Shown here piece by piece: positions 1 to 64,000 of a stretch of 64,000 nt of DNA. The DNA comes from Paramoeba atlantica (taxonomy: Eukaryota; Protista; Discosea). The DNA lies in the NCBI GenBank assembly GCA_977017575.1, contig CDRNVI010000053.1, forward strand, positions 62,001 through 126,000, read 5' to 3'. Both the position numbers and the translations under genes were made by a program. Under the pieces are notes generated by a model, which did not search any database, was not told where the DNA came from, and saw only the letters and a list, made by a program, of their open reading frames with translations. Position 1 is the stretch's first letter. Every line of letters begins with the position of its first letter.

Positions 1-53
1 AGAAAGCTTCCAACGTACATTGCATCTCCTCGGAAGGCATTTCTCAATGCCTT

Positions 54-431
54 ATGGCATCCGAAATGAAGGATAACATTTGCTGTTATTTTTGCTCGAC
101 GATTGTTCCTTTCAATTGCATGTTGACCTGTGTACATCCATGTACTTTTGCGACGCATCTTTTGTGCCTATCTGACTGGTTTCAAGCTTGTCGACCCGTA
201 AAAAAGGATAGCAATAACGTTTACGAAGAAAATTTGTATGATTATTTTGTTCCAGCGCATGCCGCACCTTGCCCGCTTTGTGGCAAAACTCGGTTTTGGA
301 GTGAATACGTTGCCTTACTCAAAAGGAAATCAAGACGATGTGAGTCTCAACAATCGCAAGATGAAAAAACAAGTCTCAAATATCGAAAAAGCGAATTTCG
401 AAAACGTGTCAGAGAGATGCAGAATCTGTAG
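54..431 (+). CDS. Small RING-variant (C4HC3-like) zinc-finger protein
   Basis: Pattern CCYFC...HPC...H-L-L-C-L-S-D-W...CPLC resembles RINGv; same strand as all host genes. Confidence 0.5.
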   Translation: MASEMKDNICCYFCSTIVPFNCMLTCVHPCTFATHLLCLSDWFQACRPVKKDSNNVYEENLYDYFVPAHAAPCPLCGKTRFWSEYVALLKRKSRRCESQQSQDEKTSLKYRKSEFRKRVREMQNL

Positions 432-1070
432 ATTATTAATGCAACCTACTTAATTGTCATTGCTCTACCTCCCTATTTAGAGCGTTGAAACCTGTTAAGT
501 TTTACCTGGATTTTCCAGGACACCTTTTTTGGGGCGTTTTTTGGAAGGGGTATCTTGTGAAAACAACGGCGTAGAAAGCTAGTATATAGGTCCCAAACTC
601 TCAAAATACAATAGGCGAAACGATTAAAAAAACTTTAAGCCATGTTTTTCGCAAAGTTCGATTTTTTTCAGAAAATATCCGAACTTGGCGGTCCCGTCCT
701 GTTGATTCCAGGGGGGGTGTCCCCGAGTACGGGGGTGGAAAATGTGCCCCAAGACTTCGGCTACCCTTTCTGGGAGTTTATTTTGAAAAATATTTTTTTC
801 AAAAATTTGTCTTGCTTATGAACCGCATTTGAAATAGACATTAAGCCTTTCTTTCTATCTTTCGTAGATGCAGGAAGGGATTCGTAATATGCGAAGACGC
901 GTAAACTTGATGAGCGTCTTCTTCGGACGGCGATGCCTCAAAATCACCTTCTATAGAACTACATTCAGAAACAATTTCCCAAGTGGTTTCCCAACGTTTC
1001 AGCTCTTCCGAATGGCGCTTCAAGCATTCGGATGCGACAGTTTCCATGATGTCATTTTGAAGTGAAAAAA

Positions 1071-1224
1071 CCTATTTGGATATTAAAGTGCTATTTGGGT
1101 ATTAAAGTGACTATTTGGATATTAAAGTGCCTATTTGGATATTAAAGTGCTATTTGGGTATTAAAGTGCCTATTTGGATGTTAAAGTGCCTATTTGGATA
1201 TTAAAGTGCCTATTTGGATTTTAA
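1071..1224. repeat. Minisatellite, ~20-bp unit (CCTATTTGGATATTAAAGTG) x ~7.5
   Basis: Tandem copies read directly from the sequence. Confidence 0.95.
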
Positions 1225-1581
1225 ACCGCAGCCCGGATCACCAAAAGTGCAAGTGCCGCAGTTTCCCACAAGAAAAACGGTATCTCCCTTATGGCATGAG
1301 AGCGTACAGGCGCATAGAAAGGTGGAGATAACGTTTTTCCTGTGGGAAGCCGCCGCACCTGCACTTTTGGCATCTCCCTATTTAACTTTAGCGTTCATTA
1401 GCCAACAAAAATATTATGGGCTCGTTTTTTGGTTCATGGAGAAAACTTTCTTAATCGAACCCCCTATTTGAAAGACCAATGTCCGAAATTGGCGCACTCT
1501 TAAGGAGGGGGAACAGTAGTTCTCTACGCTGTATACAAGACGGATTCATGACCTTCCGTCGTGCTCATCTCTTACACGTAA

Positions 1582-3528
1582 ATGTTCAATATATTTGGTT
1601 CTTTGATGTGTCCTTTGGGACCTTCTTATCAGCTATTTTCTTGTGTTAATAACATGCCCTCCAAGCATGAGACAATGGTAAAGCGACTTAACGAGCTCGG
1701 ATATGCTTTGAAGGATGCAAAGACAGCTTTGCGGCGATGTAATTACAATTTGGAGGCAGCAACTGATCTCCTTATGAATACGACTGAATCAGAAAAACAG
1801 GGCGATACACTGAACCAGGATAGGTTGATCAGTGCCCAAAGTCACATCGATGTAGATCATGCGGCTGAAAGACATATTTTCACTTCCAATGTCGTTTCTA
1901 CATCTGGAAATATTCCGCAGAAACCTGTACGAGTTCACCCATGTATCGTACAGTATGGAGTTTGTAAATATGGGGATACATGTAAGTACGCCACAATGCC
2001 AGGAAATATATGCTTGAACTATTTACACGGAGGCTGTGCGTTTGGTTCACTGTGTCGCAATCTCCACTCTGTGCACAATACTGATTTGCTATCACTTTTC
2101 CCCGAAGAAGCTGTAACCACAAGGTGCGATGCTTATGGGGCCTTGTACATTGTGTCAGACGAAAATTCACCACGATTGGAACCTTCTATTTCAACCCCCG
2201 ATGCGGCCAAATGTCTTGCACCTCATCCATGCATTGTACAGTGTGGCGAGTGTAAATTTGGTGAAAAGTGCAAATATAGGGGCATCCCAGGGGACGTTTG
2301 TGTTTTCTGGCTAAATGGTAAATGCCGAAGTGAAAATGGAAGAACATGTCCTTATCGACACACGGCGGAAAATGCATGCATACTAGATACTGTACCCAAC
2401 GATTTAAGTTGTTCTACTGTGTCTGGTGATCAAGATACTTCGATTCAGAATCAAACCGATAACCCATCTACACGTACGGTAGGAAATACGGCATCTACAT
2501 TGCTGCATCCATGTGTTGTACAATGCGGAGCATGTAAGTTTGGGAACAAGTGCAAATACCGAGAAGTCAGCGGTGAGGTTTGTGTACACTGGCTGAACGG
2601 AAGATGTCGAAGTACACAGATGGGTGAGTGCTCATTCTTGCACACTCTCGATAAGCAGTCATCGCTGAATCCAATAAGTACCGATGATGTGGACTACGCG
2701 GCCATTTCAAATGATTTTATTCGACAGGACACAGATCCCAACCCTGCTTACGAGCATGAACGAATTGTTGCAAATGGGACTCTATCTAATTTAGAAATAG
2801 ATGAAATAAGTGGGTCCATCGGTCAGGATGAACAGAATCATCCTTGTATTGCTCAATGTGGCGGCTGCAAATTTGGCGATGCATGTACATTTCGTGATGT
2901 TCCAAACAATATATGTTTAAGATGGCTAAAAGGAAAGTGCTTCGCCTTGTCCGAAAGTTGTCCGTTTGCTCATGATGCAGAAGCTTCCTTGCTATCCTGG
3001 ATACAAGAGCAACAAATCGTGAGGCAGTCCTGTAAACAGAATTTCACTAGTAATACACTATGCGATTCAATAATGTCGGGCATCCATCCTTGCGTCACAC
3101 AATTCGGGTCATGCAAATACGGAAGCAAGTGTAAATACGCTCAGGTAGCAGATGATGTGTGTGTCCATTGGCTAAATGGCAAGTGTGCCTATGCAGGTAC
3201 GCAAAGATGTCAATATCGCCATCCTACTGAAGAAGAAAAAAGCAAGGCAAACTGGATTAGTGCAGAGACGGAAAATTTTTCACCCTTGTCACTAGAGTCC
3301 GACGTTTCCCACCTTTCACCAGAAACAGCCCCATTCGTTCCTCAAATTATATCTCGTAGGACGTCAACCAAGCAGGAGCAAGTGCGTGAGGATCGAAAAC
3401 TTGATAGCTATGCACATACAGCTATGACCAGCGAAATCGAATCTGAGGCCTCATTAGGCAGCAACGAATTCGATGACATTGGTATGGATTTGGCAGAAAT
3501 GGTGGACAACATTATTTCTTTTGACTAG
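1582..3528 (+). CDS. UBA-domain, multi-CCCH zinc-finger RNA-binding protein with PAM2-like motif
   Basis: N-terminal KRLNELGY...ALRRCNYNLEAATDLL is UBA-like; five HPC-x6-C-x5-C...C-x7-C-x5/7-C-x3-H modules; SHLSPETAPFVP resembles PAM2. Confidence 0.8.
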   Translation: MFNIFGSLMCPLGPSYQLFSCVNNMPSKHETMVKRLNELGYALKDAKTALRRCNYNLEAATDLLMNTTESEKQGDTLNQDRLISAQSHIDVDHAAERHIFTSNVVSTSGNIPQKPVRVHPCIVQYGVCKYGDTCKYATMPGNICLNYLHGGCAFGSLCRNLHSVHNTDLLSLFPEEAVTTRCDAYGALYIVSDENSPRLEPSISTPDAAKCLAPHPCIVQCGECKFGEKCKYRGIPGDVCVFWLNGKCRSENGRTCPYRHTAENACILDTVPNDLSCSTVSGDQDTSIQNQTDNPSTRTVGNTASTLLHPCVVQCGACKFGNKCKYREVSGEVCVHWLNGRCRSTQMGECSFLHTLDKQSSLNPISTDDVDYAAISNDFIRQDTDPNPAYEHERIVANGTLSNLEIDEISGSIGQDEQNHPCIAQCGGCKFGDACTFRDVPNNICLRWLKGKCFALSESCPFAHDAEASLLSWIQEQQIVRQSCKQNFTSNTLCDSIMSGIHPCVTQFGSCKYGSKCKYAQVADDVCVHWLNGKCAYAGTQRCQYRHPTEEEKSKANWISAETENFSPLSLESDVSHLSPETAPFVPQIISRRTSTKQEQVREDRKLDSYAHTAMTSEIESEASLGSNEFDDIGMDLAEMVDNIISFD

Positions 3529-3660
3529 AGCTGTAGTAATGGCAGAAAATGTGCACCACAGAACATGGACTCCACACTTACTTGATTTCTTGCCCAAGAT
3601 TGTCATATTGTCCGAAAACCAACAAATAAAATTATTGAATTCGCGAAAAAGAGAAACAGA

Positions 3661-4539
3661 ATGTTTTTCTGGTTACCGTTTCAGAATTTTATTCATCGTA
3701 TAAAATACTTTTGTAGTAGCATGAAAAAACCACGCACTTATTCTGCTCGCGCGATATACATTAAAGAACGCTTGATGTTTCGAGAGAAATCAGTTTCATT
3801 TTCTGAATACCGCAGAACGCTTCATAACGAATTTGAAGCACTTCCAGATTTTCTCCTACAGGAATATCAGAAGAAAGCTCAAGAGTTAACACATCATGGA
3901 AAAGAGGAGTTCAAAAGACAAAAGAAATCAAAGAACTATTTTCATTTAAAAAATTGGCGAAATTTGACGGGCTATGTCCTCTATATTTCTCTTCGAGCAG
4001 GTTACTTACGCAAAATGATCAGCGACTGTAAGGAACCGAAAGCATCAAACCGAGGAAAACTATATATGCGGTACGGGTACGCCTTGTGGAAAAATGAGAA
4101 TGCAACCGTTAAAGAAAACTATAAGACGCTTGCGAGAAACATTCGCTATGGCGTTAGACATTGTATTTTTCATACTGATCCTTCTTTCATGATTGCAAAG
4201 CACGGAAAGGTTGTGCCATCCCTTTCTAAGTTCTTGGCTACTCATTTTCCAGTTCTTCGTGCTATAAAACATAGAAGATTACAGAAAAGAAAGTCATTAT
4301 CTCATGTGCCTGCTGAGCGATACGGAAAAGAAAATCTAACGAGCGTAAGAAAATTGGCGAATCAGTTAATGGAAGAACAACAGAAACGTGAAATTAAGCA
4401 GGGAGTTACTACAAGAGCGCTTCCACATCAGGTTTTCTTGGGCTACTGGACTATAGCTTCTAGAATGCTCTTCAGGAAATTGACCCGAAAGGAGCAACTA
4501 CAGTTTTGCGCCATTCGAGGTCTAATTCTGCGACCGTAG
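3661..4539 (+). CDS. Basic protein with degenerate HMG-box-like repeats (true start possibly 3721)
   Basis: K/R-rich; segments KKPRTYSARAIYIKE...EYQKKA and NLTGYVLYI...LWKNENATVKENYKTLA resemble HMG boxes. Confidence 0.45.
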   Translation: MFFWLPFQNFIHRIKYFCSSMKKPRTYSARAIYIKERLMFREKSVSFSEYRRTLHNEFEALPDFLLQEYQKKAQELTHHGKEEFKRQKKSKNYFHLKNWRNLTGYVLYISLRAGYLRKMISDCKEPKASNRGKLYMRYGYALWKNENATVKENYKTLARNIRYGVRHCIFHTDPSFMIAKHGKVVPSLSKFLATHFPVLRAIKHRRLQKRKSLSHVPAERYGKENLTSVRKLANQLMEEQQKREIKQGVTTRALPHQVFLGYWTIASRMLFRKLTRKEQLQFCAIRGLILRP

Positions 4540-5259
4540 GTCATGGCTTAAGCCAAGTTTCTTCGAAATGATTTAGGAATGTACTGGATATAGTGTACGG
4601 GATATAGTGTCCTTATTTTTCGAAACTTTACGAGCTTCGAAAGTAGTCACCCGAAGTCCAGATGTTGCCGCGTATAAAATGATTTGTTGCGTGGTTCCTC
4701 GAGCGATGACCACTGCACTTGACCCTGTACTCTTCTCAATGGATGCTCGAGATATTTATGAAAGCAAAGGCACTGAGATGCCGTGCATCTCCATTATTCA
4801 GGAGCTTGCCCCCCCCCCCAAAGCCTATACCCCATCCTTGGACAGTATCTTGTATTTTGATGCAATCGAGGGGCATTCATTGATTAAATTTGCGTCCTAA
4901 CTCCAGCGGAACGAATTATTCACTGGACGTTCCAAGTGGGAAGCATCCCACTTCCGAGTGGGTTGCTGGACGAGTCACTCCTGCCCAGAGGTAAGATCGC
5001 TGTTTTAGTTTCCGGATGAGCATCGGATGAAGTGAAAGAGACTTGAAACACGAAGTGAAAGAGACTTGAACTTCACCTATGCTGTTACTTAAAGAAAATT
5101 AAAGAAAAAACAAGTAGGCACTATTTTTTTCAGGATTGTGCGTTAGAAAACAATCTGAGAAAATGATGTTAAATCTGACTGAAAGACGAAGTAAGTTTTT
5201 TACGAGTTTTATCAACTTTTAACAGCAATTCCAAAATATATATAAATGATTGCTCCAAA

Positions 5260-7530
5260 ATGTCTACAAATTTTTTCTTGGTTACAGAAGCAAAACACGA
5301 TGCAGACGTTCGTGGTGTCACTTCGCACCCGTACGCTACAGGCGCGTTTCTTACCGCTTCGCGTGATAATACTGTACGCATGTGGACGACAATGAGTGAA
5401 GGCGGGCAGTGCCTCCTGGCACACAGCCACGTGCTTCATACCCATTATGTCTCCACGGTGATATGCTTTAAAGGTACCTGGAAATATTTTGCTGCTGAAG
5501 TCAGTGCGGAGACCAAAAAAGCTCTTTGGTTTAGTGCCTCTCATGACGAAACAGTTATTGGATATGAACCAGAAAGCGAACAGCTCGAAGTATTGCTTGA
5601 TGGGCACACGGGCGCAGTATCATGTTTAGCTGCTTTAGGCGATGCAATTGTTACTGGGAGTTGGGATGGAACCGCGATAATGTGGAATTTAGATGGTTCT
5701 ATTCGCGCGACGCTGAAGGGTCACACAAGCAGTGTGTTGTGTGTCGCATACCTTCCGGAGGCACAGAACTATGGAGCGAACATGAGCTGTATTCTCACTG
5801 GATCTGGTGATAAAACCATAATTGGATGGGATATGGGAGGGGAGAAACGTCGAGTTTACACTCATCACACGGACAGCGTTCAAGGACTATGTGAAATACC
5901 TAAAATTGGGTTCGCTTCCTGTGGTAATGACGCTAAAATTATTGTTGTTACCATTAAAGGCGACGTGTTATATACTTTGCACGGACATCAAAGTTTTGTT
6001 TATGACATCTGTGTTTTACCAAATACCGGGGAGATTTGCTCTGCCTCGGAAGATCGTACACTGCGAATTTGGAAGGGCACAACTTGCACACATTCTTTTG
6101 AACATCCCAAAACTGTCTGGTGTGTGTGCGCACTTGATGATCATACAGTGATTACAGGGTGTGCGGACGGTTACGCCCGAGTGTGGAGTCGAGATATCAC
6201 GCCCGGAGAGCCAATTGACATGCAGAATAATCTGAATGTATTGCCGACCACTAACTGTACTACTAGCATGGCGTGTGAGAATCCTATCCAGCTCAGTCAG
6301 ACAGTATCCCCTACACATTTCGACGATCACGCATGCATAACAGGAACCCCATCAATGGATAACTCAGATAACACTACCTCCTACCAAATGGGTCAGCCCC
6401 AGTCAGAATCGCATTCTGTGACATACGCCTCAACTAAGATACCATATGATGGAAAATTGTACGACTATGTTTTTGATGTTGAAGTGAATGGTGTGATTTT
6501 GAAATTACCATACAATATTGGAGAAAATCCTTACGAAGTCGCCTTAGAATTTATTCATCGACACAGCAATATGGGGCTCACGCAGAACGACCTGAACGAG
6601 GTTGTGCAATGGATAACACAGCATTCCCAATATACAGGAAATGAGCATGGAAAACTTACGGACGAGAAAGCAGAGGAATCAAATAAAAAAGGAGCGTCTA
6701 CAACACTTTTAGAACCTAGTTTCTTCGTACTAACAACCTACGTTGATACGAATTTCGAAGGTATTCGGAAAAAATTACTCAATATGAATGTACCAGGCGC
6801 CGACAAACTAGTGATGCAGCTTTCGGCCTCCAATGAGGCTTCTGGTAATACTCTGGTTGAGCTATGCCAAATAATACAGTCAACTCCCATATCTTCTCAA
6901 TATCCGCTCCTAGATCTTTTGAGACATGGAATGCTTTTATTGCATAGTGAAGATAGTTCCCTGCATTCTTTAATCCTTGAGACGGTGACTACAGTACTGG
7001 ATAACCAGGAGAATGAAAACCCTTTAAGAGATCTCATATGTCTTCGAATATTGGTGAACTATCTCGCACTTATGCAAAAAGAATTTCAGTCCGAAAATTT
7101 AGCACCTATCATTCGAGATCAATTACTAAGCACAAAGCTGAGGAGAAAAAGATGTAGGTCGAATTCGTTTGCACACAGAGAGACCTTCTACCAATTACTG
7201 CGAAACGCGAGCTTCTATATTGAAGATTGGCAAGAGGCGTCTACACCTGAACGAGCAGAGGGCACTGAGCAGCTGCAAGACTTAATTAAGAGTTTCCTGA
7301 GGGTCATTACTGATTGTTTATTACGCGAAAGCAATACCGAGCTAAAAGTTATTTTATTAAAAACATTGCTTTATATTTTTGTTCCCAAAGGAGACGACCA
7401 TCAAAGCATAACTTTGGAATGTGCAAAACGAGAGCTGACTTTTGACTATATTGAGACACTTATTCGAGATCCCAGTGAATTGGTAGGCAATCTTGCAAAG
7501 GAATTGCTAAAATTTAAACAGAAGCGGTGA
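5260..7530 (+). CDS. DOA1: Phospholipase A2-activating protein / Doa1-Ufd3 (WD40-PFU-PUL)
   Basis: WD40 repeats (GH...SGS.D) followed by the PFU signature YDGKLYDYVFDVEVNGVILKLPYNIGENPYEVA and a helical C-terminus. Confidence 0.9.
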   Translation: MSTNFFLVTEAKHDADVRGVTSHPYATGAFLTASRDNTVRMWTTMSEGGQCLLAHSHVLHTHYVSTVICFKGTWKYFAAEVSAETKKALWFSASHDETVIGYEPESEQLEVLLDGHTGAVSCLAALGDAIVTGSWDGTAIMWNLDGSIRATLKGHTSSVLCVAYLPEAQNYGANMSCILTGSGDKTIIGWDMGGEKRRVYTHHTDSVQGLCEIPKIGFASCGNDAKIIVVTIKGDVLYTLHGHQSFVYDICVLPNTGEICSASEDRTLRIWKGTTCTHSFEHPKTVWCVCALDDHTVITGCADGYARVWSRDITPGEPIDMQNNLNVLPTTNCTTSMACENPIQLSQTVSPTHFDDHACITGTPSMDNSDNTTSYQMGQPQSESHSVTYASTKIPYDGKLYDYVFDVEVNGVILKLPYNIGENPYEVALEFIHRHSNMGLTQNDLNEVVQWITQHSQYTGNEHGKLTDEKAEESNKKGASTTLLEPSFFVLTTYVDTNFEGIRKKLLNMNVPGADKLVMQLSASNEASGNTLVELCQIIQSTPISSQYPLLDLLRHGMLLLHSEDSSLHSLILETVTTVLDNQENENPLRDLICLRILVNYLALMQKEFQSENLAPIIRDQLLSTKLRRKRCRSNSFAHRETFYQLLRNASFYIEDWQEASTPERAEGTEQLQDLIKSFLRVITDCLLRESNTELKVILLKTLLYIFVPKGDDHQSITLECAKRELTFDYIETLIRDPSELVGNLAKELLKFKQKR

Positions 7531-7618
7531 AATTAAGATCAAGAATAGTAAGATTCTATTATTGGGTAGTTTTTTACCGCTATTCTGCTCATAAACGTTT
7601 TATGAATGCTCATTAAAC

Positions 7619-7966
7619 ATGTTTTGTTGTAAATGTTGTAATTTTGTTGTTTATAGTACACAAAATTATAAACAAATTTTATGCATGGCTATTTTTGCGT
7701 GCGTGCGATGTAATTATGCATACGAATGGACAGTGAGTAATTCGTATAAACGAACAATTGCGAGTCGTATGGATCATTGCGTCAAATGCAACCGAGTTTC
7801 TCGTTTTCAAATCTTGGCCATTGGAACCATGCACGGCCGAATGTGGGACAAACCTGCAAATTTTCCTCTTGTACAAAACTCCGTATTGTGGTGGAGGAAA
7901 CAACACCTCAATGGTAAACATGTGACAGAGCCGCTTTCAGAAATCACGCCTGAAGAAACGAAATAA
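7619..7966 (+). CDS. Possible small zinc-ribbon protein (CxxC...CxxC)
   Basis: CVRC...CVKC pair; short, may be spurious. Confidence 0.3.
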   Translation: MFCCKCCNFVVYSTQNYKQILCMAIFACVRCNYAYEWTVSNSYKRTIASRMDHCVKCNRVSRFQILAIGTMHGRMWDKPANFPLVQNSVLWWRKQHLNGKHVTEPLSEITPEETK

Positions 7967-8160
7967 TTCTGAGACATAAGGTTAGATTTGCTTTGAGATT
8001 TTTTGATGTTTTCTCCATCTGTGGAAGCATGCTCATGTGTAGTTTGTAACCGTACGGTGTAAAGTTCGCATATTACGCGAAACGAATTAGGTAGTAGATT
8101 AATAGTAGATATTGGTACTGATCAACACTCTATGACGACATTTAGTTTTCCCAAACCATC

Positions 8161-8184
8161 TCACTTTTCTTTCCTTTTCACAAG
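8161..8184 (+). promoter_or_regulatory. Polypyrimidine tract plus AG, candidate trans-splice acceptor
   Basis: TCACTTTTCTTTCCTTTTCACAAG ends 5 nt before the ATG at 8190. Confidence 0.5.
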
Positions 8185-8189
8185 TAAAC

Positions 8190-8990
8190 ATGCCCTCGGT
8201 CGCTACTTCGCAACCCATGTGGAACTCCCTACCCTTCGGCATCTTTGGTCATTCCAGCAACAAGAACACTCAGTCCACCTCCCTCTCTGGAGGCAAGAAA
8301 AGTAGTCAAGACCCCACTCCCGCCTCGCCTTTACTCTCGTTCGGCAAGCGTGCACTGGAAGCCGTACTCAGCAGCCCTTTCCGCTGTGCTGCCGACAACG
8401 GTAGTAAGACTAAAGAGGGCCCTTCCCCGAAAGCAACCCCGATGTCACCTGCTCCCACACGAGGGCTCACACGCGCCCCCATGACACCCAGTGTAGAGCG
8501 CACGCTGTTCCCGGAGTCCAAGCCAAGCACCAGCGCGAACCGTAAACGTGGAAGAGCCGAGGACAGCTCCGAGGGGAACTGGCCGGCTAAGGCCCCCGTG
8601 CTGCCGGCACAGAAGAAGATGCGACAGGAGAAGCCTGCGGAGGCTCCGTCGGCTGTTCCTAAACAACCTAAGGTGGCTAACGCCCCGGGGGGTAAGAAAA
8701 AAGGGACTGACAATAAAAAAGGAGTAAAGAAGACTGCGGCTGCAAAAGGTGGGAAAAAAGGTGTAGTGAAAAAGGCTCCCCTAAAAAAGAAAGCTGCTGT
8801 GTCGAAAAAAGTGGTAGTCTCGAAAAAAGTCGCGAAGAATTCCGCAGAAGGTATGAAAAGTGCTGTAGTCATGCAAGAAATGAAAAAGACGGCACAGACT
8901 GATAAGAAACAAATAAAAGGAAGAAAGGTGGGTACCAATAATGCCAAAAAAGGAAAATCATCGAGCAGCGCAAAAAGGAAAGGCATTTAA
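8190..8990 (+). CDS. Lys/Ala/Pro-rich basic protein with histone-H1-like C-terminal tail
   Basis: C-terminal half is KKAAVSKKVV/KKTAAAKGGKK low-complexity; ATG preceded by an acceptor-like tract. Confidence 0.65.
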   Translation: MPSVATSQPMWNSLPFGIFGHSSNKNTQSTSLSGGKKSSQDPTPASPLLSFGKRALEAVLSSPFRCAADNGSKTKEGPSPKATPMSPAPTRGLTRAPMTPSVERTLFPESKPSTSANRKRGRAEDSSEGNWPAKAPVLPAQKKMRQEKPAEAPSAVPKQPKVANAPGGKKKGTDNKKGVKKTAAAKGGKKGVVKKAPLKKKAAVSKKVVVSKKVAKNSAEGMKSAVVMQEMKKTAQTDKKQIKGRKVGTNNAKKGKSSSSAKRKGI

Positions 8991-9493
8991 ACAGAAGAAG
9001 AATCTGTAAGTGTGTATAATTCTGGATAGGGTTCATAAAATACGAATATTGATGTCCATGGAGGAGAGTAGATTTATGTTTAGCAAGTAAAAGTATTTTA
9101 GCTTTTCGAAGAAGAGGACACCTAAAAAATAGCTTGTAGTACATAGAAATAGTTGTTGAATAGAAGTTTGTAACATCTAGACCACTTTAATTTGTTCAAC
9201 TGTTGACTAAACCGAGCTGAAAACTTTTAGTAGGACGATCTAGCAATCACTGAGTGTTACCTATGAACACTTAGATACAAAGACCACGTACTCATCAAAC
9301 TCTGCAGACATTTATTCATGCGGTCGTTGCCCTTTTTGCTTTGCAAATTCCTTGATGCAAATAGCCAACTATATTGCCTTTCGCCGTGTATTTTATTATT
9401 CATGTTTTTTTCAAATTGCCTATTTTCTTTGTAGTTTTTTTGAGCGAACCAACCATGATTGCATGGATGGAGTACTGATTTGTCTTTGTTGAC

Positions 9494-10816
9494 ATGTATG
9501 AGGAGCGTAGGGAAAGCAACCCCTATATTCCACAAGAGGAATCTGGAGCGGCATTAGCGCGCCTTCTGCTCCACATCTCACTACGGGCCTGGTACTCTAC
9601 CGAAGAGTATCTCGTGGGCTATGTGCTGTGTGAACACATGCGTGGTATTGGGCACGTATCCCAGATTGCCCGTCATCTCTGCCTTGAACCCTGCACGGAT
9701 GACAACGATGTGGTGCTGACAGCGCTTCATGTCATGCACGGCTCCTATGTGGATCGTATTGCAGGAAATATTCCTACAGATAGAGAATCCTCTCTTTGGT
9801 GTTTGAACTACAAAAATATTTTCCGCACCGTTTGTACTCGGCTCCATAGCATACTAATGGCTTCGCAATCGGAGTCCTTATCTGTCTCCCCCTTCACGGG
9901 GCTTTTGACACCGTCTACAATGACGCATCCGGTCGTTCAAACTATTCGAAAGACTACGTGGGGGTGTCAACTTTGTGGGATAGAATTACCGGAGCACGAG
10001 TTACTCCACTTAGACAGAGACGCGGAGTCCAATGCATTCTTATGTCCCCAATGTCCTACCTCTGAGGATCAAGACTTACCCCTTATAACACCACCATTTG
10101 TTATTCCGTTTGGTAATGAAGAGAGCAACGATTTCTCTGTTGATTCTCAGCGTACAGAAAAAAGACCCGAACAAAAATATATGGAGACAGTGCATGCAAG
10201 CCCCAGTACGAAATGTTCACTAGATGTTTGCGATCTTGCCCGTGAAAATGCAGTTATGCGACTGCTGGCTGAAATCCTAAGCAGGGGACCCTTTTATTTA
10301 CCTGAGAGCCGGCGTCACCATCACGATTACAAACTAATTCGTACAGAAGAAGAGAATGATGAAATGAAACGTGAGCAGACGCGTCGAGATGTGCTTAAGA
10401 ATATTGTTGATCACACAAATGTATCCCAAAATGAACGTATAGCGGAACTGACTGGACACGGAGCTGCGACCCTACAAGTCGAAATTTGTCCTCTGAATTG
10501 GAATATGCCAGCAACGGGAACCAGAATAGACGTCCTATCTGATAAACCGGAGGTATCTACAGGTGCGGTAATAGTCGAAATAGGACCCCCCTCACAATCG
10601 AATAGAACGGAAAAAATGCCTCCATGGTTGTCAAAGTTTCAGAACGTAACCATTTCTCGAGCTAAGGCTTACGACGAGGGACCACAAAAATTCACAGAGA
10701 AATATTCGCTGTATCCACGTGATGTAGCTCAGTCATTACTCCACGAAATTGTGAATGGAAGGAGAACACAACCCCTGGAAGGACAAAGTGGCTATGAAGA
10801 GTACGAAGAGTACTAG
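9494..10816 (+). CDS. Hypothetical protein with CxxC...CxxC zinc finger
   Basis: 440-aa ORF on the gene strand; CQLC...CPQC. Confidence 0.7.
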   Translation: MYEERRESNPYIPQEESGAALARLLLHISLRAWYSTEEYLVGYVLCEHMRGIGHVSQIARHLCLEPCTDDNDVVLTALHVMHGSYVDRIAGNIPTDRESSLWCLNYKNIFRTVCTRLHSILMASQSESLSVSPFTGLLTPSTMTHPVVQTIRKTTWGCQLCGIELPEHELLHLDRDAESNAFLCPQCPTSEDQDLPLITPPFVIPFGNEESNDFSVDSQRTEKRPEQKYMETVHASPSTKCSLDVCDLARENAVMRLLAEILSRGPFYLPESRRHHHDYKLIRTEEENDEMKREQTRRDVLKNIVDHTNVSQNERIAELTGHGAATLQVEICPLNWNMPATGTRIDVLSDKPEVSTGAVIVEIGPPSQSNRTEKMPPWLSKFQNVTISRAKAYDEGPQKFTEKYSLYPRDVAQSLLHEIVNGRRTQPLEGQSGYEEYEEY

Positions 10817-11050
10817 AACTTTTTAAAACCACTTTCCATTTTATCTCTTCAATGTACAGAATAAAGATATTAGTTCTTCACCTTTGTACTGAAAGCCTAC
10901 CCTCTTGAACGGTCGCGGGCAGTGTTCAAAATGAGGTTACGCAGGAACCTACAAACCAACAGAGACTACGCCACTTCTCATACATACACTGTAACTCCTC
11001 ACTGATCTGCACGCAATTGTACACCCTACTACCCCCTTCTCAGCAACTCG

Positions 11051-11989
11051 ATGCCCTACAAACCCACTACACTTTGTTACCCTCGTTCACTTTTCCATTT
11101 TTCCTCTATCTCATTTACTACCCTATCCCTTCCTCCCCTCTCGTCCATGACATCCCTTGCTGATTTTTCTACGCCCACCCCCATCACCTCCCCCTACACC
11201 CTCCCCCATCTCCTGGGCGATCTCCTCAGCGCCGTGGTCACCGGTGCGGTCATCTCCCTCCCCGTCACCGTGCTCGATACCACCGTGGTCGAGGGCGTCA
11301 GCCGCCACTGCCACTCCCCCGTCGCCCAGCGTCTGCGCTCCAAGCTCTCCTTCCTGCGACGTCACCCCACACGGTTCTGGAGGCTCCGGGGGTATAAGGA
11401 GATGGTAGCGGTCTATGCCGGGACCTACATGGCGGCCAATCTCACCCAGTCCTACTGGGACACACGCGGTGCGTCCCCTGGGGGGTATAAAGCCCTCACG
11501 ACATGTGCGGTGAATGCCCCGATCTCGATGTGGCGGGACTACCGCTACGCTCCCATGTTTGGTGTCCCCCATGCCAGCGGGTTTCCCATGACCTCGCTGG
11601 TCATGTTCGGGACGCGGGACTTGCTGACCATGTATTGTAGTTTTACCTTGCCAGCGTTGATGCAAAGGAGAGGGGAGGGGAGGGATGCGCAACCACCTGC
11701 TGCGGGTGCTGGTGGTGGGATTATGGATTTCAGGTATGTGTTTACGACGTTGGGATGTCCGATGACAATTCAACTGTTCACCACGGTGATGCATATCCAT
11801 GCATTTGATGTGTACAACCGTCCGGAGGCGGTGGGATGGGCGTCGAGGGTAGAGGTGGTGAGAAATAAGTATGTGCCCTCGGTTTCGCAGCGTATGGCTC
11901 GCGTTCTGGCCGCCTACGGTTGTGGTAACCTCCTGAATGTTTATCTCCGCGATTCGCTACATTCTTCGTGTTCCACAGGTCGTCTTTGA
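11051..11989 (+). CDS. Divergent mitochondrial-carrier-like membrane protein (start possibly at 11147)
   Basis: Hydrophobic helices with motifs VYAGTYMAAN, FGTRDLLTM, QLFTTVMH...DVYNRP, RVLAAYGCGNLLN resembling a protist/fungal carrier-like family. Confidence 0.55.
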   Translation: MPYKPTTLCYPRSLFHFSSISFTTLSLPPLSSMTSLADFSTPTPITSPYTLPHLLGDLLSAVVTGAVISLPVTVLDTTVVEGVSRHCHSPVAQRLRSKLSFLRRHPTRFWRLRGYKEMVAVYAGTYMAANLTQSYWDTRGASPGGYKALTTCAVNAPISMWRDYRYAPMFGVPHASGFPMTSLVMFGTRDLLTMYCSFTLPALMQRRGEGRDAQPPAAGAGGGIMDFRYVFTTLGCPMTIQLFTTVMHIHAFDVYNRPEAVGWASRVEVVRNKYVPSVSQRMARVLAAYGCGNLLNVYLRDSLHSSCSTGRL

Positions 11990-12409
11990 AAAGAGTCGTG
12001 ATAACGTTTGAAATATGTTTACAAGGATGCATGCACGTGAGCGAGTATGAAGCTATTGAGGTTTTGGTCGTATCGAGAACGCTTGACGTCGGAATATACA
12101 TGTGTATACGTGTAATACACATGTACACATCTCCCCCCCCGTGGTACCCCCTGTGTCCAAAACACATGGTTTTGGACTTCCTTCCTAGGTTCTTATTTTA
12201 AATACGGCAGTTTGATAAATAATTTATCAAAAATCTTGGTTTGGGCTGTTTTTCGGGTCACCATATGAGCACTAGGGGTTCCCTGTGAAAAAAGGTACCA
12301 AAGCGCTTCACTAGGGGGACGAAATCTCTCGTTTGCAACGAAAATGAGCAAAAACGGACATAAAAACTCTAAATTCCGCGGGAGCAATTTCAATTGAAAC
12401 CACTGTATA

Positions 12410-13970
12410 CAGGGGGGGTCACGAAAAAGGTGGGGGGTCTAAAATTTGTACCGTGCGTGCTTTTGACCTAATTCCTTCGGCATTCAACAGATCTCGAAAT
12501 TTTAAGACTACTGGCACCATTGTTGCCGCCCCTGAAGCTGATATGACGTCATGATAAAATTTTACTGAATTTTTTACCTGAAAATTCTGCAAAAAATCGG
12601 ATTTTTATCATTTTTTATCATTTTAGCCCATTAATCTATGAATAAAATACCACTTAACTCTTTCTAACACATCTTTTATGCCGAAAACACTTCGCCGCCA
12701 GAGGCGCACCCTCTCGACGCAACAAATCACTTATGAAACACGTGTAATTTGCGTCCATGAGGTACAAAACCAGGGACGTTCGATTACAGACACTGCTGCT
12801 CTTATGAAATGCAGTGAAGCAACTCTCTCTCGATGGGTTAAACGCCACCGGGAGACAGGAGGGTTAGAACGTATAAAATACATACGTAAGAATGCGATTG
12901 ATAATGAAGAGTTTCGAATAATGTTAGAATCTATTGTAGATGAAGAAAATCAACGTAGTCCCATTGGCTGTCCATCTTGGAGGTGGGTTCACCGCCAGAT
13001 CGATCAAACCAAGTACCCATGCTCTCTTTAGTCTGTGAAAAGATCACTGAAAAGGAGCGGGTACATAAGCAGAAAAATGAGGAAAGTTCCTCATCTCACG
13101 CCTCAGCACAAATTCGACCGCCTGGAGTTGGCAAATCGTTTGGAGAGGTTCACCCCTTTTCAATACGCCCGTATTCTGTGGACGGATGAAAAGATTTTTA
13201 AATGCGGGTACCACTCACGCAATATTTGGTACATTTGCAAAAGGTCAGATGAACCCCTTGAGGTACCAAAAGATGTTGAGAAATATTTCGGAGGAAAGGG
13301 GGTTCATATTTGGATTGCGGTGAGCCTTGAATGGGGGGTTCCCAAGGTTCACTGTTTTCATGAGTTTGCGGAGAATGAGACGGTCACTAATGAAACGTTT
13401 CTCTCTGCCATGACAAAACGAAATGATTTCTACAACTGGTTAAAGCGTAAACCAGCGGCAACAGTGATCATGGATAACGCTCCGGGCCATAATCACGCTC
13501 GCCGCGTCGGCAGAGACATGGGTATCAGCATTCCTGATTGGCCTGCCAAGTCGCCGGATTTAAATTTAATCGAAAATTTGTGGAGCATGATGGATCACCA
13601 CATAAAATTTACTCTCCGCCCCACAAACCGTAAGGAACTACAAGCTGCAATTCCAAAAGCGCTTGATTATCTATTATCTGATATGAAAGCATCGTATAAT
13701 AATACTTTGACGAGCTTCCCGTCCCGAATCAGACTTCTTTGAGAAAAAAAACGGGGGATCAATAATGAAATAATGAGAAAATCCAAATATGCAAAAAACA
13801 AAAAAACCTGTTTTTTGCCGACTCATCATTATCACTCAACCTTATATGCCTAAGTAGTTATAACTCACGTAGTCTTAAAATTTCGAGATCTGTTGAATGC
13901 CGAAGGAATTAGGTCAAAAGCTCGCACGGTACAAATTTTAGACCCCCCACTCTTTTCGTGACCCCCCCTG
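12410..13970 (+). mobile_element. Tc1/IS630-family DNA transposon, full length, TA target duplication
   Basis: ~102-bp near-perfect TIRs (12410-12511 / 13869-13970) starting CAGGGGGGGTCACGAAAA; TA at 12408-12409 and 13971-13972. Confidence 0.95.
12678..13742 (+). pseudogene. Tc1-like transposase (DD32E) with one in-frame TAG at 13029-13031
   Basis: ORFs 12678 and 13035 share a frame; HTH N-terminus, WTDEK, IMDNAPGH, WPAKSPDLNLIENLW. Confidence 0.9.
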
Positions 13971-14270
13971 TATAGTGTATACCATACATACATGTATAAT
14001 ATAACGTGTATACTACACACTTTCATTGCGCGAATCGAAAAATCGAAAAACGAGTGTGTAATAAATTTAGACCTCGGAATGTTATAAACTTGGACGATTC
14101 GGGGTGGAATGTGTAATGCTTTAACGATCGAAAGCCGAAAAAAAGATTTTTTATTAATCATCCATGTACCCGCTTGTTTTTCTTCCTTCATTCACCACTA
14201 GTAGGGTGGCATTTAAATAAACCTGTATTCATTTCCCTCGACAGTACATCTTATTAGTTGAAAAAACATA

Positions 14271-15131
14271 ATGCAGCGCAGTGTTGCCAGGCTACGAAAA
14301 GAATATTTGTTCCAAAAGCAAAAAGAGCATACTTCTGAATCAGTGCACGCCTCTAAAGAGAAACTGCGGCACGCTTTGAAAACGAATACGCCCATTCCGG
14401 GAGATTTGAAAAGAACCGGACGAAGCTTAAAGAATGCTATTGAACTGGAGGATGAAGCGACGAAAGCGTCACATACCACAGAAGAAGACGAGTACGATTT
14501 GGCTGGGGTGGAAGACCCTCGCGTTCTCCTGACTACTACGCACGACCCATCACAAAAACTTTTACAATTTTCGAAGGAACTGAAGCTGTTGTTTCCCAAC
14601 AGCACAAGAATTAACCGTGGCAATTTGTCAATGTCAGAAATGATGGAAGTCGCTCGAGGTGAGACTTTTACAGACGTCATTATTATTGGTGAGACTCAGG
14701 GTGTTCCCGACTCGTTGATGTTGAGTCACCTACCTATTGGCCCTACATTATACCTAACTCTTTTCAACGTTATTATGCGTCACGATATTGAAGAAAGGGT
14801 TCCTGTCTCTGAACAGTATCCGCATCTCATATTTGAAAATTTCACGACGAAATTGGGGCAGCGAATACAAAAAATATTGCAATATTTATTTCCTGTTCCG
14901 AAAGAAACGAGTACCCGGGTTATGACTTTTGCAAATGAAAATGATTTCATTAGTTTTCGACACCACACGTTTTCAAAACAGGGTAAAGAAATACTTTTGA
15001 CCGAGATTGGCCCACGCCTAGAAATGCGACCTTATCAGATTAAGCAAGGTACTTTTGAAATGAAAGAAGCAGAGAAAGAGTGGTCCTTGGCAGTTTATAC
15101 CAACACGTCCAAAAAACGTCGCCTGCTGTAG
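14271..15131 (+). CDS. IMP4: U3 snoRNP protein IMP4 (Brix domain)
   Basis: RLRKEYLF, EDEY...GVEDPRVLLTT.HDPS..L.QF.KEL, RINRG, HLP.GPT, EIGPRLEMRPY.I..GT. Confidence 0.95.
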   Translation: MQRSVARLRKEYLFQKQKEHTSESVHASKEKLRHALKTNTPIPGDLKRTGRSLKNAIELEDEATKASHTTEEDEYDLAGVEDPRVLLTTTHDPSQKLLQFSKELKLLFPNSTRINRGNLSMSEMMEVARGETFTDVIIIGETQGVPDSLMLSHLPIGPTLYLTLFNVIMRHDIEERVPVSEQYPHLIFENFTTKLGQRIQKILQYLFPVPKETSTRVMTFANENDFISFRHHTFSKQGKEILLTEIGPRLEMRPYQIKQGTFEMKEAEKEWSLAVYTNTSKKRRLL

Positions 15132-15534
15132 AGAAGTTGTTGCTTGAATACTTCATGTAGAACGAATAAAACTTAGGTAGTCTAAGAGTGGATTCTCTTT
15201 TATGTGGTTTTCGTTTACTATACCCCCCTACATAATTGTCACCCCCCACCCCCTACTTATTTTTCATTTCTGGGAAAAGAAAGTGAATTCCCCCCCCCCT
15301 CCTACATAATTGTCAATCAGAAAAAGCGGCGCCGATTTTTTTTATCCCATTTGTGTCGAAAAAAAATGTTATTGTCAGATTATACACTATTTAGATTAAA
15401 ATTACTCTTTAACTGTAAAACCTCATTGCACGCAATTTAGATTTAAAAACTACTTCGTTACGTCTACTTCCGTTTTTAATATTTTTAGATTATTCCGCCT
15501 CATGATTCTCCGAGGCAGAAGAAGATTACGAGCA

Positions 15535-15710
15535 GCCTCTCTCTCCCCTCCACATCTCAGTAACCTTCAACCCCACTCTCTTTCTCACTCTCCTCCACAC
15601 GACAGTAACCTTTAACATCGCTCTCTCTCCCTTCTGCACGACAGTAACCTTCAACCCCGCTCTCTCTCTCTCTCTTCCACACGACAGTAACCTTCAATCC
15701 CACTCAACGA
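15535..15710. repeat. CT-rich degenerate tandem repeat (CACGACAGTAACCTTCAAC core) x ~4-5
   Basis: Seen directly. Confidence 0.8.
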
Positions 15711-15979
15711 TAGCATGTCTTGCCAATTGCGTATGCGCTCTTCAACGTTGGTAGCAAGATGCTGGGTGCACCCATTTACTCGACGAAGAGAGATGTTTGC
15801 CCACTTCCAAAAATTTAACCAAAAGTACTGCTGTCCAGCGTCAGTCAGACTTCGAAAATGAGAAGATGTCTCATTAAAGAAGCTGGCCATACCTTTCGTT
15901 ACACAAACGAGTGCGTCTCTTAATAACTGAGCTGTTTCTGCCCCCTCCTTATAAAATTTATAAAATTTATTTCATGAAT

Positions 15980-17140
15980 TTTCAAAGGTGGGTGAACCTG
16001 GTGCTGACGACCGTAACCTTGACGAACAATTTTGCTGGAAAGATTTCTTTTTCGCGTATTTTTTCCGAATTGTGGCCCAACCGACCAGAGTGTTACATGC
16101 GGGACCCCCTCCGGTACCTGGTCGCCCCGACCACGAAGCCCGGAGCTTCGGTGCGTTTGTGGCGCAACCCTCAGAAATGAGTTTTGCGTGCACGCACTTG
16201 GGTGCAAAAAGGTGAAGGGGAAAACCCAGGCCTACCGACACAAGGAGGTCAAGGAGGCCTTCAGAAACCTCCTAATTCGTTACGGATTTTAAGCTTATGT
16301 AGACGTAAGCTTATGTACCTTGTTGGTACATTTTCCTTTAGTTCATCTTTTCTTTTCCCGGCAACGGGCACAGTCTTACTGTTTGTATGCCCGTTGCCGG
16401 CCGGCGCTAAGACCGAAGCTGTCCCTCTTTCTCGGCGAAGCAGGGGAAGCGCTTCCACCCCATCACCCCTCCCCGGCTCACTCTTTGAGTGAGTTTACTT
16501 CCCTCCCCGGCTTTCTTACCTTCGCGCCTTTCCTTCCTGGGGAGCCATGCGCCATGGTGGCCTCCCTTGAGGACCACTGGGCGTGGCTCTTCCTCGTTTT
16601 ATCTCGAGGCAGCGGTCGGTTGCCGTGCCCCCCCCCCGGGCTGCGTAAAGAGGTGGTGCGTTGCCTGGACCACCTCTACCGACTGGGACCGAGTCGGTTG
16701 CAGTAAAGAGAGGGCTGCCGTAAGAGAGGGCCCGTAGAGGGCTGCGTCAAGAGAGGGCGAATTGCCTGGACCACCTCTACCAACAGTCCGTGCTAAACCC
16801 CCTTGGTGCGACATCTGTTGTGGGCAGATCGTGTGCCGACGACAAGGAGGCCGGCACCATCCCACACCCTCAGGCTAGCCGAGGTCAACAAGCGCCGGTA
16901 ACATGAAGAGATGGCCGTAGTCAGGGGGATGGATTTCTATCCCTTGGCCTTCACCACCTATGGGGTCCCCGGCCCGGACACCCTTAATTTTCTCAACAAA
17001 GTGGCCAGGTCCCACACATCCGACAAAAACGGATGCCTTTCTCACATCCTGAGTGCAATAGGGGTGGCCATACAGAAAGGCAACGCCCAGATCGTTCAGG
17101 CGGCCGTACAGGACTAGTACCGCCGCGGGGTACAGGGATA
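15980..17140 (+). mobile_element. Degenerate 3' part of a CRE-like (RLE) non-LTR retrotransposon
   Basis: Zinc knuckle CVCG...HALGC...RHKEV (16150-16290) and RLE tail EVNKRR*...PLAFTTYG...GVAIQKGNA (16880-17117). Confidence 0.8.
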
Positions 17141-17488
17141 GGGGGTTTACAGGGAACACAAAAAAATGTACTAATAATATTAGTAGAATTCGAGGCGCCG
17201 TTTTCTCCCCCTTCATTGTTTCATTTTATATCTGTTTTTCACGTATTTTTCATTGATCTTTCCTCTCCCCTAATTAGTGTTTAAGTTTGACCAATTCTAC
17301 TAAACACTAAACAGCGGGGGGCGGTAGTATAAATATGTAAGTTCATGGTTTTTGCACCTGTCCTCTTTTTGGGTTAGTATAATTTCATTTGCAATGCACT
17401 TTTTCTTTCCTGGTGTTTCGCGCTCCGCCTCATTTGCCAAGGAAATACAATAGGGGCTCTTTAAGGGCGTGTTAATAGATTACTATAA

Positions 17489-20400
17489 ATGGCACACTTT
17501 CTGAGCAGTGTCACGCACGCGATTCTAAATCATCGTCGCGAAGGCAATACAAGAAGCACAGCATCAGGAATTCAGCAATGTGGCACTTTTTCGGATTTCA
17601 TTCGCTGCGCCGCACGAGTAGAAGATTTCACCGTCAGTGATCCGCCACATACCTCGATTTGGACTGGTGATCAGAGCGGAGCGTTGACCGTTCGTGCCCC
17701 TCACGACGGAGCATCGATCTTTTCGTTCGAACGAAATTCAAAGGCGTTTGTTTTCGCAATGCTTTACTACGCTCCACATTTGTGGTTGGGCTTGAGCGAT
17801 GGTCATGTGATAGTATTAAATGTGCAAATGCTACAAATTGTATTAGAGTGCAAACCACACACCTCCGCCGTCACGAGTTTTACGGCTGCACAGAATTTTG
17901 TTTACTCTTCCAGTTGCGACTTTGGAATTCTACAGTGGAACGCCGCTTCCCTGAGAATCCTAGCATTTGGTAGAATGTGTGCCCATCATTACCCTGTGCA
18001 ATGTCTAGTTTCGAGCCGCAACTGGATTTACTCAGCGGATTCAGATGGTTTAATTCATGTATGGGACGTTCATTGGCCCAAAAGCCCACAGAGTCCCATT
18101 TTCAGCCTCTGTGGACACCGGGCAGAAGTGACAGTGCTTACTCTCGTGGATGACACACTCTACAGTGGTGACCGTTCAGGCGTTTTATTGATGTGGGATA
18201 TACAGATGAGACGTCCTGCAAAGAGGTTTCGTGGAGAGAATTCTGTTTGCCTTAGTTTGTACTATGACCAACTATCAAGACACCTTTGGTGCGGGTACGG
18301 AAATGGCAAGATACATATTTATGACGTGGACACGCATCGGCCGTTGGGATATCTAAGCGAGCATACGGGAAGTGCAGTGTGTCTCATACAGCATGTGAGC
18401 TATGAACGAATTTTGTACGTAGTACAAATTTGTGATGCTGGTCGCGTAGTTATCTCCTATCTTGCAAAGCTTAACGCAAAGGGTATTAATAGTGGCAGAC
18501 AAGGCGTCTATATCGGCGAGCAGTACATACTGAGCAGGAAAATATCAGCCTGCAATGAACTTCGCAAGGTGTCATGGTGTCGAATAAACGCCTTACGAAA
18601 AGAGTTCACAAAGTTAAGAGCGCTGGCATTGTTAAGGGTGTCCAATCTAAAAGATCATCGAATAATAAGAAATGCACTCCTGAAATGGAGAAAAAAAAGT
18701 GCTGACCACTTTACTTGCGGCGTACATCTCGTAAAACAAATGAGAATAGGTCTGTTGCGGAACATCTTTTCACATTTTTCTTGCTGGCACTCGTATCCCT
18801 ATGAAGAAAGAACCAGACGACTAACAATGCACAGTCTTCCGAAGGCCTTGACCTTCGAATTTCACCGGTGTCGCCACAATACTGTGACCCGCTTTGAACA
18901 AACAATTTTACGGCGGCTACATCAGCAGTGTATGTGTGATTTACAAAAAAAATTCTTTAATCAAATTATGCTCGCGAAGCGTGCTGTCTATTGGCGCACG
19001 TGGGCGTTGTTCTTGAAAAGCAGCACAGAAAAAGAAATATTAATAGCGTGTTCTGAACAGGTTCGCACTACTGTTTCGTCACGAGTTTTAATACACGCTT
19101 GGACCAAATGGGATCATCTGATAAATCAAAAAAAAACTTGTAAAGGATATACTCCCAATCCTTCTTTGCCATACCGTCAGTACCTTCTTAGAAACGCTTT
19201 TGCTCGATGGAAGGACGTGCTTGGCTCTTGTCGAACAAGTGAACGAAGCAGGAGACTCGCTTTGTGGCTGTGCCATAAAAATTCTGTGATACAACAACGA
19301 TTTCATTGGACGCGCCTAAAGCACCATTCTCATGTCTCTCGAATAGGACGTCTGAAAAGCTACAGCGCAGATTCAGAATTGTTGAACAAGGAAGCTTCGC
19401 CGAAACCGGTTCCCACGTTTGAGCTTGAATCAGAGACGAGTGATGCGTCCTCCGAAGTACGAAGAATGCAGTTTCAATGTGTTCAAATAGAAAATTTGCG
19501 CGATCATTATAAGAACGAATTGCAGCAAATACATGAAAGAACGATCACACATTATTCGGAGCCACACTGCGAGCAGGAAACGGAAGAATTTTACATCTTA
19601 ATCCACACACTGAAGGCCAAGTGTATGAATTGCATGGAGTGCCTGGAAATGATTGGAATGTCGCATGCTCACGCCAGTAAAAATGCTGCTATGCTTTTCC
19701 TTCGTGGTTCTTCTAATTTGGAACGGTTGCTCATAAGAAGCGTGCAATCCGAAGCGTTATATTCTAAAACCGATCCTTGTGCATGGAATGCTTCCAGTGG
19801 TGCACTATTTAAAATTAAAAATTCTCAAAAGCTGTGGAAGCGTTTTCTGTTAGCGATTGTGCAGATAATTCTTTCGTGCGATAGCGCAGTAGGGGACAAT
19901 TTTTCTGCTGCCTCTTCAGAGATGTATAAGCAAATTCAAAACCGCAAACAGATTCTAGTACGAAATTATATACTAATCCTGGGTCTTGCGGCGCATTGTT
20001 TCACTGCATGTAGCAACAAAAAGAATAGTGCGGGAAGAACATGTCCAAGACATAAACTACATCCATTTGATCAACTTTACCCAAGAGAAAGTGATTCTCG
20101 TTCTTCCGTGGAGTACGTTTCTAAAGATTCTCACTTCTCACGGCTTGACTCGGTTTCTCCTTCCTATTCCGAAGCGTCTCTTCTCAGCGCGACTCTGTCC
20201 AGTCTGGATATTGCTTCCGTTAATATTGATCTAGGCCTGAAGCTCGCTGAGGTTCCTCACCCTACAGGTATTGTGGTTGAGAGTGTACAACCCGACGGAG
20301 CCGCATCGGACGCCGGATTACATTCAGATGATGTTCTCGTGTACTTTGGCGGCTCATCCTTGCGACACAAGAAAACTTTGCAAGCCTTTTTTTCGGCTCT

Positions 20401-20566
20401 TGGAAGACACGCCGTTCCTGGGGAGTTTGTTAGCATTGTCTACCTGAGGGACGGATCACCTCACTCTACGGATCTGTTAATACCTGAGGATGCGCGTGAT
20501 ATGTTCGATTTGGATAGGGTTGAAAAAGATAAAATAGAACTTGAAATAGAACACACGGATGCATAA
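17489..20566 (+). CDS. WD40-repeat protein with C-terminal PDZ-like domain
   Basis: N-terminal WD repeats (SADSDGLIHVWD, GHRAEVTVL, SGDRSGVLLMWD); C-terminal GIVVESVQPDGAASDAGLHSDDVLVYFGG. Confidence 0.85.
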   Translation: MAHFLSSVTHAILNHRREGNTRSTASGIQQCGTFSDFIRCAARVEDFTVSDPPHTSIWTGDQSGALTVRAPHDGASIFSFERNSKAFVFAMLYYAPHLWLGLSDGHVIVLNVQMLQIVLECKPHTSAVTSFTAAQNFVYSSSCDFGILQWNAASLRILAFGRMCAHHYPVQCLVSSRNWIYSADSDGLIHVWDVHWPKSPQSPIFSLCGHRAEVTVLTLVDDTLYSGDRSGVLLMWDIQMRRPAKRFRGENSVCLSLYYDQLSRHLWCGYGNGKIHIYDVDTHRPLGYLSEHTGSAVCLIQHVSYERILYVVQICDAGRVVISYLAKLNAKGINSGRQGVYIGEQYILSRKISACNELRKVSWCRINALRKEFTKLRALALLRVSNLKDHRIIRNALLKWRKKSADHFTCGVHLVKQMRIGLLRNIFSHFSCWHSYPYEERTRRLTMHSLPKALTFEFHRCRHNTVTRFEQTILRRLHQQCMCDLQKKFFNQIMLAKRAVYWRTWALFLKSSTEKEILIACSEQVRTTVSSRVLIHAWTKWDHLINQKKTCKGYTPNPSLPYRQYLLRNAFARWKDVLGSCRTSERSRRLALWLCHKNSVIQQRFHWTRLKHHSHVSRIGRLKSYSADSELLNKEASPKPVPTFELESETSDASSEVRRMQFQCVQIENLRDHYKNELQQIHERTITHYSEPHCEQETEEFYILIHTLKAKCMNCMECLEMIGMSHAHASKNAAMLFLRGSSNLERLLIRSVQSEALYSKTDPCAWNASSGALFKIKNSQKLWKRFLLAIVQIILSCDSAVGDNFSAASSEMYKQIQNRKQILVRNYILILGLAAHCFTACSNKKNSAGRTCPRHKLHPFDQLYPRESDSRSSVEYVSKDSHFSRLDSVSPSYSEASLLSATLSSLDIASVNIDLGLKLAEVPHPTGIVVESVQPDGAASDAGLHSDDVLVYFGGSSLRHKKTLQAFFSALGRHAVPGEFVSIVYLRDGSPHSTDLLIPEDARDMFDLDRVEKDKIELEIEHTDA

Positions 20567-21179
20567 AGAAGACTAATTCTTTGTGATGGCTTCGATATTA
20601 ATGTCTCGTAAAAAGCATTATGTTTTTCACTCTGCATGTAAAAAAGTATTTATAAAAAGGTATTTCAAAGGGTTCGGATTGCGGCTGACGGGTTGGGGAT
20701 ATGCTATATCCTATTGTGGAGTTCTGGCTTTATACAGAGCGAATCCGGTCAGATTGAACGAAGTTTGCACACTTTGCAAAACAAATTCTAAAAGTGATTA
20801 AATATCAACGAATTCCAAAGAAAATCAAAATGATGCAGACAATACGATTTCCGCACAAAACAATGCCACATCCAACAAAACTCGTACCAGCGGGCTTAAC
20901 CTCACTAAACGGAAGACGTGTGACACAGTTCATTTCAAGACACCCACAACAAAACCCACCATCAAAGTGATTGACCATGATTTCACCCGTACCTGAGAAC
21001 GTAAAAAGGTCAAAGATACTAGCAAAGATTCAAAACTATATATTTTGCAAGCAACAGAAACAAAAAATAATAATAAGAAAGATCGTTTTTATTGTTTTTG
21101 AAAAAAAGTGCTAACTTCGTTCAATTCCACCGCGAATCCCACGAGTCGCCGTGGAAAACGTTCTTGAAAAAGATTACAA

Positions 21180-21275
21180 AATCATGGCTTTGGGAGTAGC
21201 CATACAGAAGGGGAACGCTCAGATAGCGCACGCCGCAAAATTGGTACAAAATTGGTACCGTAGCGGCGTGCGCTA
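21180..21275 (+). mobile_element. CRE-like 3'-end remnant
   Basis: Translates IMALGVAIQKGNAQIAHAAK...YRSGVR*, homologous to 17050-17130. Confidence 0.8.
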
Positions 21276-21819
21276 GCTGGGCTTTGCGGATTTTGTAACT
21301 CTTTTCCTATGCTATTGATAGCTCTACGGTGGATTACAAAAACATATTTTTTTTCGGTTGAGCTCTTCCACAGATCTTCACGAATCCGCTGTTAATTTCC
21401 AAAAAATCTATCTCATAGCAGACTGGAGAACCGTTCCAAAAACGCATGATCGACCCTATACGAGAGCGTTTTTACACTCGCCTCGAGTATTCTGGAAAAA
21501 GCACTCGCGGTCTTCACGATTTAAGTTTTTATTTTAACGATTCTAAGTTTTTCGCAGTCGACTGCAGGTTTCTACCAAGTTCAATGCCGTTGGCAGTGAT
21601 AAAGTGAGCTTGGATGATAACAGAGGGTTCAAAAAATGACAAAAAAAACATTTTACTCCGGGAAACCGAAATAACGACCATGCTTAATAAAAAACATTAA
21701 TTTTTGTCCCACGAATATTAACGACATTAAATTTTGGATTCATTGCATAAGTTTCACAGTAGACAGTTTCTAACACCGGTATAGTTTCTAAAAGGTTAAC
21801 ATCAGGCTAACGTTCATAA

Positions 21820-22977
21820 ATGATATCCAGAAAGCAAATAATTGTAGACACATCCCACGCCGATAAGACGACTCGAGACGTGAATGACAATCATTCGACA
21901 ACGGAAGACGTTGCCCTATTATCTCTTTATGCTCGTACGGAGGGGAGATACCATATACTGCTTGATCCGAGTCACGTTTTGTCAGGTTTTAAAAGAAGCC
22001 AGCCTGAAAGTGGTGCTTTGCATCTAGAGTTTTTCAGGGTAAAAAACTCTACTAAGGCAATAAATATGCGTAAGAATGATCGACTGTATGGAATCCTAAA
22101 CTTTCACCCTCCATGTCAGTCCACGGAAGTAGAAATAGTCGAAGTGAGGGAAACATCAGACTACTTTATTAAGTCCCCGCATTCCTCGTGGGGGTGCGAG
22201 ATGGAATGCGACTCAAATAACAAAAACTCACAAACTTCCTGTACTTTGCTAAAAAAGGGAAAGTATTATAATATTACCCCCTTCGATGTTACCTGGATGA
22301 TGCTTTCATACCTTGAAACAGCAACGTGTTCTGTGGAAAGACGAGATTGCACCGAATCATCATTCTCTTTTACACAGACGTTTCGCGAATTTCAAGAGCT
22401 CAAATATGAGATATTACACAATTTTGATGACTTGAATTGTCATTTTGGAAGCAAAACGGGTAAATCAATTAATATTTTCCGGTCCATAATAGATACAGAG
22501 CTTGGTAATACGGGATGTTACGGGTTGCTTAACCTTTTGTGCGATACGAAGAAATCACCTTTAGACCCACTAGAGACTGGATACGCTTTGAGCAAGGAAA
22601 AAACGCTGAAATGGATCTCATCCAAAGTTGAAAGGATTGTATTATTGACTGAATTTGCAGACTCTTTAAGATTTTCCTCGCGTGATACTTACGCGGCGTC
22701 CTGTGTATCGATTCTATGTGAGGAATACCTTACTGATGCGCCACTGTGTACTTCATGGATTAGAGAAAAATATAAAGTTGCGAACACCAACAATGCAAAT
22801 ACTAGTGTGAGCCCCGGTCAGATCATGATCAACAGTCATTTTGAGCGACCAGCATCAAAACCTACAACATACCAAAATTTAGGTGAAAAGAAATGGACGA
22901 AGTCACAACGAGGTTTGAATCAACCCACCCATCTCCATGGCATAAAGAGCATAACTTCTTTTTTTAGGAAAAAGTGA
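21820..22977 (+). CDS. RNASEH2B: Ribonuclease H2 subunit B-like protein
   Basis: ITPFDVTWM..., YALSKEKTLKWISSKVERI and C-terminal PIP-box-like KSITSFF. Confidence 0.7.
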   Translation: MISRKQIIVDTSHADKTTRDVNDNHSTTEDVALLSLYARTEGRYHILLDPSHVLSGFKRSQPESGALHLEFFRVKNSTKAINMRKNDRLYGILNFHPPCQSTEVEIVEVRETSDYFIKSPHSSWGCEMECDSNNKNSQTSCTLLKKGKYYNITPFDVTWMMLSYLETATCSVERRDCTESSFSFTQTFREFQELKYEILHNFDDLNCHFGSKTGKSINIFRSIIDTELGNTGCYGLLNLLCDTKKSPLDPLETGYALSKEKTLKWISSKVERIVLLTEFADSLRFSSRDTYAASCVSILCEEYLTDAPLCTSWIREKYKVANTNNANTSVSPGQIMINSHFERPASKPTTYQNLGEKKWTKSQRGLNQPTHLHGIKSITSFFRKK

Positions 22978-23215
22978 CCACAATGATTGGTTTACATATG
23001 CACCCCTTGATATGAATAAGGCGCGGATATCTTTCGCACCGATGACCCATGTAATTTAAGGTAAAACTTTCCCGTTCACGATTTTCAGTTCTGTATTATC
23101 CCGACGTTTTCAAACCTCTTTTTCTCGAAAACTACGAAGAACCATACTTACACCCCCGTTCCCCCTGTTTTTCCAGGTATTACATCTGTACATGTATGTG
23201 AGGGGCTGCGGGTAT

Positions 23216-23366
23216 GATCTCGCGTGATCTCACGTGATCTCGTTTTGAGATCGTCCAACCACCCTCCCGAACCAAATCCGCTCTCGAGAGATCTCGCGTG
23301 ATCTCACGTGATCTCGCATGATTTCGCGTGATCTCGCATGATCTCGCGTGATCTCAAGTGATCTCG
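23216..23366. repeat. 10-bp tandem repeat GATCTCGCGT (two clusters)
   Basis: Seen directly. Confidence 0.9.
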
Positions 23367-23547
23367 TCTTGGGCTTCACTCGCAACCCCTCGTGTGATTC
23401 AAAAATGTTGTCGTTCAGACATGAAACGTGATTTTTCGACTTATTCGGGAAGTGCCCCACTGCGAAAAAATATGTGGGCAATGTAAACATATATTGTACC
23501 CAAAAGTTTATTGATTTCTATTTTCTAGTGTCTAGATTTTAGGTGCT

Positions 23548-23745
23548 CGCTGGCCTTCACCACTTACGGAGTCCCTGGCCCCGAGACTCTCCAGTTTCTA
23601 GATCTGGTAGCTCGGAAGACCATCGAGGAAAAGAATGGGTGCCTCAGCCACTTTATCATGGCAATCGGGGTAGCCATTCAGAAGGGGAACGCCCAGATAG
23701 CGCATGCCGCGGTACAAAATAGGTACCGAAGGGGCGTGCGCTAAT
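23548..23745 (+). mobile_element. CRE-like 3'-end remnant
   Basis: Translates SLAFTTYGVPGPETLQFLDLVARKTIEEKNGCLSHFIMAIGVAIQKGNAQIAHAAVQNRYRRGVR*. Confidence 0.85.
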
Positions 23746-24399
23746 GGGTTCGGGTAGGATAAAAAAACTTATAAAAAACTTATAATTGAGGTACAGTGCG
23801 TGGTGTTATTACGGGACGGGTATTTAAGGGACAATATAGGGGTGGGGTCATACCTTTGGAATGGGACAAAAGAACTACAAGTGTAGCGCCCAAGTAACAG
23901 AGCGCTCAAGTTATCAGGCACACATAAAAATGTATTTGTAAGATAACTGATCGAAAAGGAGATAAATAAAGGAAGATAATTGAAAGAAAAAGGTACTGTG
24001 ACCCCCCCTTTAATACGGACAGATTTTTGGACTTTGTCCATATTAAAGGGGGGGTGCTCATGGCGCAGAAAATGACGCTATTTCTTACCCGACAAAATAC
24101 AATTAAAAAAAAAATCGCGTCGCTTCGCGGCGCCCGTCTTTCTCGAGAAAGGCGAACAAAAGGAATCTCTGGAACAGAAGAAAAAGAAGCCCCCTGAAGA
24201 ATAATGCGGTGATGGGATGTTGAGGAGTGAAGGGCGGACAGGGGGGATGTCTGGGTTGGGTGACTGACATGTAGGCATTTAAGTAGCAAAGCAATTAAAA
24301 GAAAAACATTATGAAAGATGATACAATGTGAAAGAGTTAATTGTCTAGTTAAGTACGATTATTGAGGGAGATACTACTCCCTCGCTACCCAGTAATAAT

Positions 24400-24598
24400 A
24401 AAATTTGGCCCGAAATTTCGCCCGAAATTTGGCCCGACAAACATTTTTCCTGAAAAAGTTTTTTTCGAAAAGAACGAAATGCAGCACCACAAATAGATAG
24501 TTTTAGAAAAGAAAAACGCAACTTTTGGACGACTCGAAATTTGGCCCGAAATTTCGTCCAAAATCTCGCCCGAAATTTGACCCGAAATTTGGCCCGAC
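24400..24598. repeat. 12-bp tandem repeat AAATTTGGCCCG (two clusters)
   Basis: Seen directly. Confidence 0.9.
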
Positions 24599-24652
24599 AA
24601 AAAAAATTCCGGATTTTTTTTTAACAAAGATCCAAAGACAGCACCATAACCC

Positions 24653-25160
24653 AGGTATAAAGGACGGAGATACTAAGAGCACATCGAAAAAAAATTTCTA
24701 AAACGTAAACGATTTTCATTGAAAAATTTAAAAAGATTGAAGAAAAAAATATTAAATTTAATGAAAAATATCAAAAAGGAAAGATTCGAGAAAGAAAAAG
24801 TATCTCCCATTTCATCTTGAATGGTCACCGAGAAGAAAAATGGGAGATACTTTTTCTTTCTCGAATTTTTCCTTTTTGATATTTTTCTCCCATTTCATCT
24901 TGAATGGTCACCGAGAAGAAAAATGGGAGATACTTTTTCTTTCTCGAATTTTTCCTTTTTGATATTTTTCTCCCATTTCATCTTGAATGGTCACCGAGAA
25001 GAAAAATGGGAGATACTTTTTCTTTCTCGAATTTTTCCTTTTTGATATTTTTCATTAATATTTTTTCTTCAATCTTTTGAAAATTTTCAATGAAAATCTT
25101 TTTCGTTTTAGAAATTTTCTTTTCGATGTGCTCTTAGTATCTCCCTTGTCCTTTATACCT
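24653..25160. mobile_element. Foldback/MITE-like element: long AT-rich inverted arms with three internal 83-bp direct repeats
   Basis: AGGTATAAAGGAC..GAGATACTAAGAGCACATCGAA is inverted at the right end; repeat units start at 24804, 24887, 24970. Confidence 0.85.
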
Positions 25161-25359
25161 TAGGTCGAAATGGGTTTGCGCCGTCGTCGGGCAGCTGGAT
25201 ATAGCATCAGCTAGCGTCTCGAGCACCAAATTGTGGCGATAGGTGTATCTTCCTTGTTCCAGGGAGACTCGACAGCCAGCAAATATGTGGCGGATAGTTT
25301 GGACTTCCTCATTGCAAATGGGACACTTCGTGTTTACATGTGTGTTTAGGCCCCATCTA

Positions 25360-26917
25360 CAGGGGTGAAAATACCATGGTGGGGGGGATCTAAAATTCGT
25401 AAAATTTGTCCAATTTTGGAAAATAATAGAGCGTTCGAGAGCTCTCGCAGAGTTGTATGTTTTAAGATAGGCAGTTTGCGGGGGTTAGGGGGGTACCCCC
25501 CTTTGATGGAAGGGTCAAAAACACGATTTGCAAATTTGAAAAACTGTAAAAAATGGTCAAAAATTACCCTTAATACCCACAGGAAGACCCGTTTCGCTCA
25601 ATAACGATGCGACAACGCTTGCGGAAACTGCTCATCGTGTTAATACATTCTTGCTTGCGTTCTGATTGTAATCTTTCGAACGCTGTCTCAATTGCCGATA
25701 CTAATTCAGCCCGATTCTTGGGTCGAAGATCATTTTTGATCCTGTCCATGGTCCCCCAAAGGTTTTCAATGGTGTTTAAATCGGGGGATTTTGCAGGCCA
25801 AGAGAGTACATTAATACCTTCGTTGCGAAAGGTTGTTCGCGCAGAATTATGAACAGGACAATTATCCATTGCAACGACCCCAGATGGGTGGCGCCTCAAA
25901 TAATTTAAAAGTCCTTTGCGCTTCTTCATGGCGTCATTGAAAACATCCCCTGTTACAGTTACTTTTCGGCCGGAAGGGTCGTGGGAGGGAAAAATGTGTA
26001 GATGAAATCCATGATTTAAACTGACCCCCATCCACACCATGACGCCGTTCCCTCCATACCAAGGTTCTAGCTCTCCCTGCTGTTCCTTGGCGGGGTCAGT
26101 CTTCCGGCAAAGGTAAGTAATTTTGTTTCGTCCCCTACCGCAAGTAAACTTCTTCTCATCGCAGAAAACAATTTGTCTCAGTTGGGTATCTGACCAAGTG
26201 AGCATCTCAGAACAAAAATGCACTCGTTTCCTCTTGTGTTCATCGGTCAGTGCGGGCTTTCTTTTTAAAGTTCGCATGATCATACCATGGCTCTTCATGG
26301 CGTTAACCAAAGTTGGTCTTGAACACTGAAATCCAAGAGAAAGCACAACTCTATGGAGTGCACACCAGTTCTCAATCCCGTACGGGAGGTCACGGTATCC
26401 CTCATCAATGAGGCGGATAGCTGCTTCGTGCAGCGCAGGGGTACTGACAGGAGATGGGCGTGAAATAGGAGAGCTTTCCACGTCTCCAGTGTTCTCATAG
26501 CGTATCACAAGACGTTTTACTGTATTTTCGTGGACGCCGAAGTTTTGGGCTGTCCGAGAATAGGACCCTGTCTCAAGATAATCTGAGACAAGAAGCATAC
26601 GGTGACTTGGTATCACCCGTGCGGGGGAGGAATAGGACCTGTCGCTGAGTACACCACGTGAGGTTCGGGAACGAATCCGTTTCTGGGGCATATAGTGCTA
26701 ATATTGACTGAAAAACAGCTAAAAACTGAAAAAACGTAAATTTGGGCAAGAAAAAAAATCATGATTTTTTTTGTCTCATCGTTTCATGTTGAGTCACAGG
26801 CCGCAAATAGTGCTAAAACATACAACTCTGTGAGAGCTCTCGAATGCGCTATTACTTTCCAAAATTGGATAATTTTTACGAATTTTAGACCCCCCCACCA
26901 CGAGGTTTTCACCCCTG
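25360..26917 (-). mobile_element. Tc1/IS630-family transposon with intact transposase, TA target duplication
   Basis: ~105-bp imperfect TIRs starting CAGGGGTGAAAA; TA at 25358-25359 and 26918-26919. Confidence 0.95.
25570..26691 (-). CDS. Tc1-like transposase, DD32E
   Basis: Uninterrupted 373 aa; HTH, VFCDEKKF, AMDNCPVH, WPAKSPDLNTIENLW. Confidence 0.92.
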   Translation of the reverse strand: MPQKRIRSRTSRGVLSDRSYSSPARVIPSHRMLLVSDYLETGSYSRTAQNFGVHENTVKRLVIRYENTGDVESSPISRPSPVSTPALHEAAIRLIDEGYRDLPYGIENWCALHRVVLSLGFQCSRPTLVNAMKSHGMIMRTLKRKPALTDEHKRKRVHFCSEMLTWSDTQLRQIVFCDEKKFTCGRGRNKITYLCRKTDPAKEQQGELEPWYGGNGVMVWMGVSLNHGFHLHIFPSHDPSGRKVTVTGDVFNDAMKKRKGLLNYLRRHPSGVVAMDNCPVHNSARTTFRNEGINVLSWPAKSPDLNTIENLWGTMDRIKNDLRPKNRAELVSAIETAFERLQSERKQECINTMSSFRKRCRIVIERNGSSCGY

Positions 26918-27868
26918 TATGTAGTGCTGCGCGGGTAGGAAGAGGCGTCTGTGTGAGAACTGAAGCTGTGAAGCGGGACAACGACTCGCTCTTTATGTTG
27001 CATAGCGCAGATGCGAAATCCTTCGCCAGGTCACTTTCTGAGGCCAATTGGAACCATTGGCAGGCCACGGATGTGCGTCGCTGCACGGCCTCTAGCAGGT
27101 GGCGCTCATGTTGGGTGTTGATGGTGCGTTGAAGGGCTGCTGGGTCGTCGCGCACCTCGTATAGCTGGGTAAGCGGCCTGATTTGGCCTGACGAGCGCTT
27201 CTTTTGTTCATTTTGGATGCGCTGTCGTAGTGCGTGCTGTACAGCTGGGTCTCTGGATTTTTCCATTTGTGTTAGAGCTATGGCTGTGCACTGAAGCCAT
27301 AGCTTCGACATGCTGGTTAGATTCCAACCACTCTCCGAGTAAATAAGTTCACTTGTTGCGGTTTTAGCCATTTTAAGCCATTTCCGAATATGGTTGGTGG
27401 CCATCTTTTGGAGCCTTAAGACGTGGCTGAATGAGAGTACGGGGTTCCAATCCAATCCAAATCCAAAAAGGCCGATTTACATCGGCTGATAAAACTACTA
27501 TTTTGTTTTTCGTGAAGACACCTTCCTCTTAGGTGAATCTTCCCTCTTTTTATCCACTTTTTCATTAAGCACTCTTAATTGTTCATAACTTTTATCTTAC
27601 GTTTTATCTTACGAGTACGGGGTTGATGGTAAAGGCATAACGTAGCCGAGATGTGATAGCGTGGTTATAGATCCAGAGGCGGGCTGGGGTATCGAAGGCG
27701 CTATGGGTGATATTGTGGAGCCATGTGCGGAGTTTTGTCCGTAGCGTCTTGAAGAGAACCTTTCCTTGTTGCGCGCCAGGTGCAAGAGTCATACCGAGGA
27801 AGGTGCTGCCGCGGTCACATATATGAGGTATTGGTTCGCTAGAGGCCATGATCCTCGGTCGGTGCGTC

Positions 27869-28957
27869 TTATAACCCCCATCTTTTACGGCCATACGCTG
27901 AAGGCGGCACTTCTTGACGTTTAGACACCCCCATCATTGAGAGTACCCTCACAAGCACATTCGTCGCGTTCTGCATTTCTTCAGGGGTGTTCGTGAGCAT
28001 TGTCAGATCATCCGCGAAGGCCTTCAGGAAGGTTTCTGAATCATTCCAGACGATTTCATACTTTGGAAAACTCGATCTAAGGAATCGTAAGACCACCTCC
28101 ATTGCAATCAGGAACAGCACCGGTGAAAGCGTGTCTCCTTGTAATACGCCACGCTGCACTGGGATGTGGTTTGTGAGTCCTTCAGCGCATTTTACTTGCA
28201 GAGGTGCTCCGTCGTACAACGCACGAATATACGCCACGATACGGGGCGAGATTCGGGCCCACTGTAGTGCGTCGAATAGGACGCTATGCGGAAGGGCGCC
28301 AAAAGCATTCTTCAAGCCAAACTGCCCTAGACAGTATTGTCGCTTGTGTCGGCGTTGGAATTCCAGGAGTTCGCAGAGTGACTGCGTATGTTCGATGGTA
28401 CCGTTCACCCGCGGAAGGAAACCTTTCTGTATGGTAGTGTCGATTACACCAGAAGAAGTAACGTGGGCTAATACCCGATGACTTATGATAGAGTGGAATA
28501 GCTTCCCCAGGAAGCTAGTCAGACCGATGGGCCTCCAGTTTTCCAGCGCGCGCGAGGGACCCCCTTTGTGAATGAGAAGTGTTATAGCTTGTTTCCATGA
28601 TTCGAGGCAGACGCTAAACTTCAGGAGTCCGTTGAAAACTTGGGCCAAGAAGGGGTGTAGGGCGACACATCGTTTCAGAATAGCGTTACTAATGGTGTCG
28701 GCTCCTGGAGCAGCTGAAGGACGTTTCGAGGATACCGCTATGGCAATCGAGGCACCATTGATTTCTTCCCATTGCATCTCTGTCTCGGTTGCTGGTCCAA
28801 AGAAGTCTCGTGGGGGCAGGTGATGCTCCGTGTGGGGCTTGCTCATCGACTCCTTAAAGTGGCTTTCGATTTCGAGATTTTTTTCAAAGAAATCTTTCGA
28901 TTTCTCCAATAGGGCAGTCTGGTCCTTGCTTCTTACGTTGCTCCGCTGCTTTTTCAT
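27869..28957 (-). pseudogene. Non-LTR reverse transcriptase domain
   Basis: Canonical RT blocks, but the first catalytic Asp appears replaced (QFGLKNAFG instead of xDLxNAFG) and the frame breaks after the FADD block. Confidence 0.9.
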
Positions 28958-29939
28958 GGTTGTCCAGGCATTCCCCCGAGGCAGTCCATGGGTTTCTCTG
29001 GAATCGAGTCGCGGCCTATCGTTGCGCCATCTCGAGACGCTGTAGTGAACTCTCTTCTAGATACGTTTTATGCAGTTTTCCTGCCTCTTTGATTTTCGCC
29101 TTCAGCTCGTTTCGCGCGCCTCGACCGTGTGTATATCGTAGGGACCTCTTGAGTTGTCGGACGTGACCTGCTAGGGTTGCAGCAGACCGTTCGACTGCGG
29201 TTGGCCTTGATTTGCGCCCTGCCGAAACCCTGTGTGACCGGATCCGAAATGCACCAACGGCGTCAATGTGGCAGGCTACTTCATGGGCGGTAACTGCGAT
29301 GCAGCCTGACAGCAGCTTTGTCTGTTCGAGGGCCTCCTCTGAGTTCCGGGCGGGGCATATAAACTTATGGCACCGGTCTAACGCTCGTTGTTCGGTAAGG
29401 TGCCATTGTTCGGTGGTGAAGTGGATCATAACCCGACCTCCTTCGATAGTGCGTAGCTTACTCATGAGGCTAGCAGCTGTTTCTTCCTGCTCGGTCAAGG
29501 TTGGGGTTTCTGTCTGGGCTCGGGGGCGGCGTGGGTTTTGCGTGGGCCTCTGGGTGCGGAGCATTGGCTGTTCCCCACTGCTTTGGTGTCTACCACCTTC
29601 CGGTACACGCTGGGACCTAAATGCTCCCGTCCTTGGTGCGGCCTGCGAATTTTCGTTCGTGACTGCCCTTCCAGTCTCTGTTCCTCCTGTGGGGCTGGAG
29701 AAGGCCTGAGTGCTGATGTTGAGGGGGTTCCCCTAGTTTCCTCTCCGTTGTTCAATCCTTGCTCTGTGTTCCTGTGTTGCGACTCATCTGCGGTGTTACT
29801 TTGTGGTCGGGGTCTTGAGTCGCATGGCGGAGCTGTAATACTAGGTTCGGTTGGAATAGGGGAGGCGCTGTTCCTTGTGCCGACTCGGTCCTGAGCGGAG
29901 AGGAGACGTGTCTGGTCCCTTGAACTCGCAGTTGGTGTC

Positions 29940-30460
29940 CCAGGTGGTGTTGTAGAGTACATAATTTGTTAATGACGTGGAGGGCACATTCGTTGGACAT
30001 GGGTGACTGCTGTGGAACGGAGGCATATTTAATGCGTTATATTATAATATAATATTATAATATTAATATTTTTATATGCGTTTTATGATTGCAGATGTCC
30101 CTACAATCTGCCGAAGGTGTGAAGCGAAACTATTGAGGAAATCCCCACGAGCATGAGGGGAATACGTTTGGTAACTATTGTAAGCAGTCATATCACAACG
30201 GTGATAATCTACAAGGACGTAGTAACCATTAAACAGTAAAATAGAAACCACACGGCGCACTGATGTAATGTATTTCTTGGGCTGGCGACCTTGACCAAGT
30301 AAGAGCCGTGTTTTGCCTGTATCAAGAAACAGTATGTTTTTGTCGGCATCGGGTAACATGCGATACGTCCTCATGACATTTTCGCATATTTGATCTACAG
30401 CATGTGTTGGAAGACAACATTTCGGTCGCCGATACTTTCGCCACTCTGTGTCCAGGTCTA
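29940..30460 (-). pseudogene. Ulp1/SENP-like (C48) cysteine protease domain, interrupted by a short AT-rich insertion
   Basis: NGYYVLV...AYNS then, after the 30033-30076 insert, IKYASVPQQSPMSNECALHVINKL (QQ...C motif). Confidence 0.7.
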
Positions 30461-30599
30461 CAATAGAGCTCGGAGAATCTGGCACACATATGTTCCGGTT
30501 TCTTGGTTTCACACGTACTCTTGGATTCACATGTGTCTTCATGGGAGTTTAGCAACGCTCCATGATCTTCCGGGGAATGTAGTTGAGATTGAGGCTGTG

Positions 30600-31371
30600 T
30601 ATTTGGATGCTCTACCCAAGGATTTTCGGTGGCAGGTCGCTTGATGTATGTGCGGGCGGCTTTTAGTATTGCTTCGCGATGAGTTTTCCACACTAGCGTG
30701 TGTGCTTCTATCCATTCGAGGACAAGATATCGGCTTACTTTTTCTTTGTTGTTGTGAAGACGCCATTCGCTGAGCAATTCATTGTATTGTCGCTTAAACA
30801 AGCGATTAAATACACGGTCATGAATTTGTATTGCCTTCGTGCAACCCCCAGGAATTGTATGAGGGTCGGAATTTTCAGGAATGTCGTCAGTGCGATGTCC
30901 TGAGCAATCATCTGTGATTATTGCTGTCGAAGACCTTTCCTGTGAAAAGGGTAAATAGCTCTTCAGCATGCGAGGATAAATGTCCTCCTTGACCTCTGGG
31001 CATGCTTCACCATTTCCTTGTAAATCGTGGAATTTTCCCGCGACTTCGCGTTATGCTCGAAAATTACAGTCGGGTTAAGGGGACATACCTCGTCAGACCC
31101 GAAATCATAGATGGCGGCCAAAAAAGCAGTCACCGTTTCCTTCGGATTTGTGTCGACAACCTTTGGTTGAGGACTCCCAATTTAGACAAGAGTATATCCT
31201 TGCACCTCCCCGTTTACGAACATCGCTGTTTCGTCTCCAAAAAGAGCAAACCGGTAATGTCGTACCGAATTTTGCACGTAGAGCTTCTCAGCCCAGCGCG
31301 AAATGCGGGTTTCAACGTTAGCGGGAGCAAGACACTGTATTCTGTCCCAGCGCCTCCAGACCCATCCGTAG
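30600..31371 (-). pseudogene. pogo/Tigger-like DDE transposase remnant
   Basis: Manual translation gives FGDETAMF...KETVTAFLAAI...PTVIF; ORF 30322-30969 gives DDCSGHRT and IPGGCTKAIQIHDRVFNRLFK. Confidence 0.8.
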
Positions 31372-31373
31372 TA

Positions 31374-31748
31374 CTGTGCCCCCCCTAGTTATCTGTCACA
31401 CGTCACCCCCCTAGTTATCTGTCACTTTTTGGCACTTCGAATTGTTTTTTCGTCGACTACCCCCCCTAGTTATGTGTCACCTTTTAAAAATAGATAAAAT
31501 ACTTTTTTCCAAAAAAAACATGAAATGAAAGAAAAAAATTCCTTTTTTGTTCCAAGCGAATGGTCGTGCGTGGTGCTATTATAAACCGTTTCTGTAATTC
31601 CATGTTCTGACTTTTTTTTTGTGACAGACCCCCTCCCTAGTTATCTGTCGCACACTGATCCGCCTAGTTATCTGTCACACCCCTACCCCCCCCTAGTTAT
31701 CTGTCACCTTTTCGCGAAAAGTAGTGACAGTAGGGGGGGGGGGTACAG
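31374..31748. mobile_element. MITE with TA|CTGT(G/A)CCCCCC termini and internal CCCCCTAGTTATCTGTCAC repeats
   Basis: TA at 31372-31373 and 31749-31750; inverted termini; ~6-7 internal repeat copies. Confidence 0.8.
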
Positions 31749-31824
31749 TATCTTCGAAAACGAAAATACGTATCCTCCAAGGCATTCATTGAAGTTAAAC
31801 CAGTGTTTAACCGTATCATATCTA

Positions 31825-32010
31825 CAGTGGTGATCAGCGTCTTTTACCCCCCCCCTACAGGTCTTGTATTTTGTCCGATTTTGGAAATATTTGGTATACC
31901 ACCGTTTTTCGACCCAATCATTCCGAATCCGAGGTCCTTTTTATTCGAGCGATCCCCTACCCCCCCTAGCCAGGTAGGGGTCAAAAAAGCTAATTACAAC
32001 TTTTTTGAGT
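31825..32010 (+). mobile_element. Left end of the CAGTGG-terminus MITE family (also 34035, 59442)
   Basis: TA|CAGTGG...CCCCCTACAGGTCTTGTATTTTGTCCGATTTTGGAAATATTTGG shared with the other copies. Confidence 0.8.
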
Positions 32011-32373
32011 GTACTTTGCGAATGTTTCGGATGAAGAACAGTAGTAAAGTAAGTCAGAAGACGCGGAAAAGGAGTGCAAAGTAACCCCTAGTATTTAGTC
32101 ATATACCCTTTGGCCTTCTTGACCAAGAGTAGACTCTTACTTTGCTTGGCGTACTCAATGGTACATTGAGTATGTAAGTTCATTCAGCTTTTCTCTTCGA
32201 GGTGGGGTGAGGTGTACAATTTTATGACGAAATATTGGGTGCTCAAGGGCCGAGGTTGGAATGTCACATTCCGATTTCCAGATTATTACTTACTGTCAAG
32301 GAGAACCCGCGTCGCTTCGCGCTGCGGGCCCGAATTTTCGCGTTTTTATGGCTCGAATTCTGGTCTGGTACGC

Positions 32374-32646
32374 TTATGAGTTCTTTTTTCTCAAAACTGG
32401 GGAACTCATAAGCAAGGGGGGGGGGTATAGTATATCCTTCTGGTGCTCAGACGTTGCGTTTTGGGAGTTTACGTGCAACATTGGATTTTTACGGCGATAT
32501 TTCTCCCTTTGTTCCGTGCACCACGCATCATAGCTTTTATCGTGCTTTTGAATATGCCTTCCTGCCGATACGTAATCGGCCTGCAGACCTCTTGCCGTCA
32601 GAAATCGTTTTTTATTAATCTCAGGACACAATTTGCATTCCACCAT
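32374..32646 (-). other. Possible BED-type zinc-finger remnant (transposon-derived)
   Basis: ECKLC...GRHIQKH spacing; lies among MITE ends. Confidence 0.3.
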
Positions 32647-33009
32647 CTACTTTGCGCCCTCTGTATTAGGTACTTGAGCAAAGAATTCTTTACAAAAACT
32701 GTCCCGGGTGGGATTTTTCATCGAAAAAAGAATATCGTGTATTATACACGTGTATAGAGGCCTAATAATGAACTGTAATGAATACAGACGAATCAAAATC
32801 ATGAAATAAAATTCTGCGATTCCAAAGTACACGAAGAAAAAAAAGTTTTTTAAAGTTTTTAGAAAAAAATAAGTAACTTTAAAGTACTTTCTTGAAAGTT
32901 TTAAAGTTTCCGCGAACCTTGAATTAAACCTAAAGTTATTGGGCTAATATTTAGTAACTAGTCGTAAGCAACATGCATACCATTATGAAATAGATGTAAC
33001 AAAAAAGCC

Positions 33010-33999
33010 ATGGATTCAATAGCTGTATTCGGCGGTGCTGGATATATTGGTTCACACATCGTGCAAGAATTGTGTAAGTCAAAATTCGTGACCGTTGTTG
33101 ATAACTTGACTACAGGCAACCGCGACATGCTACCTTCTCAAGTTACATTCTTTGAGGGAGACGTCCGCGATAAGAAATTCTTGGCATCCTTTTTTCAAAA
33201 AATCCGTCCACAAGCTGTAATTCATGTGTGCGATCGTAGTAACGTTCAAGAGAGTGTCACAGACCCACTTCTCTATTATGAAAATAACGTAGTTGGTATG
33301 GTAACATTGCTACAAGAGATGCGTTTGTGTGGATGCAGTCAGTTAGTTTATAGTTCATCAGCTGCCGCATACGGAGACATTGACAGCAATGAAATTAACA
33401 TGCTTCCTGTTAACTCCCCACTTCGACCGAAAAATCCGTATGGTGAATGCAAAGCGACAGTAGAGCGACTCTTGCATACATGTGGTACAGCTTATGGCCT
33501 AAACTTTGTGGCCTTCCGCTTCTTTAATGTAGCTGGTGCCCATGAATCTGGCCTTTTGGGAGAAATCCATTCACCCCAAACGCATTTAATTCCAGTCTTA
33601 CTGGAGGTGGCTGCCGGGGTTCGTGATAGCGCTTCCTTGTACGGAACGGATTATCCGACGCGGGACGGAACATGCGTGCGAGACTTCGTTCACGTATGTG
33701 ACGTAGCTCATGCGCACCTTGATGCGCTTTGCTACTTACGAAACGGAGGATTATCCACGTGCATAAACTTGGGAAGTGGAATGGGATACACCGTACGAGA
33801 GGTTATCAAAATCGTACAGTCTATTACGGGATGCAGTATTCGTGTAGATGAGAAGAATAGACGACCAGGTGACCCAACGAGGCTTGTTGCGTGTGTCAAA
33901 GACGCTAAAAAGATATTACGTTGGTCGCCTCGCCATTCATCTCTGCCTGAGATTGTGGCAAGTGCGTGGAAATTCTATTCCTCCTATCGTAAACATTAG
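33010..33999 (+). CDS. galE: UDP-glucose 4-epimerase
   Basis: GGAGYIG, YYENN, SSSAAAYG, PYGECK (YxxxK), FRFFNVAGAH, THLIP, RDGTCVRDFVHV, RRPGDP. Confidence 0.95.
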   Translation: MDSIAVFGGAGYIGSHIVQELCKSKFVTVVDNLTTGNRDMLPSQVTFFEGDVRDKKFLASFFQKIRPQAVIHVCDRSNVQESVTDPLLYYENNVVGMVTLLQEMRLCGCSQLVYSSSAAAYGDIDSNEINMLPVNSPLRPKNPYGECKATVERLLHTCGTAYGLNFVAFRFFNVAGAHESGLLGEIHSPQTHLIPVLLEVAAGVRDSASLYGTDYPTRDGTCVRDFVHVCDVAHAHLDALCYLRNGGLSTCINLGSGMGYTVREVIKIVQSITGCSIRVDEKNRRPGDPTRLVACVKDAKKILRWSPRHSSLPEIVASAWKFYSSYRKH

Positions 34000-34034
34000 A
34001 AATAAATAAACAATAGAAAAATAAAATCAACATA

Positions 34035-34506
34035 CAGTGGTATTCAGCGACATGTCCCCCCTACAGGTCTTGCATTTTTTCCGATTTTGGAAATATTTGG
34101 TCTACTGCCGGTTTTCGACCCAATAGTTCGATTCCGCTGTCCTTTTCACCCGAGCGACCCTATTCCCCAGGTAGGGGTCAAAAAAGCTAATTACAACTTT
34201 TTTTGGGTCCGAAAGTAAACGTTTACGATAGTTCTGGAAGGTACTTACCTTAGTTCTGGAAGGTAGTACCTTCATAGTACTACTATGACCCCCCCACTTA
34301 TTTGTCACCCCGTTTTCGAAAAAAGGACAAATAAGTACAAAAAAGAACAAATAAGAAGGGGGCGGCCGGTCGGTGGTGATAGGCAGAATATGGCAGAATA
34401 TGGCAAAAATCAGGTATCCCGGAAAAAAATTCCGCACGGCTCCGCGGCGCTTTGTTTTATTGCTTTTGCTGATGTTATTAAAACAGAAATCGGGGATTCA
34501 CCACTG
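34035..34506. mobile_element. MITE, TA|CAGTGGT...ACCACTG|TA
   Basis: TA at 34033-34034 and 34507-34508; left arm shared with 31825 and 59442. Confidence 0.8.
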
Positions 34507-34577
34507 TAGACAAAGTTCAATAATAATTGTAACACTTCCAAAAAGTCAAGATTTACTTTCACACTGACCTTACTAGC

Positions 34578-35339
34578 TTAGTCCTCGGGGAAATTAACCA
34601 ACTTAATCTTTCTGACTTTTATCTTCCTGCACGCTGATTTTGTCTTCCTGCGCGGTGGTGCCTGAGGACCTATGGGTCGTCCCCTTTTCTTCGGAAACAT
34701 TCCATTAATGACGATAGGGGGCTGCATCGGCACTTTTACATTGATGGGTGGAGGGGGACGGACAATTTGGAGAGGATCCTGGGTGACATCTGCCAAGTGG
34801 GAGGAAGGGGAAGGAACACTCACAGAAATAATAGACAATGTTTCGCTTTCTTGGGGTGTGTTCATCTGTGAACGGCGACTCACTCGGATGTTCTGGCCTG
34901 CGAGGTAGGCCCAAACACGACCAGCGAATACCTTGCATTCAGCTTCAGGATCAGACGAATTGAATTCGTCATGAGAGGCAACAACAGAACGAAGTTCCAG
35001 GCCGGCTTCGCTAATAAAGCCGTCTCGTACGTGCTCCGCACCCAGCCACCCACCACGATATGTGATGAGATTAAGGATCAATTGTGCGACCCCTGTGGCA
35101 AGAAGCGGAACACCACATACCAACACATCGTCGTAGAACGCAACCGCGCTCAGACAACGATTTAAAACGCGATCAATTGCGTCCGGGTCACCTTGCAGAA
35201 GAGTGATGTTTCCGCGAACAAAGCGATACTGTTTCAATGGCTTTTGTATCGCTGCCTTCCATTGCATGATGTACTTTTCTAAAAGAGCAAGCTCGGTCTG
35301 AATTTCCTCTGATACGGTTTGTACAGAGACGTCAGGCAT
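34578..35339 (-). CDS. Orphan 253-aa protein with AT-hook/NLS-like basic tail, next to a Harbinger transposase
   Basis: Intact ATG-to-stop ORF antisense to host genes; C-terminal PKKRGRP...RRKTK. Confidence 0.5.
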   Translation of the reverse strand: MPDVSVQTVSEEIQTELALLEKYIMQWKAAIQKPLKQYRFVRGNITLLQGDPDAIDRVLNRCLSAVAFYDDVLVCGVPLLATGVAQLILNLITYRGGWLGAEHVRDGFISEAGLELRSVVASHDEFNSSDPEAECKVFAGRVWAYLAGQNIRVSRRSQMNTPQESETLSIISVSVPSPSSHLADVTQDPLQIVRPPPPINVKVPMQPPIVINGMFPKKRGRPIGPQAPPRRKTKSACRKIKVRKIKLVNFPED

Positions 35340-35483
35340 ATTAGTACGAAAGAAAGTGAAAAGAAGGAATGGATTCTTGGAACATAGAGGAATAAGGCTC
35401 TTTGAAGAACAACTGGCTTTCTACAATAATAAATTATGGGGAAATAAATATGGACTGGTTAATCATTATTATTTAATCATAGG

Positions 35484-36528
35484 CTATCGATCCCGTCCTG
35501 GCGACTTCGCTCGTTTTTTCGACTTTTTGGTTGAGGGGATAGGAAATTCCCTTAGCGCTTCCCGATACTGCGTTCTAATTAGCTCGCGTCTTTCCCTTTC
35601 CGTTCGAGAAGGAGCCTCAAAGTCACAAAAACATTGCTCAACAGGGGGTCGCGCAAAAGCTAATTTTCCGTCTTCATTAGCCCAAAATTGGACAGTTGAT
35701 GGATCAATCAATATTTTTTTCTCCAGCGCGAACGTTAAGCACTCCACATTACACATAAGTCGGAAAAGTTTTGATGTAGTTGAGTGGCTTCACTGGCAAA
35801 AATGCATAAACTTATGACAGTCAATATATGCATTGAATCTCTCTATTGTCACACGCAGGGAAGCAAAGTACTTATTAAATTTTGCCTCCTCTGCCCCCAG
35901 TGTTCATTGTCCTGACGGCGCGCTTGAAAGGTGATATCGTATGAGAATTCGACATGTAAGCCAAGTCTGCGGCGATTAAGTCATGCTCGTTGTGCGGCAT
36001 GGCCTCTTTTGTGACCCATTCTTTCCTCGGTAGATGTGAGGGTACGGAACTTTTAGAATCATGCTGCGCACCGATTGATGGCCCCTGGTACCAGATTGGT
36101 TGTCCTGCCACATTTAAATAAATCTGAATCTGTAGAACTTTAGTTTTATGTTTTCCGCTCTACGTATTTTTGTCTCCCCGCACATACATGTATATCGGTG
36201 TTCCATCCACTATGGCCGTCACATGCTTGAATTGTAGGTGCTGATACATCAAGCGTCTCTCAGGCTGACTGAGGTTGACTTTAAAATATGCGTTGAGGGC
36301 CTTGTGCATTTTCTCCCTACACGTAGTATCGGGCCTGACTTCATCGAACCACATTCGCATTATAAATCTGGCCTGATCATCAGTGCAATTCATATGCATG
36401 ACAATTAATGCAGATAGAACTCCATATGAGTCATAGACTCCTATTTTATGCATTAAGTGTTGCACAACGGTGCGCGTAAATCCAGTGAAAGTAAGGCACT
36501 CTTCGTCGGTCGGAATAGGAAATTTCAT
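35484..36528 (-). pseudogene. PIF/Harbinger (IS5-like) transposase, frameshifted
   Basis: TAIVDGTPI (D1), GAQHDS, LIAADLAY (D2), and manually translated LRVTIERFN (E) at ~35830-35860. Confidence 0.8.
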
Positions 36529-37141
36529 TTGATAAAAATAGAAAGGAACTAATACCAGCTAACATAAAGAATAGCTCACGTAAAATTACGAAATTTGTCG
36601 AATTTTACTAAAAGAAAACTAAAATTCGGGCCGCTTCACGCCGCGTGTATTTCAGGGGAATAAAGATACTGTGACCCCCCCTTTTAATATGGACAGGGGG
36701 TATCCCCCCCTTTTTTATGGACAAATCCGACCGCGCGCCGCGGAGCGGCGCCAATTTTGTTTTGCCACTTTTTCGTTTTTTTCCTCTTTTTTAGGGTATC
36801 TGTAGCTAGCTAATTTCGTCAGCTTTCAAATCACACAAAGGAGAAAAGGGGACGAACTGAGCTTAATAATTCCCGGCTCACGAAAAGTGACCCCCCACTT
36901 TGTTGCATTTTTCAGATCTCATCAAGAGAATTTTGTGCGCCCAGGACGGGCTAAAACAAAGAACAATGAGCTTGTTTAGATTACAATTACTGTGCCCCCC
37001 ACTTATTTGTAGTAGTAGTAGTAGTAACTTTGAATTGCTTAATTTAGAAGTAATTAAATGCAGTAGTACGTATTGCCGAGTAACATTGATATAGTATCAC
37101 CCAGTAACATTGAATGTATGCCTTGTTTATTCTTTTTTTTT

Positions 37142-37525
37142 TCAGAAATCAGGAGGAACCCATTGCTCGCTAAGATTCCAACGAAATAGAACATACTTGT
37201 CTGATACCTTAAACAAAACACGATACATGTTATTTACTACATGTATAGCACAAGTGTTTTCGCCGGGACTTTGCTGTGGATATGCTACATTTCTTATCTC
37301 ATAAGCTTCGGGGGGCACGTTGAAATGCTTGCTCATACGCTCTTTGAATTTTATGATGTTGTCATGATATGACTCAGATGCATATCCGACAAAACTATCG
37401 TATATCACGCACCCTTGAATATAAACAAGAATGAAATGATATGCGTAGTAGAGGCATGCAAAAATGGTCGTGCTACGCGATAGCTGTCGTGGAAACTTAT
37501 CTTGTCCAAGAATGAAAGAAATCAT
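37142..37525 (-). CDS. Ulp1/SENP-like protease domain with intact H-D-Q-C residues (element-borne)
   Basis: YHFILV...IYDS...YPQQSPGENTCAIHVVNN. Confidence 0.7.
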   Translation of the reverse strand: MISFILGQDKFPRQLSRSTTIFACLYYAYHFILVYIQGCVIYDSFVGYASESYHDNIIKFKERMSKHFNVPPEAYEIRNVAYPQQSPGENTCAIHVVNNMYRVLFKVSDKYVLFRWNLSEQWVPPDF

Positions 37526-37952
37526 GACCCCCTTGCGTTAGTTAGTTTAACTCGTTAAACTCCTTATCCGGCTCGTCAGACCACATCCCCCACAGCTCCA
37601 GCCCTTGTTTCCGAATCTTTCCCCCCACCATCTGCGCGGGCTCGTTAGGCTCGTCTTTCCGACGAAAAACCGCACGCACTCTTACCACTGGTCGTTCGCC
37701 TGTCGCAATCATCAATTTTTTTCTAACGACTGTACACAACTGATTTAAAGATTGGGTGGGTAACGGCTCGGTAGGCGCTAGGTCGTCTGCCCCTGGTGTT
37801 ACATTTCGAGAATTACGCAAGGATCCTTGCCCGCTCTCGTGGCCATGTATTTTACAGTTTAGATATTTGGGGGCTATCTATATAACTATCTATATAACTC
37901 GCACAACTTTCGTCATCCGGAAAGTTCACCCAAACTGCAGACATATCCAGTT

Positions 37953-38420
37953 ACATAGACACATCTGATCACACAGAGAACCAAATCCACACAAACTCAT
38001 GCAGTCACACAGGCACCTAACTTACACAGACTCACCTACTCACACAGACAACTAAACTCACAGTCTCATCTTGTCACACAGCCACCCAAAACTCACATAG
38101 ACTCACCTGGTCACACAGACACCCAACACACAGTATCGTCTAGTCACATTGACACACTCAAAACTCACACAGAGTCATCTAGTCACACAGACACTCAAAC
38201 TCAGACTCATCTAGTCGCACAGACACCCAAACTCGCACAGACACCCAAACTCGCACAAACTCATCTAGTCACACAGACAACTAAACTCACACGAGTTCAT
38301 CTAGTTACACAGACAACCAAACTCACACAGACTCATCTAGTCACACAGACAACTAAACTCACACGAGTTCTTCTAGTCACACAGATAACCAACTGACACA
38401 GACTAATCTGGTCACATAGA
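37953..38420. repeat. Degenerate tandem repeat (ACACAGACTCATCTAGTCACACAGAC core)
   Basis: Seen directly. Confidence 0.85.
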
Positions 38421-39012
38421 CATCAAAACAAAATTCGTTGCAAATTCTTCGCAGGTGACCTTGACACGTGACAAATCACGCAGGTGACCTTGACACGGAC
38501 ATCTCATCACGTAGAAGTTGTAGTCATATACAAGTACTCGCACACATAACTTTACAAATTGTTTTCTCCTCGCTCCTCCCCTGGACCCCGTGTATACACT
38601 TATGTATGCACAGGGTCCTTCCCCAGGCTTGGGACTGGGTAATGCGGAGCTATGAAGCGCCCTTCACCTAAGCAATAAATTGGTATTTGCTTCCATCTGC
38701 CAATCATTTGTAGCAAATTCTGCCCAGAGGTCTGACTTTACAACATGGACAAACTGATTTGTTGCCGAAGTCACAGCCTTGAAGGCAAAGAATCACATAT
38801 TCCTCGGTAATATTTATCAAGCACTGACTTCATCAAAAGAATACATGCAAATATGACACAACCAGAACAATCCATATCAGGTGCAATTCCAATAAAAAAA
38901 GAGAATAAATTATGAGGTAGCAATCTATTTCGATAAAATATACCATACTATGTTGTTCTGAGAACTGTTCTTTGTTCCCAGAACACCGAGAACACCATTC
39001 TATGAACCCACT

Positions 39013-39650
39013 TTACATGAAAAGTTTCGATGAACTTTGAAAAAAAAATAGAATCATCCAGCGAGCCGTTGTTGCATCGACTTCACCGTAGAAAATACGC
39101 TTCTTATGGGCGGATCTGGAGAACATGATCCAGTCCCGCGGATTTTTATTAAAGGATTTACCAGAGAGTAGGCGACGCATGCCATCCTGTATGAACGACC
39201 GACGTGCGACAGCTTCATCCGAGTCATTAATTTCACCGAGAAGACTTTGTTGCTTCGAAATGTGACTTGTTGCTAGTCCCAATATAGCGTATTCATGTCG
39301 CAAGTAACCGGCGAATTGATACTGTTTTCCTACAGAGACAATATCAACACGATTGGCTGCAAAATAATGACGACCCACATCACACCACCACTCATATTCG
39401 TCCGCGTGTAGGGGCGGATCCCATATGTCATACCTTTGCGGGTCCGACGGGTCCCGACCTATGTGGGTCCATGGACCCAGGTCCGTGCTGGTCTGGACCC
39501 AGGTCCGGGATCCCCCGGTCCCACTTGGATGGTCAGCCTCAAGTTTCAATTTAAATCGCTGGTTTTATTGGAAAACTAACACAGTGAAGGTCATATTTAC
39601 TTCACAGACAGTTCGCTCTGGTTGTTGCATACCTTCCGGGCTAAGAGGGG
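39013..39650 (-). pseudogene. Second VIPER/TATE-like RT-RNaseH fragment
   Basis: QFAGYLRHEYAILG and RDWIMFS...KRIFYGEVDATTARW align with QFAGYLRHAHTILG and RDWQMFS...KRVYFAAVDATPTRW of 46350-47684. Confidence 0.85.
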
Positions 39651-40959
39651 GGCAACGTGCCTGTAGTTTCATCTTACAAATGTGTAGCATTGGTACAATA
39701 TTACGTACTTAACATCAAAAATCTTTTGATGATAACAACATTGGATACATGCAGTGCCCCTACAATCCTACACAAGGGCAAACGTTTCTTCCTCTTTTCC
39801 TTTCCTACTCTCTATCTCTCTCCCCGGCTCTCGCCATTGACCCGCTGCAAACGCGGCAGCCGGCTTCACAAGGATTTCAGTCATGGGACAGCCCCATCTA
39901 CCTCGGCCCCTAGAGGACAATCTGCCTCCCCTCTACGGGGGAGGTTCTTCAACACTGTCTTCGTCCTGTTGAACATTTACAAACTCTGTAATCTTGCGTT
40001 GCTTAGCGGGCATTCTGTTTTGTAATAGCGTATGCGATGCCCGATCGATGTTATCGCGTTCCCGTGCATTTCGCGTACTTTGTGCCATTGGGGGTACCAC
40101 ATCGTCTGGCTCCTCAAACTGATAATCAATGTTTCTAATGGAAGCTGTGCAAGGATGAAGGTAACCTAATCTGTTAAATGCAGCAAGAACAACATCCGGA
40201 CGAGATAAGGAGGACTCCATAACATTCCGAAGATCCTGCAGAACTATCTTCTGTCTCAGTTTCATTGGAGTCATCTGTTCCAGAAGATTCGCTTGCTTCT
40301 GTTTCAAAAGAATTTTCCTCAGATCTTGCTTCGTTGAGTGTCGCATCACTTGTGCTAATATTGGAAGAATCATCATCTGACAACGCGTCCGCTCAAACAG
40401 AGCTTGCTTCACCGTCGCTCGGAACAACACAATATGTTATTCCCCTTGAAGTTTCCCGATGAAATTCCTTCTGCAATTCAAAAAGATTTTGCAAATCAAG
40501 ACGGTGATCCGCCAAGGTCATTTCAAAAAATTGTGAACAATAAAAAATGTGAACAATAACCGTCGGGGGGGGGTTACATGGTTTATGAGGACAAGGGTTG
40601 CTAAAAATCACCACACTTTCTCACGAGGAGATGACGACCGCTGAGTTAAATCCACGTATTCTCGACATTCTGAGAACAATGTTCTTTGGTTCTGAGAACC
40701 AGAACGTGTTCTTGTTCTCAGAACAACAATGTATATTATACCCCAAACTGGGTATTTGGGTCATGGACAACCACTGTAGTACACTGAAATATACATTTTC
40801 GAGACCCACAAAATGTCTAAAACGCCTAAAAATAGCGTTTTCTTGCTCATTTCGCACCGACGAAACGAAGAGGAAATTTTTGTTTTTGCTATTCGTTTTG
40901 GGTACATTTTCATGTTCATCCCGAATAATACAGGCAGGCGAAAATTGTTGTGCTACGTG

Positions 40960-41250
40960 ATAGCGGGGAAATTTTCCCTGTCCTAAAATGATGAAAGGGG
41001 TTTCATCAATGCTCAAGAATTCAACATCATCAGAATGATTCTTTGTCTGATAAACTGTTAGCACCTTTTCGCACAAATGGTCAAGCTTGTGCGGCGGAAC
41101 CATAGTCGACTTGCAACGCAATGACTTCCATTCATCAGTTATTGAAGCAAGAGGTGCAGCTGAAGCAGGAGGTACCTTTGATTTAGCACTGCTTAAAGCC
41201 GATCGGATGTTGGCATGAACAACGATAAGGGGAACAGCTGTTTTCACGAC
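40960..41250 (-). pseudogene. N-terminal part of the Ulp1-like protease family
   Basis: EWKSLR...VPPHKLDHLCEKV...IILGQGKFPR aligns with EWRKYR...LPTHAVDQICENV...LLLGQGRQPK (30300-30450) and FILGQDKFPR (37500). Confidence 0.6.
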
Positions 41251-41757
41251 TACTGGCTTGGAATCGTCAGAGGCAAGTGCTCTGATCGCTCGATCATCTT
41301 CCTTCCTGTTGGAGGTTCGGGGTCTCCTTTAACCCTGCTAAACCGGTCCAAAGCCCGGGGCTATGTAAAAAAAATACATAGAAAGGTGATGGAAGGATTT
41401 GCAACCTTATGAAAAGTGTAAAATTGAAAATTGTTGTAGTTGTTTTGCTCTGTATCACTTTATTTATACATGCATGATAATTCAAGGTCGTGCAGCGCGG
41501 ACATTGTAGCCGTAAACAAAAATATACTTTATGTTGTACTTTAAATGTGCTTTATATTGTGTGTGGATGATATACAGTTACGTGTAGTATACTGTATATT
41601 ATAGTGTATTTACATGCATATGAAGATACATACATACATACGTGTATATACACGTATGCACACATGTGAGTTAAAGAAAAAGGAGGAGGGGGGGACGCGT
41701 CCGACCCAAGGACTTTGTCCCTAGCAGGGTTAAAGGAGACCCCGAACCTCCAACAGG

Positions 41758-41914
41758 AAGTACCGCGTATGGAGCCGATTGTGCGCCCGCACTTCGAGCG
41801 AGATGCGCACACTTCCTGCTGAGGGCAGGGGTCGGACACCACAACCGTAAGATGCAGCGCGGTTGCTACGTTACTAGGTAAACATACAGTTTTTAGAAAC
41901 ATAGAGTTTTTGTT
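41758..41914. repeat. 157-bp inverted repeat, left copy
   Basis: Reverse complement of 48074-48230; no mismatch seen on manual comparison. Confidence 0.95.
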
Positions 41915-41992
41915 TTCTACAACTCAGTTCAAATAAGAAATTGAATTATGATAAATTGAATTAATTGAATAATTTGCAGTTTAATGAATAAA

Positions 41993-42405
41993 CTAGATTC
42001 CAGCAGGGTATGAAGCTTGATGTAGAGTTAGTTCTTGTCTCATATGGCTTTAAATCCTGCAACGCAGGTGACCTTAGATTTCATAGTTAGATCTTAAGAC
42101 ATCTTGTCTCACGTAGCACTTTTAAATCCTGCAAAACAGGTACTTTAGATTCAAAGTTAGATCTTTGGGACATCGTGTCTTGCATAGACTTTTAAAACCC
42201 TGCAAGGCAGGTAATGTACATTTAGATTCATAGTTTATCTTGAGACGTCTTGTCTCACACAGAAGAAGTTCTTAATTCCTCCAAGGCAAGCTCATTAGAT
42301 TCATAACTAGATCTTTGAGACGTCTTGTCTCGCATAGCCTAAAAATCCTGCGACTCTCATAGAAAGCCTGCAATGCAAGCACAGATTCAGAGTTAGATCT
42401 TTTGC
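41993..42405. repeat. ~70-bp degenerate tandem repeat x ~6 (TTAGATTCATAGTTAGATCTT...AATCCTGC)
   Basis: Seen directly. Confidence 0.8.
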
Positions 42406-42463
42406 GAGGTTCTCATAGTTCAGTTTTCTTAAAATTTACATTTATTAGTCGCACTACTTGATG

Positions 42464-43185
<722 letters not shown>

Positions 43186-43937
43186 TGTTAGATGCTAAAT
43201 TAAGTTACTAAGTTAGTAAAGATCGTGGTTTGGTTAGTGAAAGAAGTTGGTTAGTGGGTTAGATTATAAACTTGCGAATATTGGTTCAATTTAGCCGATT
43301 GTTCGTTAATTTCCTCCTAAATCGTGACAAAGGGAAAACTCGACCCGGAACCAAGAGTCAAAACCTAGTCCAATTATAGGGCAACATGGTTTTAGCAAGA
43401 AACGGATTTTACTATAGCGAAAATGTGCACGATTTCATACTCTTCTTTAATTCTGAGATACTCTAATTCTGAGACATAATCTTTTAGCTGAGCGAAAAAT
43501 TCTGGTTTCGTCCTATTTTTTTCGTCCTATTGTTATCCTATTAGCGGCGTTTTCTTTGCAATGTTAGTTTCATTGTTCGTGCAGCCAATTTCATATTAAC
43601 TTTCTGTTCAAGTTGATGCTTACACATGAGTTTTCATTACATACCAGTAGTATTTATAATAAATAAAAGAAAAACACTTTCAATAGCGGGGTTTTGTTTC
43701 CTTTCTTATTCAAATTTCTTAAGCATTCCGGCGGAGGAAAAATTCTCTATAGTAGTACTTTTACATACGTATCAAATACAAAGTAGTTGTTCTACAGTTC
43801 ACTTCTAGTCATGAAAGGTTACAAGTATAGTGCAAGTATAGCATCACGAAATATAGCGTAGAAGGCATAGAAGATACCTCTTTACGGGGTGTTTGGCGTT
43901 ACAGCCAGGTAGATCTGAGTGAGATTACGTAACCATA

Positions 43938-44803
43938 CAGGGGTGAGGGTCTAAAGGTGGGGGGGCCTAAAATTCGTAAAAGTTGTCGAATTTCGGAAAA
44001 TAATAGCGCATTGGATAGCTCTCACAGAGTTGTATGTTTTAGGCACATTAAAATCCTGCGATTTTAACGTACATATTTTTTGATACCATATTTCGCTTTT
44101 TTCCCTTGCAGAAATTACATTTTTTACTAGAAAATGCCCCAATAGCGCGCTCGCTCGAGGACTTCCCGTGGAGTACTGAGCGATAGATCGTATTCTTCCC
44201 CCGCATGAGAACACTGTAAAACGTTGGGTTGAACAATGTAAAACGTTGGGTTTTACCCTTACAGGTGACGTGTTAACGGCATCCCGAGAGCGTGTTTCGA
44301 CGGTGGTTACCCCTGCGTTCCTGGATGTGGCTCTTAAGCTTGTCGACGAGGGGTATGACCTTGTTTACGGCGTAGAGAGCTGGAGCGCTCTTCTGGTCTG
44401 TGATGGACACAGACAAAAATCTTCTTCGACCCCGAAATCGACAGCAACTGGAAGCCGCTATTGAGGGGTCTTTCCTTAAATTGAAACAGACCCACTCTGC
44501 AACGGTTCAGAAAACGTTGAAGAGTTTCAGGAAGCGTTGTGAAATTGTTATTAGTCGGAACGGGGGGCACTGTGGTTACTAATTGTCTTTTGCAATCCAA
44601 ATTACAGAAATTATTGACACCACTAAAGTATTGCAATATGTGTTTTTGACCCTTACATGAAAGGGGGGTACCCCCCAAACCCCGGAAGCTACCTATCCTA
44701 AAACATACAACTCTGTGAGAGCTATCCAATGCGCTATTATTTTCCAAAATTGGACAACTTTTACGAATTTTAGACCCCCCCCACCTTTAGATTCGCACCC
44801 CTG
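43938..44803 (+). mobile_element. Internally deleted relative of the 25360-26917 Tc1 element
   Basis: TA|CAGGGGTG TIRs, TA at 43936-43937 and 44804-44805; transposase remnants HENTVKR, DEGYD..YGVESW and KSFRKRCEIVISRNGGHCGY. Confidence 0.92.
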
Positions 44804-44865
44804 TATGGGTTATTAGTTTATCAAGAATTATTGATTTTTATTATTAAATTGCACTACACGTACTG

Positions 44866-45732
44866 ATGGTACGACAAAGAACACAGCACGTACAAGACTC
44901 AGAAATTCGAGAAGGATACGAAAGATACCTTTCTCTCGACGTGCACCGCCACCTTGCTCAGCTTTCAGTTACGAGACAAACTGCTGCGAGACGAGAATGT
45001 TACTTCGCAAGGCTGGAAAGCCTCTTGCAGGTCCACGGCGGGTTTAATATACTTGAGAAACAATTTTTAGCCTTGTGCGCAAGTCTAGCGCGTTTCTATC
45101 GTGCCTCAACATTAGAATCATTTCGTGCCGCCCTCGTGTGGCGCCAGGTAGATATGCCCATAGAGGCATGCTGGACGCAATCTATTCGGTTCCGTAGACG
45201 ATTTAGAGGCGCACTGAAGCTTTGTTTGGATCCCGTGCCCCGGGGATCTGTAACGTTCAGTCAGTTGCGAACATTAACAAGTCGCTGCTCTGAGCGAGGG
45301 GAAATAGACTATGCCAGAGGTTTTATCGTCGCCTTTTACGGTTTGCTGCGACATAGCGAAATCACTTCCTTAAGACGAAGCGATATAGAGGTTAGTCACA
45401 CTGAGGCTTTGTTGCGCATCCGCGGGGGTAAAGGGCGGAGAAACAATGTCGTAGATATAGTTGTCCCAGAAGCTCACGATCTATTGGTCTACTTAAAGAC
45501 GTCGAGCAGCCACGAGTTACTCTTTCCTGGGTGGCAGAAGAAAAAGGCCAACATATTAATCAGCAATGAAGCGAAAAACCTACAATGGAATGTTCACCAG
45601 ACTTGGTCTTTCCACTCACTGCGCCATGGAGGTGCCGGACACCTTACTAGACAAGGAGTAGATCTTTAAACTCGTCTCCGACGAGGACGCTGGATGTCTG
45701 AGCAATCAGTATCTAATTATTCTATGGTGTAG
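44866..45732 (+). pseudogene. Tyrosine recombinase of a VIPER/TATE/DIRS-type retroelement; in-frame TAA before the catalytic Tyr
   Basis: LLRHSEI (R), HSLRHGG (HxxR); past the TAA at 45667-45669 the same frame reads TRLRRGRWMSEQSVSNY. Confidence 0.9.
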
Positions 45733-45939
45733 CATAAGTATAGCACTCTAGTGCAGTGTACATACAGTATAGTTCCAAAATTCACTTATCTCCACAATAG
45801 ACTATAGCGTAATATTTGCACTGCGGGCAAACCGACACTACGCGTCGGATTCTTCACTCGCTGTCAGTATTTCAAGAACGAAACCTTATCATTTCGAGCT
45901 TGTACTTTTGTATTACCTCTTATTTCGCTCGCTCTACTC

Positions 45940-47684
45940 ATGCAAATGGATTCTCTTCTAGTCTCTGACAAGTCAGACCGTCCTGTCGAACCGGAATACT
46001 TTCTCCCTCCCTGCGATATCAGGCGGGGCCGTGGAGCGTACGCCACGGATAATGATGTTTTATGTCCGCTTGTGAACGTGGCCGGAATGAAACTTTGTTC
46101 TTCACTTTTTGAACATGCTCCTTTCGCGAAACGAGCGTTGGAACTTCTAAGCAAAGACCCATTTATGTCTAATTATGAAGTAAGAAAATTAAAAGAGACA
46201 CCAAACTCAGAGCGCTTCAGGTCGCATATACAAACGTTAGAGAAAGCAAAAGTTCTAGTGCCCGCCTCGTGGGAAGTGCCCCACGCTATAGGAAATTATA
46301 TGGCCGTACTCAAGGACCAAACTTACGTTAGGGCCATATTCGACTTGCGATGGACGAACGGATCACCGTTGACGATTTAGCATTTCATACCTTTGGCACC
46401 AGCGAACTGGTGAGAGCTCTCATTCAATTAGGTAATACTGCCCAATCAAAAATTAGATTTCTCCACGGGGACATAAAGAATATGTATTATCAAATACCCA
46501 TCTCAGCGGCCCTTAGTTATGCATGCTGTATTAGGCAAGGTAAAAGATTATTACGCCCTACAGTACTTCCTATGGGCTACAAACATGCCTGTAGCATTGC
46601 CCAGAGTCTCATGTGGGCTGTTTTGTCTTACTACGAATCGAGCGATGTAGTCTTGACCGGGGTGCAAGAAATGAATAGTATGAATGAAATGCAGGGCATC
46701 GTTTACCTTCCCGACGGAGGCTTTATCGCCTTACTTTACGACTCATTTCTTTTTGCCATAACTGAACTTATGCTTAAACATTGGGAGGCTCGTTTATCTA
46801 GAAACTTTCAAGTCTTTAACTTAGTTCCAAAATACATACGGCGGGAATGTTGCACATGCGAGTTTACATTTTGTGGCATAGAAATAGCACAAAAAGAAGG
46901 AAAAACTTATTGGAAAGTGGACCCCTCAACTCAAAGAACATGGTCTTCAATGTCCCAACTACTACATTCGAACACTCCTCGCATTCTATTTCAGTTTGCG
47001 GGCTACCTTCGACATGCACATACAATATTAGGTATCGCTCCTCGGGAGCTCGGGCGCATCTCAAAGCTACAAAGTGATCAGGGAAAAATAGAGAATTGGG
47101 ATGCAAGAATACTCCCCGAATCTGTATCTGCTCTTGTTGTTCGCATGGTGCAACACGTTGCTCATGTCAACGAAAAAGCACGAGACTGGCAAATGTTTTC
47201 CAATCCCACATTAAATAAAAGAGTTTACTTTGCAGCAGTAGATGCCACACCCACGCGATGGGCTGTTTGGCCAATGAAAAAAGGCGAAGTTTCACGAGAT
47301 GAAATTATATATCAAGCTTGTAAACTCGAAATTGTGTTAGCGGAAGCCACAGCCATAGCTAATGCTATTCGAAGCGCCCACAGCAAAGGTTTCCAATTTA
47401 TTGTAATTGCCAATGATAATACGGCCGCATGTCACTCGTTTGTTAAGGGATACTCCCCACTAGATGCGCTTGATCATATAATAAAAGGTTGTCAGAATTT
47501 CAAAGGGAAGTTGATTCTATGTGATATTCCTAGCGAGGAAAACATCGCGGATGTTGGAACTCGACCAGAGAAGATATACTCTGAATCAGAATACACCTTT
47601 AGGAGCTATCAGTCTTGGAATCGACTATGCCATGCGTGGGATAATTATAGGATTTTGGGCACGACATTCACCAGTCGAAAATAA
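45940..47684 (+). pseudogene. DIRS-group reverse transcriptase-RNase H, one frameshift at ~46355-46380
   Basis: AVLKD...RAIFDLRWTN, FLHGDIKNMYYQI, VLPMG, LYDS; RNase H residues VDAT, LAEA, NDN, SEENIAD. Confidence 0.9.
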
Positions 47685-48044
47685 GGATATAAATATTGAA
47701 TCCAGTCGGAACTCCTCACAGATTCCGTTCTATCATACTCATGACATTCTGTTACGTTCGACCTTAATCTTTGACTTATGCAAGGCTTCATACTATTTAA
47801 ACATATTTCGATTATCCCAACTTCAATTATTTACATACTTTTACACATTACTATGAAAATGCGGCGCTCGTGCTTGATCAGGAACCCTCCCAGTGGGATT
47901 GACACATGGTAGGCTAACTACGGAGTGTTCTCTGTCATTGGTGAAGGACCTAGGAGAGCCTTGCGTCCCCGTACCCGGAACAATTTCGGGAGCCGGAGTG
48001 GTACTTGCGGCGTTTGCATGTGGGGATTGCAGGCGCTCTTGTTA

Positions 48045-48045
48045 C

Positions 48046-48078
<33 letters not shown>
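48045..48078 (+). repeat. (CAA)n microsatellite abutting the right inverted repeat
   Basis: Seen directly. Confidence 0.95.
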
Positions 48079-48230
48079 AAACTCTATGTTTCTAAAAACT
48101 GTATGTTTACCTAGTAACGTAGCAACCGCGCTGCATCTTACGGTTGTGGTGTCCGACCCCTGCCCTCAGCAGGAAGTGTGCGCATCTCGCTCGAAGTGCG
48201 GGCGCACAATCGGCTCCATACGCGGTACTT
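48074..48230. repeat. 157-bp inverted repeat, right copy
   Basis: Reverse complement of 41758-41914. Confidence 0.95.
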
Positions 48231-49879
48231 TTTTATTTTTTTGACTGCCTTCCTTTGAGAATAAGTTTGTTACTGGGCCTTGAAATTCCACGAGTACGTT
48301 GTCAAAGGTTTAAAAATGTATTCTGTTGCCTTCGCAAGGATTCCTTTCCTACAGTGTATGCTTCCCCCAGGTTTCCTTGTGTGCTTGGTCAATCAGTTGC
48401 ATAGTAACTTTTCTGACTTTTGGACATCAAGGCGCCCACGTGTCAAACGGAAATCATCGAAAGGACACAAAATCATCGAAGGTGTTTTAATTTGTTTTGG
48501 GGGAGATTCTGCCATATCTTCGGACTGGGCAGTGGTCACAAGCTGCAAATATGAATTTTAGATAAAAAAATAGGAAAGACAGTAGAAACGTGAAAGAAAA
48601 AAATTTCCGAGGATACGAATTTTCACTGCGCTATGATTAATATACAGTACAGAAAGAATAATATAAAACTGATTTGATTAAGCGCGCGTGAGAGGATTAC
48701 CTGGAGAGTATATCGCCTAGGATTTGCATGACACTAAGAAAACCACAGAAAACTCAGATACGAGGATAGATAAAAAAATATACACAAAAAACTGTTGCCG
48801 TGGACGGAAGCTCGGAAGGTGGGGCATTGTAAAAAATGCCCCTGACCTATGGCCACTTCTCAGTGACCATAAATAAATGGAATATGTACAGGAAAACATA
48901 TGCACAGAAACGAACAGACTTTCAAGATTATAAATTAGATTGACAAGACAAAAAACTTTTGCAAAATCTGAAATTATTCATCAACCTCCATTTTCGAATC
49001 CGTACGCTCGTTCTCACTGTCACTTTCCTCAAAAATGATTGGAGACTTGCCGAAATGCTCCACAATGCACTGGAGCATGTTGCGAAAGGGGTTTTGCCAC
49101 GCTCGCTCTGGTTCATTGTGGACGTCTCGGAATTTGACGCATTGAGGGGAAATGTTGCGCTTAAGGTCCTGGGCGGAAGCACCGAAATTATAACGCTGGC
49201 GTCTAGTCCAGTCTTTTATAATTCGGTGGACACATTCCGCATGGTTAGTGTGGTACACGTGGAGCTCAACGAATTCTTTTGAATGGTTCACCGCAAAGTG
49301 ACGACAGAACTGTCCCATCCCCGAGTAACCACGCCACGCATCAGAGACAACCAATGACCGCGCACTCTCCAAATGTGGAAGTATGAAGTTGCGTAAAGTT
49401 TGATGATCACGTCGTTTTACTAACTTCCAGTGGGTTCGTCCCATTCGTCTTCCCTTGACTTCAGTAATCGTGACGAACCAGTGCCCAACCTTTCTGGTGC
49501 GTCTGCCTCGGTGGTATTTTCTTTTACCTAGGAATGTTTCGTCCACCTGGAGACGTGAGATTTTTTTTTGTTTTTTTATTTTCTTTAATTTTTTTTTGTT
49601 GTCTGCCCATTGCGTTTAGTTCAACTAAATTAACTAACTAACTAAATTAACTAACTAAATTAGTTGCGTTTTTAATATTTTCAAGCTATTCATACTTGAT
49701 CGTACTCCGAGGAAGGAGCAGACTACGGGCATGCATGGTACACAACCATCCTCCTCAACCCCCTTCAACTCTCTCGCGAACTGATCCAAGTTCTTCTCCC
49801 CTCCGATCACCCTCCTCACACGAGAACGACAAATCTGCCGACCAACCCCCTTCATCTATCTCCCCACCTAACCACGGTA

Positions 49880-50256
49880 ACCTTCCGTTACCCCATTCCG
49901 GGAGCCAACCCCGTTCTCTTCTATCCCAAGTGTACGCGGTATTGCATTACGAATATCAGTATATTCTCCTGCATATCAAGGGTCATATTCTGAATATTTA
50001 TGACAGTGTTTTTGAACATGCCGCAGTAGCACGTCGGGATAACGTCAAAATTTTCCGAAACAGGCTTATTTCTCACTTAGAAATACGCTCAAAGGATCCT
50101 TACTTGATGTACTTTGCCAAATGCCCTCAGCAAATGCCTGGTGAAAATACGTGCGGACTAGACGTAATAAATAACTTATGTTGTTGTGTATTTGGTGTCG
50201 AAAAAGAGTATTTTAGCAGATCAACACTATGCGATTGGTCTCCACACCTTAACTAG
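49880..50256 (+). pseudogene. Ulp1/SENP-like protease domain nested within Merlin
   Basis: YQYILL...IYDS...CPQQMPGENTCGLDVINNL; catalytic His apparently replaced by Gln. Confidence 0.7.
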
Positions 50257-51484
50257 ACAATTTTTTTATCAAATTCATAAAATTTACCACTCCTGATGTG
50301 AGTGCGTAATGGGGAAGTATGGTCGGGACCTCCTCGTGGTCTTCCCTGGCACTGCTATCGTATCGATAGTACAGACGCCGACCTTCATTAGACAAAAATA
50401 GAGAAAACAAATAGAGAAAAACAAACAAACAGAGAGACAAAAAAGGAACCGGCCATATTGAAATTTTATGAAAAAAATTGTGACCCCCCACTTAAGAGTC
50501 CAAATGCCTAAAATGGCGGAAGAGTCCAAATGCCTGAAATCGGTAGGGGGGGGGGACAGTACGGCATTTTCTTCCCGGTGCAGCGCTGCATTCCCCAAAT
50601 CTTGCAACAATTTGGTCACCACCTTCCGGCGAATGCAACGATTACGAGCAATTTGACCGGCAGTCAAATAGTCCGCAATGTCGGCCCAAACTCGCAACAA
50701 CTGCCCTGCGTCAATTTTCATGCGAGAGGAGACATATGGTTCATATTTCCCACGCTTCAATCGACAGGGATTCTTTGAGAACTCATGAAATCCGCAAATC
50801 TGGATGTCAGATCGTCCAGGGACGTCGCGCATCATCTCAGGACCATGGATTACACAAGACGGGGGATGTAATAAGCCGTGGTGGATCATCCATTCTGTCC
50901 GCCGTCCGCGAGGGATCGAATCGTAAGATCGCCACCCACGCACACAATAAAACCCAGCACAACCCGTGCACAAACGTTCCACAGGAAGCAGAGAGGCTCT
51001 TTGCTTCCAGCGAAGAGGCTCTTTGCTTACCAGTGAACACAACGAACCAGCGGACACACCAGCGAACCAAAAGGTATGAAGAGCGTGCCGTGGCATCAGC
51101 ACCAGCCAGCGGACAAAATATTATTCTGTCCGCCCACGCACCAGGAGTACGTAATTCTGCAGGAACTGGTGCATCTTCATCCTCGGACGGTGTGCTTGCT
51201 TCACGGCTTCGCCGCATATCACTGTCCACAAAAGAAACAACTCTGTTTAAAAGTGCCTCGCGTGCATGATCCGCGTCGTAATTCATGAAACCAAAAAAAA
51301 TGAGAAGAAAGTTGGAGGCGCTTACGTAGTATATCTTGTAACTTACTAGTGTCACGGGGTCCAAAAAATACAGCATCCCTCCTCCATTTCCTACGCATAC
51401 GCAAGTCACAAATGTCACAGATATCAACACTAAAACTAGGCATCGCAGTATAGGAAAATAAATACACAATCCTACGGAAGTGTC

Positions 51485-51815
51485 AGACATAGGTTCTCAG
51501 TGCGCTCCAGCGCGCGGGTCCCCAAAAAATATAATTATGTCCCAGGGCTAAGCTCACAATTGGGCCTTGCTCGCAGACGGGGGGGGTTGCCTCCAGAAGT
51601 GGGCTTCGCTCACAGTTGGGCCTTGCTCGCAAACGGGGGCCTTGCTTGCAGACGTGGGCTTCGCTCACAGTTGGGCCTTGCCTCTGGACAATCCTGCGGA
51701 AGGGGCAGACACAGGTTCTCAGTGCGCGACCGCGCGCTGGAGCGCGCGGGTCGCCAAAAAATATAATTGTGTCCCAGGGCTACGCTCACAGTTGGGCCTT
51801 GCTCGCAGACGGGGG
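51485..51815. repeat. Complex direct repeats (CTCACAGTTGGGCCTTGCTCGCAGACGGGG units; ~100-bp block duplicated)
   Basis: Seen directly. Confidence 0.85.
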
Positions 51816-52281
51816 CTTTTAATTTTTTCGGCTGAAAAGCAAATAAAATCACCTTCGATGATGAGATTGACCTTTCGATGATTCAGGGTGTGACACGTAG
51901 GCACCTCGATGACAAATCATCGAAGTGCCGCGAAAACTCACGGAAGTGCCCGTGGAGCCAAATTTTATAGTCCACGTGACCAGTTATGTATTCTCTGTTC
52001 TACATTGTATGTCTGAAGGAGTAATCCATTTGGTTCTACCAAGTGTTCGCCAATACCCGAAAAGATAATTAAAATTTTTATATGCTCATTCTTTTCTTTT
52101 CTCTGACAATTAAAGTACATGGCGTTCCATTTTGTCAAACACTATTTCCGTCGAAATAACTTCGTGTTGGTCGATCAAATCCCTTAGATCTCGGTCAACT
52201 TTCTCCATCGCAAGTTGACGTTCGCAGTTGAAAGACCTTGCTCCATAGCTGCAGGATTATTAATAATTCAGTTCGGTAATA

Positions 52282-53213
52282 AACCCCCGCTCACGAATAA
52301 GTGACCCCCCCTTATTTTTAGCACATGGGGGCGTGGGTGGGTTATCATACCACTGTTTCGTTCAAAATTTCGAGATCTGCACGTTCCCGCTGTTTTTAGC
52401 TCATTTTAAAATTTTAAAATTTAGTCAAAAATAATAATTGGCTTTTCAACTTTTTTTTCCAAAAATGACCAAATCACCATATCGGCTTCCAAAAGGGGCG
52501 CTTACGGATAGTGGTAAGGTTCTTTTGAAGATGAGACATGCAGAAGGTGTTCCGATAAAACAATTATCCCGTGATTTTAACGTCTCTAGAAGGATAATCA
52601 AAAAATATCTGAACGAAAAAAAATCTAGCGGGGAATACACTTTGAGTCCTGTGGGTGGAGGTATTTGTTTATTCTACCAAGTGACACATCTATTACAAGT
52701 AAGACGTACATAGAAACATCAAAACAGGTAGATTTCCCCCCTACTAGTGTATTTCAACAGGATGGGGCAACGGCACATACTGCCCGTGCCTCCAAAGAGT
52801 ATATTGAGAATCGAATGAGTGATGTTCTAAGAAACTGGCCCCCCAACTCGCCCGACCTTTCCCCCATAGAAAACGTCTGGTCTATGGTCCAAGAGGCGGT
52901 AGACGAACAAACGCCATCGGACAAGCCTTCACTTATCCGATGTGTACGTAAAGCATGGTCTTCTTTAACTCAAAAAGTGATCGACAAAACAGTATTAAGT
53001 TTTGATTCTCGACTTAAGGAGTGTATAAGATTGAAGGGCGAAAAAGTGAAAAAATGTTAATTCTTCTCTAAATTGTGCGTATTCGTTTCTTTTTGTCTCA
53101 TTTCTTCACGCGCAAAGTCCTTGTGTTGAGATCTGCAAAATGCAACAAAAATCAGCTCAAACGGACATTTGTACGAAAAAAAAGAGGGGGGTCACTTTTC
53201 GTGAGCGGGGGTT
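52282..53213 (+). mobile_element. Internally deleted Tc1/IS630 element (DD35E remnant)
   Basis: TA|AACCCCCGCTCACGAA...TTCGTGAGCGGGGGTT|TA; FQQDGATAH and WPPNSPDLSPIENVW. Confidence 0.9.
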
Positions 53214-53892
53214 TAATAATTATTATTAATAGATGATTAATACATTAATAATAAATTATTAATACATTTGTTTTTGAGCCCCCCTCCTAGCGTTGCTTTT
53301 TCCCAAAACCAGGCAACGCTAGGATAGGGGGGGGATATTAACCAGTCAAGTAAAACAACCAGTCAAGTATAACATGAGGAAGAAAGATTATCCTGTCCTG
53401 CTCCACGAAGGACACGCAGCTTCGCGGCGTCGGATCTACAAGGCTTCGTCGAAAAAAATTAATAACTGGGGGGTGGAGCTGTGACAAATAAATGGGGGGC
53501 TCAGTATGCTTAAAGACGTTTCCGAAGGGTTTCCTAGGGTTCCTCTAGGTTTCCTAAGGGTCCTAACGCCGTTTCCATAGTGTTTAAATCGGGGGAGGCA
53601 GAAAGGGAAAGCCAATACAGTCCAGGCCACATTGTTGTCCCCCCAGGCCACAGAGTACAGCGCAAGAACTTTTGATCCGAAATATCCTAGAGTTCTATTT
53701 TTATTCTTCACTTTACTACTCCAGGGTACTTTCTCCCCTGGACGCCCAATTTTCGAAAACATTGGTTCGTCGGTTTGCTCCACCGGATACAACCACTGAA
53801 ATAAAGAATTGCTCAAAAAATACGACCTCTATCATGTGAACATCTTCTTGTGAACATACAGTGTATATTTTTGATACATACAGTGTGTATAA

Positions 53893-55050
53893 TTGAACAT
53901 GCATTCATTCATTCATCAACACGTAGTAGTATCAGGAATTTTTATAACACTGTCCTATATGGCTAATTCTGGTCCTTCAATACCCAAGGACTTACGCTAC
54001 GTGTTGGTCCCTTCTGACAAGAGTAGACCTCTCGAGTGTAGAACTTTCTCAGGTCAATCTGACGATGAATTGAGAAAACATATTGCACGCTACTTTCAAA
54101 ATTATGGAATGACCTATGGTCAACGTCAAGAGATGAAACAGGAACTAGTTGAAAAAGTGCTCAAAGGCAAGCGAAATGCAGACAAAAGCACGAACTCGAA
54201 AACTTCGGATAGTGTCGACTCAAAATTTGCCGTCTCAGCCATTGATCAACGTACAACTGGATTTGAAATAATTCCAATAGTCATGCCTTCCCACAAAAAT
54301 GGTTACATTGCCCGAAGCTTGTATATTGACGAAGTCGGGAGATATAAAGATCTTACCTTAAACGACCGGGCGAGTCGCATAGCGCAACGCGACGTACGAG
54401 GCGATTGCTTTGTACTTTCGAATATGGATGATCCTGCCAGATCGACTTGGGAACGGAAACACACCGCCCTCGACGAGGTGGAGAATATGATTAACTTCCC
54501 ACCTGCGCGTGCGCCCGACCCTATGAGCCAAACAGGCATGGCTCTGGCGGTGGAACGAACTGAAGCTGCAGAATCAGTTCTTCTTACATCTGAAGAAGTG
54601 GGCAAGGCAAAGGCATCGAAAGAAAGGGGTAACATTTTCTATCGAGCCAATAATTATGAGAATGCCCTTGGATGTTATATGGAAGGATTAAAACGCTTAA
54701 TAGGTAGGTCAGACGACTTTGACAATGAAGGACAGATGGAGGTCGCGGAACTGCGACGATCACTATCGAGGAATGCAGGGTTGAGTTGTTTCAAGTTAAA
54801 AAATTATAAAGCTTCAGTAAGATATGCATCGGAGGTGCTACAAAGATCCTTCCACCTCCAAACCTTGTATTTAAGAATACAGGCCAATATATTATTGAAA
54901 GATTTTGACGCATGTGCACATGACTTGGAGTGGGTTAAGCAAGAGGATTCCTATGGTACTGACTTTCAGAAGTTAGAGAAACAACTGAAGCTGATGCGCT
55001 CAGCTACCGAGGCAGAAGAAAAACGGCGATATAAGAAACTTTTCAGTTGA
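53893..55050 (+). CDS. TPR-domain protein (start possibly 53959)
   Basis: C-terminal KERGNIFYRANNYENALGCYMEGL...RNAGLSCFKLKNYKASV resembles co-chaperone TPRs. Confidence 0.8.
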   Translation: MNMHSFIHQHVVVSGIFITLSYMANSGPSIPKDLRYVLVPSDKSRPLECRTFSGQSDDELRKHIARYFQNYGMTYGQRQEMKQELVEKVLKGKRNADKSTNSKTSDSVDSKFAVSAIDQRTTGFEIIPIVMPSHKNGYIARSLYIDEVGRYKDLTLNDRASRIAQRDVRGDCFVLSNMDDPARSTWERKHTALDEVENMINFPPARAPDPMSQTGMALAVERTEAAESVLLTSEEVGKAKASKERGNIFYRANNYENALGCYMEGLKRLIGRSDDFDNEGQMEVAELRRSLSRNAGLSCFKLKNYKASVRYASEVLQRSFHLQTLYLRIQANILLKDFDACAHDLEWVKQEDSYGTDFQKLEKQLKLMRSATEAEEKRRYKKLFS

Positions 55051-55276
55051 ATTCGATTGTGTAAAAAAGATGAAAATCTCAAACTATTTTTATCATGAAA
55101 TTTCACAAATTTTGTTAAATTGTTATCACCGTTTGTTATTTATACGATTCAGGACCATAAAAGGTAACGTTGTGCGATGCTTTACAATATGAAATAAGAG
55201 CTTTAAAGCATAGTAGCAGAATTAATAATGATTTTTTCTTTTAATAATATTATTATTAAAATTATAATACCCCCTC

Positions 55277-55585
55277 TGCTTATGAGTTCCCCCAATTCAG
55301 GTACGCATATGAGTTCCTTTTTCTAAGGTGAATGGTTTTGTACCCACATTTTGCGAAGCCTTTTTTTACACATAACAAAATATCATAAATTCCTAAAGTA
55401 CTGTGCGTCAGCCTGCTTTACGGGATCGTTCACTAGGTGGATATTTGTTGTGGCTCCAGTATCATTGTAAGGGAGACCCTGAGGTGCGAAGTGCCACGGT
55501 CCCGAATTTTCGCTTTTCATGGCCCGATTTCTGGTCTGGTACGCTTATGAGTTCCTTTTTATCAAAACCGGGGAACTCATAAGCA
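55277..55585. mobile_element. MITE with TGCTTATGAGTTCCCC inverted termini; right arm also at 32330-32425
   Basis: Inverted 16-mers at 55277 and 55570; ~90-bp similarity to 32330-32415. Confidence 0.8.
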
Positions 55586-56201
55586 AAATGCTTAACAGCA
55601 GAATGCGACCAGCAGAATGGGAAGTCGCCATGAGAACCTGATTGCGCCTACCTCATGGACAGTAGTGCAGTGCAAACGTGGCGAATCATTTGGGATCACG
55701 GAATTCGCGATTCACTCTCTGGAATGTAAAAGAATGAAAGAAAGTACCGCACCATCTGGTAAAGACAGCGTTTATCTCTCGACTCCGTCGCTGCGTCTTC
55801 TTTCCAGTTCCTAGTCAGTTCCTATCAAAGGCTGGACAACGGCCGCGGCTATTCCAAAGAAGAAACGCGACGATGAGCTCCTCCGCGGTACATAATTGGC
55901 GCGAGAATAGGGTCCGGTAGATATTCTTGGTCAGGGGGCACTGCCTTAGTGTTAGGCGATGCCGGGGCCTAGCGCACTCCACCACGTGTGCTTCCATTAC
56001 TACAGCACTGAATCTTGTATATCACAATTTCTTGTGACTCCCCTTCTTGTATATTATTACTGGAGATCTTGATTCTTGGATCCCTCATTATTTTTTTTGC
56101 TTTTAAATTAGTAAGGGAGTTCATATTGAATTGTTAGTTACTAGTGATGATCACTGACTAGTACTAGTACTAGTATCTGATCACTGACCAGCCTTGTGTG
56201 A

Positions 56202-56945
56202 ATGTTATGCCCCGCAGATGGTGGCTTTGTGGAAGAATATATTCGTACCCTAGAATTCCAAGCTACAAAATTTGCTGAAGGCCTCAGCAAACTTTTAGGA
56301 ACTTGTGTGGAAGCTCGAGAGACCTCAAATAAAGTATTTTCGGGTCACCCACCACCGTCTGTCAGTGCTGTTGAAAGTGTAGATGAACCTTTGCTTGATG
56401 TGATTAAAAGATATGAAACTATTGTGGAAGATCTTGTAGCAGGACTTCGTGCTCTTCAGGAGTACGTAACAACGTGCATTCCAGAAATGAAAGACGAGGA
56501 TAACCGTGGAGTGCATGTTCAGCTTGCATTTCTGGAAAACATCACCAGAACAATTGATGAATTGTTGGGGCACACTTCCTGTAGAAGAGGGAATGTGAAG
56601 CCTGCAAAGGTTAGGCATCCCCCTCACGTTCCACTTGATCTCGGTGCGCGATACATGTATTTCCACGTAAGGTCAGATATATTGCAAACATTGCAAGAAC
56701 GCACACGAAAGTCTGATAGTGAAAAGCAGGATCGTATTTTGCCCGATGATGATTTAACCGTTTCGGCAGTGAGAGCTCTGCGTGAAGAATTGCATGCTTA
56801 CGGATGCCTGTTTCGAAAACATATCATATCATCCTTCGACATGTTGATAACAAGGATTCTTGGAATTTTTGGATTTTTAAGAATGAATTACGATAAAATT
56901 CTGAATCCTCGTCCTGAAAATGCCCAAGAGCGTTCATATTATTAG
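56202..56945 (+). CDS. PA26: 11S proteasome activator, PA26/PA28 family
   Basis: IPEMKDEDNRGVHVQ resembles the activation-loop region (recalled T. brucei PA26 IPEHKEEDNLGVAVQ); C-terminal NYDKILNPR. Confidence 0.85.
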   Translation: MLCPADGGFVEEYIRTLEFQATKFAEGLSKLLGTCVEARETSNKVFSGHPPPSVSAVESVDEPLLDVIKRYETIVEDLVAGLRALQEYVTTCIPEMKDEDNRGVHVQLAFLENITRTIDELLGHTSCRRGNVKPAKVRHPPHVPLDLGARYMYFHVRSDILQTLQERTRKSDSEKQDRILPDDDLTVSAVRALREELHAYGCLFRKHIISSFDMLITRILGIFGFLRMNYDKILNPRPENAQERSYY

Positions 56946-57414
56946 CCTTTGTTTTTTCTATTACGATAAATTATGAAAACAAAAATTAAGATAAAGTATG
57001 GTGCAATGAAGTATATTGGTAAGGAAAGCGCTGCCCCTGTGTGTATCGGAGCGTCTACAAAAGTTTGCACTCTGACTGCTCACAGCCTCAGTATTGTTAT
57101 ACTGTAGATTACATTGTCAATTATACTACTTTGGTGGGTTATAATTGAGCTCTAAACAGCATGAGGGGGTTGATACGAAAAGCTTTACACTTCTTTTTAC
57201 CGTCTCCTAACAGCATTTTCAAATGAATACCTTTTATTTTCATTTTCAGACACCGAACAATGAGTTCGTCATTATCATTGACGGGCAACTACAACGCCTT
57301 GTGTTCCATCAAGAATGTTTCGTAAGGAATATAAGTACAACTATTTCAGATATGTAGTTGCGTCAAGAATAACTCATATTAAGTAAAGTCTGCTTACAAT
57401 CGTGTTTCGAGCGA

Positions 57415-59454
57415 ATGGGCGTACAAAATCTGTATCAGAAAATGAGGTCAAAATTGCATTTACTGACTACCATCATCGTGTTTTACATGCTCACGAGTGA
57501 AAATGAAGCATGTAGCACATTGCAAAGCTCTGCAAATTTTTCTTTTAGTGTCTTCAAAAGATACGGGTTGACACTTTCAAGAGCGCACTTCTCAGACGTG
57601 TCGTGTCGCCCTTCGCTATACGATATTTTAGGCCTCGACTCGAGCGCAACAATTCAAGACATACGAATTGCGTACCGTGGACTAGCAAAACAGTATCACC
57701 CCGACCGAAGTAATCGCAAAGGTATTCTGTGTCATGGTTTCCTGGAAATTTTGCAACACAACTTTCGAACTGTTCAAGGTGCTTACGAAGTACTAAAAGA
57801 CGAACGACTTAAACATGAGTACGATAAACTAGGCATTATTCCGAATTCAATCGTAACAAATTTTCATTGGTTTTCAGATAAAATTCCCACTATAATTTCT
57901 GTTGCACCGATTGCCAACCTAGATTTATTACGTGATCTGAATTTCACTGCCATTAGTGGTCCATGGTTACTATTTGCCACTAACGCTGATGACACTTCCT
58001 TCGAGCGATTGATACCAGCTTGGGATGAAATGTGCGAAAGAATGTATCCCATATTTTCGTGTGCTCGAGTTCTTTTGGACCGAGAGAACGAGATGCGTCA
58101 CTTTTTTACAGGATCAGACCCATGTTTCCTCTTTTATTCTACACCACGTACAGGTTTCGAGCTACATACGATACCACCCAATTGGAATTCAACTACATTC
58201 ATGTTGGATTTAGAGAATAGGTTGAAACAAAAACTATTATCTCGTCGAACAATATCCAATGTTCATAGAACTTCCGGAATGACATCGCCTAGCTTGGGAA
58301 GAATATCATATCACTTAGAAGAATGGCTACAAATAAATTTGGACGTGCCTCATATTTTAATTGACTCTCAGTTTGGCACATCTGATATTTTAGCGCTCGG
58401 AAGCGTCTTTCCTAATGCCATGATTGGAGAACAGGAGCCTATTCCGGATGCTATTCGTTCTATTCGAACTCCCCCAATAGCAAAAGGAACGATATCGACA
58501 GATATACTAAGTCAAAAGAGTATGATGCTTTATCATGAGGCAAAATTAATCCGTACTTTCTCAATCCCATTCCGGCAAACCAACTCTAGTGGTTCCCTGG
58601 ATGAGGACTTGGGCGAATTGATAAAAACTGTTAGCCAGATACGAAACGAAGGTATTGACATTCAGAGATTTACGAAAATGGGAGATGAAAACCTTCTGCA
58701 ACTTTGCACGCAACAAGGAAGAGAATTTTTGACCGAATACTTCAATGAGAACAGGCGTCTACAACCTCCATCACAGGCTTTAACGTACTGCATTATTTAT
58801 TTGGGAAATCTCAAACAGTATACTCATGGCACTCAAACAGCACAACCGAAAGCTATCCCAAGGTATGAGGACCTCGTTGATGAACATTTGTATAGTGCGG
58901 TGCACAGGGATGCCCGTCTCGGTTGGCTTGACTGCGCGGAGCAAGACTGCTCATACTTTCACGAAACTACGCTGAACGAAAATTTGGATCAGAATCCATG
59001 CACCTCTACAGAAGGGCATCACTGGGTAGTAATGTCCACTCGCTGGACGGGTCAATTTTGTAAAATACGCTTAAACTGTGAAACGAAATTAAATTCATCC
59101 CACTATGAATTCTGCGTGCGCAACAGCCCAAACGTGGCTACAAATGAACAAGATTCGTCCTATCGTTTCTGTTCTTCCGGCATGAAAGTGCACAGATCCG
59201 AAGGTTTTCGATCCGATGCTTTGTATCATCGGGATACGATACACGCTCTACAGGATTACGAATGCGAGACGCGTTCTCAACACACCACTGTAAGTAAGAC
59301 AGGTGTATTCGGTATATTCAACTTCATCTACCTATATTTTTTGAACACTGAATGGAATAGTGGATGGTTACTTATTCTTCTCTTCTGTCTAAAGAAATTC
59401 CACTCAGTCTTGTCTGGGAACTATTTTCGTGCTGCAAGGTACAGTTGTAGGTAA
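57415..59454 (+). CDS. DnaJ-domain protein with probable signal peptide, thioredoxin-like region and C-terminal membrane anchor (DNAJC16-like)
   Basis: SLYDILGL...AYRGLAKQYHPDR J-domain; hydrophobic N- and C-termini. Confidence 0.8.
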   Translation: MGVQNLYQKMRSKLHLLTTIIVFYMLTSENEACSTLQSSANFSFSVFKRYGLTLSRAHFSDVSCRPSLYDILGLDSSATIQDIRIAYRGLAKQYHPDRSNRKGILCHGFLEILQHNFRTVQGAYEVLKDERLKHEYDKLGIIPNSIVTNFHWFSDKIPTIISVAPIANLDLLRDLNFTAISGPWLLFATNADDTSFERLIPAWDEMCERMYPIFSCARVLLDRENEMRHFFTGSDPCFLFYSTPRTGFELHTIPPNWNSTTFMLDLENRLKQKLLSRRTISNVHRTSGMTSPSLGRISYHLEEWLQINLDVPHILIDSQFGTSDILALGSVFPNAMIGEQEPIPDAIRSIRTPPIAKGTISTDILSQKSMMLYHEAKLIRTFSIPFRQTNSSGSLDEDLGELIKTVSQIRNEGIDIQRFTKMGDENLLQLCTQQGREFLTEYFNENRRLQPPSQALTYCIIYLGNLKQYTHGTQTAQPKAIPRYEDLVDEHLYSAVHRDARLGWLDCAEQDCSYFHETTLNENLDQNPCTSTEGHHWVVMSTRWTGQFCKIRLNCETKLNSSHYEFCVRNSPNVATNEQDSSYRFCSSGMKVHRSEGFRSDALYHRDTIHALQDYECETRSQHTTVSKTGVFGIFNFIYLYFLNTEWNSGWLLILLFCLKKFHSVLSGNYFRAARYSCR

Positions 59455-60183
59455 CGATATGTACCCTCCCTACAGGTCTTGTATTTTGGCCGATTTTGGA
59501 AATATTTTGCATACCACCGTATTTCGACCCAATCATTCCGAATCCGAGATCCGTTTCGCTCGAGCGACCCCCTACCTCTCTTATCCAGGTAGGGGCCAAA
59601 ATGTAGGCGAACACGATTTTTGAGGAAAATTTTCGGATATGTTTTGTAAAACAGTGACTTGAAAGCCATATAGGAAGCATGTAAGCAGGCAGAAAGCTCG
59701 TGATTAGTGCTCCTTAAGTGTCTCCTTGCCTTCTCGTCCGCCAAAAATTCTTGGGATGGCTAGGCAAAACCTTTTCAGGCAATTCTGGTTCATCCTGAAA
59801 ATTATTCAGGATAAATAGGGGGGTGAAAAAAATTGGACCAAATATTAAGAAAAATATTTATCGATGATGATAGTACTTCTAATAGGTGACAAAAGCTGTG
59901 CACATCTCACGGCGTACGTGTCGTGCAGGAAGACACGCGGGCCGAGATAGTTCCGTCGTGTAAAAGCGAAGAACAGCGAAAAATGACGCAAGAAATAGGT
60001 GTTCTGTAAAAATCATGGTTCTTAGACCATTTTATTGAGGCTCAATATGAACCAGTTTTCAACGAGCGAAATGGACCTCGGATTTGGAACGATTGGGTCG
60101 AAAAACGGTGGTATACCAAATATCTCCAAAATCGGAGGAAATACAAGACCTGTAGGGGGGGTACATATCGTTGCCCACTACTG
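59442..60183. mobile_element. MITE with ~130-bp imperfect TIRs, TA target duplication
   Basis: TA|CAGTTGTAGGTAACGATATGTACCC... and ...GGGTACATATCGTTGCCCACTACTG|TA; TA at 59440-59441 and 60184-60185. Confidence 0.9.
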
Positions 60184-60803
60184 TAGTACACGATCATCCG
60201 AAGCTTTTGTAGGAATCTATCCCTACCGCACCGAGTGCCTAATAACAAAATCAAAGCTTCACATTGTGTTGGGAATTTTGATACTGTACCAAAATTAGGT
60301 GATTGCATAACTACTGCTCCACCTTCGATTATTGATCTGCGTCGCATCCCCCCACCAGGTCCTTTCACCGCACTGCGCTTGCCATTTTCTTGTGTTTCTC
60401 TCTCGCGTCCCCCACCCTCGTTCCAGGAACCAAAAGTACATAGTTTCTGTAGAATACAACTTTTTCCGAAAGTTTACACAACTCGAAATGGGGAAGTAAG
60501 GTCGGGACTTCCTGGCACTGTCATCACACCGATGGTACCAACGCGGAATAAAACACCCTTTAAATTGAAACCCATTAGTACTGTAGTAATTTCATTAGTA
60601 CTTCATAAAACAAAACCCATTAGTACTGTGTTTCTTTTTATATTTTCACTTTTTTTGCTCCCCATTTTTTCAATAATCGAGGACAGAGCGTTAGTTATTC
60701 AACCACCGCAACTACTATTATTACAGAGCGGAATTCTTAATAATCTTGTAGCTATGACTGAGACAATAGAAACTAATTTTATTAACGAAATCGTTGCTAG
60801 AAA

Positions 60804-62114
60804 ATGTCTACTAGAAGATCAATTCTCAAGAGGCGTCATCATCCTGATGAGACAAATAAACAGCGAAAGGAAATATCTTCTCATCCGACAGAGATAACAC
60901 AAACAAATCACGTACGAACCGACCCAGACGCTTTTCAGGACGCAAACCAAAAATCAATGTTACTCTCCGCAGGCACTTACGAGGGCACGTTACATTGCTG
61001 GAAGATCAATCTCACCCAAGCGACGTCCCCCAGCGCAGCCCTAAGTGTATCGGTTACACCTTACTTCAACGCAGCCCACCACGCGGGACAGGTACGAGCC
61101 ACGTGTTCGTGGGTAACCTCAGCCTACATCATCTCCGGTGGGGCTGATGAGAAGCTTTTTATATACGACGGCCGGAGGCGGCGCGTCCTGGGAGATTTGT
61201 TGGTCAGCGGGGAGGTCACGTGCCTCCGATTAGTGGGCGCTGCCCCTCGTTCGTCGGAAGATGGGGTTTCAGTGAAGAAACCTACTCATTGTGTGGCTGC
61301 GACAACAAGGGGGCAGATTGTTACATGGAATGTGCCCGAATGGACCCCAATACTAGTAATTGATGCACACAAACGAGCGTGTCACTCCATTGCGCTCCAT
61401 CCACATGGGCTGTTGGGTATTAGCGTTGGAAGCGATCGGGTCATTTCCGTACTGGACTGGAACCGGGGATGTAAGGCACTTGAATTGAAACACAACCGTG
61501 TTCTACATGATTGCTCTTTTTCACCAAAAAGTGGGGAGCACTACGCTGTTTCGTCGCGTGACAGTGATGCTATCGATGTCTTCGATACCTCGAATTGTTT
61601 GCTGCGCAGTACTTTCCGATTGCGGAATGTGTGCCAAGGAAACGAACAGTGTAAAAGAGAAGAGATCATCGATCCGGTTTTATCTGTAACCTTTGTCGAT
61701 GAAAGATACCTTTTGTGTTCAATGTCACGTGGTGATCTGGTTCTGTGGGACATGCGGGATAGGCAAGCAGCACGCCGCATTCACATTTTGCAAGAAATAG
61801 TGTCTTGCTCTGAATCGGTTAATGAAGATACAAAGCTATCTCGATCTAAAGTAATAGATCGAGCTCACACCTCAGTGAGATGTCGTGATACTGCAGTAAA
61901 TATCCTTTCGAATCCCCTAACAATATCATCCAAGGCGGAAACTACGAAACGTACGTTAGTTGCAATTGTTTCTGTTGTTACCAGTTGTGGACTTTTTATT
62001 GTGTGGGGGTTAACCAGACAATGTTCCTTAGACGGGATATACTTTCTTCCAATTTATAAATCACAGAATCTTGACATGCGTTTTACATGTGCTACATCTT
62101 CTTTTCTGGAATAA
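60804..62114 (+). CDS. MAK11: WD40 ribosome-biogenesis factor MAK11/PAK1IP1
   Basis: AGTYEG.LH, HAGQVR, SGGADEKLFIYD, AHK.AC.SIALHP.G.L.ISVG.D. Confidence 0.8.
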   Translation: MSTRRSILKRRHHPDETNKQRKEISSHPTEITQTNHVRTDPDAFQDANQKSMLLSAGTYEGTLHCWKINLTQATSPSAALSVSVTPYFNAAHHAGQVRATCSWVTSAYIISGGADEKLFIYDGRRRRVLGDLLVSGEVTCLRLVGAAPRSSEDGVSVKKPTHCVAATTRGQIVTWNVPEWTPILVIDAHKRACHSIALHPHGLLGISVGSDRVISVLDWNRGCKALELKHNRVLHDCSFSPKSGEHYAVSSRDSDAIDVFDTSNCLLRSTFRLRNVCQGNEQCKREEIIDPVLSVTFVDERYLLCSMSRGDLVLWDMRDRQAARRIHILQEIVSCSESVNEDTKLSRSKVIDRAHTSVRCRDTAVNILSNPLTISSKAETTKRTLVAIVSVVTSCGLFIVWGLTRQCSLDGIYFLPIYKSQNLDMRFTCATSSFLE

Positions 62115-62357
62115 AATGAACTCCACAAAAAGTAGTCAAATATTTTAAAAGTTCAATCTACTTTAATTGGGTCAATACCAAGTGGTCAATCTAGCGAATA
62201 TTATACAGTAGTTTCGGCGACTGCTTACAGAAGTTTTGCGCAGCAATGAAGCAGCAAAATTGCTGCGTTGTTTTACTACTAATGACTTCAGGAAAAAAAT
62301 CGGGACTGAAAATGCAAGTCAAGGATTATTCTTCTGAAAAGCAAATTCCGAATCGTT

Positions 62358-63482
62358 ATGTTCACGTATCTACCTTTATACTTTTCGATCCACGTTCAGT
62401 TTATTTTTGTTCGTACAGGTACATTTTATGATTGGAATCAGTTTTTAATGGAGACCTCTTTATCACCAGGAAAGGAGGACGATTTGCTCAATATCGAACT
62501 GAACCGACCCCATTTGCACCGAGACACGCATCATCCAAATGCTGAAGCTCAGGTGGTGACAGCGTTAAATCGAGGTTGGTCAGATATTAATCCATTGAAA
62601 TGGTTTAGCCTAACCGCCGCGTGGTCTTTTTTCTATAGTGGATGTGTGCATCCGATGTATTTTGCAAGCACCCATCGACAGATCTCTGATGCCTCAACTA
62701 ATGCCACATACAAAACTATATTGTCGCGCCAGTTTTGTGAGCATGGGATCCGTGGTGTTTATCGTGGCTTCTTTGCTTTATTTTTCGGAGCTTCGGTGTC
62801 CGAATGGCTTTATCTAGGCACTTTGGAAATATCAAAAGAAAAGCTCCCAATGAACTCGGAAATTGCACGCGATACTGTTAGTGGTGCACTCGCGGACGTG
62901 ATCTCACAACTACTTTACTGCCCGTTTGGTTTGATTGGAAACCGTCAAATGGCAGCGGGACATGGGATGTCAAGCTATCCATACATGTCGGTACCTCGAT
63001 ATTTTGTTCACATTGTCCGCACGGAAGGATGGCACGGCTTGTGGGTAGGACTCACCCCGAGCCTTCTTCTGGTTCCTAGCACAGGAATCTGGTGGGGAAT
63101 TTACGGTGCGACAAAGCGCTATCTCTACGCTCACAACTCCCTCCTCCTCTCCTGTTACGGATCCTACAAGTTCTACCTCCCGGAATCCTTCGTATCGGAC
63201 ACGGACAATATTGTGCACAACAGTATCGCAGGAGCTTTTGCAGGGCTTTGCGTCACAGGATTGGTAAACCCTGTGTGGGTAGTTCGCGCGCGAGTGCAGG
63301 TGATGCCGGAATGCGCGGAAAGAACACTGCGCCATGTAGCATGGGATGTGTGGCGGCAAAGTGGTGTACGCGGGTTTTATCGAGGAGCGGGAATGAACGC
63401 TTCTGTGTATGCTTTGGAAAGCGCATTATTCGGAACTTTATATGAATACCTAAAATACGTATCCCAGATTCGTGTTGATTAG
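62358..63482 (+). CDS. Mitochondrial carrier (SLC25A44-like; start possibly 62448)
   Basis: Three carrier repeats with Px[D/E]xx[K/R]-like motifs, G.RG.YRG. Confidence 0.88.
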   Translation: MFTYLPLYFSIHVQFIFVRTGTFYDWNQFLMETSLSPGKEDDLLNIELNRPHLHRDTHHPNAEAQVVTALNRGWSDINPLKWFSLTAAWSFFYSGCVHPMYFASTHRQISDASTNATYKTILSRQFCEHGIRGVYRGFFALFFGASVSEWLYLGTLEISKEKLPMNSEIARDTVSGALADVISQLLYCPFGLIGNRQMAAGHGMSSYPYMSVPRYFVHIVRTEGWHGLWVGLTPSLLLVPSTGIWWGIYGATKRYLYAHNSLLLSCYGSYKFYLPESFVSDTDNIVHNSIAGAFAGLCVTGLVNPVWVVRARVQVMPECAERTLRHVAWDVWRQSGVRGFYRGAGMNASVYALESALFGTLYEYLKYVSQIRVD

Positions 63483-63813
63483 CACGTTTCAAGGATGTTT
63501 AAACGGTTGTTTAATTGGACGCACTTAAACTACTACGGATTGCTTACGCTCGCATGATCGTACGCTTAGAATGACTTGCACAATAATTTTTTTCGGTCAT
63601 GTAAATGTCGCATGGGATGAGAAATCTGTTAAAACTTTCCTTAAAAATTTAGGAATTAGGGGGGTATCCCCATATATCTGAGAAAGAAATTAAAAATTAG
63701 AGTGGATCATATTTCGATGAAGTACGACGTGCCGTATATTTTAGAGTACCGAACAGGAACCCCTTGGCGTAATTCTTATAATTCGCATTCCTATTATGTT
63801 TTGCGCTATTATA

Positions 63814-63910
63814 AACCCCCGCTCACGAAAAGTAATCGCCCACTTTTTTTCGTGCAAGTGTCCGTTTGAGCTGATTTTTGTTGCGTTTTGCAGATCTCAA
63901 CGCAAAGATT
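63814..63910 (+). mobile_element. Solo end of the 52282-53213 Tc1 family
   Basis: TA|AACCCCCGCTCACGAAAAG...GCAGATCTCAAC is the reverse complement of ~53120-53213. Confidence 0.85.
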
Positions 63911-64000
63911 TCGCTAAGTTGACTTTTTTGTAGTTTTCTTTTCAGAAAAAATTGAACTTGACAGCCCCGTCCTGTTGATACCAGGGGGAGTCGTCCCAGA

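Follow-up and report, generated by a model that had tools for sequence, protein, structure and literature searches.

The apparent array of DDE transposase, protease, and reverse transcriptase (RT) on the minus strand of the window (the whole 64-kb stretch of DNA analyzed here) is very probably made up of two nested, dead elements, with a fragment of a non-LTR RT element lying inside the tail of a pogo-Ulp1 transposon, and was never a DDE-protease-RT polyprotein. The host element, designated family A, would be the decayed remains of a pogo-type DNA transposon of the cut-and-paste kind, the intact protein of which is predicted to have an N-terminal paired helix-turn-helix (HTH), a DD30D core, and a C-terminal Ulp1/SENP-like cysteine protease. 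A 5'-truncated R2-like copy would have landed in the codons just past that of the catalytic cysteine of the protease, in the same orientation by chance. Subsequently, a Tc1/mariner element and three MITEs would have inserted, and a deletion would have removed both the endonuclease end of the RT element and 497 bp of its host. A DDE-RT polyprotein and a NeSL-type element are both highly unlikely, because a paralogue (C52/C8) is free of RT, and relatives of the RT have neither protease nor DDE domain.

Layout of the locus

As originally predicted, a DDE domain, an Ulp1-like protease, and an RT occur in this order on one strand, as found by tblastn with intact relatives and by a Pfam match to RVT_1. 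In window coordinates on the minus strand, the pogo-type DDE remnant occupies 31825-30592, the Ulp1-like protease remnant 30542-29953, and the non-LTR RT 29951-25155. The individual features are as follows, in minus-strand order.

31748..31825, minus strand: transposase residues 152-177 (tblastn)
31373..31747, no strand: 374-bp MITE splitting the transposase frame (CTGT(A/G)CCCC... ends, TA duplication)
30592..31376, minus strand: pogo-type DDE catalytic region, residues 176-452 (tblastn, 65-78% identity; DD30D readable)
29953..30542, minus strand: Ulp1-like protease remnant, residues 462-641 of the pogo-Ulp1 ORF (tblastn)
27619..29951, minus strand: RT element, comprising truncated 5' start, low-complexity linker, pre-RT, and RT domain (RVT_1; tblastn, 43-71% identity)
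27446..27598, no strand: ~150-bp dispersed repeat in the RT element (other contigs, 93-97% identity)
26919..27445, minus strand: RT element, post-RT (thumb/linker), up to ~residue 1268 (tblastn, 62% identity, E 6e-68)
25359..26918, minus strand: Tc1/mariner insertion within the RT element (83-bp TIRs; DDE_3 and HTH_Tnp_Tc3_2)
25155..25358, minus strand: CCHC zinc-knuckle segment of the RT element (tblastn, 62% identity, E 4e-25)
24655..25150, no strand: MITE within the RT element, after the CCHC motif (inverted ends and tandem units, TA flanks)
24360..24537, no strand: short dispersed MITE-like repeat at the 3' boundary of the RT block (many contigs, 73-92% identity)
23994..24363, minus strand: 3' UTR and terminal region of the pogo-Ulp1 copy (93% identity to C52/C8)
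23994..24015, minus strand: 3' TIR of the pogo-Ulp1 copy (family A), with the end ...GGTCACAG and a TA duplication (matches the TIR pattern of the family exactly, 0 matches expected by chance)

The DDE domain had been placed at 31371-30600, but its upstream limit lies further out, as it extends to 31825 across the 374-bp MITE. Copy C37 lacks this MITE and has 31747 joined to 31373, and repeats related to the MITE are present in L016. The micro-insertion noted originally is a 31-bp AT-rich palindrome (30046-30076), which is absent from the C52 paralogue. A CCHC knuckle does follow the RT, as had been claimed, but outside 27869-31371, at 25358-25155, beyond the 1.56-kb Tc1/mariner insertion. The latter carries an intact 373-amino acid transposase (25570-26691), and its terminus recurs on many contigs with 97-100% identity. 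The MITE at 24655..25150 has inverted ends of ~30 bp, extending to ~90 bp, and three 83-bp tandem units, and the repeat at 24360..24537 has at least 40 copies. The GC content is 53% in the RT part versus 44.5% in the pogo part. Rfam at its gathering threshold gave no match anywhere in the 64-kb window.

The pogo-type transposase and its protease domain

The remnant in the window was delineated by tblastn with an intact 721-amino acid relative (L016:3620-5785) as the query. Five segments were found, all on the minus strand (frames -2, -1, -3, -1, and -3). Three correspond to the DDE part (residues 152-177 at 31825-31748, 176-309 at 31376-30975, and 303-452 at 31047-30592) and two to the protease part (residues 462-614 at 30542-30081 and 618-641 at 30024-29953). 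The single stop codon, at 31184, is located in the DDE catalytic region, which also contains one frameshift. The catalytic His of the protease remnant is now Tyr and the Asp is now Asn, while the C52 paralogue retains both. Only the 3' TIR is kept, a search with the TIR pattern having found no 5' TIR for the window copy, and transposase codons 1-151 were likewise not found in this copy. Pfam recognized only RVT_1 and the Tc1 transposase in the window's own ORF pieces, with no DDE_1 or Peptidase_C48; the names DDE and Ulp1 protease are based on predicted folds, motifs, and homologues, not on direct Pfam calls.

The DDE-protease junction recurs in an open frame in other copies, those of families B and C, and the outcome that would have spoken against the original prediction, namely that other pogo copies end without the protease, is not what we observed, as these copies carry it. 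Family B (C4, C43, and C45) is 2.94 kb in length, with ~27-bp TIRs, TA duplications, and 98-99% identity among its copies. A single 535-bp internal deletion is shared by three further family B copies, each at its own locus, and across six copies, again at separate loci, the ~27-bp inverted ends are the same, with TA on both sides. The C4 copy contains an intact 721-amino acid ORF. Family C (C63 and C26) has intact frames of ~730 amino acids with a layout as in family B. This single-frame layout (721-730 amino acids) consists of a putative HTH, DD30D, a linker, and a predicted Ulp1 fold with His/Asp/Gln/Cys. All family B and C copies end their ORF with a stop codon, followed by a 3' UTR and TIR, and have no RT.

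The value of pN is 0.24-0.34 for the protease, 0.19 for the DDE domain, and 0.56 for the linker, with pS saturated at 0.82-0.87. Judged from these sequence comparisons, the fusion of DDE transposase and Ulp1 is real, the protease domain is under purifying selection, and the copies have been recently mobile. The TIRs, TA duplications, and near-identical copies suggest that the element would move through recognition of its TIRs and insertion at TA. A full-text literature search returned no description of a pogo-Ulp1 fusion, and the words 'protease', 'Ulp', and 'SUMO' are absent from a survey of pogo elements (PMC7386202).

The DDE triad of the intact ORF (D223, D344, and D375) forms DD30D, and its columns are conserved across 21 homologues. 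Fifteen of the 21 aligned homologues match Pfam DDE_1 (PF03184; best E 2.4e-17), and both P0006 (39% identical) and P0002 (70%) carry DDE_1. Pfam gave no match on the intact 721-amino acid ORF itself, to either DDE_1 or Peptidase_C48, and BLASTP comparing this ORF with a canonical pogo transposase encoded in the same genome gave no significant match (E 0.044). A word-index protein search with the ORF retrieved only two near relatives, probably from the same organism, and a protein search with P0038 as the query added nothing useful. The catalytic part of the AlphaFold model (pLDDT 78.6) matches the Mos1, SETMAR, and Sleeping Beauty transposases. Helical bundles occur in the model at residues 53-96 and 125-178; the match to CENP-B(1-129) has a probability of 0.95 but an E of 0.13, and Pfam HTH_Tnp_Tc5 is found in one of the 21 homologues. 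By its DDE_1-type core, DD30D, and TIRs with TA, the element is pogo-type (pogo superfamily, ITm group).

The C-terminal domain is predicted to be an Ulp1/SENP-like cysteine protease (Peptidase C48, clan CE). Its predicted fold (pLDDT 74.8) has 49 PDB matches at E <= 0.001 by Foldseek (best E 1.3e-5, probability 1.00), and the matches listed are all Ulp1, Ulp2, SENP1/2/3/5/7, NEDP1, or bacterial CE-clan effector proteases. A profile search against the PDB also gave a match to Ulp2 (E 0.0096). The intact ORF has H567, D582, Q623, and C630 in Ulp1 order, and these are conserved in homologues having 21-50% identity; the D, S, Q, N, and C columns of the protease alignment are invariant. Pfam PF02902 had no match above gathering score on the 721-amino acid ORF or the C52 protease ORF, and this score was reached only by two remote homologues, P0038 (23 bits) and P0048 (31.6 bits). 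P0038 has DDE_1 and Peptidase_C48 above Pfam cut-offs in one protein.

The RT block and its junctions

ORF 27869-28957 matches Pfam RVT_1 (E 1.7e-20), and residues 426-1336 of an intact 1466-amino acid relative align at 29663-25155 by tblastn. The RT part at 27619..29951 corresponds to residues ~330/426 to 1094, and its frame is interrupted by a stop at 29018 and by two or more frameshifts. The CCHC segment corresponds to residues 1269-1336, and the RLE domain beyond it is absent. The piece in the window keeps RT and CCHC only and is truncated at both ends, missing the first ~330-425 and the last 130 codons of the 1466-amino acid ORF. In the intact relative, this ORF is located within a 4889-bp element whose copies are 99% identical. 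Pfam finds RVT_1 (1.2e-31) and zf-RVT in the 1466-amino acid protein, with no protease, DDE, or APE (endonuclease/exonuclease/phosphatase) domain, and residues 712-1445 align with the R2 structures 9nl3 and 9dou, through the endonuclease region. The intact relatives start at the N-terminus with four Cys/His repeats, and the closest RT relative, on C58, has no protease. The original prediction had also named RT copies that start without a DDE domain as evidence against a fusion, and such are the intact relatives. Sequence features thus indicate that the RT block is probably a dead, truncated R2-like fragment, R2-like referring here to the RLE-bearing group (R2, CRE, Hero, NeSL, and Utopia).

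The paralogue C52/C8 has 96% identity to the window over 30694-29952. Past 29952, it continues with 497 bp containing the C-terminus of the protease and the stop codon, and then with the equivalent of window 24363-23993/23994, with no RT; this terminal region begins ~250 bp past the protease stop codon. The copies C52, C8, and C56 share an end point at window 23993/23994. The 3' flank of C56 and the 5' flank of C52 have an 11-base match, which is a chance one (E 1.1), and the 370 bp preceding the C52 fragment were rejected as a transposon end, being single-locus sequence. The RT block joins the protease at 29952|29951, and the DDE-protease-RT junction occurs at one locus only, in C53 and the allelic contig C93 (99.7-100% identity). 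The window's RT family is likewise present at a single locus, with no close paralogue to mark the element ends. We infer, rather than see, an insertion followed by a deletion, because the RT block has neither a target duplication nor a 3' tail, and 497 bp of the host pogo element are lost along with the 3' end of the RT element itself.

These same absences are what would be expected had the RT never retrotransposed into the pogo copy, with a deletion or other rearrangement instead joining neighboring dead elements, and the truncation of the RT at both ends, the loss of 497 bp of host, and the presence of a MITE exactly at the 3' junction fit such an origin as well. We nevertheless regard it as unlikely. 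The sequences on either side of the RT block come from a single pogo copy; their orientation agrees, their order is correct, and in the paralogue they lie 497 bp apart. Insertion with a later local deletion gives this exact pattern, whereas two independent rearrangements would otherwise be needed.

A NeSL- or Utopia-like retrotransposon with its own N-terminal Ulp1 domain, which landed next to or within a pogo DDE remnant, is highly improbable. In NeSL families and Utopia-1_TSP, an Ulp1-like protease at the N-terminus does precede the RT (PMC4640811), and the RT here belongs to the same RLE-bearing group. However, the window protease is collinear with the protease part of the intact pogo fusion ORF, at 49-67% identity, and in C52/C8 the protease is followed by its own stop, 3' UTR, and pogo TIR. 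The protease belongs to pogo, since intact pogo relatives carry it in frame with DDE and intact RT relatives, which begin with the Cys/His repeats, have none. The originally suggested insertion of a NeSL-like element into a pogo copy is therefore correct as to a retroelement having inserted in pogo, but not as to the source of the protease.

That the three domains form one composite mobile unit, as a polyprotein or operon-like array, is scarcely credible: they do follow one another in order along one strand, interrupted by few stops, and neither a TIR nor a tail intervenes between the DDE and protease parts, but the RT junction is confined to C53 and the allelic C93, C52/C8 and families B and C close the ORF with a stop, 3' UTR, and TIR and have no RT, the RT piece lacks both of its ends, and the intact RT relatives are self-contained 4.9-kb elements. 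The proposed new composite element thus holds for DDE and protease, which share intact frames, but not for DDE and RT, which are joined at one locus with the RT truncated at both ends. A DDE transposase-non-LTR polyprotein would constitute a new element class; it is not real at this locus.

Comparison with known systems

With two nested elements as the preferred explanation, the RT element can be compared to R2-type elements, with which its intact relative shares RT, a CCHC knuckle, a restriction-like endonuclease, and the lack of APE. Unlike these, the intact relatives have four Cys/His-rich repeats at the N-terminus instead of the usual ZF/Myb, and the window copy is a fragment. The window at first sight looks like NeSL-1 and Utopia-1_TSP, in which an Ulp1-like protease lies upstream of an RLE-group RT on one strand (PMC4640811). 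It differs in that its protease is the tail of another element, and the intact members of its RT family lack a protease.

Similar to members of the pogo superfamily (Tigger, pogoR, Fot, Passer, Lemi, and Mover; PMC7386202), pogo-Ulp1 has a DDE_1-type core in its homologues, DD30D (within the DD29-56D range of the superfamily; PMC7386202), a TA duplication, short TIRs, a single ORF, and perhaps an N-terminal paired-HTH region with a CENP-B-like fold. It differs in its additional C-terminal Ulp1-like protease of ~240 residues and in having a sequence too diverged for a direct Pfam DDE_1 match. The nearest ESM Atlas cluster, by language-model features alone (0.91), is 'Ubiquitin-like protease family profile domain-containing protein', of whose 64 members, mostly Basidiomycota, 69% have DDE_1 and 53% Peptidase_C48. 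This cluster shares the DDE_1 and Peptidase_C48 pair, but its representative is 1151 amino acids versus 721 in pogo-Ulp1, and it may be an independent fusion. We consider it a serious possibility, if not quite a probable one, that pogo-Ulp1 is a distinct active branch of pogo with a protease that is catalytic and required, and with relatives scattered among eukaryotes (P0006, P0038, and perhaps the fungal DDE_1 and C48 proteins). The protease might act on the transposase, or on host chromatin or repair factors at the site of transposition, by stripping off SUMO or a ubiquitin-like modifier related to it.

Ulp1 domains are known in two other types of DNA transposon: Ginger1 transposases have a C-terminal Ulp1 (or OTU) domain, and there are Mutator-like elements with Ulp1 (PMC2836005). 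Like pogo-Ulp1, these are multi-copy TIR elements that combine a cut-and-paste DDE transposase with a C-terminal Ulp1. Their transposases, however, are Gypsy-integrase-like or MuDR as opposed to pogo/ITm, and their target duplications and TIRs differ. The presence of Ulp1 in a third, unrelated superfamily makes it more credible that cut-and-paste transposition benefits from deSUMOylation or from the removal of a related modifier. As a small single-ORF element, pogo-Ulp1 lends itself to probing the role of the protease in transposition and, if it is indeed an active branch with a required protease, would be well suited to studies of why Ulp1 is recruited repeatedly by DNA transposons that are unrelated to one another (MULE, Ginger1, and pogo).

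Segments of the window and their domains

The window (G000:C53:62001-126000) was aligned with two intact relatives from the same genome (assembly searched, 45.7 Mb in 248 contigs), namely a 721-aa pogo-Ulp1 ORF (L016:3620-5785) and a 1466-aa non-LTR protein (L026:2929-7329). This confirmed the original prediction's order of pogo DDE, Ulp1-like protease, RT and CCHC motif on the minus strand, from 31825 to 23994.

Window segments aligned with intact relatives
31825-31748, minus: residues 152-177 of the 721-aa relative
31376-30975, minus: residues 176-309 of the 721-aa relative
31047-30592, minus: residues 303-452 of the 721-aa relative
30542-30081, minus: residues 462-614 of the 721-aa relative
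30024-29953, minus: residues 618-641 of the 721-aa relative
29663-26919 + 25358-25155, minus: residues 426-1336 of the 1466-aa relative

The pogo-Ulp1 pieces lie in frames -2, -1, -3, -1 and -3 with a single stop (31184). The RT block starts immediately past 29952; its pieces are in frames -1, -2, -3 and -1, with stops at 29018 and 27479. ORF 27869-28957 matches RVT_1 (Pfam, E 1.7e-20), and Pfam called neither DDE_1 nor C48 on the window's own pieces. The pogo DDE is present as predicted, although it reaches upstream past 31371 to 31825, across a 374-bp MITE. The CCHC motif, placed earlier within 27869-31371, falls outside that interval, in the 25358-25155 segment.

Pfam also found nothing in the 721-aa ORF, and the domain names were therefore tested by other routes. 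The transposase half had only 67 HMMER matches among 1.84 billion representatives; 15 of 21 aligned homologues matched DDE_1, and one of the 21 matched HTH_Tnp_Tc5. Its AlphaFold model (residues 1-470, pLDDT 78.6) matches full-length Mos1 transposase (E 5e-5), the SETMAR and Sleeping Beauty catalytic domains, and CENP-B(1-129) (probability 0.95). The protease half is predicted to be Ulp1-like: its model (pLDDT 74.8, core >85) has 49 PDB matches at E <= 0.001, and among those listed all are Ulp1, Ulp2, SENP, NEDP1 or bacterial CE-clan effector proteases. Its domain profile matches Ulp2 (E 0.0096), and homologues at 21-50% identity show no variation in the Asp-Ser, Gln, Asn and Cys columns. The same two-domain layout occurs in two remote proteins from other data sets: P0006 (784 aa, 39% identical) and P0038 (715 aa), in which DDE_1 (49.6 bits) and Peptidase_C48 (23 bits) both exceed Pfam cut-offs. 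The nearest ESM Atlas cluster, mostly Basidiomycota, likewise pairs DDE_1 with Peptidase_C48, though it may be a separate fusion. The combination thus exists in databases.

A transposase and protease in one transposon

Sequence comparisons indicate that a single transposon protein holds both the DDE and the protease domain. Searching the complete assembly at the DNA level identified family B, a sister family at 68% nucleotide identity, whose members are mutually 98-99% identical and share sharply defined ends 2.94 kb apart. These copies begin with CTGTGACCCC... and end with ...GGGGTCACAG, bounded by TA on either side, with ~27-bp inverted ends and a TA duplication at six different loci. The same 535-bp internal deletion occurs in three copies at different loci (contigs C44, C30 and C1), showing that a non-autonomous derivative has moved.

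The DDE-protease junction recurs in open frames, as a single uninterrupted 721-aa frame in the family B copy on contig C4 and as intact ~730-aa frames of the same layout in family C (C63, C26). The C4 ORF carries D223 in FGDET, D344 in TDDFTGH and D375 in QIHD (DD30D), followed by a Pro/Glu/Ser-rich linker, H567, D582, Q623 and C630, the stop, a 3' UTR and the TIR. Genome-wide, the protease segment is matched at least 97 times. Synonymous differences between families are saturated (pS 0.82-0.87), whereas the non-synonymous values are lowest for the DDE core (0.19), intermediate for the protease (0.24-0.34) and highest for the linker (0.56); the low protease values indicate that selection maintained the protease while the families diverged.

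Protease-less pogo families coexist in the genome, as an intact canonical pogo transposase lacking the protease domain (459 aa, DDE_1 E 1.3e-16) occurs at L026 7850-9229 (-), 520 bp downstream of an R2-like element. Three further Ulp1-like protease remnants lie in the window, at 37154-37516 (-), 40951-41265 (-) and 49900-50244 (+); they share 27-33% identity with the family B protease and have no adjacent DDE match to the query. An extra TIR-like match to the pogo-Ulp1 end is at 36667-36688. The intact C4 element has, 1.2 kb away and inverted, a second, diverged protease-like ORF (Peptidase_C48, weak, E 0.067) that adjoins an N-terminal remnant resembling the transposase start (L016 7004-7483 (-) and 7715-8089 (-)). 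The immediate neighbour of the transposon pile, an uninterrupted 329-aa ORF at 33010-33999 (+), looks from its sequence like a GalE-type UDP-glucose 4-epimerase.

The nested RT fragment

Comparison of copies identifies the RT block as a piece of another element nested in the pogo-Ulp1 copy. The main evidence comes from contig C52, where a paralogous family A fragment lies at a locus also found on contig C8 (99.4-99.7% identity across 10 kb). From window 30694 to 29952 this fragment agrees with the window at 96% identity, and it continues with 497 bp encoding the remaining protease ORF, the stop codon and the 3' UTR; window identity resumes at 24363-23993 and ends at the TIR. C52 retains the catalytic His and Asp of the protease, which are Tyr and Asn in the window copy. 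In the family A copy on contig C56, window 30692 is joined straight to 24112-23994. C52, C8 and C56 share an end point at window 23993/23994, which coincides with an exact 3' TIR in the window, and the window pogo-Ulp1 copy thus runs from 23994 to at least 31825.

Between 29951 and 24364, 5.6 kb stand in place of 497 bp of the pogo-Ulp1 copy. The RT part has 53% GC and the pogo part 44.5%. The predicted insertion of a retroelement into a pogo copy holds in outline for the RT fragment, which C52 and C8 lack, but the protease belongs to pogo. Because the RT element's 3' end and the 497 bp of host are both absent and no target duplication is visible, we infer, rather than observe, that the RT element inserted and a local deletion followed. 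These same features would also fit placement of the fragment by pure rearrangement, which we consider very improbable. A new DDE-protease-RT composite is contradicted by C52/C8, which pass from protease to stop, 3' UTR and TIR.

Other insertions and repeats in the RT block
25359-26918, minus: Tc1/mariner element, 83-bp TIRs, intact 373-aa transposase at 25570-26691
27446-27598: repeat, ~150 bp
24655-25150: MITE, ~90-bp inverted ends, three perfect 83-bp tandem units at 24803-25053
24360-24537: repeat, at least 40 copies, directly at the 3' junction of the RT block

The Tc1/mariner element splits the RT element just ahead of the CCHC motif, and its family looks recently active, as its terminus has 97-100% identical matches on many contigs. 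Contig C93 (L013) is an allelic copy of the region (99.7-100% identical) with an extra 1765-bp Tc1-like element (L013 751-2515; long TIRs, TA duplication) in the pogo-Ulp1 linker, equivalent to window 30487; by sequence, the haplotypes are polymorphic for this insertion. The breakpoints of two independent family A fragments, at a CTAG, differ by no more than 2 bp (window 30692-30694; L017 of C56, 6447; L014 of C52, 8154). C56 joins 30692 to 24112, C52/C8 begins at 30694 beside single-copy sequence, and no common flank or transposon end accounts for the shared break.

Relatives and known elements

Intact RT relatives are 4889-bp elements (copies 99% identical) with their own 5' leader and one 1466-aa protein each. 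This protein has four N-terminal Cys/His-rich repeats, RVT_1 (E 1.2e-31), zf-RVT and a C-terminal restriction-like endonuclease region, with residues 712-1445 aligning with solved R2 proteins; it has no protease, DDE or APE domain. The closest relative, on contig C58, has the same layout. The window piece lacks the first ~330-425 and last 130 codons, and the assembly holds no further close copy save on C93. The repeat (C-x-H-x-C-x2-K-x2-C-x-H-x-C-C-K, four copies; L026 2929-4200, L025 3414-4916) has no Pfam name; as a putative N-terminal DNA-binding motif it would be unusual for an RLE element. Partial tandem copies of the element's own first 16-18 bases precede the full-length element at L026 2500-2560.

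NeSL families and Utopia-1_TSP have their own N-terminal Ulp1-like protease (PMC4640811), which made a NeSL-like reading a reasonable lead; the intact relatives of the RT element lack this defining protease, and that identity was rejected. The pogo-Ulp1 family agrees with the DD29-56D and TA duplications of a systematic pogo survey, which never mentions 'protease', 'Ulp' or 'SUMO' (PMC7386202), and our full-text searches turned up no description of the fusion. Cut-and-paste transposases with a C-terminal Ulp1 domain, as in pogo-Ulp1, have been described for Ginger1 and Mutator-like elements (PMC2836005).
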